Below, one piece after another: positions 1 through 64,000 of a DNA stretch of 64,000 nt. Both the position numbers and the translations under genes were made by a program. The notes beneath the pieces are model-generated. The model had not been told where the DNA came from. It made no database searches and worked only from the letters and a program-made list of their open reading frames with translations. How positions within the stretch are numbered: position 1 is the first letter of the stretch; each line of letters starts with the position of its first letter. The DNA is from Chrysomallon squamiferum (lineage: Eukaryota; Animalia; Mollusca). The stretch spans positions 19,096,001-19,160,000 of the forward strand of contig CM022678.1 in the NCBI GenBank assembly GCA_012295275.1. The letters run 5' to 3'.

Positions 1-440
1 TTTCACATTTTATTGTACCGATTCTTGGAATTTCAATAAGGAAAGTAGACATCTGATATACATATTATTTGACTGAAAAGGTAAAGCTATCGTAGTTTTT
101 GACTGTTCGTTTGAGAGTAAGGAACATCCAGCGATAACGTGTAAGTTTGATTTAGCATTTGTTATTACTGTATATTTAAGTAATATTTCATTCATTACTT
201 CTGCATTAAAATATAAAATTCATTCATGAATTATCTAGTGATATATCTAAGCTAACCACAAACAAACGGGAAGCAGATAACACAAAACATTAAACCAAAT
301 TTCATCTTAGTTCAGAAATAACAGGAGCACGTAAATCAATGCGAATGTTTACTGAAACCAGTAGGATTTTGATGCCCTAATTGAAATTAAGATTTACTGA
401 AGCCTGAGAGAACAATATTTTTATTAGTAGTATTATTATT
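1..440. repeat. Near-identical direct duplication of 1314-1755
   Basis: Both segments begin tttcacattttattgtaccgattcttgg. The spurious ORFs 10..195 and 1322..1507 differ by one residue; offset ~1312. Confidence 0.9.
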
Positions 441-449
441 TTATTATAA

Positions 450-1630
<1,181 letters not shown>

Positions 1631-2158
1631 TAACAGGAGCACGTAAATCGATGCGAATGTTTACTGAAACCAGTAGGATTTTGATGCCCTAATTGAAATT
1701 AAGATTTACTGAAGCCTGAGAGAACAATATTTTTATTAGTAGTATTATTATTTTATTATTTTATTTTTATACAATTAAAATCTAGACACAGGTAATTTCG
1801 TTGATTATTCTCTGAAGCAAACAAGAAACAGCTGTGCTCGTGTAAAAAGAAAAAGAAAAAATCCTACTAACAACTGTTTAATAAATATTTCTCATACCTT
1901 ACGGGTCTCTTTACTCGCTATAGTTATCGAATACACCCATTTCTCTCTCTATGCTCTTATACATAGGCTGATAAGGGCGATATGTTTACCTCATGCAGGC
2001 TGATAAAGAAGAACTGCTGGAAGTGCTGGATAATTTAGTTTCAAACTAGAAATACTTTATTTATTTATTTACTTATTTACGTATGTATCTTATATTAAAA
2101 AAAATGTTCTTTTTCTCATTGATTATTGTTATTATTATTACTATTATTATTATTTTTA

Positions 2159-2240
<82 letters not shown>

Positions 2241-2372
2241 TTTATTTACTTACTTATTTTATTTTTATTTATTCCTGGGTTTTTGAAAACAATTATATTA
2301 CGTTCAAGAGAAAAGTACAGTGGAGCCAAAAAACAATATTAACAAAATATTTTGTGACTTTCTTTTAGGATA

Positions 2373-2436
2373 ATGGCTGCGAAACCAGAGCAAAGCCCAA
2401 CGACATTAGAGAAAGATTTTGGAAGGATCAAAATTG
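2373..2436 (+). CDS. Copy 1, first coding micro-exon (MAAKPEQSPTTLEKDFGRIKI + 1 nt)
   Basis: Acceptor ttttag|GATAATG upstream. The exon is 64 nt (21 codons + 1) and ends at donor GTGAGA (2437). The phase-1 join to the acceptor at 2941-2942 restores the frame of the 2975..5068 ORF. A homologous exon precedes every full-length paralog. Confidence 0.85.
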
Positions 2437-2548
2437 GTGAGAAATACCAGCTACAATCACAATAAAATATTTGTATTATGTTGTATCACACCTTCAGCTG
2501 ACTCTCTTCTGCTTACTTTTATAAATACGACACAAACACATTTATATA

Positions 2549-2805
<257 letters not shown>

Positions 2806-2942
2806 ACATTTTCTGATTAATTATCATTAATTTAAAAAAGAAGAACCAAAAGCAAAAAATTACACTTCATCTTTTAAGGAACACTCACTTTTCGATCCCT
2901 ATTTCTTCATCATCTTCGAATTGTTTTAATTTTATTTTTCAG

Positions 2943-5068
2943 CTTCAGATGAGGACATTTTCTTCGAAGGTAGATTGGAATCGTTTCCTCACTCCTTTCA
3001 TATTACAGATCTCATGTACTGCTCAAAACAGCATAGAGAAAAAATACTTAAAAAGGTGCAACGAGAACAAGAAGAAGAGAAAGGCAGTTTGATGGAAATG
3101 AATCGAGACGACAATTTTATTTCCTTCTTGCACTTTTTGCTAGGAGATACAGACTCGGCAATCCAGATAAACCTAAAAGTCTATCGTCGAGACCCTACTA
3201 ACATTGTAGCTCGTGCAAACCGTGTGCGTTTTCTGCAGAAAGTAGACGACCGTTCTGCTGAATCAGAATTAATCGAACTGGAAAACCTGGAGGGAGACCT
3301 TGACAGAATGCGTGCTGTAGCTGAAGCTGAACTTGCTTATTGCTATGCTCGAATATCACCAGCTTCTTATCCAAAGGCATTGGAGCTGTACAGAAAGGTG
3401 AATCAGAAATATCCAGAAGAATACCATTGGAAATTTGGAGAGGGTCTTACACTTAGACGATCTCTGACCGCTCAAAGCTACTCAATTCAGTCAGATGTGG
3501 GTGTCGTTGAATACGCTGTTAGAAGCTGTAAACTGCTACAAGAAGTCGGCAGTAAAGGGTCAGAACCACTGAATGCCATGGCGTATGCCGAGCTCGGGGA
3601 ATTAGCCAAGCGGCTTGAATTAAGATGGACACCATTTGAAGACACTGGGCTCGTAGAAGCGGTGCAACAACAAACTGAGCTGCTTTCGCGCGAGGAATAT
3701 TTCGAGAAAGCTCTTGATTTAGGCAAACACGTCCCCTTTGTACTTGCAAGCTGCGGTAAGCATTTCCTAAACACAAAGCAGCTGGATAAAGCTGAGAAAC
3801 GGTTAGAAGAGTCAGTCAGGCTTCTGCCAACAGGCAATGCTCTTCATCACCTGGGAAAAGTTCTTCTGAGAAAATCGAAAAATGAAACGAACAGGACAAC
3901 ATTTCAGCGTGCGATAGAAACTTTAAAACAGGCCGTTGAAATCACACACGGCGAAAACCATCCTGCAGCACTTGACTTGGCTTTAGCTTATATGAGTAAA
4001 AGACGGTATGAAGATGCTGAAATGGTTCTAAGAAATATAATAGAAAGTCCGGAAAATCCTACCAGTCCGTTCTATAAATTTTCTGCTTTGGAGAAAATGA
4101 GTATTATCTGTTTGGAGAAACAAAAAAATTGGAGACTTTCTTCAGATGAACAGGCTCGGCTGAGGAATGAAGAAATGAATTACAAAATTCTTGCTATAGA
4201 AGTTTCTGCGCCAGAAGTGCTGTATAAATATCGCACTCATTTTAGAACAGTAACTGATTTGCTGAAGGAAAGAAATCGTCCACGTGGAGTAGAAATACCG
4301 TGGGAAGTTAAAAATGTCTACGGCATGATCAGTGAATTCACCCATTCTCTTCCGATTTATGAGAAGATTCAAAATCGAAATCTGGGACTAGAAGACTGGA
4401 TTGGAATTACAGAGGAATATCTTGATGAACAAAAGTACGAAAATGCCAGACTGTGTGTAAGTCTGCTGATGGGTACGCTACAAGCTGATGACATTCCTTC
4501 CTCTCTCGTCAATAGAGTTTATCTGAAAACAGCAGAGCAGATTTTATCAAGAGGCGAGTCAGAGATTAAAGCTTGGTTTTGTTTCAGAAGGATTTTTACG
4601 TTCTATTACAAAACTAACAAAGAAGATGAAATAAACGGTGCTGATATCATGCTTCTCCATGACAAAGACGACTGGAAATCATCTCAGGTTTCAATGAAGA
4701 TTCAGGAAATTCTGGAAAACTATGCAGGTCTTGAAGTCACGAGAAATGATGAGCTGGCGTTTAATTCAGTGGATGAAGTGTTTTCTTATAGACAATTAAT
4801 GCCTCGTATTCGATGCATTCTTGTTGTTGTTAATTCCGATACGCCAAATACACATTGGAAACAAATAATTGAATTGGCAATAGCCACTGCTTCCAAAAGT
4901 GAAAAGATGATGGTTGTATGCTTGAAATCAGGAGAGACTCACCAAGTCACTGAACTGAATGATTTCAAAACAGGAAAAACTCCACCAGACGAAGCAGACG
5001 ACAAAGCTGCAGTGGACTGGCTGCTGGAAACTTTTCCACTTCTTGTTAATGCTGACGTTAATTTGTAA
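2943..5068 (+). CDS. Copy 1, main exon: IFIT/TTC22-like TPR protein with C-terminal TIR-like domain (~729 aa spliced), apparently intact
   Basis: Polypyrimidine tract + AG at 2941-2942 and an open frame to TAA at 5066-5068. TPR-type helices: AELAYCYARISPASYPKALELYRKV, FVLASCGKHFLNTKQLDKAEKRLEESV, ALHHLGKVLL, AALDLALAYMSKRRYEDAEMVLRNII. C-terminal pattern DIMLLH...LENYAGLEV..ND...RCILVVVN...HWKQIIELA...KMMVVCL. The ORF is certain; the family call is by eye. Confidence 0.85.
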
Positions 5069-7731
5069 AAAAGAACTCATAACTCTATAACATGTAAGAA
5101 GAATGTCTGATTTCTAATTGTTAATCTTTATAAACCAATGTAGTAGCTGAAGTAGTTGTAGTAGTAGTAGTTGTTGTTGTTGTTCTAGTAGTAATAGTAG
5201 TAGTAGTTACATTAGTAGTAGTAATAATAATGACACATCCATATATATGTATGTGTTTACAAATATGATATTGCTACTCATGAATGACTTAATCACAGCT
5301 ATAGCAGATGATGGATGTAACGATGTAGTCACTGTTGTAATAAAATGTAGTTTTAGAATGTCTGAATTTTGTTTTTGTTAAACTGATGAAATATTTTAAC
5401 ATTTTGTTTATTTCTGTGTGTGCGGAGTTGTCAAACGAATTAAATAAACTTGACAGACTGATGATGGTCATCTTGCAATATTAAATGGTAGTTAGTGTCC
5501 TTGCTTGCCCTTTATTTTTATAAATAATTATTATTAGCTATCTATAAATCTGTCGCATTGCATTTTTCCATCTTTATCAAACAGCAGCAACAATAATCAG
5601 GTGTTTATCTGCTTATACTAGTATTTAGAAATAATGCTTCTATTTGACTGTAACGTTATTGATATTTCTATTGGGTGTTACTTTATCTACACGTGTATTT
5701 GAAACATTCATAGTCCAGTTGCATGATAGAGAACACAGAATGTCTCTTCATATGCAGATATTGTACGTGCAATGAAAATAAAATCTCATAATCTCAAATA
5801 TTGATTTCCTGAGGATTGACCATTTACTTAATTTGACTAGGGTATATACTAAGAAATCATACAATAAATATTAAAATCAAAACAAAATAAGACAAAAACA
5901 ATAAAAAAGTAAGGATAAGAAGAGGACACTTTGATAGGACACAAATCGACGATCTGCACGCACCAATCGACGATCTGCACGCACAGAAAGGGAGATAACT
6001 TAGAAGTTATACACATAAATGTACATAAAACAAATTGCATTACACAAGTTTGCTACGGGCAACGTGGCAATATCTTTAACCTATCGAATTAATTCAACTA
6101 TTAACACATATAAAAACAGAAACAAATAAATAAATAATCGGATATAACAATAAGTAAATAGCCGACATTAATTTAATAAATAAACAGTACATTTGGAAAT
6201 ATCTTTCAGCATTTAGCTAATAAAGGATTTTTACCGAAGTTAATAGAAATTATTTATACCTCTCTAGTGTATAACAAATACGTTCACAGAATTTAATCGT
6301 AAAGCTTTACTGTCAAGAGAAATACTGTTTCAAATGATTATTGATATATCGATCTCGAAACATCTCGAAACAAAGCATAGTGTTTGTGCCAGGTACGGAT
6401 AATGGTTTCATGGTGAACTACTTAACACTGAGTGATCACGTGAAGAACTTAACACAGCAGTGTGTTCTGTTATCAGGTCGACTCGACATGTCGATAATAG
6501 AATGTCTCCATACCGACAAGACTGGTCGGGCTAAGTGAATACAAAAGAAGAAAGACTTTACCAAGTTAAATAAGTAAACACAGATAAGATAAGAGTAAAT
6601 TATAAAGTTCTTTATTTGCCTCTTTGGTTTCATCTGAGAATACAACAGATTTATAATTTTAATGTCGCCTGACATATCCTGGCAAATAAACAAAGGTGTA
6701 CATTGTACGTGAATGTAGATAAGATTGATTTTTGTTTTTATTTAGAATTTAACTTCTCAGAGAGTCAGCGCTACATTTAGATGTACCCGGACCTAAACAC
6801 TTCAAGTCTTGGAAGCCATGTTTGACATGAAATGAAATACATAGGAGAGGATTAGAAAACATATTAAAATATTCATAATTTGTCCACAACAGAAGAAGAT
6901 AACGACGCAAGTATTTTTCATGGAAACTACCTCTTGAAGCTGAAATTACAAAAATGTCGATATTATGATCCACGTTTCATTTCCATATTAACAACGAATA
7001 AACAGCCTGCCTCCTTCCAAATAACTCATTCATGAGTAGCAATATCATATTTGTAAACACATACATATATAAGGATGTAAATTCATTACTGTGTTTATAC
7101 TGTTGCCATGCGATAATGTTGTAACAGTATTTTTTTTTAACAAAAACATTGCTTATAGGGCTTTTATTTGAGTTGTTGTTGTTGTTGTTGTTATTATTAT
7201 TCATCTTCTTATTGTTATTATTGTTTTGTTGTTGTTGTTGTTGTTATTATTATTATTACTGCTGGTGTTGTTGTTTTTGTTGTTGCTGTTGTTTTTGTTG
7301 TTACTTTTAGCCGTGGTAAACCTCCGTGCAACTGAAAACCACGCAATAATCCACCCCTGAAACAAAATTTGAACAAAGAACATACTTCATACAGAGAGAC
7401 GGTGGACCTTTAATTTGACCTGAATAAGAACAAATCCAACAGTTTATTCAAGTAGTCACAAATACCAAGTGTTTATCTTATTCTTTTTCCAACTGCACAA
7501 AAATTAGTCATATGTACTTACAATTTATTTAATCACGTTCGCGAAACAGCTAAATCTAATAAGCATACAAAGTTACCATTCAACTATAAATGTACATGGT
7601 CAGTGCATTGATATGCACTATTATAAAAATGTCCAAACGAAAAAACACATTCAAAATTATGCTTGGGATATAAGAAAGAAATTTACAAAATTGTATCCTA
7701 ACGTTTGTTGACACCAGTAAAAATTGGATGG

Positions 7732-7816
<85 letters not shown>

Positions 7817-7955
7817 GAAAGAACAAGATTAGGAACGCCTTGTGATCAGATTGAACTCGATTTCCAAATAAACATATAAATATGTATGTATGTATGTATG
7901 TATGTAAGTGTGTGTGTAGAAATATATATATGAATATATATATGTATGTATGTAT

Positions 7956-8053
<98 letters not shown>

Positions 8054-8377
8054 TATATATATATATGAGTTTGTATATATATAGATAGATAGATAGAAAG
8101 ATAGATGTATATATCTATACACAGAATATATAATATATTGAATTCAGGTAGTCAGTATTTTATTCTAATAGCAGTTTGATAATAAAATGGACTGTGTCCT
8201 GGCGTGCACAGAGGTAAAACGAGGAGGTGTGGTCAGGAATGTGTTTAGATTGTTGTCAGGCGACAATGTCATGACGTTACCGTATCGGGTGATATCCCTT
8301 GTAGAAGAGATTTCACATTGATTACCTAGTTTGACTGTACCAGTTCTTGGAATTTCAATAACGAAAGTAGTCGGCTG

Positions 8378-8473
<96 letters not shown>

Positions 8474-8692
8474 TACACCTGGAAATGACTAAGGCGTGGT
8501 TTCTCTATGATTAATCATTTTTACTAAATAACTAAATTTCGTACACAATAATATTTGCATTAAAGTATATATCTGCTTAGCAAATTACATTTTGATATAT
8601 AACAGTTATAAGGAATTATATTAATCAAACACATAAGAAGGAAATAACACAAGACGTGAAATAAAGCTTACCAAAGTAAAGATAAAAACTTA

Positions 8693-8806
<114 letters not shown>

Positions 8807-9690
8807 AAGAAATAATAATAATCAATAGAAATAAAATTAGGAAGGCCTAGAGATCAGACTCGTCTCGATTTCCACATGAATATATAATTTTTTTCAAATA
8901 CTTAATAATTAAATTTTAATATTAAAATCTTCACAGATTCTGTCACAAGAACTCAGTATTTTATTGTAGTAGTAGTTCAATAATAAAATGAACTATGTCC
9001 GGGCACGATACAGTATAAAGTACAGAGATATGACAAGGAGGTGTGGCCATGAATGTGTTTATATTGTTGTCATGCCGCAAGTTCGTAATATTACCTTATT
9101 AGGTGACATCCCTTATATAGCTTTCACATCAACTATCTTGTTTTATTGTACCGATTCTTGGAATTTCAATAAGGAAAGTAGACACCTGATTACATATATA
9201 TATATATGTATGTATGAAAAGGTGAAACTATCATAGTTTTTGACTGTTCGTTTGAGAGTAAGGAACATCCAGCGATAACGTGTAATTTTGATTTAGCATT
9301 TGTTATTACTGTATATTTAAGTAATATTTCATACATTACTTGTGCATTAAAATATAAAATTCATTCATGAATTATCTAGTGATATATCTAAGCTAAGCAC
9401 AAACAGACGAGAAGCAGATAACACAACACATTAAACCAAATTTCATCTTAGTTCAGAAATAATAGCTGATATCTCTCATATTTTTAATTCATATAGGCTG
9501 ATAAAAGTCAATAACATGTAAAACTCTTAAGAGTGCTGCAGTTGTTAGATTAAAACATAGAAATATAGGTTATGTATAAGCTAGGAATTAATTCATGAGA
9601 ACGAAACTTAAAGGAACTAAAACGGTCGAAACACTAGTTTATTTTTTTTTTCTTCAGTAGACATCACAATTCTAAATGCATGCACTGATC

Positions 9691-9726
<36 letters not shown>

Positions 9727-10199
9727 TTTTATTGTTATAATTGCACGAGCTATAGTCATGTGTGTTATCACTTTGTTTAATCCGTTCGCGAACACTAACA
9801 GTATATATATATATACATATATATAAATAAAATAGGTATTTCATATTACATTAATCTATCCTGTATTTAGACGAATGTCTAACTTATTTTTCCAATTTCA
9901 CTAAAATTACTAATGGGTGTTTCCAGTCACATTCGCTAAATAGCTAAATTTCGTCGAAAATACTATTTGAATTAGCTTTAACATATAAATAAGTTTGACG
10001 AGTAGGCTAGTGAAAAGAACTGAAAAGGTTTTTAGAGTAAAACCGGACTAAATTGTCTCTTTCGGGACCAAGATTTTTCTGAAGACTTAGAGATATGACG
10101 AGTAATGGTAAGTCGTCATAATGGAAACTTACACTTAACTCGTCACAACGACTACGTTTAAATGTCGGTCGGCAAAATGACGACTTGTCCTAGCGTGTT

Positions 10200-10710
10200 C
10201 TGTGAAGCAGTCAAGTTAATCCTTCATCGGTGTCATTATAATGTCCTGTCGTTCGTGTCTCTGGAGAATGTCCTTGAGTTACTCTGTTTTCCATTCTTCA
10301 ACTACTGCTGTATTAACATCGCTAGATTCACCCGCTTTCAGCACTTTTCCAACTGTCTTTCAGTTTCTCACCATCCTCGCGCTTTGTGAAGTATCATTTC
10401 TCCATTGATGCAAATTTCAGGTCTAGCAGACATTTGTTGAAACCACATAGTTAGCGCGGAGTCGACTACTTGGAACGTGACGTGCTTGATGCGTTTCATC
10501 CCGCCTTTTCTTGACTCGGGCCTCTCACACTTCTCGCTGATGTAGATCACTTTAGATTTGTTCTTCAAAATGTCGTTTATTGCTATGCGGGTAATCATGA
10601 ATCTCTACGCCGTCTGACATTTTTTCTCGATAGGATTGGCTTCACAGTACTTAATTATTTCATACTTCTTATAAGAATTGATTATTAGCCGTATCTTACC
10701 GCTAGTCATC
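10200..10710 (-). mobile_element. Degenerate Tigger/pogo-family DNA transposase relic (CENP-B-like HTH domains and start of the DDE domain)
   Basis: ORFs 10605..10793 and 10368..10598 share a frame across a stop: KKYEIIKYCEANP...*RFMITRIAINDILKNKSKV...KRIKHVTFQVVDSALTMWFQQMSARPEICINGEMILHKA. A downstream fragment reads GESSDVNTAVVEEWKTE*LKDILQRHERQDI followed by a frameshifted DE-GL (cf. DIFNADETGL). A TIR-like end, ta-gagtaaaaccggactaa, lies at ~10032-10050. Confidence 0.85.
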
Positions 10711-10876
10711 ATTTTGTATACTAAAAAATTCACTGTCGTGAGCGCCTCTTCCCAAAGTAATATGTTAATTGAACGCACCCACACACGAGGCAAGTCACGT
10801 ACAGATCAATATCCTCAACGCACAGCGCATGTCTACATCGATGACATTAGCTTGACACAGCGGCTAAATTGTGTGT

Positions 10877-11020
10877 AATGATTTTTCCAAGAAACGCATT
10901 AATGATTTTTGTTCAAAACGCATTATTGATTTTTCTACGAAACGCATTATTGATTTTTGTACAAAACGCATTAATGATTTTTCTACGAAACGCATTAATG
11001 ATTTTTCTACGAAACGCTCT
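10877..11020. repeat. Minisatellite, 6 x 24 bp (AATGATTTTTCTACGAAACGCATT)
   Basis: Six contiguous units with a few substitutions each and no spacers. Confidence 0.95.
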
Positions 11021-11799
11021 ATTCATTATTTCCTCTTATTAAACCGAGAAAGTGAAGTAGAAATTTTACCCGTTTAATTAACACTGACAGTCAGATTTTT
11101 AGTGAGGAAGATCCAGACAGAACGTGTAAGTTTTGTTAAAGATTTGTTATTCCGATCATATACTTTTTAGTTAGCTAATATTTTATTCATTACTTGTCCA
11201 TTAAATTATAACTTTGATTCACGAATCGTTTATTGATATAGAAGAGGTATAACTATGAGGAACTGCAATATACAAATATATAAGAAGGAAACAAAACACA
11301 AATTGATGGGAAAACTTTTTGGAAGAAGTAAGATTTTGATGCCTAATGAAAAGTACTATTTAGGTAATCAAATATTGTTTTTTCCTTTTTGATGCTTGTC
11401 ATTTCGTTAATTAGTCTGTGAATAATATAGGCAGATCCACTTCCACAACAATATAATAAAAAGAAGAAAAGAGAAGAAACTGCTCTATAAATATTTATTA
11501 TATGTCTTGCATACTCGCTATCATTATTGCATATTTCAGACATCGTTTCTGTTTCTATATTATTAAACATCTGCTGATAATGGTCAATATTGTTAGTTCA
11601 TAGTGGCTTATGCAATTAAATATGACTGTAGAACTGCTAGAAGTCGCAGTGTGATCAGATGAAAAGAAGAATTTATTTATTAATTAATTTATTTATTTAT
11701 TTTATTATAACATTCTTAAAAAATAAAATTATTTCAATTTCTTACTCTTTGTTCTCCTGTCATTTTAAATTTCTATTTATTACTATTGTGTCGTCTTTA

Positions 11800-12110
11800 A
11801 ACTCTGATGTTCAATACAGATAGAAAACAAGGTTAGCAAAAGATTTCATAACTTTTCGAAAAAGGAGCAACGCACAACGTCGTTAAAGATTGGTGGTGAG
11901 AAATATTAATTGGAATTTGTTTTGTATCATTACACCTTGATGTGACTTTCTTCTGCTTACTTTTATAAACACGTTATTCTCTCTCTCACACATGTATGTA
12001 AATAAACACACACACACACAGACACACACACATACACACTTTTAGAAAAATAGATAGAGAAACATTCAGTAATAAAAGCATTTTATTAGTGTAAATCTTC
12101 AGTATAAAAC
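11800..12110 (+). pseudogene. Orphan degenerate first exon and intron start of the family; main exon absent
   Basis: gagcaacgcacaacgtcgttaaagattggtggtgagaaatattaat matches the copy 2/3 exon 1 and donor, with the ATG region and an internal part deleted. The following ttacttttataaacacgttattctctct matches their intron. Confidence 0.75.
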
Positions 12111-14380
12111 ATATGTTGAACGTTAATTTCTCTTGCTTAGATGAAGCTCTATTTCAGCATGCATTATAATAACTTTTCTTAAATATAACTGATAAATGAG
12201 TAATAAATATTGGCGACAAAATAATTTGCTTTTCATTTAATTTTGAATGAGCTGCAAACAACAACAATATATATATATTTTAATTTTTATATATATTTAA
12301 CATAGAAATTAAAATTAAAATAAAATAAATAGAAATAATCCCTCTAATTTAAATAACTGTTACTGGTGTTCATATTTTTAGTAGAAACTTGAATTCAGGT
12401 TGCAACGGAACATCGAGATGTAATAAGAGTTACTGCCCTTCTCAAGTCCCAATATTTCTCACTGCATTTTTCTTTAAAATTCATTTCAGATTTACAGCTT
12501 GGTCAAACCAGATTTATCAAATAATAAGTGGGTGTATGTTTGTATATGCTAGTATTTAGAAATAATACTTCTAGTTGACTGTAACGTTATTGATTCATCT
12601 CATGCGTATTACTTTATCTACAGGTTTATTTCAAACATTCAGAGTTTAGTCTCATGATAGAGAACGCACACAATCTCTTAACATGCAGATTCTGTAAGTG
12701 CAATGAAAATATAAAATGTGATAATTTCATGTGTTTATTTCCTGAGGACTGAACAATTGCTTAATTTGGTTAAAGTATATACAAAGAGATTGTACAATAA
12801 ATAATAAAATAAAAATAAAATAAAACAAAAACAATTAAAAAAAAATAAAAGAGTAAAGATACCACAGGCTCAAAAGGAAAATGACAAAACATAAAATTAT
12901 AAACAATTATTTTTTAACACAAGTCAGAATTACTGAGATGTTGAATACGTAACAATGAATTTCGTTACGATAAGAAGAGTACACTTTGATAGGACGCACG
13001 TACTTTTCTGTTAGCCTCACCAATCCTCCATCTGCACGCACAGAAAGGGCCATAACTTAGAAGTTATACACATAAATGTACATAAAGCAAATTACATTAC
13101 ACAAGTTTGCTACGGGCAACGTGGCAACATTTTTAACCTATCCAATTAATTCAACTATTAATACATATAAAAACAGAAACAAATCGCATATAACAATAAG
13201 TAAATAGCCGACATTAATTTAATAAATAAACAGTACATTTGGAAATATCTTTCAGCATGTAGCTAATAAAAGATGTTTACCGATGTTAAATTAGTTATAC
13301 CTCTCTAGTGTATAAGAAATACGTTTACAGAATTTAATCGTAAAGCTTTACTGTGAAGAGAAATACTATGTGACACGATTACTCATATATCGATATCGAA
13401 ACAAGTAGTTAGCATACCTTTTGTGCCAGGTACGGTTAATGGTAAACTAATTAACACTGAGTGATCACGTGAAGTACTTAACACAGAAGTGTGTTCTGTC
13501 ATCAGGTCGACTCGACATGTCGATAATAGAATAATATACTGGAGCTGATTAGAAAATATATTTTAATCCTGTGCAAGCTATTCACAACGTATCCGCAAAA
13601 AGAAGACGCAAGTAGTTTTGAAGAAGATGATCTCTGGAAGCTGAAAGTACAAAAATGTCGATATTACGATCCACGTTTCATTTCCATATTAACAACGAAC
13701 AAACAGCCTGCATCCTTCCAAATAACCCATTCATGAGTTGTCATATCATATTTGTAAATGTACATATATAATAAGGACATGCGGTGATTACTGTGCTTAT
13801 AATTTTTGCCATGCGATAATGATATAACAGTATTGTTCTTATAAAATATTGCTTATATGGCTTTTACTGTTGTTGTTGTTGTTTTTGTTCCTGTTGTTGT
13901 TGTTGTTGTTGTTGTTATTTTTGTCCGTGGTAACTTACCGTGCAACTGAGAGCACCCCCACCCGCCGCATAATTCACCCCTGAAGCGTCATCTCGATAAC
14001 AAATCTCTTCATACAGAAAGTCGAGTGGACCTTTAGTTTGGCCTCGATAAGAAAAACACCAACAGTTTGTTTCAAGTATACACAGATACCCCATGTTTAT
14101 CTTCTTCTTTTTCCAACTGCACGAAAATTAGTCATGTGGTTTCGGTGTGTTCAATCACATTCGCCAAATATCTAAATCTAATAATCATACAAAGTTACCA
14201 TTAAACTATAAATATACATGGTCAATGCAGTGATGTGTACTATTGTAAAATGCACAAACGAAACAACACATTGAAAATTTTGCTTGACACATAAGAGAGA
14301 AATTTACGATATTGGAAAGGTTTGATGAGAACAGTAAGACTTGGATGGCATAAATATAATTTTCCTCAGTGCTGGAATTC

Positions 14381-14451
<71 letters not shown>

Positions 14452-15673
14452 TAAACACGTACATACATGCATAGACATACATACATACATACATACATAT
14501 ACTTATATATATATATCAAAATATAAGATAAAAGTAAAAAACTGCCTAAAAGATAGATACAAAAATAATTTAGAAAATGGGAAGAAATAATAATAATAAT
14601 AAAATAAAGAAATAAATAAATAAAGAAAGAAAGAAATAAGGAAAGAGAAAGAAAGAAAGAAAATGAAAGACAATTAGGAAAGCTTTGTGATCAGACTGAT
14701 CTTGATTTCGTATCGTATCACATTGAATTCTGTTAGTAGAACTCAGTATTTTATTGTAATAGCAATTTGATAATAAAGTGGACTCCGTCCTGGCGTGATC
14801 GTAGATATAACAAGGAGATGCGCATGAACTTATTTAAATTGTTGTCATCCGACAATGTCATAAGGTTACCTTATTAGGTTACATATTTATATAGCTTTGA
14901 TACTCATTTTCTAGATTTACTGTACCGATTTTTGGAATATCGAAAGGGAAACTACACACCTGATTATATATCAAATTGAAAAGGTAAAGCTATCACAGTT
15001 TTTGACTGCTCGTTAGAAAGTTAAGGAACATCCAGCGAGAACGGGTAAGTTTTATTTTAGTTTTGTTATTACGACCAGATACTGGATACTTAAGTAATCT
15101 TTGATTCATTACTTGTGCATTAAAATATAAAATTCATTCATGAATTGTCCAGTTATATATGTAAGTTAAAACTATCAGGAAATGGTAATGTATAAATACA
15201 CAAGAAGAAAATAACAGAAAATAATAAGTCAAATTTCAGTTTCCGAAGGAACAAGATCACAAAAATCGATGCCTCAGTATTATTATTTTCTTATTTTATT
15301 GTTTTACATTTAAAATCTAGACGCAGGTCATTTCGATTCTTATTCTCTGAAATAAACACTATACAGCGGTCATCCTGAAAATAATGTAAGAAGAAAAAGA
15401 AAATCCTACTAAAAACTGTTTTATAAATATTTGTTACACCTAATTCGCAACATTTATTGATATCTCAGTGATCTAATTTCGCACACCCGTTTCTGTCTCT
15501 CTGATGTTATACACAGGCTGAAAACTGTGCTATTTTTAGCTCATGTAGGCTGATAAAGAAGACAACATGAACTGTTGCACGTACTAGTAAAATTAATTCG
15601 AAACAAGAAATTGATTTATTTATTTTTTTTTATTTTTTGTTAAATCAAACCAAAACAAACAAAAGAAGAAAAA

Positions 15674-15873
15674 NNNNNNNNNNNNNNNNNNNNNNNNNNN
15701 NNNNNNNNNNNNNNNNNNNNNNNNNNNNNNNNNNNNNNNNNNNNNNNNNNNNNNNNNNNNNNNNNNNNNNNNNNNNNNNNNNNNNNNNNNNNNNNNNNNN
15801 NNNNNNNNNNNNNNNNNNNNNNNNNNNNNNNNNNNNNNNNNNNNNNNNNNNNNNNNNNNNNNNNNNNNNNNNN
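15674..15873. other. Assembly gap (200 N)
   Basis: Run of N. Confidence 1.
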
Positions 15874-25500
<9,627 letters not shown>

Positions 25501-26264
25501 GCCTTAAAACATATAATTATTTATTGATTTATTACAGTTTTTGTTGTTATATTTTAACTGTTATTTTGTCATCTTCTGAAAGATTTTTTTTATTTTATGA
25601 GTGCGTTTGTTTAAAAAAAAAAGAAAGATGACTGAATCAGTAACTAAGAATTTTAATCAAACAATCATCTATATATAAGCGACTGAATCAATAATAATAA
25701 TAATAATAAAATAATGATTTAAACTTATCATATTTAGTGTTTTCATCACACGCACATTATCTACATGTTATTAAGACTTTGACCGCTCAAAGTTTTATAC
25801 AGATATACACCCGTTTGTTCTGGTTGTTGCACTTTGATCAATCTTGTTGAAATAAAATCGTAAAACGAAAAATACAGTGAGAAGATTTTCAGATATCTAA
25901 CAATAAGTATTTATTATTAATAAAGGACAAAGTACGAAACTAACTAACATTTAGTAACAGAGGTTGACCACGTCAAGCTTACTTATTTAACTCATGATAT
26001 ATCTCCGGAAAAACGGCGGTCCACTACTTTTTGCGCCTCTCGTGTTAGCAGCCTATCAACGGCGCGAAATCGTTGGTTTCCGGAAAAACGTCGCGAAATC
26101 GTTGGTTTCCGGAAAAACGTCGCGTAATATAAACTTCGTGTTCTGTTAAACAGTCGGGTTTTTCAGAGACCCAAAAGGTTAAACAACCATTGTGTGAGTC
26201 TTCATTTCCAAAAACAACGTGTGTAAGTATAACGTGGCACCAAAACAGACAAAACCAATCATTA

Positions 26265-26315
<51 letters not shown>

Positions 26316-27179
26316 GTATACATGTATGTATGTGTGTATATATGTATGTATAGATAGATAGATAGATAGATAAATACTGACGGTTCGTTTCATAGTAAGC
26401 TAACTTTGATTTAAGTGTGTTTTTCCGATGAGATACTTTACTGTCCATTAAAATCAAGCTATAATTCACGAACAGTTTATTGACTATTAAGAGGTATACA
26501 CTACAAGGAACTGTAATATACAAACACACAAGAAAGAAACTACTCGTAAATCCACGTAAATGTTTTGGGAAACGGGAAGATTTTGGTGGCATCATACAAT
26601 TAGTATGTAGATAAGGGTTAGGCGAAACATTGACTTTTTTGCTTTTTACTTTATTCCTTTTTAAGCATTTTGTTCTGTGACCCAAGCATAGACAGCTACA
26701 ATTGCTCAACATTACAGAAAAAAGAAAAAATCCAACTGCAAACTAATCTATTAATAACTATTACTTCTCCCCGGTGTTCATACTCGCAATGTTTCTTACA
26801 TATTTCTGTGACCTAGATTCACACACCCGTTTCTGTATTATCATACATGGGTTGAGAACGCTCAAGATAGCTGTTGAAACTAATTAAGAGTGTATAATCT
26901 GTAGATGTCGTTGTGTTTTTAGGTTAAAAGTAGAAATACAGTAATGTTCATATTTATTTATCTATTTAGTTTTTTTATTACAATATATATATTTTTTAAT
27001 GTGTTATTTCTATTTCTTTCTCTTTCGATTTCTTTCTTCGTTTTTTATTTATTTATTTTTTATTTTCTATTTATTACTAGTATTTGCTTCTTATCCATGG
27101 CTTTTTAAATGTATGGTGTTCAATACAGATATAAGATTTAGAATATTACTAAAACATTTTATTACATACTTTTAGGAAA

Positions 27180-27246
27180 ATGACTGCGAGAAAAGAGCAA
27201 CGTACAACATCGATAGATACGGATTTTGCCAGGATAAATATTGGTG
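27180..27246 (+). CDS. Copy 2, first coding micro-exon (MTARKEQRTTSIDTDFARINIG + 1 nt)
   Basis: ttttag|GAAAATG, donor GTGAGA at 27247 (alternative in-phase GT at 27244), phase 1. Confidence 0.8.
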
Positions 27247-27403
27247 GTGAGAAATATTAATCAGGATCCGTATTATGTAGAATTACACGTTGATGTTACA
27301 TTATTCTGGTTACTTTTATAAACACGTTATTCTCTCTTTCACATATATCTACATAGAGATATCTACTTAAAAATACTAGCAAACAACCACACACATATAT
27401 AAT

Positions 27404-27502
<99 letters not shown>

Positions 27503-27648
27503 TTCGGTAAAAACAATATATTATCATTACTCATCGTCAGTTTAATAAAAAAAAAAATAAAGAAAAATCGAACTTACATCTTTAGAAAAGACTTTCACTT
27601 CAGACAATTCACATCACTTAATTTTTTTGTTATTATTATTTTTTTCAG

Positions 27649-29794
27649 GTACGGATGAGGATATCGCCTTCGAAAAGAGATTACAATCATTTCCTACTCC
27701 TTTCATCTCACAGATCTCATGTTCTACACAAAAGAGCGCAGAGAAAAACTGCTTAGAAAGTTAGAACACCGGGAAGAAGACGTACCTACTTCAGTGGGAA
27801 ATCAACCAAGTCAAAAGACACACACAAATCGTCACGACAATTTTATTTCGTTCTTGCTGTTTTTACTAGGAGATCGAGAGAAGGCAATCGAGATAAATTT
27901 AAAAGTACGTGATTGCGACCCTACTAACATTGTAGCTCGTGCAAATCGTGTGCGATTTCTGCTAAAACAGGATAAACGTTCTGCTGAATCAGAATTAGAG
28001 GAATTGGAAAACTTGGAGGGAGACCTGGACAGAATGCGTACTGTAGCTGAAGCTGAACTTGCTTCTTGCTACACTCGAATGTCACCAGCTTCTTATCCAA
28101 AGGCTCTGGAGCTGTACAGAAAAGTAAATAAGAAATGTCCAGACGAATTCGAGTGGAAATATCGAGAGGGTCTCACACTTAGACGATCTCTTTCCTTTCA
28201 AAGCTATTCAATTCAGTCAGGTATCGATGTGGTTGAATACGCTGTTAGATGCTGTAAACTGCTACAAGAAGTCAGCAGTAAGGGACCAGAACCACTGAAT
28301 GCCATGGCGTTTGCCGAGCTCGGCGAATTAGCGAAACGGCTTGAATTTGGATGGATGCCATTTGAAGATAGAAAGCTGGTAGAAGTGGTGCAGAAACAGA
28401 TTCGACTGCTTTCGGCTAAGGAATATTTGAATAAAGCTCTTGCTTTAGGCAAAAACAACCCTTTTATACTTGTAAGGTGCGGTATCCATTCCCTAAACAC
28501 AAACCAACTGGATAAGGCTGAGAGTATGTTAGAACAGTCAGTTAGTCGTAGGCGAACAACGAAAGATTTTCATCAGCTGGGAAAGATTCTACGGAAAGAG
28601 GCGAAACGAGAAAATAACCCGGAAACATTAGATCGTGCCATTGACTGTCTAAAGGACGCGGTTCGAATAACGCGAAGCGAAAATTATACTGCAGTTTTAG
28701 ACTTGGCTTTAGCTTACATGAGTAAACAATGCTACGAAGATGCAGAACAGCACTTCAAAATTATAACAGAAAGGGCTAATACTTATACAGATCCATTCCC
28801 AGAAATTAGCGCTTTGAAAAATATGAGTTTTATCTATTTTGATAAAGGTAACAATTGGAGACTTTCTCCAGAGGAAGAGACTCGGCTGAAGAAAGAAGAA
28901 ATGAATTATAAAAGTCTTGCTGTAGAAGCTTCTGCAACAGAAGTACTGTACAAATATCGCACTCATTTTAGAACAGTAACTGATTTGCTGAAACAAACGA
29001 AAGGTCCACGTGGAGTAAAACTACCGTGGCAAGTTAAAGATGTTTACTGTATGATCAGTGAATTCGCCCCTTCTCTTCCGATTTATGAGAAGATTCAGAA
29101 CCGAAATCTGGGATCACAAAACTGGATTGCAATTACAGAGGAATATCTCAACCAACAAAAATACGAAAATGCCAGACTGTGTGTAAGTCTGCTGATGGGT
29201 ACGCAACAAGCTGATGACATTCCTTCCTCTCTTGTCAGTAGAGTTTACCTGAAAACAGCAGAGCAGATCTTATCAAGAGGCGAGTCACCGGGTAGAGCTT
29301 GGTCTTGTTTCAGAAGGATTTTTACGTTCTATTACAAAACGAACAAACAAGATGAAATAAACGGTGCTGATATCATGATTCTGCATGACAAAGACGACGG
29401 GGAAATATCTCAGATTTCAGTGAAGATTCAAAAAATTCTAGAAAACTATACAGGTCTAAAAATCACAAGAAATGATGAACTTGCCTTTGTAGAAATGAAT
29501 GAAATATCTTTCTACCAACAACTGATGCCTCTTATTCGATGCGTTGTCGTAGTTGTTAATTCCGATACGCCAAGCGCACACTGGAAACAGGTCATTGATT
29601 TGGCGATAGCAACTGCTACCAAAAATGAGAAGATGATGATTGTATACTTGAAATCAGGAGAGACTCACGAAATCACTGAACTGAACAATTTCAAAACAGG
29701 AAAAACTCCACCAGACGAAGCAGACGACAAAGCTGCAGTGGACTGGCTGCTGGAAACTTTTCCACTTCTTGTTAATGCTGACGGCAATTTGTAA
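27649..29794 (+). pseudogene. Copy 2, main exon: TPR-TIR-like paralog with a 1-nt frameshift near the 5' end (young pseudogene, null allele or assembly error)
   Basis: Acceptor tttttcag at 27647-27648. The sequence reads tttcctactcc where the other copies read tttcctcactcc (C missing after 27695), so the spliced frame stops at TAG 27762-27764. The 691-aa ORF from ATG 27719 is otherwise intact. Confidence 0.75.
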
Positions 29795-29873
29795 ATTTGA
29801 ACATTTACCGATCTTCACAAGATTTTGAACTGAACTGTATAGATTGTTCGACTTTATTAATGAAAATAATAAT

Positions 29874-29911
<38 letters not shown>

Positions 29912-30259
29912 CAACAACAATAATAATAGTCACATGAAGATGATCGGCAACAAAAACAATTATGCTAATAAATATATTTATATTACGATTCATTCTCCAG
30001 AATGCTTGAACTAGAAATGTTTTCGAGTACTGAATTTTTCAGTTTTAAGAATATGAAACGAAGGTAGGAAAATACGGTGTCTTTCTGAAATCTAAATCTG
30101 TTGTTAGATCGTACCGATATACATATCTTAAAAATTAAATCTACGTATACAGGTTGTACAGACGGTCTACACTTATTTTAATATATTTTTCAATAACTTT
30201 ATGGTTGAAATTAAATTTGTGTAATCTAAATTGTAATATAGGAATCATGGCTTATTTGT

Positions 30260-30425
30260 AATATAATATAATGTAATATAATATAATATAATATAATATA
30301 ATATAATATAATATAATATAATATAATATAATATAATATAATATAACATAAAATAATATAATATAATATAATATAATATAATATAATATAATATTACATA
30401 ACATAATATAATATAATATAATATA
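30260..30425. repeat. (ATATA)n pentanucleotide microsatellite in the putative 3' UTR of copy 2
   Basis: Directly visible; much shorter in the duplicate at ~45290-45345. Confidence 0.9.
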
Positions 30426-30476
30426 TATTTTTGTGTATCTGTCTGTCTATATCTATATATAAAGTAATTATGCTTG

Positions 30477-30482
30477 AATAAA
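30477..30482 (+). terminator. Candidate polyadenylation signal AATAAA, also at 45395-45400 and 52562-52567
   Basis: Conserved context cttgAATAAAatgctg, 0.5-0.7 kb after the stop of three paralogs and followed by T/GT-rich sequence. Confidence 0.5.
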
Positions 30483-30734
30483 ATGCTGATTTAAAGAATC
30501 CTTTTCTGTTTTCATTGTTTTCTGTGAATTGTGTCAATGATAAAATCTTTGTATGCGAATAGTTTTTGGTAATTTTGTAATTTAGAGTTGGAAGTGTAAG
30601 CTGTTTTAGTATATTTTATTAAGAGTTAGAAGTCTTATTTTTATATTACGGGCTTTGTGTGAGGTTACTGTCATCATGTGAAATGCCTACACCAACCTTT
30701 GGACCTTTTCAGTTTCAAGTGTTTTTTAATAATC

Positions 30735-30818
<84 letters not shown>

Positions 30819-31394
30819 GTAATAATGGTAATAATACCAATTATAATATAACGAAGAAGAAATTGAAAACAACAACAACAACAATAACAACAATAATAAA
30901 ATATATTATTAAAAATATAAAACTTAAAGAAAAACTAAGAATTTAAATAGATACATTTGTTTATTACTATAACTATAATTATTATTATTTTATTATTTAA
31001 TGTTTTTACATTTAAGATGAGGATGGAGCTGATTTCGCTGAACAGTGTCTGACTCAGACGCTATGCTAAACATGCTAAACACTACACAGCTTTGATTCCT
31101 CAAAATTTTACAAAAATAAAGAAAAAATCTACTAACAAATATTTCTTATATCTTCTGGGTCTGTTTACTCGCTATATTTATTGCAGATCTCAGTGACCTA
31201 ATTTCATACACCTCTTTCTGTTTCTGTGCTGCTATATATCGGCTCATTAGTTCGCAGTGTTTACTTCACGTAACCTTATAAATGTAAAGAAGGGTACAGA
31301 GCTGTTTGCAATATGTAGTTTAAAAACTAGAGACATTTCATTTATTTATTTGTTTATTGTTCTTTTATGTGACTGAAAAAATCCTTTTCTTCTT

Positions 31395-31425
<31 letters not shown>

Positions 31426-31519
31426 TTATTATTATTATTATTAGTTGAAACCATACCTCTGGAAACGAAAATATTATAAAATAATAATGAAAATAATACT
31501 AATACTAATAATGATGATG

Positions 31520-31583
<64 letters not shown>

Positions 31584-31713
31584 AAAGAAGAAGAAGAAGA
31601 AGAAGAAGAAAATTGATGATTCAGTGCTGACACATTTTTGTTAGGCCTAGAGAAAGTACACTTGAGCCGAAACAGAATATTGGTGAAATACTTTATAACT
31701 TTATTTTAGGATA

Positions 31714-31773
31714 ATGGCTTCGAAAACAGAGCTAAGCACAACGTCATTAGAGGCGGGATTTCAAAGAATAAAG
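31714..31773 (+). pseudogene. Orphan first exon (MASKTELSTTSLEAGFQRIK) with the donor lost, fused to (GA)n
   Basis: ttttag|GATAATG context and clear peptide homology to the other first exons. No GT donor and no main exon downstream. Confidence 0.8.
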
Positions 31774-31774
31774 C

Positions 31775-31805
<31 letters not shown>

Positions 31806-31815
31806 GGAGAGAGAG

Positions 31816-31890
<75 letters not shown>

Positions 31891-33228
31891 CATAATAATA
31901 ACAACAACAACAAGAACAATAACAATAACAACAATTATAAAATATAACAAGAAATATATATAAAATTCAGATAAAAGTAAAAAATAAATTTAGGAATATC
32001 TCACGATCAAACTGATCTCGAAAAATTCAGTTTCATATTGCATTAGCAATTTCATAATAAAATGGACTCTGTCCGGGCATGATATCCTACAGAGCAGGTA
32101 GGTATAATAAGGAGCTGTTGTCGTGAATGTGTTTATATTGTTGTCATGCGACAAGGTCACACACACCTTATATAAATTGTTTATCTACAGTTACTCTGTG
32201 AACTGTTTGAATTTCAATGAGAAAATTAGACACCTGATTTATATAAGTTTGAAAAAATAAAGCTATCGCAGTTTTTGACTGTTCGTTTGAGAGTAAGGAA
32301 CATCCCGTGAGAATGTATAAGTTCGATTTAAATATTTTATTACAGCATTTAGCTAAGAAATAATTTGTCCAAGGTTAATACTGAAGATTTCTACCTGTCT
32401 TTAGTGTAACATGTACGTTTACACAATTGCAATCGTTAACTTTTAGTATTAAAAGAAATACTGCGAGACATGAATAGTTATATATCGATATCAAAGCATC
32501 TAGTTAACATAATCGTTTGTGTCAGGTGAGCATAATGGTTTCGTGGTAAACTACTTAACACTGAGAAATCACGTGACTAACAATGCAGCAGTCTGTTCTG
32601 TTTTCAGGTCAACTCGACATGTCGATAATAAAAAATATTCCAAAACGACAAGACTGGTCGGCCTAAGTAAAAATAAAAGAAGGAAGATTGACGATGTTAC
32701 ATAAGTAAAGACATAAAACTAAATTTAGAAGTTCTTTACTAGCGTGTTGGAATTCACAAACTGAGAAATACTGGACGTCCAGTGATTAGTGTGTTTTTAT
32801 TCTTGCATATAATAGCATTACCATTTCAGAAAGCATTCAATACACACGCTTTATTATTCTTATTCTTATTGTTGTTGTTGTTAGCCGCGAAAACCTTCCG
32901 AGCAACTGACAACCACCCATTATCCGCCCTTGAAGCGAATCCGGATAACGAAACAACTTCATACACAGAGACGGGTAGACGTTTAGTTTGACCTGAAAAA
33001 GAACAATTCTAACATTTTATTCAGATATACACAATACTCAAAGTTTATGTTATTCTATTTCTAACTGCACGAAAATTAATGTATTGATATGAACTATTAT
33101 AAAATAGGTAAACGAAACAGCAGATTAAAAATGCTGTTTGCCTCAATAAAAGAAACTTACGAATCTGGATCGTAAAGTTTGTTAATCGAAGCTTTAATAG
33201 AATGATAATAGTAGTAATATAATAGTTG

Positions 33229-33292
<64 letters not shown>

Positions 33293-36200
33293 TAACAATA
33301 ATAATAACAATAATGAGAATAATAACTATAAAATAAAGAAGAAGAAGAAGAAGAAAAAGAAGAAAATTACTAAGACTTCCTTGTCAAACTGATATCGTTT
33401 TCCAGATAAATATTTCAAAATCTAAAATATATTAAATATATTTACTTCTGTCATTAGAACTCAGTATTTCACTGTATTAGTTATTTTAAAATAAAACAGA
33501 CTGTCCTGGCGGGCATGTGCACATAATAAGGGGTTATAGTGATGAATGTGTTTATACTGTTATCACACAAGAAGGTCATGATGTGTAATTTACAAATACA
33601 CAAGAAGAAAATAATAATATGGAAGATCTCTGAGCTTGATAACGTATAAAGCACATAGATATAGCAAAGCTATGTGGTTATGAATGTGTTTATATTTTTG
33701 TCACGCAACACGGTTATTACATTGCGTTATTAGGTGACCTCCCTTATATAGCGTTCACATTGATTATCTAGTTTTATTGTATCGATTCTTGGAATTTCAA
33801 TAAGTAAAGTCGAAACCTGATATATATATATATATAATTGAAAAGGTAAAGCTATCACAGTGTTTGACTCTTCGTTTCAGAGTAAGGAACACCCTGCGAG
33901 AACGTGTAAGTTTGATTTAAGTTTTGATTTAAAATATGAAGTATGATTTATGAATTATCTACAAAGTTATTTGTACCATAAATAGTAATATATAAATAAA
34001 AAGAAGCAAATAACACAACATAGTAAGTCAAATTTGAGAAAGGAGAAGATGACATAGATCGATGCGAAGGTTTACTGAAACAAACAGGATTTTGATAGAC
34101 TAATGAAAATCACGATTTTCTGAAGCCTGAGGGAAAAACATTTTTATTATTAATATAATTATTATTTTTTTATTTATTTGTTTTACATATATAATCTAGA
34201 CGCAGGTCATTTCGATAATTACTCTCTGAAACAAGAACTCTACAGCTCTGATTAGCATATCGAATTTCTAAATATGTTCATTCATCCAGCTGAAGGAACG
34301 TAAACTTTGAGACAAGATCTCGTAAATTGGCGGGAAACTTGTTTTATTATTTTTTTTTTAAGGTTAGAACAATGGCAAAAGAAAATAAATAAATTAACTA
34401 ATAGTTTACTCATTACTTGTGCATTAAATCATATCTATGATTCACGAATAGTTAGCTGATTTATACGTAATAACTACCTACAAGCAAGTGTAATATGAAA
34501 ATACCAAGAAACAATAACCTAACACATTAACTGAACATTCAACCTTATCTCAGAAACATGTAAATCTATGAGAAGTCTTTGTAACCATTAAAATTGTGAT
34601 AGCCTTATAAAAATTTGTATTATATAAAGGGAAAAATAATTGCTTTTTTCTTTCTTTTTTCTTTTCTCTTTTGTTTTTGAATTATTTGTGAATTTGTATA
34701 TAATTTAATTTAAAATTTTGAAGCAGGCCATTTTGTTTATTATTCTCTGGCCTAAACATTACACAGCTGTGATTACTCAAATTTATACAAATAGAAATAG
34801 AAAACTTTGCCACTACAAACTGCTTTATAAATATCCCATACATCTTATTAGTCTCTGGCACATTTCTTGCACATTTCAATGTTCTAATTTCACACACTCG
34901 TTTCTCTTTCTGTATTGTTATATAAAAGGCTCATAGTTGTGATAGTTTTAATTCATACAGGCTGATCAAAGCCAATAGCATGAAGAATATTTGAGAGTCC
35001 TACTGTTATTAGATTAAAAAGTAGAAATGTAGGTTAGGATTATTTCATGCGAGCGAAACTGACGTGAACTATGAAAATCTAATAATTTTATTTTGTTTTA
35101 GTTATTATTACCCTTCTGCTTATCCTCATCTGGTTATTATTATTATTATTGTTGTTGTTGTTGTTGTTGATCTTGTTGTTGTTATTGTTCTTGTTGTTGT
35201 TGTTATTTCTTTGGAAACCGTTTACGCACAGTAGACGTGGTATTTTTTGAATGTGTTCGTTGAACCGAATATTTGCCCTACATCTCTAATTCCACGAAAA
35301 TTAGTCACGAGTACTTTCATTTCTTTTAAATCAGTTTCGCGAAATTTCGTAGCTAAATTATGTAAATATAGACAGTTAGCTTTATTTTTTAGTATTTCAT
35401 ATAACATTTGTATATGCGTTGATTAATTCAGTATCTAGATACACAAGAAAAAAAAAATCGCTGGACGAATGTTCATCTTATTTTTTTCTAATTCCATGAA
35501 AATTACTAATTCGTTGTTTCAGTTTGCTTAGTCCCGTTCGCTAAATTGCTAAATTTCGTACAAAATAATATTTAAGTTTGTATAAAAATATACATCAATT
35601 TCCTTTTGACATATAAAAGTTATTACTAGAAAGAATTATAATAAAAATAACACAAAGCGTTAAATAAAAATTCAGCATAGCTCAGAAAATACCACGTCTT
35701 TTAAATGGACGGGAATTATTTTTTAAATCACTAATATAGAGAGGGCGAAAGTCTCATTTCTCTGAAGAAGATTGAAAAAAGGAAAAGAAACAGAAAATTA
35801 ACGAATAATAATAATAATAATAATAATAAAAATCATCATTATCATCATTATCAACATCATCATAATAAACGCGTTCATGAATTTGATATAGCTTTCCCGA
35901 TAAGAATGTTTTCTTTAATATTTAAACCTACTCATTACGATTACCTTATTAGGAAACATTCCTTATATGGCTTTTGGTGATTTTCTCCTGCTGTAGAAGC
36001 GATTCTTGGAATTTAAAAAGGACAGAAGAAAGTAGTCGCTTACATAACACTGACGGTTAATTTCGGATTTAGGGACATCCAGAGAGAACATGGAAGTTTC
36101 ATTTACGATATGTTTTCGATCATATGCTTTAAATTTACCTAACAGAATGTCCATTAAATTATAAAATATAATTAACGAATAATTTATTGATATATAAGAA

Positions 36201-36706
36201 CTACTGCGACAGCTACAAGGACGTATAATACGCTAAGATACATGAATTAAACAGCACAAGAAATTAAATTAAAATCAGTTTGGCTCATAAGTAATAAGAT
36301 CACGTAAATCGATCAGAAAACTTTTTGGAAACAGCAAGATTTTGGTGGGCAAATAAAATTTAATATTTATATCAGAGCAAGACGTACATTTTCTTCGTTA
36401 CTTTTTTATTTCATTAATTATTTTCTTTTTTGTATTATTACTTTTTAAAATATAGACGCATGTCATTTCTTAGATTATTATCTGACTCAAACACTACACA
36501 GCTCTGAATCCTCGAAACAGTACAAATAGAAAAAAAAATATCCACTATAAACTGCTTTACAAATATTTATTACATGTTAATGGACTCTTTACTCGATTTG
36601 CTTGTTGCGTTTTCAGTGACCTAATTTCACACACCCGTCACTGTTTCTGTATTGTTATATATCAGCTGATAGTCAAATAGGTGACTCATGTCAGCTGACA
36701 CAAGTG

Positions 36707-36906
36707 NNNNNNNNNNNNNNNNNNNNNNNNNNNNNNNNNNNNNNNNNNNNNNNNNNNNNNNNNNNNNNNNNNNNNNNNNNNNNNNNNNNNNNNNNNNNNN
36801 NNNNNNNNNNNNNNNNNNNNNNNNNNNNNNNNNNNNNNNNNNNNNNNNNNNNNNNNNNNNNNNNNNNNNNNNNNNNNNNNNNNNNNNNNNNNNNNNNNNN
36901 NNNNNN
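36707..36906. other. Assembly gap (200 N)
   Basis: Run of N. Confidence 1.
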
Positions 36907-37780
36907 ATTTTCTATTTTTCTTACGTACAATCAGTAGACTTGCTATTTCTAAACGTGTTCACTGAAACGAATATATGTATGTGGCTCGTTTTTCTAATTC
37001 CACGAAAATTAGTCACATGTGCTCTGACTTTGTGTAATCACGTTCGCGAAAATTAATAGTTAAATTACGTAGAAAATAAATATATAAAGTTACCATTAAA
37101 ATATTGATTTCACATCCCATTTCTAAATACGTTCATTCATTCAGCATCTAGTTACACAAACCTGATACATTCCACGAAAATTACTGATGCGTGGTGTCAC
37201 TTTATTTAACCACCTTTACTAAATAACAAAATTTCGAGTTAGAATTAAAAGAAATATATCTTATTCAGAATTTTATTTAGTTTTATATCTCTGCAGATTA
37301 CAACACTGAGAAGAAAAACAGATGATGATGATGATGATGATGATGATGATAATAATAATAATAATAATAATAATAGTAGTAGTAGTAATTATAACAATAA
37401 TAATGTCACATCCAGTTTTCTCTGGCATTCCAAATAATATTTTCTTTAGTATTTAAACTTAAACGGAATAATACAGTATTAGGAGTATTTAAATAATGGG
37501 AAGGTAAATATTTTTCTTTTAATTATTATTATTTTTCTGCATTATTAAATATAGTTGATATAGTTTAACTTGTGCATAAAAATATAAAATTCATTCATTA
37601 TATATTCAAGTTATAACCACCAGGAAATGTAATGTACAAATACACAAGAAGCAAATAACACAAACTTCATCTTAGTTCAGAAAAGACAAGTTCACATAAA
37701 TTGATGCGAAGGTTTTCTGAAAGAAATAGAATTTTCACACCCTACTGATAATTACGATTTATAGAAGCGTGCGGGAAAAA

Positions 37781-37822
<42 letters not shown>

Positions 37823-38691
37823 CATTACTTTTTATTTTTTTTATTTTTTCTTACTTTCAAAATCGATTCTTATTCAGCGCGCGCTACTGGACTCTCCATG
37901 GTTTGACTTTGGAAACTTGCCAAAAAGGTATGTCGCAGTGTTGTCAAAAGGTGTCGCCACTGTATTGAAGTTCAAGGTAGACATTTTGAACAATTGTAAA
38001 AACTAAATACAGAGATTAAATTTGTTGTTTTTAATTTTATTTAAGTTTCCGGATCGGTTACGTTAGGGACACACTGTATTTCTCACATCCTCACTGGTCT
38101 CTTTACTCGCTATAGCTCTTCATATTTCAATGACCTAGTTTCGCACACCCGTTTGTGTTTCTGTATTGTTATAGACCGGCTGATGGCTGTGATATTTTGA
38201 TTCTTCTTTTTCTTCTTCTTCTTCTTCTTCTTCTTCTACTTCTTTTTCTTCTTATTATTATGATTATTATTATTTGCTGTAAACAGTTTTCACACAGTAG
38301 ACATGGCAGTTCTCGATGTTTTCATTGATGCCAATATTTATCGTATTTCTCAAATTTCACGAGAATTAGTCACGTGTGCTTTGACTTTGTTTAATCACCT
38401 TCGCGAAATTAATAGTGAAATTATACACAAAACAAATATATAAATTTAGCATTAAATTTGATATGTGACATCGCATTTCTAAATATGTTCATTCATCCAG
38501 TATCACAAGTCACATAAATTCGCGGAACGAACGTAAACCTCATCTTCTACTTCCACGGAATTTCTAATGCGTAAATTCAGTTTGTTTAATCACGTTTACT
38601 AAATAAATAAATTTAGTGGAAAATACTGTTAGCATTAAAACAAAATCTTATGAACATTATTATTATTAATATTATTATTACTATTATTATT

Positions 38692-38727
<36 letters not shown>

Positions 38728-41218
38728 ATTGTTGTTGTTGTAGTTGTTATTTGCTGCAAACTGTTTCATACAGCTGACATGGTTTTTCTCGATGTGTTAC
38801 TTGGTTCGAATATTTAGCATATTTCTCGAATTTCATGAGAATTAGTCACGTTTTCGTTGACTTTTTAAAATCATATTCACGAAAGTTAATAGCTAAACTA
38901 GTCAGAAAATAAATGAATAAAGTTTGCTTAAAATCTGGTATTTCACATTTCTAAATGCTTTGATCAACCAGTATCTAGTTACACAAACAAGATATTGGCT
39001 GAACGAATGTATACCTTGTTCTTCTATTACTGATGCGTGGTTTCACTTTGTTTAATCACGTTTACTAAATAACATTACCTTATCAGATAACTTCCTTTAT
39101 ATACTTTAGCTAGTTTTGTTTTACCTATTTTTTGAGTTTCAATAAGTAAAGTAGACACCTGATATATATAAAACTGAAAAGGTAAAGCTATCCCAGTTTC
39201 TGACCGTTCGTTTGAAAGTAAGGAACATCCAGCCAGAACGTGTAAGTTTGATTTAAATTTTGTTATTAGGATCAGATACTAAATATTAAGGTTATATTTT
39301 ATTCATTACTTGTGAATTAAAATATTAAATTCATTCATTATATATTCAAGTTATAACTACCAGAAAATGTAATGTACAAATACTCAGGTAGCAAATAACA
39401 CAAACTTCATCTTAGTTCAGAAAAGACAAGTTCACATAAATTGATGCGAAGGTTTTCTGAAACCAACAGGGTTTTGATAGCCTAATGAAAGTTAATATTT
39501 ATAGAACCGTGAAGGAAAAAATAATATTATTATTATTATTTTTATCATTATAACTATTATTATTATTAGTAGTAGTAGTAGTAGTAGTAGTATATATTTT
39601 TTTTACTTTTAAAATCAAAACGCAGGTCATTTCTGAAACAAACACAATACAGCTGTAACTCCTCAAAATAATATAAAAAGAAAAACAAATGCTACTAAAA
39701 ACTGTTTAGTAAATACTTATTATGTCTCCCGCGTCTCTTTACTGTCTATATTTCATGTATATTTCAATGACCTAATTTCGCACACACGTTTTTGTTCCTG
39801 CAGTGTTTCATGTCGCTTATAGGTGCGATATTTTTGATTCATATAAAAGTGATTAACGTGTAGAATTGTTGATCCTAGTGTTTTTGGATAACAAAATCGA
39901 AATATGAGTTGTGTATAGGTTAGGATTAGTTCAAGCGAGGGAAACATGTTTTTTTTTTTTTTTTTTTTTTTTACATAGTCACAGAGTTCAGAAAGTAGAC
40001 ATGATATTTCTAAACGTGTTCGTTGATCCGAATACATGAACATAGCTTATTTTTCTACTTCCACGAAAATTAGTCATGTGTCCTGTGACTTTGTGTGATC
40101 ACGTTCGCCAAAATTAATTGATATATCACGTTTCTAAATATGTTCATTCATCCAGCTGAAGGAATGAAAACTTTAAAACAAGATCTTGTAAATTGACGGG
40201 AATCTTGTTTATTTTTTATTTTTGTAAGGTCAGAACAATGGGAAGGTTTTTGTAAGAGTAAGATTTTGATGGCCTAATAAAAGATTAGTATTTCTTTTTT
40301 TAATTATTATTTTATTTTTTGCATTATTAAATTTAATATTTAGAAACATGTAATTTCGTTCATTATTCTTTGACCCAACCTATGAGGGGTAAGGAACATT
40401 CACAGAGAAAGTGTAAGTTTGATTTAAGTTTTGTTATTACTATCATTATATTAGACATTTAAATAATGTTTCATTCATCACTTGTGCCTTAAAACATATA
40501 ATTATTTATTGATTTATTACAGTTTTTGTTGTTATATTTTAACTGTTATTTTGTCATCTTCTGAAAGATTTTTTTTATTTTATGAGTGCGTTTGTTTAAA
40601 AAAAAAGAAAGATGACTGAATCAGTAACTAAGAATTTTAATCAAACAATCATCTATATATAAGCGACTGAATCAATACTAATAATAATAATAAAATAATG
40701 ATTTGAACTTATCATATTTAGTGTTTTCATCACACGCACATTATCTACATGTTATTAAGACTTTGACCGCTCAAAGTTTTATACAGATATACACCCGTTT
40801 GTTCTGGTTGTTGCACTTTGATCAATCTTGTTGAAATAAAATCGTAAAACGAAAAATACAGTAAGAAGATTTTCAGATATCTAACAATAAGTATTTATTA
40901 TTAATAAAGGACAAAGTACGAAACTAGCTAACATTTAGTAACAGAGGTTGACCTCGTCAAGCTTACTTATTTAACTCATGATATATCTCCGGAAAAACGG
41001 CGGTCCACTACTTTTTGCGCCTCTCGTGTTAGCAGCCTATCAACGGCGCGAAATCGTTGGTTTCCGGAAAAACGTCGCGTAAGGTAAACTTCGTGTTCTG
41101 TTAAACAGTCGGGTTTTTCAGAGACCCAAAAGGTTAAACAACCATTGTGTGAGTCTTCATTTCCAAAAACAACGTGTTAAGTATAACGTGACACCAAAAC
41201 AGACAAAACCAAACATTA

Positions 41219-41283
<65 letters not shown>

Positions 41284-42147
41284 GTATACATGTATGTATG
41301 TGTGTATATATGTATGTACAGAGAGATAGATAGATAGATAAATACTGACGGTTCGTTTCATAGCAAGCTAACTTAGATTTAAGTGTGTTTTCCCGATGAG
41401 ATACTTTACTGTCCATTAAAATCAAGCTATAATTCACGAACAGTTTATTGACTATTAACAGGTATACACTACAAGGAAGTGTAATATACAAACACACAAG
41501 AAAGAAACTACTCGTAAATCCATGTAAATGTTTTGGGAAACGGGACGATGTTGGTGGCATAATACAATTAGTATTTAGATAAGGGTTAGGCGAAACATTG
41601 ACTTTTTTGCTTTTTACTTTATTCCTTTTTAAGCATTTTGTTCTGTGACCCAAGCATAGACAGCTACAATTGCTCAACATTACAGAAAAAATAAAAAATC
41701 CAACTACAAACTAATCTATAAATAACTATTACTTCTCCCCGGTGTTCATACTCGCAATGTTTCTTACATATTTCTGTGACCTAGATTCACACACCCGTTT
41801 CTGTATTATCATACATGGGTTGATAACACTCAAGATAGCTGTTGAAACTAATTAAGAGTGTATAATCTGTAGATGTCGTTGTGTTTTTAGGTTAAAAGTA
41901 GAAATACAGTAATGTTCATATTTATTTGTCTATTTAGTTTTTTTATTACAATATATATATTTTTTAATGTGTTATTTCTATTTCTTTCTCTTTCGATTTC
42001 TTTCTTCGTTTTTTATTTATTTATTTTTTATTTTCTATTTATTACTAGTATTTGCTTCTTATCCATGGCTTTTTAAATGTATGGTGTTCAATACAGATAT
42101 AAGATTTAGAATATTACTAAAACATTTTATTACATACTTTTAGGAAA

Positions 42148-42214
42148 ATGACTGCGAGAAAAGAGCAAAGTACAACATCGATAGATACGGATTTTGCCAG
42201 GACAAATATTGGTG
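42148..42214 (+). CDS. Copy 3, first coding micro-exon (MTARKEQSTTSIDTDFARTNIG + 1 nt)
   Basis: ttttag|GAAAATG, donor GTGAGA at 42215; phase 1 matches the acceptor at 42645-42646. Confidence 0.83.
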
Positions 42215-42401
42215 GTGAGAAATATTTAATCAGGATCCGTATTATGTAGAATTACACGTTGATGTTACATTACTCTGGTTACTTTTATAAACACGTTATT
42301 CTCTCTGTCACATATATCTGCATAGAGATATCTACTTAAAAATACTAGCAAACAACCACACACGTATATAATTATCAGAGAGAGAGTGAGAGAAAGAGGG
42401 A

Positions 42402-42505
<104 letters not shown>

Positions 42506-42646
42506 CGGTAAAAACAATATATTATCATTACTCATCGTCAGTTTAATAAAAAAAATAAAGAAAAATCGAACTTACATCTTTAGAAAAGACTTTCACTTCA
42601 GACAATTCACATCACTTAATTTTTTTGTTATTATTATTTTTTTCAG

Positions 42647-44793
42647 GTACGGATGAGGATATCGCCTTCGAAAAGAGATTACAATCATTTCCTCACTCCT
42701 TTCATCTGACAGATCTCATGTTCTACACAAAAGAGCGCAGAGAAAAACTGCTTAGAAAGTTAGAACACCGGGAAGAAGACGTACCTACTTCAGTGGGAAA
42801 TCAACCAAGTCAAAAGACACACACAAATCGTCGCGACAATTTCATTTCGTTCTTGTTGTTTTTACTAGGAGATCGAGAGAAGGCAATCGAGATAAATTTA
42901 AAAGTGCGTGATTGCGACCCTACTAACATTGTAGCTCGTGCAAATCGTGTGCGATTTCTACTAAAACAGGATAAACGTTCTGCTGAATCAGAATTAGAGG
43001 AATTGGAAAACTTGGAGGGAGACCTGGACAGAATGCGTACTGTAGCTGAAGCTGAACTTGCTTCTTGCTACACTCGAATGTCACCAGCTTCTTATCCAAA
43101 GGCTCTGGATCTGTACAGAAAAGTAAATAAGAAATGTCCAGATGAATTCGAGTGGAAATATCGAGAGGGTCTAACACTTAGACGATTTCTGTCCTTTCAG
43201 AGTTATGCAATTCAATCAGGTGTCGATATTGTTGAAAACGCTGTTAGATGCTGTAAACTGCTACAAGAAGTCAGCAGTGAGGGACCAGAACCATTTAATG
43301 CCATGGCATATGCCGAGCTTGGGGAATTAGCGAAACGGCTTGAATTTGGATGGATGCCATTTGAAGATAGAAAGCTGGTAGAAGTGGTGCAGAAACAGAT
43401 TCGACTGCTTTCGGCTAAGGAATATTTGAATAAAGCTCTTGCTTTAGGCAAAAACAACCCTTTTATACTTGTAAGGTGCGGTATCCATTCCCTAAACACA
43501 AACCAACTGCATAAGGCTGAGAGTATGTTAGAACAGTCAGTTAGTCGTAGGCGAACAACGAAAGATTTTCATCAGCTGGGAAAGATTCTACGGAAAGAGG
43601 CGAAACGAGAAAATAACCCGGAAACATTAGATCGTGCCATTGACTGTCTAAAGGAGGCGGTTGGAATAACGCGAAGCGAAAATTATACTGCGGTTTTAGA
43701 CTTGGCTTTAGCTTACATGAGTAAACAATGCTACGAAGATGCAGAACAGCACTTCAAAATTATAACAGAAAGGGCTAATACTTATACAGATCCATTCCCA
43801 GAAATTAGCGCTTTGAAAAATATGAGTTTTATCTATTTTGAGAAAGGTAACAATTGGAGACTTTCTCCAGAGGAACAGACTCGGCTGAAGAAAGAAGAAA
43901 TGAATTATAAAAGTCTTGCTGTAGAAGCTTCTGCAACAGAAGTACTGTACAAATATCGCACTCATTTTAGAACAGTAACTGATTTGCTGAAACAAACGAA
44001 AGGTCCACGTGGAGTAAAACTACCGTGGCAAGTTAAAGATGTTTACTGTATGATCAGTGAATTCGCCCCTTCTCTTCCGATTTATGAGAAGATTCAGAAC
44101 CGAAATCTGGGATCACAAAACTGGATTGCAATTACAGAGGAATATCTCAACCAACAAAAATACGAAAATGCCAGACTGTGTGTAAGTCTGCTGATGGGTA
44201 CGCAACAAGCTGATCACGTTCCTTCTTCTCTCGTCAGTAGAGTTTACTTGAAAACAGCACAGCAGATCTTATCTAGAGTCGAGTCACCGGGTAAAGCTTG
44301 GTCTTGTTTCAGAAGGATTTTTACGTTCTATTACAAAACGAACAAACAAGATGAAATAAACGGTGCTGATATCATGATTCTCCATGACAAAGACGACGGG
44401 GAAATATCTCAGATTTCAGTGAAGATTCAAAAAATCCTAGAAAACTATACAGGTCTAAAAATCACAAGAAATGATGAACTTGCCTTTGTAGAAATGAATG
44501 AAATATCTTTCTACCAACAACTGATGCCTCTTATTCGATGCGTTGTCGTAGTTGTTAATTCCGATACGCCAAGCGCACACTGGAAACAGGTGATTGATTT
44601 GTCAATAGCAACTGCTACCAAAAATGAGAAGATGATGATTGTATGCTTGAAATCAGGAGAGACTCACCGTGTCACTGAACTGAATAATTTCAAAACAGGA
44701 AAAACTCCACCAGACGAAGCAGACGACAAAGCTGCAGTGGACTGGCTGCTGGAAACTTTTCCACTTCTTGTTAATGCTGACGGCAATTTGTAA
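42647..44793 (+). CDS. Copy 3, main exon: IFIT/TTC22-like TPR + TIR-like protein (~737 aa spliced), apparently intact
   Basis: Acceptor ttttttcag|GTACGGATGAGGAT and an uninterrupted frame to TAA 44791-44793. Collinear with copy 1. Confidence 0.85.
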
Positions 44794-44863
44794 ATTTGAA
44801 CATTTACAGATCTTCACAAGATTTTGAACTGAACTGTATGGATTGTTCGACTTTATTAATGAA

Positions 44864-44937
<74 letters not shown>

Positions 44938-45673
44938 CAACAACAACAATAATAATAGTCGCATGAAGATGATCGGCAAGAAAAACAATTATGCTAATAA
45001 ATATATTTATATTACGATTCCTTCTCCAAAATGCTTGGACTGGAAATGTTTTCGAGTACTGAATTTTTCAGTTTTTAGAATATGAAACGAAGGTAGGAAA
45101 ATACGGTGTCTTTCTGAAATCTAAATCTGTTGTTAGATCGTACAAATATATATAGCTTAAAAATTAAATCTACGTATACAGGTTGTACAGACGGTATACA
45201 CTTATTTTAATATATTTTTCAATAACTTTATGGTTGAAATGAAATTTGTGTAATCTAAATTGTTATATAAGAATCATGGCTTATTTGTAATATAATATAG
45301 AATCTATAATAGAAAATAATATAATATAATATAATATAATATATGTTTTTGTGTATCTGTCTGTCTATATCTATATATAAAGTAATTATGCTTGAATAAA
45401 ATGCTGATTTAGAGAATCCTTTTCTGTTTTTATTGTTTTGTGTGTAATTGTGACTCCAGGTTAGTGAATTGTGTGAATGACAAAATCTTTTTATGTGAAT
45501 AGTTTTTGGTAATTTTGTAATTTAGAGTTGGAAGAGTTAGAAGTCTTATTTTTATGTAAATAGCTTTGTGTGAGGTTACTGTCATCATGTGAAATGTCTA
45601 CACCAACCCTTTGAGTTTTTCACCTTCAAGTGCTTTTTAATAATACAAATTAATAATAATAATAATAATACAA

Positions 45674-45746
<73 letters not shown>

Positions 45747-45955
45747 GTAATAATAGCAATAATAATATAACGAAGAAAAAATTGAAAACAACAATAAAAT
45801 TGACAGCAACAAGGGCAAGAACGGCAACAAGAACAATAAAATCTGAGACAGTTACTACCATTATATATTGGAATGAACAAAGGAAGAATAATAAGGTGGA
45901 AATTAATTTAATTTAAAGCTTTTTTTCATATTTAAATTTCTTTCTAAATAATAAT

Positions 45956-45993
<38 letters not shown>

Positions 45994-46530
45994 CAATAAC
46001 AATAACAATAACAACAATATTAAAATATATTATTAAAGAAATATAAAACTTAAGAAAAAACTAATAATAGAAATAGAAATATCTCACGATCAGACTGATC
46101 TGGAAAAACCCAGTATTTTATTGTTTTAGCAATTTGATTATAAAATGTGCGGGCATGATAACCTGAGAAGCAAGTACATATAATAAGGAGGTGTTGTCGT
46201 GAATGTGTTTATACTGTTGTCAGGAGACGAGGTCATACACACCTCATATAGATTGTTTATCTACTCTTACTGTGTTGACTGTTCTAATTTCAATAAGGAA
46301 AGAAGACACCAGATTTATATTTAAGTGCGCTATGTTTACGTCACGTAGGCTGATAAATGTAAAGAAGTGTACGGAGCTGTTGGGAATACCCAGCTAAAAG
46401 CTAGACATACTTGATTTATTTATTTATTTATTATTCATTTTTGTTAGTGGAAAAAAATATATATCCTTTTCTTCTTATTAGTTTTAATTTTTTTTTTTTT
46501 TTAAATGGCTTTTGCAAACGTAAGGTTTCA

Positions 46531-46596
<66 letters not shown>

Positions 46597-46802
46597 AAGA
46601 AGAAGAAGAAGAAGAAGAAGAAGAAGAAAACTAATGACTCAGAGCAGACAGATTTTTGTTAGGCGTAGAGAAATGTACAATTGAGCCGTAACATAGAAAC
46701 TGAGATCTACACAGAAAAAACAAAACTACAGACACACAGACACATTTATATAAGACGAGAGAGAGAGAGAGAGAGAGAGTGAGAGAGTGAGATACTTTAT
46801 GT

Positions 46803-47200
46803 ACATTGTAGCTCGTGCAAACAGTGTGGGTTTTCTGCAGAAAGAGGACGATCGTTCTTATGAATCAGAATTAATCGAACTGGAAAACATGAAGGGAGAC
46901 TTTGACAGAATGCGTGCTGTAGCTGAAGCTGAACTTGCTTATTGCTAGTCTGAACTAACATCAGCTTCTTATCCAAAGGCTCTCGAGCTGCACCGAAAAG
47001 TAAATGAAAAATATCCAGAAGAACACTACTGAAAATTTGAAGAAGGTCTAACTGTTAGATGATCGCTGTCCCTTCAAAGCTGTTCGTTTCAGTCACCTAC
47101 CGATATCGTTGAATTCGCTGTTAGATGCTAAGAACTGCTACAGGAAGTCGGCAGTAAGGGACCAGAACCATTAAATACCATCGCTCATTCCGGGCTTGGG
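46803..47200 (+). pseudogene. Internal fragment of the main exon with multiple stops
   Basis: Homologous to the IVARAN...GPEPLN segment. In-frame TAG at 46946-46948, TGA at 47030-47032 and further stops; truncated at both ends. Confidence 0.92.
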
Positions 47201-47353
47201 TCATTCTTATGTAATTTTATATCGTATCATTTAACTGAGCGATAGTGATTGGCAGAAATTGCAGCACTAACATTTACTAAAAAGAAGAAATAAATAACAA
47301 TAATAATAATATAATAAAATAAAATAAATAAACAAGCAAACAAACAAACAAAC

Positions 47354-47384
<31 letters not shown>

Positions 47385-48228
47385 GTTAGGTGATCGTAGA
47401 TTCTAAATAGACTGCCTAACCAATCAGACACGACTATTTCCCATGGTGATCACGTGACAACGATAATGCAGCAGCCTGGTCACTCGACACTCAGGTCAAC
47501 TCGACATGTCGATAATAAAATGACTCCATAAAGACAAGACTGGTCCGCCTCAGTGAAAACAAAGGAAGTAAGACTTTATCAAGTTAAATAAGTAAACACA
47601 GATAAGACAAGAAATAAATTATGAATTTCTTTACTAGCGTGTTCGAGTTCACTTGACAATAAAACATATTTAGAATTTTAATACCCTGAGACATATACTG
47701 ACAAATAAACAAAGGTGTACATTGAACGTGCATCGTTCAATGTGGATTCGTCTGGAATTTAACTTGTGAGAGAATCAGTGCTGCGTTTAGACGTATCTGG
47801 ACCTAAGCAGTTAAAGTCTCGAAAGTCATCGTTGATGTGAAATGAAATACATCTTGATAACGATAACACTTGTTACGGAGAGACGGGTGGACCTTTAGTT
47901 TGGCTTCAATAAAAAAAAAAACACACCCACACACCCAGTTTATTCAAGTACACAGAAACACCCAGTGTTTATCTTATTCTTTTCCTAACTGCACACAAAT
48001 TAGTTATATGTACTTTCAGTTTATTTAATCACGTTAGCGAAACAGCTAAATCTAATAAGCATACAAAGTTACCATTAAACTATAAATGTACATGGTCAGT
48101 GCATTGACATGCACTATTATAAAAATGTTCAAACGAAAAAACACATTCAAAATTATGCCTGGGATATAAAAAAGAAATTTACAAAATTGGATCCTAACGT
48201 TTATTGACACCGGTAAAAATTGGATGGC

Positions 48229-48275
<47 letters not shown>

Positions 48276-48296
48276 GAAGAAGAAGAAGAAGAAGAA

Positions 48297-48329
<33 letters not shown>

Positions 48330-48380
48330 AAAAGATTAGGAACGCCTTGTGATCAGATTGAACTCGATTTCCAAATAAAC

Positions 48381-48384
<4 letters not shown>

Positions 48385-48424
<40 letters not shown>

Positions 48425-48485
48425 GTATGTATGTATGTATATATGTATGTAAGTATGTATGTATGTGTGTCTGTCTGTGTGTTTG

Positions 48486-48516
<31 letters not shown>

Positions 48517-48605
48517 GTATGTATGTATGTGTGTCTGTATGTATGTATGAATGTATGTATGTATGTATGTATGTGTGTGTATGTATGTATGTGTGTCTAT
48601 ATGTA

Positions 48606-48637
<32 letters not shown>

Positions 48638-48812
48638 AGTATGTATGTATGTGTGTCTGTATGTATGTCTGTATGTATGTATGTAAGTGTGTGTGTAGAA
48701 ACATATATATGAATATATATATATGTATATATACATATATATCTGTATATATATATATGTGTGTGTGTGTATATATATATGTAAGTATATATATGAGTTT
48801 GTATATATATAT

Positions 48813-48855
<43 letters not shown>
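48385..48855. repeat. Compound (TATG)n/(TA)n/(GA)n microsatellite
   Basis: Directly visible; a shorter paralogous version lies at ~7880-8110. Confidence 0.9.
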
Positions 48856-48857
<2 letters not shown>

Positions 48858-49129
48858 TGAATAAATCTATACACAGAATATATAATATATTGAATTCACG
48901 TAGTCAGTATTTTATTGTAATAGCAATTTGATAATAAAGTGGACTATGTCCTGGCCTGCACACAGATAAAACTAGGAGGTGTGGTCAGAAATGTGTTTAG
49001 ATTGTTGTCAGGCGACAGTGTGATAACGTTACCGTATCAGGTGATATCCCTTGTAGAAGAGATTTCACAATGATTACCTAGTTTCACTGTACCAGTTCTT
49101 GGAATTTCAATAACGAAAGTAGTCGGCTG

Positions 49130-49201
<72 letters not shown>

Positions 49202-49374
49202 CACACAAACCTGAAACTCAGTAAGGCGTGGTTTCTCTATGATTAATCATTTTTACTAAATAACTAAATTTTGTACACAATAATATTTCCGTTAAAGTAC
49301 ATATCTGCTTAGCAAATTACATTTTGATATATAACAGTAATAAGGAATAATTTTAATCAAACACATAAGAAGCA

Positions 49375-49455
<81 letters not shown>

Positions 49456-49595
49456 AAGAAGAAGAAGAAGATGATGATGATGATGATGAAGCACAAGAAC
49501 AAGAAGTGACGGACTTTGGTTACTTCTAGAGATAAGTACAATGGAGAAGCAAAAAGGAATATTAATCAAATATTTTGTAACTTTATTTTAGGATG

Positions 49596-52042
49596 ATGGC
49601 TGCGAAAGCAGAACAAAGCACAGCATCATTACGTAAGGATTTTGCAAGGATAAAAATTGGTAAGAAATACTAGCTACAGTGATAATGAGACATTATGGTA
49701 ATACCATCTTCAGCTGTCATTCTTCTGCTTCTTTTTATAAATACGATATTCAGTAAACAAAATATTTTCTGATTTATTAGCTTTAACCTTTAAAAAAATA
49801 ACAAAAAACAATAAGACGAAAAAAAAAGAAGACAAAAAAAGCAAAACAGACAGACAAACACAGAAAAGAGAAGAAAAATTAGCACTTCATATTTGTAAGT
49901 TCACACTTTTTTCCATTGGCATTGCTTCGCCAACTACTAATTACTTATATTTTACTCTTTAGATGCAGATGAGGACACTCTCTGAAAAGAGACTGGAATC
50001 GTTTCCTCACTCCTTTCATCTTACTGATCTCATGTTCTGCTCAAAACAGCGAAGACAAAAAATACTTGAACTATTACAACGAGAACATGAACAAGCGAAA
50101 CGAAGTTTGATGAACACAAATCGAGACAACAATTTTATTTCTTTCTTGCACTATTTACTAGGAGATCGAGAGAAGGCAATCGAGATAAACCTAAAAGTCC
50201 GTCATCGAGACGCTACTAACATTGTAGCTCGTGCAAACCGTGTGCGTTTTCTGCAGAAAGTAGACGACCGTTCTGCTGAATCAGAATTAATCGAACTGGA
50301 AAACCTGGAGGGAGACTTTGACAGAATGCGTGCTGTAGCTGAAGCTGAACTTGCCTATTGCTACTCTGAACTAACACCAGCTTCTTATCCAAAGGCTCTG
50401 AAGTTGTACAGAAAAGTAAATCAGAACTATCCGGAAGAATACGAATGGAAATTTGGAGAGGGTCTAACACTTAGACGATCTCTGTCTATTCATAGCTATT
50501 CAATTCAGTCAGGTATCGACATGGTAGAATACGCTGTTAGATGCTGTAAACTGCTACAAGAAGTCAGCAGTAAGGGACCAGAACCATTGAATGTCATGGC
50601 GTATTCCGAGCTCGGGGAATTATCCAAGCTGCTTGAATTAAGACGGACTCCATTGGAAGATGAAATGCTGGTAGAAGAGGTGCAGCAATAAACTGGTCTG
50701 CTTTCGCAAGAGGAATATTTCCAGAAAGTTCTTGATTTAGGCAAAGACGACGCTTTTATACTTGTAAGGTTCGCTAACCATTTTGTAAACACACAGCAAC
50801 TGGATGAGGCTGAGAAAATGTTACAACAGTCAGTTAGTCGTAGGCGAACAACGAAAGCTCTTCATCAGCTGGGAAAGGTTCTGCGGAAAAAAGCGAAACA
50901 AAAAGACAGCACGAGAACATTAGATCGTGCCATTGACTGTCTAAAGGAGGCGGTTCGAATAACGCAAAGCGAAAATTATACTGGAATATTAGACTTAGCT
51001 TTAGCTTATATGAGTAAAACATGCTACGAAGATGCTGAACAGCACTTCAAAATTGTAACAGATACAGCCGATACTAATACCGAACCATTCTCACAAATTA
51101 CCGCACTGAAAAATATGAGCTTTATTTATTTTGAAAAAAGTGAAAATTGGAGACTTTCTCCAGAGGAAAAGACTCGGCTGAAGAAAGAAGAAATGAATTA
51201 TAAAATTCTTGCTGTAGAAGCTTCTGCTTCAGAAGTGGTGTATAAATATCGCACTCATTTTAGAACAGTAACTGATTTGTTAAAGCAAACGAAATATCCA
51301 CTTGGGGTAGAAATACCGTGGCAAGTTAAAGATGTCTACTGTATGATCAGTAAATTCGCTCCTTCTCTTCCAGTTTATGAGCGAAATCTGGGATCACAAG
51401 ACTGGATAGCAATTACAGAGGAATATCTTAATCAACAAGAATACGAAAATGCCAGACTGTCCGTCAGTCTGCTGATGTGTACGCAACAAGCTGATCACGT
51501 GCCTTCTCTCGTCAATCGAGTTTACTTGAAAACAGCACAGCAGATCTTATCAAGAGGCGAGTCACCGAGTAAAGCTTCGTCTTGTTTCAGAAGGATTTTT
51601 ACGTTCTATTACAAAACTAACAAAGAAGATGAAATAAATGGTGCTGACGTCATGATTCTCCATGACAAAGACGATTGGAAAATATCTCAGATTTCCAATA
51701 AAATTCAGGAAATTCTGAAAAATTATACCGGTCTGAAAGTCACAAGAAATGATGAACTTGCCTTTGAAGGAATGAATGAAATCTTTTTCTGCAAACAACT
51801 GATGCCTCTTATTCGATGCATTGTTGTAGTTGTTAATTCCGATACGCCAAACCCACACTGGAAACTGCAACAGCAACTGCTACCAAAAAAGAGAAGATGA
51901 TGATTGTAAGCTTGAAATCAGGAGAGACTCACCAAGTCACTGAACTGAATGATTTCCACCAGAGGATGCAGACGACAAAGCTGCAGTGGACTGGCTGCTG
52001 GAAACTTTTCCACTTCTTGTTAATGCTGACGTCAATTTGTAA
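49596..52042 (+). pseudogene. Copy 5: full-length pseudogene (exon 49596-49659 MAAKAEQSTASLRKDFARIKI; exon 49963-52042)
   Basis: Splice sites are intact (GTAAGA at 49660, AG at 49961-49962). Lesions: frameshift at ~49980 (spliced frame GAC ACT CTC TGA), CAA>TAA at 50689-50691, a 12-nt deletion (KIQN), a ~13-nt deletion at ~51865 and a ~16-nt deletion at ~51955. Confidence 0.92.
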
Positions 52043-52821
52043 ATTCGACAATTTGTAAATCCTAAGTAGAAATTGAAATGAACTGCATGAATTGTAAACC
52101 AGAATAATAACAATCATGTTAATGATGATGATGATAATGATACTACTACTACTACTAGTAGTAGTAGTGGTAATAATAATAATAATAATAACCACTTGAA
52201 GGTAAACAACAACAGGAACACAAAAATTATACAACTAATTACAGTTATGTTAGGATCCCTTCTTAAAAAGTTCTAGGACTGGAAATGATTTCCGTTACTG
52301 AAGAACAAGATAGTAAATGGATGTTACATGTATATATATGTATAGCGTAGAAAAGAAAAATATAGAGGATGTACAGACGGTGTGCAGTTATTTTAATGTT
52401 TTTTAATAACTTTGTGCTTGAAATGAAATTTGTGTAATCTAAAGACTCAAAAGGACGATAATAGTAGAATCATAATAATAACACAGCTTTCCTAAAATTT
52501 AATATAATATAAAATAATATATATTACGTGTCTCTCTCTCTATATAAAGTAATTATACTTGAATAAAATGCTGCTTTAGAGTATCCTTTGTTGTTTTTAT
52601 TGCTTTGTGTGCAATTGTGCCTCCAGGTCAGCGAATTGTGTTAATGATAAAATCTTTGTATGTGAATAGTTTTTGGTGATTTTGTAATTTAGAGTTGGAA
52701 GTGTAAGCTGTTTTAATTCATCCTCATTTTACATAAAGAGCTTTGTGTGAAGTTTCTCTTATCGGGTGAAATGTCTACACCGACGTTTTGACCTTTTCAT
52801 CTTAGTGTCTATAATAATAAC

Positions 52822-52876
<55 letters not shown>

Positions 52877-53511
52877 TAATTGTAATTGTAATGATAAAAC
52901 GAAAAAGAAATAGAACAACAATAAAAGTGACATCAGGTATGAGAATAACAATAATAAGAACCGTAAAATGGGGCACTTTTTCTACTGCTACTATTACTAC
53001 TACTACATCATTGATAATAACAACAACAACAACAATAATGAGGTAATGAATATAATTTAAATTAGAAATTTTTTTTTTCGTATTTAAATGCGTTTCTATT
53101 TTAAAATATAGAATCAATATGTAGGACTAAAACACTACTACTCCTACTACTACTTTTTATCCTATCACTGCTGCTGCTATTAACAGTTCTACAACTATTT
53201 CTGCCACAACTACTGATGATAATAATGGTTGTTACGTAATTAAATAAAAATTAGCAGTATCCTGATTTGTTAAGGAATAACTTTCCAGTCCACTTTCAAA
53301 TCCTGATGATCTGAAAAAAAATAAAAATAAATAAAAATAAAAATAAAATGATGTAAATGAACGAATCTGAGTATCAGTAGTACTAATGCGATTTATCAAC
53401 AATAAATAAATATTAGAAAGATAGCTAGATGTAGATCGTCTAATAAAGAGAGAGACGTAGACAAGTTGGTTTTATTGTCTTTTGTCATCGTGAAAGAAAA
53501 CCACATAGAAA

Positions 53512-53650
<139 letters not shown>

Positions 53651-55893
53651 TGTATGCAAAAATACGTCTTGAAAAACATATACCCCAGAGAGAGACTAAA
53701 CAACACAAGTGTAATTCATATTTCTTTAATACACTAAAACACCTTTTCCACTTTTCTTTTGCATTTTGGTCTTAAGAATTTTCTTGATAACCATCTTACA
53801 TTTAAAAACAAATAAACAACAAAAACGCGATATAATTAACTGAAAATAAAGATGAAAGAGAAGAAGAAAGAATTGAAGAAAGAATGAAAGAGAGGAAAAC
53901 GAAGAGCAGTCTGATACCGATAATTTGAAAATATATTAGACTTTCGTATTCATTCATTGACTCATTGTTTCATTTATCTATTATTTAATGTATTCATTAA
54001 TTAAACCAATCATTTATTATTTAATAAAATCAATATAGAATAAAACAAAAACAATTAAAACAAAATAATGATATCAGAGACTCAAAAGGAAAATGACAAA
54101 ATATAAAATTATAAACAATTCATTTATAACCAACACAATTCAGAATTACTGAGATGTTGAATACGTAATAAAGAATTTCGTTATAATAAGAAGAGTACAT
54201 AATGTACATAAAACAAATTACATAACACACGTTTGCTACGGACAACGTGGCAATATCTTTAACAATATCTTTAATTCAAGTATTAACACATACAAAAACA
54301 AAAACAAATAAATAAATAATTGGATATAACAATAAGTAAACGGCCGACATTAATTTAATAAATAAACAGTACATTTGGAAACATTTTTTCAGCATTTAGC
54401 TCATAAAGAATTTTTACCGATGTTAATGAAATTATTTATACCTCTCTTTAGTGTATAAAAAGTACGTTTCAGAATGTATTCGTAGAACTTTAGTGTTAAG
54501 AAAAATACTGTGTGACATGATTACTCATATATCGATATCGAAACAAGTAGTTAGCATACCTTTTGTGCCAGGTACGGATAATGGTGTCATGGTCAACTAC
54601 TTAACACTGAGTGATCACGTGAAGTACTTAACACAACAGTGTGTTCTGTTATCAGGTTGACTCGACCTGTCGATAATAGGATGTTTCCATACCGAAAAGA
54701 CTGGTCGGGCATAATGTATACAAAAGAAGAAATACTTTATCCAGTTAAATAAGTGAACACATATAAGATAAGAGTAAATTATAACGTTCTGTACTGGCCA
54801 GTTTGATTTCATCTGAGAATACAACATATTTATAATTTTAATACTGCTTGACATACACTGACAAATAAACAAAGGAGTACTTTGTACGTGAATACTTCAA
54901 TGTAGGTAAGACTGATTTTTGTTTTTATTTCGAATTTAACTTCTCAGAGAGTCAGTGCTACATTTAGATGTACCCGTACCTAAACACTTAAAGTCTTGGA
55001 AGCCATGTTTGACGTGAAATGAAATACATAGGAGAGGATTAGAAAATTTATTAAAATATTCATAATTTGTCCACAACAGAAGAGGATAAATAGTTTTCAT
55101 TGAAATTACCTCTTGAAGCTGAAAGTATAAAAATGTCGATATTATGATCCACGTTTCATTTCCATATTAAAAACGAATAAACAGCCTGGATCCTTACAAA
55201 TAACTCATTCATGAGTAAATATGTACACATATGACAAAGACATGCGGTCATTACAGTGTTTATATTGTTGGTAATGCGATAATATTATAACAGTATCTTT
55301 CTATAAAACATTGCTTATATAGCTTTTATTGTTGCTGATTTTCTTATTATTGTTGTAGTAGTTGTTGTTGATGTTTTTAGCTCGGGTAATCTGCTTTGCA
55401 ACTGAGATCCCCCACCGCATAATTCTCCCCTGAAGCGACATTTGAACAACGAATATACTTCATACAGAGACACGGTCGGACCTTTAGTTTGGCCTGAATA
55501 AGAAAAATTCGAACATTTTATTGAAGTATACGCAGAGGCCGAATGTTTCTGTTATATTTTATCTTTTTCTAATTTCATGGAATTTACTAATACATGGTTT
55601 CAGATTTGTTTGATCACGTTCGCTAAATAGCTACGTTTCGTAGAAAATAATATTCAAGTTTGAAGTAAGATATCGATCTGATTTATTCACGAATTGCCTT
55701 TTGATATTTAAGATTATAATTACAAAGAGGTATTATAAACAAGTGCATTACAAACAAATTAAAAACACGTTAAATAAAAATTCAGCTTGGGTCAGAAAAG
55801 AAAAGATGATATAAATCGATGGGAAAGACTTTGGAATCAATAAAATTTAGATGGCGAAAGTTTTACTGGTAAAAAGTAAAAAAAAAAAAAGGA

Positions 55894-55943
<50 letters not shown>

Positions 55944-57881
55944 TAATAATAATTATAAATCAGATTGATCTCACTTTCGAAATAACAATGTTTTACTCAA
56001 TATTTAAACCTAGACATAACACAAAGTTATTACAAAATATGTCTTATGTAGAGAATACAGTGATTATCTCCTCTTACTCACCCGATTCATGGAATTTAAA
56101 AAGGAAAGTAGAAAATAGTGGTTATATAAACTGACAGTTTGTTTCATTATAAGCGACACCAGCGAGAACGTGTAAGTTTGATTTAAATTGGTTGTTCCGT
56201 TGATATGCTGAATTTTTAACAAACAGTTTTTTCATTACTTGTCTATCAAATCATAACTATGATTCACGAATAGTTAACTGATATATAAGTTATAATAACA
56301 AGGAAGTGTAATCTACATATAACCAAGAAGCAAATAATTCAGCAAATTAACTAAAGATTCAGCTAAGTCCAGGAAAGGTAAAAACTGGTAAATCGATGAG
56401 ATTGCTTTTTTTTTGGAACCAGTAAGATTTTGATGGCCGAATACATATCAGTGTTTAGATAACGGAAAGGCAAATAATTTTTGTTTTAATTATTTTATTT
56501 TAGCATTATTAAATTTATAATCTAGACGAAGGTCATTTGTTTCATTGACACAAACATTAGACATGTGCAGTTTCTGCATTTTATAGAAACTGATAAATTA
56601 TACTATAAAAAGGTTATTCAATATTGCTTACATCTTCCGGGTGTGTTTCAGTGACCTATTTCAATAACTTAGTTTGACACCGCAGTTTCGGTTTGTGTAT
56701 GTTTATATATCGGCTGAGTAGTCACACATTCAACTCATGTTGCATGATAAAAGTAAATAACAATTAAAACTGTCGGGGGTCCTAGCGTTATTAGATATAA
56801 AGTAGAAATCTGTGTTATGTACTGGTTGGGTTCTATTTCATTTTAACATTGATCCAAATATTTAGCTTTAATTTCTATGTCCACAAAAATTAGTCTCATT
56901 TGTTTTCATTGTGTTTAGACACGTTCGAGAAGATTAATAGATAAATTATGTAGAAAAAAAAAAATTATTTCATGTTCGCATACACGTTCTTTAATGCAGC
57001 ATCTAGCCAAATAAATTCAATAGCCGAAAGTTTTCCTTATTTTTCTAGTTCCACGAAAATTTGTAATGCGTTTTTTCAGTATGTTTATCACGTTGACTAA
57101 ATAGACTCATTTCGTAAGAAATAAAGTTTAAGGTACCATTAAAATAAACATCTGATTGATGAATTGCCTTTAGATATATAACTGTTATTTCAAGAAAGAA
57201 GTATAATAAACAAATAACACAAGACGTTAAATAGAATTCAACTTAGCTCAGAAAAGACAAGATCTCGTAAATCGATGAGAAAGATTTTTTGGAATCAGCA
57301 AGACTGAGGTGGCACAAGTTTTATTTCTCTGCAGGTTAGTAGACTGGAAAAAGAAAAAGTAAAAAGAAAAAAGATAGAAAGAAAATAATAATACTAATAC
57401 CAAAAATAATAATAATAATAACGATAATAACAATAATAATAATAATTATCATAATTGGAATTATAAGCAACCCTTCATCGGTTTGAATCTGCTTTCGAAA
57501 TCAAAATATTTTGTTTTATAGTCAAACCTACACATAACATTACCGTTTTAGAAAAGGAAGCTACTCATAAATCCAAGGCAATGTTTTTGTGGAACCAGTA
57601 AGATTTTGATAGCCTAATGAAGTTAGTATTGATTTAAGGGTGATCAAATGTTTCTTTTTTCTTCGTTTTTCAGTTTCCTTTCTTTCTTTCTTTCTTTTTA
57701 TTGTTATAATTTTTATTTACATTTTTATAGAATATTTTCATTGTTTTTCATTAATTTTAAAATCTAGACGCATGCAATTTAGTTGATTATTCTGTGACCG
57801 GAACATAGACATAAATATATGATGTTCAATACACTGGAAAAAAGAAATTAATAAACTATTTTATGACTTTCTTTCAGGATA

Positions 57882-57945
57882 ATGGCTGCGAAGAAACAGC
57901 ACAGCACAACGTCATTAGACGCGGATTTTGCAAGGATAAAAATTG
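57882..57945 (+). CDS. Copy 6, first coding micro-exon (MAAKKQHSTTSLDADFARIKI + 1 nt)
   Basis: ctttcag|GATAATG, 64 nt, donor GTGAGA at 57946. Confidence 0.82.
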
Positions 57946-58282
57946 GTGAGAAATTCTAGTTACAATGATAATGAAACAATTGTATTTTGTTGCATTACTG
58001 CTTCATGCGAAACTGTTCTACTTTTTTACATAAACGCGTTATTCTCTCTCTTACAGATATTTATATTCAGACATCTGAATAAAAACACAGACATACGCAG
58101 ACACACACACATAATTATACAAAAAAGATGGCAAGAGAGACATTCAGTAAATGAAGCATTATGTGATTACGAATCTGCAATTTTAAAAGAAAACAATTTC
58201 GAACATCTTATCTTTAGAAAGGTACTTTTCCCCCGAAGTTATTCTTTCAGAAATCTGCAATTATGTAGATTTTATTTTTCAG

Positions 58283-58436
58283 CTACGGATGAGGACATTT
58301 CCTTGGAAAATAGACTGGAATCGTTTCCTCACTCCTTTCATCTCACAGATGTCATGCTCTGCACTAAACAACGTAGAGAAAAAATACTTGTAAAGTTACA
58401 ACGAGAACCGGAAGAAGAGAAACAGATGGAAAGAAA
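58283..58436 (+). CDS. Copy 6, start of the main exon, truncated by an assembly gap
   Basis: tttttcag|CTACGGATGAGGAC encodes TDEDISLENRLESFPHSFHLTDVMLCTKQRREKILVKLQREPEEEKQMER, in phase with exon 1. Intactness of the remainder is unknown. Confidence 0.8.
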
Positions 58437-58636
58437 NNNNNNNNNNNNNNNNNNNNNNNNNNNNNNNNNNNNNNNNNNNNNNNNNNNNNNNNNNNNNNNN
58501 NNNNNNNNNNNNNNNNNNNNNNNNNNNNNNNNNNNNNNNNNNNNNNNNNNNNNNNNNNNNNNNNNNNNNNNNNNNNNNNNNNNNNNNNNNNNNNNNNNNN
58601 NNNNNNNNNNNNNNNNNNNNNNNNNNNNNNNNNNNN
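58437..58636. other. Assembly gap (200 N), probably hiding ~2 kb or more of copy 6
   Basis: Run of N inside a coding exon; the family's 3'-flank sequence resumes at ~60730. Confidence 0.95.
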
Positions 58637-59940
58637 TTATTAGAAAATTGAAATATCTTTCTCTATTATGAGTTTATTACCAAGATTTTTTTTTTTTTTT
58701 TTCAGTCAAAAATCTGATTTATTTAAAACCTTTATCTGTTTTCAGTGGTTTATTTATTATTGTTGTTGTTGTTTCAAATTTCCTCTCATGACGTCATTTT
58801 AATTAACTGAACAGAATTATTTGAACTTTTTTATCAGGGTTTAGAGAAGGATTCTGGAAATGGAGCTGCACAAAAGCAGGTAATGTGTGAATTTGTATTT
58901 ATTTTCTTTCTTAGTTTTTATTTTTTTTTTTTTTTATAATTATTGGTCATAGTAAAGAGATACTCATTCTCTGCTTAATATATGTTCAAACTTCCCTTTA
59001 CATTTTAATGGTGTTTTCAGTGTTGTTGAAGAAGTTGTTCTTACATTGTTGAATCTACATACATATATTTGATAAATTGATTGTCTAACATTGTAAGTGC
59101 TAAAAATAGAAATGAGAATAATGAATAGTAGTAAATAGAGTGAGTTATCTGTGATATACTATGAGTTGTCTTCAAAATATATATACATTGGAATAAAGAA
59201 AGTCTAATTTCAGTTGGTTATATTATTAACACAAATTTAAAATAGAGAATTAGGACATTAACCAAAAAATTGTTACATAAGGGACTTTAAATATAGGTCA
59301 TTTTATTTTATTAATTTTTCAAATTTTTAATTTGATCGGTTTTTGGATATTTACTAATGTCCTTATTGAGTAGATTTAAATATTTTTCTCTATTATGAGT
59401 TTATTTACGATTTTTTTGTCAAAAAACTGATTTATTTTAAACGTTTTGTCAGTTTTCAATGGTTTATTTATTATTATGGTTGTTGTTTGTGGTCTTTTTT
59501 TTTTTTTTTTTTTTTCAAATTTTCTCTTATGATGTCAATTTATGTAACTGAACAGAATTATTAGCCTTTTTTTCTTTTTTTTTACAGGATTCTGTTTGTC
59601 TGCAAAAAACATCTGGAAATGAAGCTGCACAGAACTAGGTGATGTGTGAATTACTAAGCCACATCAAAAAAAAAATATCAACACTGAAATGAAAATATTT
59701 CTCTTGACTTATTTGTCAGATGACTTATTGCAGAAGAAGTTTTTTTCTCGTTAAATGACTCTAGATTGGTGATACAATTTTCTTCAGATGGATCATTACT
59801 GCTTCATCTTTTTCTCTAGATTAAGTTGTCTCATAATTAAAACCTTGTCACGTGACGCTATTATAGTCTGCTACCTTATAGACGGGGGACGAACCCAATT
59901 TTAGGTATTATACAATTCAGACTAGTCACCGTGACACTTG

Positions 59941-59974
<34 letters not shown>

Positions 59975-60729
59975 TTACATTGTAGCAGTGCTACAAAAAT
60001 AGAAATGAGAATATGTATAACTAAGAAGTTTAGTCTGTTTTTCTGATGCAGGATGGTTTATTATTATTATTATTATTTATTACTAGTTTTTTTATTACAT
60101 TTTATTACTTTTTTATTTTTATTTTTTAAGTGTTTTCTTATTTTTGTAAATAGTTTTTGTTACCTACTGACAATTTATTTGTAGATTTTAATGATCTTCA
60201 AGATATGGTTCTGTGTTTTAAGATCTGAAGTTACGGGTATTAATGTAAGAGCAGAACAAATTTATATTTCTATTTTTAGCATGACCAGACAAACAGCTTA
60301 CAAGATGGCTGCTGTTTTCTTTCCTGTTCCAACCATATACCCAGCAGAACAGCTTTATCAAAAGCTGTTAAAGCATGTTTCAATATAGAAACACTTATTA
60401 AACATTTGTTTAGAACTAAGTAGTCAGCAGGTTTCTTCTCTTGTATCATTTAATAAACTACATTGTTGGCCTCAGATGCTGTTGGTTGTGGGATCAACCT
60501 TCAGTCCCACTATGCTGAAATAGTAATAATGGACTAAAGGCTCATAAAGGAATTTGCTGCTGCTATGTATTCATGCCTGATACTAGTTTTTAACCAACAC
60601 CAGAGAAAAAAATTGAAGAAAAATACAACAAAACTTTAAGGCAGTAATGTCTTCAAATGTATTACTAAACTGTTTTAACAATACAGTCAGCAAAAGGTAA
60701 ACGGAGTAGCAGCACTTTATCAATCTAAT

Positions 60730-61171
60730 TTAAATTTGAAAATTTAATTTTTTCGTATTTAAATGCAATTCTAATTTAAAATATAGAAATAATATTTAGG
60801 AGTAAAACACTACTACTACTATTACTGCTATTTCTACTATAACTACTGCTACTATTAACAACTATTTCTGCTACAGCTACTGCTGATAATAATGGTTGTT
60901 ACGTAATCAAACAAAAATTAGCAGTATCGTGATTTATTAAGGAATAACTTTCCAGTCCACTTTCAAATCATGATCTCAAAAAAAATAAATAAAAAAAAAT
61001 CAATAAATAAAATGATATAAATGAACGAATCTAAGTATCAATAGTACTAATGCGATGAATGAACAGAAAATATTAGAAAGATAGATGGATGTAGATCGTC
61101 TAATAAAGAGAGCGACGTAGACGAGTTTGTTTTATTGCCTTTTGTCATCGTTAAACAAAACCACATGAAAA

Positions 61172-61266
<95 letters not shown>

Positions 61267-61510
61267 CAAAAATAGGTATTGAAAAACATATACGCCATAG
61301 AGACACAAAACAACACAAGCGTAATTCTTATTTCTTCAATACACTTACACACGTTTTCCACTTTTGGTCTTTCGAATGTTCTTGATAGCCGTCCTACATT
61401 TATAAACAAACAAACAACTAAAACGCGATGTAATTAACTTAAAATAAAGAAAAAGAGAAGAAGAAAGAAATGAAGAAATGATATTGGTAATTTTAAAATA
61501 TATTAGACTT
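60730..61510. repeat. Paralogous 3'-flank block (partner ~53055-53945)
   Basis: Shared ttttcgtatttaaatgc, aaggaataactttccagtccactttcaaatc, gtagatcgtctaataaagagag and (CT)n(GT)n in the same order. Confidence 0.88.
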
Positions 61511-62434
61511 TTATGTAGTAATAAGTTAGTTTTATTTTTATGCTAATGATCGACACAATTCAAACTAATTAACACATTTAAACAACATGAAAATTAAGAT
61601 CATTCACACGGTAGAAATAATAGAGCAGCAACAACAACAACTGTGAAAAAAAAATACTGAGAAAAATAACTAGTAACAATAACAATTAGAGTGACAATAA
61701 CAAAAACAATAACGATATTAATAATAATAATAATAATAATCATCATCATCATCAATATCGTCATCACTGTCATCAGCTTATTGTTTTTAATTTTCTTTTT
61801 TTTTCGTTTGTTATGGTTGTTGCTGCTGATGCTGCTGATTTTGAAATTTTCACTTCTTGTAAATATTATTAAATATTTGTTTTTGACATATAAAATAGTT
61901 ATTTTATTAATAATTATTACTGTTTTGCTATTATTAAATAAATAAATAAATCTAGTGTACAATGTCAAAACTGTGCGTAATGTTTCGCAAAGAAAAACTA
62001 AAACTTAGCAGTTCAATTCTGTCTAACAAAAAATATCCTGGAAAAATAAATGAATTAATACACCGCTTACAAACATGAAAAATAAATAAATAAATAAATA
62101 ACAAACAAAAGGAACGCATAAATATATGAATGCAGGCATGTGCATAGGTAGGTATGCAAATATTTACGATAACTGAACAATATTTGTTTATTCATATAAA
62201 TATAATTATGTCCTTTTGTGTTTTTCAATGTAAACAAAACGCTTTTGTTTTTTGCAATTTTGTTTGTTTCTTTTGGTCGGTATAATTACTTACACAGAAG
62301 TAACCTACTTTTTAATTTTAGCTTTTCTTTGAAATATATCAAACAAACCCATTTGTTTACTAAATACCACTTTTGTTTGTTCCCAACATCGACAGTGGTG
62401 TCTAGGATACGCGGTGACGTCATAATGTTTTGAA

Positions 62435-62507
62435 CACATGTTGAAAGATAATTAACCTTGCCGAGTTGAAGCTCTATTTCAGCATGCATTTAGTGTTCAT
62501 AATAATT

Positions 62508-62586
<79 letters not shown>

Positions 62587-63424
62587 TAGATATATAAAAT
62601 AAAATAGAATAAATGGAAACGATTTCTGTAATCTAAATAACTGTTACTGGTATTTATATTTTTATTAGAAACTTGAATTCAGGACGGAAGGAAACAGCGA
62701 GTTGTCACACGAGTTATTCCCCTTGACGAGTCCAAACATTTCTTACAGGAAAGAAACTGAAATTGTGTGAAAGATAACCGAATCAGTAAATATATAAATA
62801 AATAAAAAAATAAACAAACAAATAAATAAAACTTCAATCTTTATTTTTATAAATTAGTTATTACTTATACATAAATATGTCTCACTGCATTTTTCTTTTA
62901 AAATTCATTTCAGATTTACAGCTTGGTCAAACCAGATTTATCAAACGGGAAGAACAACTAACAGGTGTATGTATATCTGTATATACTAGTATTTAGAAAT
63001 AATTCTTACATTTGACTGTAACGTTATTAATTCATCTCATGCGTGTTACTTTATCTATATTTATATTTTTATTAGAAACTTGAATTCAGGATGCAAGGAA
63101 ACAGCGAGTTCTAACAGGAGTAATTCCCCTTGACGAGTCCGAATATTTCTTACAGCAAAGAAACTGAAATTTAAATATAAATAAAAATAAAATGAAATGA
63201 TTAAAACGTAATAATAATAAACATAAATTACGGATAACGTTATACAGGAGAAAATACAAATTTTTGTTGAACCTTTAAGCTTGATAATCTGATTGAAGTA
63301 TGTGAAAAATAACCGAATCAGTAAATATATAAATAAATAAATAAATAAAAGACAGAATATCTAGGCCGCTCTTTCAACACGTTCGTTGTTTCTTACTTGA
63401 TTGCATTAGTAATTTTTCTTTTAA

Positions 63425-63479
<55 letters not shown>

Positions 63480-64000
63480 TGTATATAAATGATAGTTAAT
63501 TTCAAAACTTCATTCTTTATTTTTATAAATTCGTTATTCATTTCAGATTTACAGCTTGGTCAAACCAGATTTATCAAACGGCAAGAACAACTAACAGGTG
63601 TATATCTGTATATGCTAGTATTTAGAAATTATACTTCTATTTGACTGTAACGTTATTGATTCATCTCATGCGTGTTACTTTATCTACACGTTTATTTCAA
63701 ACATTCAGAGTCCAGTTTCATGACAGAGAGCACACAAAGTCTGCAGATTTTGAATGTGCAACGAAAACATAAAATGTGATAATTTCAAATGTTTACTTCC
63801 TGGGGACTGAACATCGGCTTAATTCGGGGTATATAGACACGGAAACCGAACTAAAATAAAATCAGAACAAAATAAAACAAGAACAGTTAAAATAAGTAAA
63901 GATATCAAAGGCTCAAATTGAAAATTACAAAATATGAAATTATAAACAATTCATTTATAATCAACAGAAGGCAGAATTACTAAGACGCTGAATATGTAAT
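62435..64000. repeat. Paralogous block (partner ~12110-12950) with internal tandem duplications
   Basis: tgaagctctatttcagcatgcatt and ttcatttcagatttacagcttggtcaaaccagatttatcaaa are shared with 12140/12480. The latter occurs twice here (62904, 63537), as does tagaaacttgaattcagga (62666, 63073). Confidence 0.85.

Follow-up and report, generated by a model that had tools for sequence, protein, structure and literature searches.

IFIT-like proteins with a C-terminal TIR domain, predicted to be non-catalytic, are encoded by a tandem gene cluster in Chrysomallon squamiferum

The gene described here is found near the start of the window, a 64,000-nucleotide stretch of the genome of the mollusc Chrysomallon squamiferum, and encodes a protein that is predicted to fold like the vertebrate IFIT proteins and to end in a TIR domain of the TLR/IL-1R type. 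Judged from the models, its mode of action is likely that of an IFIT with a TLR-type TIR built in. Because the TIR forms the C-terminus of a protein with the predicted fold of antiviral IFITs, we read it as an RNA sensor, in which the IFIT-like clamp would bind the 5' end of foreign RNA and the signal would come from TIR-TIR assembly, not from NAD+ cleavage. We give this reading a probability of about 55%. In such a mechanism, the basic channel of a cytosolic sensor would take in the 5' end of a foreign single-stranded RNA, and the RNA-bound sensor molecules would cluster. The clustered TIRs, with themselves or with an adaptor, would nucleate a scaffold that might drive antiviral gene expression of the NF-kB/IRF type.

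The window consists of animal DNA that is rich in AT and in microsatellites, and no tRNA was found in it. The gene, copy 1 of the cluster, comprises two coding exons. A 712-codon open reading frame (2930-5068) carries at its 3' end the TIR domain picked out by a preliminary description of this DNA, and exon 2 supplies nearly all of a spliced product of about 729 amino acids. The features of copy 1 are as follows.

2373..2436, + strand: first coding exon, beginning with ATG, 21 codons plus 1 nucleotide, with a phase-1 GT donor at 2437
2943..5068, + strand: second exon, an open reading frame, with loose contig ends at 2942 and 2948
2954..4612, + strand: IFIT-like TPR body (model residues 2-554)
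3350..3352, + strand: R134, equivalent of IFIT5 K150 (K or R in 77 of 88 relatives)
3458..3460, + strand: R170, equivalent of IFIT5 R186 (K or R in 79 of 88 relatives, more than in any other basic column)
4634..5053, + strand: TIR domain of the TLR/IL-1R type, predicted to be non-catalytic (AlphaFold pLDDT 87.9; Z 14.8 to the IL-1RAcPb TIR)
4865..4867, + strand: Ile where NADase TIRs have their catalytic Glu, according to profile alignments (Val in copies 2 and 3)
4871..4873, + strand: the flagged Glu (GAA), at +2 from the catalytic position and on the polar face of alphaC according to column composition and helical phase

Two-exon splicing of copy 1 is seen directly in contigs. In runs X1, X4 and X8, the last labelled as RNA, contigs that lead into exon 2 have a loose end that is the 3' end of the exon at 2373-2436. 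In-frame splice acceptors are present at 2943 and 2949, 6 nucleotides apart, and both are used in contigs of public runs. Because a 341-nucleotide contig of run X1 is identical to window positions 4608-4948, the Glu at 4871-4873 is not an assembly error. No exact match to the copy 1 TIR or to copy 3 was found among the listed pieces of the RNA-labelled runs; a spliced close paralogue of copies 2 and 3 is present in run X4. The window has 29 matches to a loose ISRE pattern, a count to be read with the permissiveness of the pattern and the AT-richness of the DNA.

Copy 1 belongs to a tandem cluster in which all copies are on the + strand and intact and broken members are mixed. The other members within the window are listed below.

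27180..29794, + strand: copy 2, with ATG at 27180, exon 2 from about 27650, an open reading frame at 27659-29794 and the alphaC Asp at 29597
42148..44793, + strand: copy 3, with an intact frame, an open reading frame at 42559-44793 and the alphaC Asp at about 44596
46805..47200, + strand: decayed fragment of a further copy, with internal stops
49596..52042, + strand: pseudogene copy, with its first exon near 49596, an in-frame stop at 50689-50691 and a further frameshift near 51956
57882..58436, + strand: another copy, represented by its first exon and the start of exon 2, which ends at an assembly gap at 58437

The block that carries copy 2 (21936-30315) is duplicated at 36908-45343, where it carries copy 3, with 96-97% identity and a spacing of about 15 kb; the two blocks may be two loci or two haplotypes. 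An assembly gap (36707-36906) adjoins the duplicated block. Relative to copy 3, copy 2 has a 1-nucleotide deletion near 27695 (27691-27696), early in exon 2, that breaks the spliced frame; copy 2 may be a recent pseudogene, or the deletion may be an error of the assembly. At 31714-31760, a copy of the first exon runs into a GA repeat without a donor, and no second exon was found directly behind it. Loose contig ends indicate further paralogues outside the window. One run X4 contig from such a paralogue differs over 4752-4904, the alphaB-alphaC region.

In layout, this arrangement resembles that of vertebrate IFIT genes, which likewise consist of a short first exon and one large exon and occur in tandem clusters (PMC3688568, as far as its accessible text goes). 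In contrast, the first exon of copy 1 codes for 64 nucleotides and ends in phase 1, whereas in mammals it contributes only the ATG and 2 nucleotides (same source and scope); a non-coding exon may also precede it in copy 1.

The TPR body is predicted to have an IFIT-specific architecture over the full IFIT length. Among natural proteins in the PDB, the best matches of a full-length family profile are IFIT1 and IFIT5 (E about 1e-32), and profile positions 3-546 are colinear with IFIT1 7-472. The same profile also retrieves shark IFIT5-like proteins. With an N-terminal profile, shark IFITs score 60.6 and 55.5 bits over positions 3-176, against at most 28.3 bits for 19 other TPR proteins; NCBIfam gives generic TPR matches only. 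An AlphaFold model of the full protein, made with no templates and no IFIT in the alignment, has pLDDT 91.5 and pTM 0.90. In VIA, it superposes on RNA-bound IFIT5 (4hot, with pppRNA) with Z 28.8 and rmsd 5.8 over 441 aligned residues, spanning 6-481 of the chain. The first 13 VIA rows are all IFITs and the best other TPR protein reaches Z 16.1, and IFIT5 holds rank 1 in a separate ranking. AlphaFold may have learned IFIT shapes, and an rmsd of 5.8 to IFIT5 is high; sequence identity to IFITs is only about 14-15%.

The conserved basic residues of the family agree in part with those of IFIT5. Only 7 of 789 family columns have K or R in at least 75% of sequences, and the basic columns ranked 1, 2, 3 and 5 are the equivalents of IFIT5 R186, K150, R260 and K257. 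These four residues contact RNA in IFIT5, according to the accessible parts of PMC9677429 (Table 5) and PMC13197388. Among 88 relatives, K or R is present at the K150 equivalent in 77, at R186 in 79, at K257 in 67 and at R260 in 77. The equivalent of R253 is not kept family-wide. Copies 1 to 3 retain the equivalents of K150, Y156, R186 and H287, and all three have Leu at the R260 equivalent and Ala or Val at R253. The TPR part of copy 1 has a net charge of -6. Many relatives, P0002, P0136 and P0147 among them, have after profile position 320 or so, midway in the IFIT-like body, a long low-complexity, often basic insertion that the window copies lack.

These residues bear on the strongest alternative, in which an IFIT-shaped protein-binding scaffold, comparable to TTC22 or to IFIT3 in its role as a partner, is joined to a non-catalytic TIR and forms a signalling adaptor instead of an RNA sensor. 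We consider this unlikely. The loss of the R260 and R253 equivalents in the window copies and the acidity of the copy 1 TPR part would suit an adaptor, as would a putative likeness of the N-terminus to TTC22. However, the most conserved basic columns of the family are the very positions at which IFIT5 contacts RNA, and copies 1 to 3 retain four equivalents of the IFIT site. Given this putative resemblance and database entries that join vertebrate TTC22 with a TIR, TTC22 could be the true orthologue, which would lower the novelty of the family. The accessible text of PMC13693868 describes TTC22 as a protein-interaction TPR protein.

The C-terminal domain is predicted to be a TIR of the TLR/IL-1R type, with a five-stranded, flavodoxin-like fold. 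The preliminary description had called it TIR/SEFIR-like from a series of motifs (DIMLLH, LENYAGLEV, NDELAF, RCILVVVN, HWKQIIELA and KMMVVCL), which do occur in that order in the open reading frame 2930-5068, the first within GADIMLLHD. Pfam finds no family at E<=10 for any of the window copies (0 of 3 domains), and single-sequence TIR queries retrieve nothing from the PDB or the protein collection (0 of 530 candidates). With a 90-row alignment, AlphaFold predicts the domain at pLDDT 87.9 with an alternating order of strands and helices, so that the structure prediction proposed in that description returns a flavodoxin-like TIR. All 50 structural matches listed by VIA-align are TIR or SEFIR chains, led by the IL-1RAcPb TIR (Z 14.8, rmsd 2.6, 135 aligned residues) and including IL-18Rbeta (14.4), SARM1 (13.9), SPARTA (13.8) and RUN1 (12.7). 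This comparison was drawn from the top 1000 of Foldseek, which puts a flavodoxin first by E-value and gives its best TM-scores to TIRs. A 30-row domain profile matches TLR15 (E 1.5e-9), oyster TIR-STING (1e-8), TLR1, TLR6 and MyD88. The TIR part of the earlier assignment thus holds, and its SEFIR part does not: the SEFIR chains rank 47 and 50 among the 50 matches (Z 11.3-11.5), and the profile reaches only E 1.2 against SEFIR, compared with 1.5e-9 for TLR15. At E<=1, Pfam TIR_2 is matched by 15 of 30 family members (best 3.3e-8), and its cut-off is passed by two amphioxus members. One of the 30 members matches the ThsB models of PADLOC, weakly, and a plasmid tblastn for canonical TIRs gave 3 matches, at chance level.

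The combination of the two parts is widespread. A word-index search with the whole protein gave one relative, and a HMMER scan gave 267 at E<=0.001, of which the best 150 were examined. An iterated profile finds a C-terminal TIR in 100 of these 150; 40 of the 50 relatives that lack it are shorter than 650 amino acids, and these are probably partial sequences. Among the matches listed, no named relative is closer than two Gigantopelta proteins, which have 37-40% identity. In a quick tree, this pair and one further protein group with the window copies (SH-aLRT 99). Across the 15 named of 21 clusters, the IFIT-TIR fusion is found in gastropods, bivalves, hemichordates, amphioxus and lamprey. Both parts are present in the gastropods Gigantopelta, Haliotis, Babylonia, Batillaria and Patella, and also in Tegillarca, Pinctada, Saccoglossus, Glandiceps, Branchiostoma and lampreys. 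Of these TIRs, the one from lamprey matches least well, with E 1.5e-9 in the iterated profile and no Pfam TIR match, and a Bradybaena protein failed the domain filter. The Batillaria protein P0010 (1941 amino acids) has five matched stretches, with a TIR near 620-750 and apparently another at the C-terminus; it probably represents tandem copies fused in the gene model. Two shark IFITs lie on a branch of length 2.55 in an open fork of the quick tree (53 rows, no outgroup). Because of the extra TIR domain, and because the tree leaves IFIT unplaced, we do not file the family as IFIT.

Assembly of TIR adaptors depends on the BB-loop, according to the part of PMC9153377 that is accessible. The BB-loop of copy 1 reads NDELAFNS, and its Pro-Gly (4745-4770) is absent from all window copies and from the three closest relatives; P0008, P0009 and P0002 lack it. 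This absence in the gastropod subclade would fit a second alternative, in which the protein is an IFIT-type effector or decoy that sequesters RNA ends, and its TIR serves self-assembly or damps TLR/MyD88 signalling. On the other hand, the TIR is retained in two thirds of the relatives examined, those that lack it being mostly short, and the family partly keeps the DxxPG motif (D in 49-51, P in 39 and G in 55-56 of 100). We therefore regard an effector or decoy as improbable, more so than an adaptor. Because residues of the IFIT site and the BB-loop Pro-Gly are lost, the window copies in particular may bind RNA or MyD88-type adaptors poorly.

NADase TIRs need a Glu in alphaC, and many TIRs that lack it function by assembly (PMC9153377, accessible part). 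The preliminary description had observed a Glu five residues after a Trp in copy 1, an Asp in copies 2 and 3 and a deletion in the pseudogene, and had suggested that the copies might therefore differ in output, enzymatic versus scaffold. The observations are correct: the Trp is at 4856-4858 and the Glu (GAA) at 4871-4873, copies 2 and 3 both read HWKQVIDL, and a 13-nucleotide deletion after 51865 takes QVIDL out of the alphaC of the pseudogene near 49963-52039 and shifts the frame. The suggested difference in output does not follow, in that Ile4865, or Val in copies 2 and 3, is predicted to occupy the catalytic position, and E4871 to lie at +2 on the other face of the helix. The same description had itself called NADase activity uncertain, and that doubt was justified.

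The register is given by several alignments. W4856 does not correspond to the W of WxxxE but to the residue after it (C, V or S). In HMMER alignments to TLR15 and TIR-STING, H4853 corresponds to the W, I4865 to the E, I4868 to L or M, E4871 to +2 and A4877 to A; one TLR1 alignment shows a different register again. As a bacterial reference, we used 27 TIR_2 domains, with E in the conserved column of 25 (omitted were L005 and 3 of 30 loci, two with internal stops and one from a genome marked unpublished). Against these 27 domains, HH-suite puts Ile4865 on the catalytic E (Prob 97.8). The catalytic E falls on I4865 in 25 of 25 with mafft --add, and with hmmalign in 13 of 25, compared with 4 of 25 on E4871. 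In the joint alignment by E-INS-i, 23 of 25 instead have their catalytic E over E4871, and in L-INS-i and G-INS-i it falls in a gap. Among six alignment methods, then, one disagrees with the I4865 register and two are uninformative, and because the register varies with the method, alignment alone is not unanimous.

Column composition and helical phase point to the helix face of the I4865 register. The W, I, I and A columns are hydrophobic in 86-95% of 100 relatives, and E occupies the catalytic column, whichever of the neighbouring Ile residues is taken for it, in 0-1 of the 100. The E4871 column is only 4-6% hydrophobic (E 28-29, D 14, N 12, Q 11-12 of 100; also S, K and G), and the Gigantopelta protein P0008 also has E there. 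In ungapped threading on the bacterial helix, r is 0.77 in the I4865 register but -0.74 in that of E4871, which only 1 of 1000 bootstraps favours. Most bootstraps (962 of 1000) choose H4853, which is one helical turn away from I4865 and on the same face, and which sits at the start of the alphaC helix in the model. Because the best ungapped register is H4853, the helical turn is fixed by the gapped alignments only. The six closest sequences hardly separate the I register from the E register, with scores of 3.19 and 2.46. In betaA, bacterial TIRs have F in 27 of 27 and S in 26 of 27, whereas S is found in 0 of 100 relatives, and the window copies read M-L-L-H. This Ser has a role in NAD binding.

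E4871 is thus predicted to lie on a polar face of the helix, away from the catalytic position. Because the flagged Glu is off that predicted position, no copy is likely to be an enzyme, and all copies are most probably non-enzymatic TIRs. That E4871 is a displaced catalytic residue, with copy 1 an NADase and the Asp copies scaffolds, is highly improbable, as is any NADase activity by way of this residue: the E-INS-i register, the resemblance of ELAIA to an ELxxA motif and the E or D found in the E4871 column of 42-43 of 100 relatives speak for it, but that register matches columns that are 92-95% hydrophobic with polar positions, and the conserved Ala with a K/E/R column, and it fails in threading. 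In addition, the betaA Ser is absent throughout the relatives, and the E4871 column accepts N, Q, S, K and G, its +2 counterpart being E or D in 12 of 27 bacterial TIRs. That some copies have E and others D is predicted to reflect an ordinary surface substitution, of little importance in itself. Purifying selection acts on the TIR (dN/dS of 0.37-0.42 for copy 1 versus copies 2 and 3). The dN between copies peaks in residues 231-400 (0.32-0.33), and a functional difference among copies is more likely to reside in this middle region of the sensor, where divergence is greatest.

The family can be compared with several known systems. Like vertebrate IFIT1 and IFIT5, it has the predicted fold and a colinear profile match over the whole IFIT length and keeps basic equivalents of K150, R186, K257 and R260; unlike them, it has a C-terminal TIR and does not keep R253. 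It shares with the TIRs of TLRs, IL-1R and MyD88 the predicted fold, the best profile matches, the family BB-loop motif DxxPG and the expectation of no catalytic role. However, its TIR is predicted to be cytosolic and C-terminal to an IFIT-like body and lacks the serine of FISY/FVSY, and the window copies lack the BB-loop Pro-Gly. The NADase TIRs (SARM1, plant TNL, SPARTA TIR-APAZ and Thoeris ThsB) share the fold, and SPARTA also shares the logic of a nucleic-acid sensor joined to a TIR, but the family has Ile or Val for the catalytic Glu and the window copies have Leu for the betaA Ser. Oyster TIR-STING, the second-best PDB match of the domain profile, is likewise an invertebrate fusion of a sensor with a TIR whose vertebrate counterpart lacks the TIR; it differs in its sensor and in a TIR that keeps W-x-x-x-E.

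Beside TTC22, the ecTIR-DC families and the TIR-TPR class of mollusc genome surveys are among the nearest known groups. Such a class is given for oyster (PMC4346834), and a TIR-plus-TPR class is among the abbreviations of an Aplysia study (PMC9334734), as far as the accessible parts of both go. Two members from amphioxus reach the cut-off of Pfam TIR_2, so some members of the family may already have been counted in such classes. The term "ifit" occurs 0 times in the accessible main text of PMC4346834. No prior description of an IFIT-TIR fusion was found in the literature listings and article passages searched.

In the accessible text of PMC3688568, IFITs are described as having arisen with interferon in jawed vertebrates and as confined to them, and BLAST candidates from acorn worm, amphioxus and lamprey are rejected. 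Returning to the reading as an RNA sensor, we tentatively propose, at somewhat less than even odds, that an IFIT-TIR receptor for RNA 5' ends, signalling by its own TIR and spread across bilaterians, gave rise to vertebrate IFITs and survives in molluscs, hemichordates, amphioxus and lamprey. Jawed vertebrates would have dropped the TIR and turned the upstream sensor into an interferon-induced effector, and molluscs would have expanded a set of fast-turnover cytosolic RNA receptors beside RLRs and TLRs. If this is true, the origin of IFIT would move back to early bilaterians, and its ancestral job would be that of a receptor, not an effector. The upstream parts of the interferon-like antiviral response of molluscs are incompletely known (PMC9334734, on Aplysia, accessible part). 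If the reading holds, the family would name candidate sensors for this response that are directly testable.
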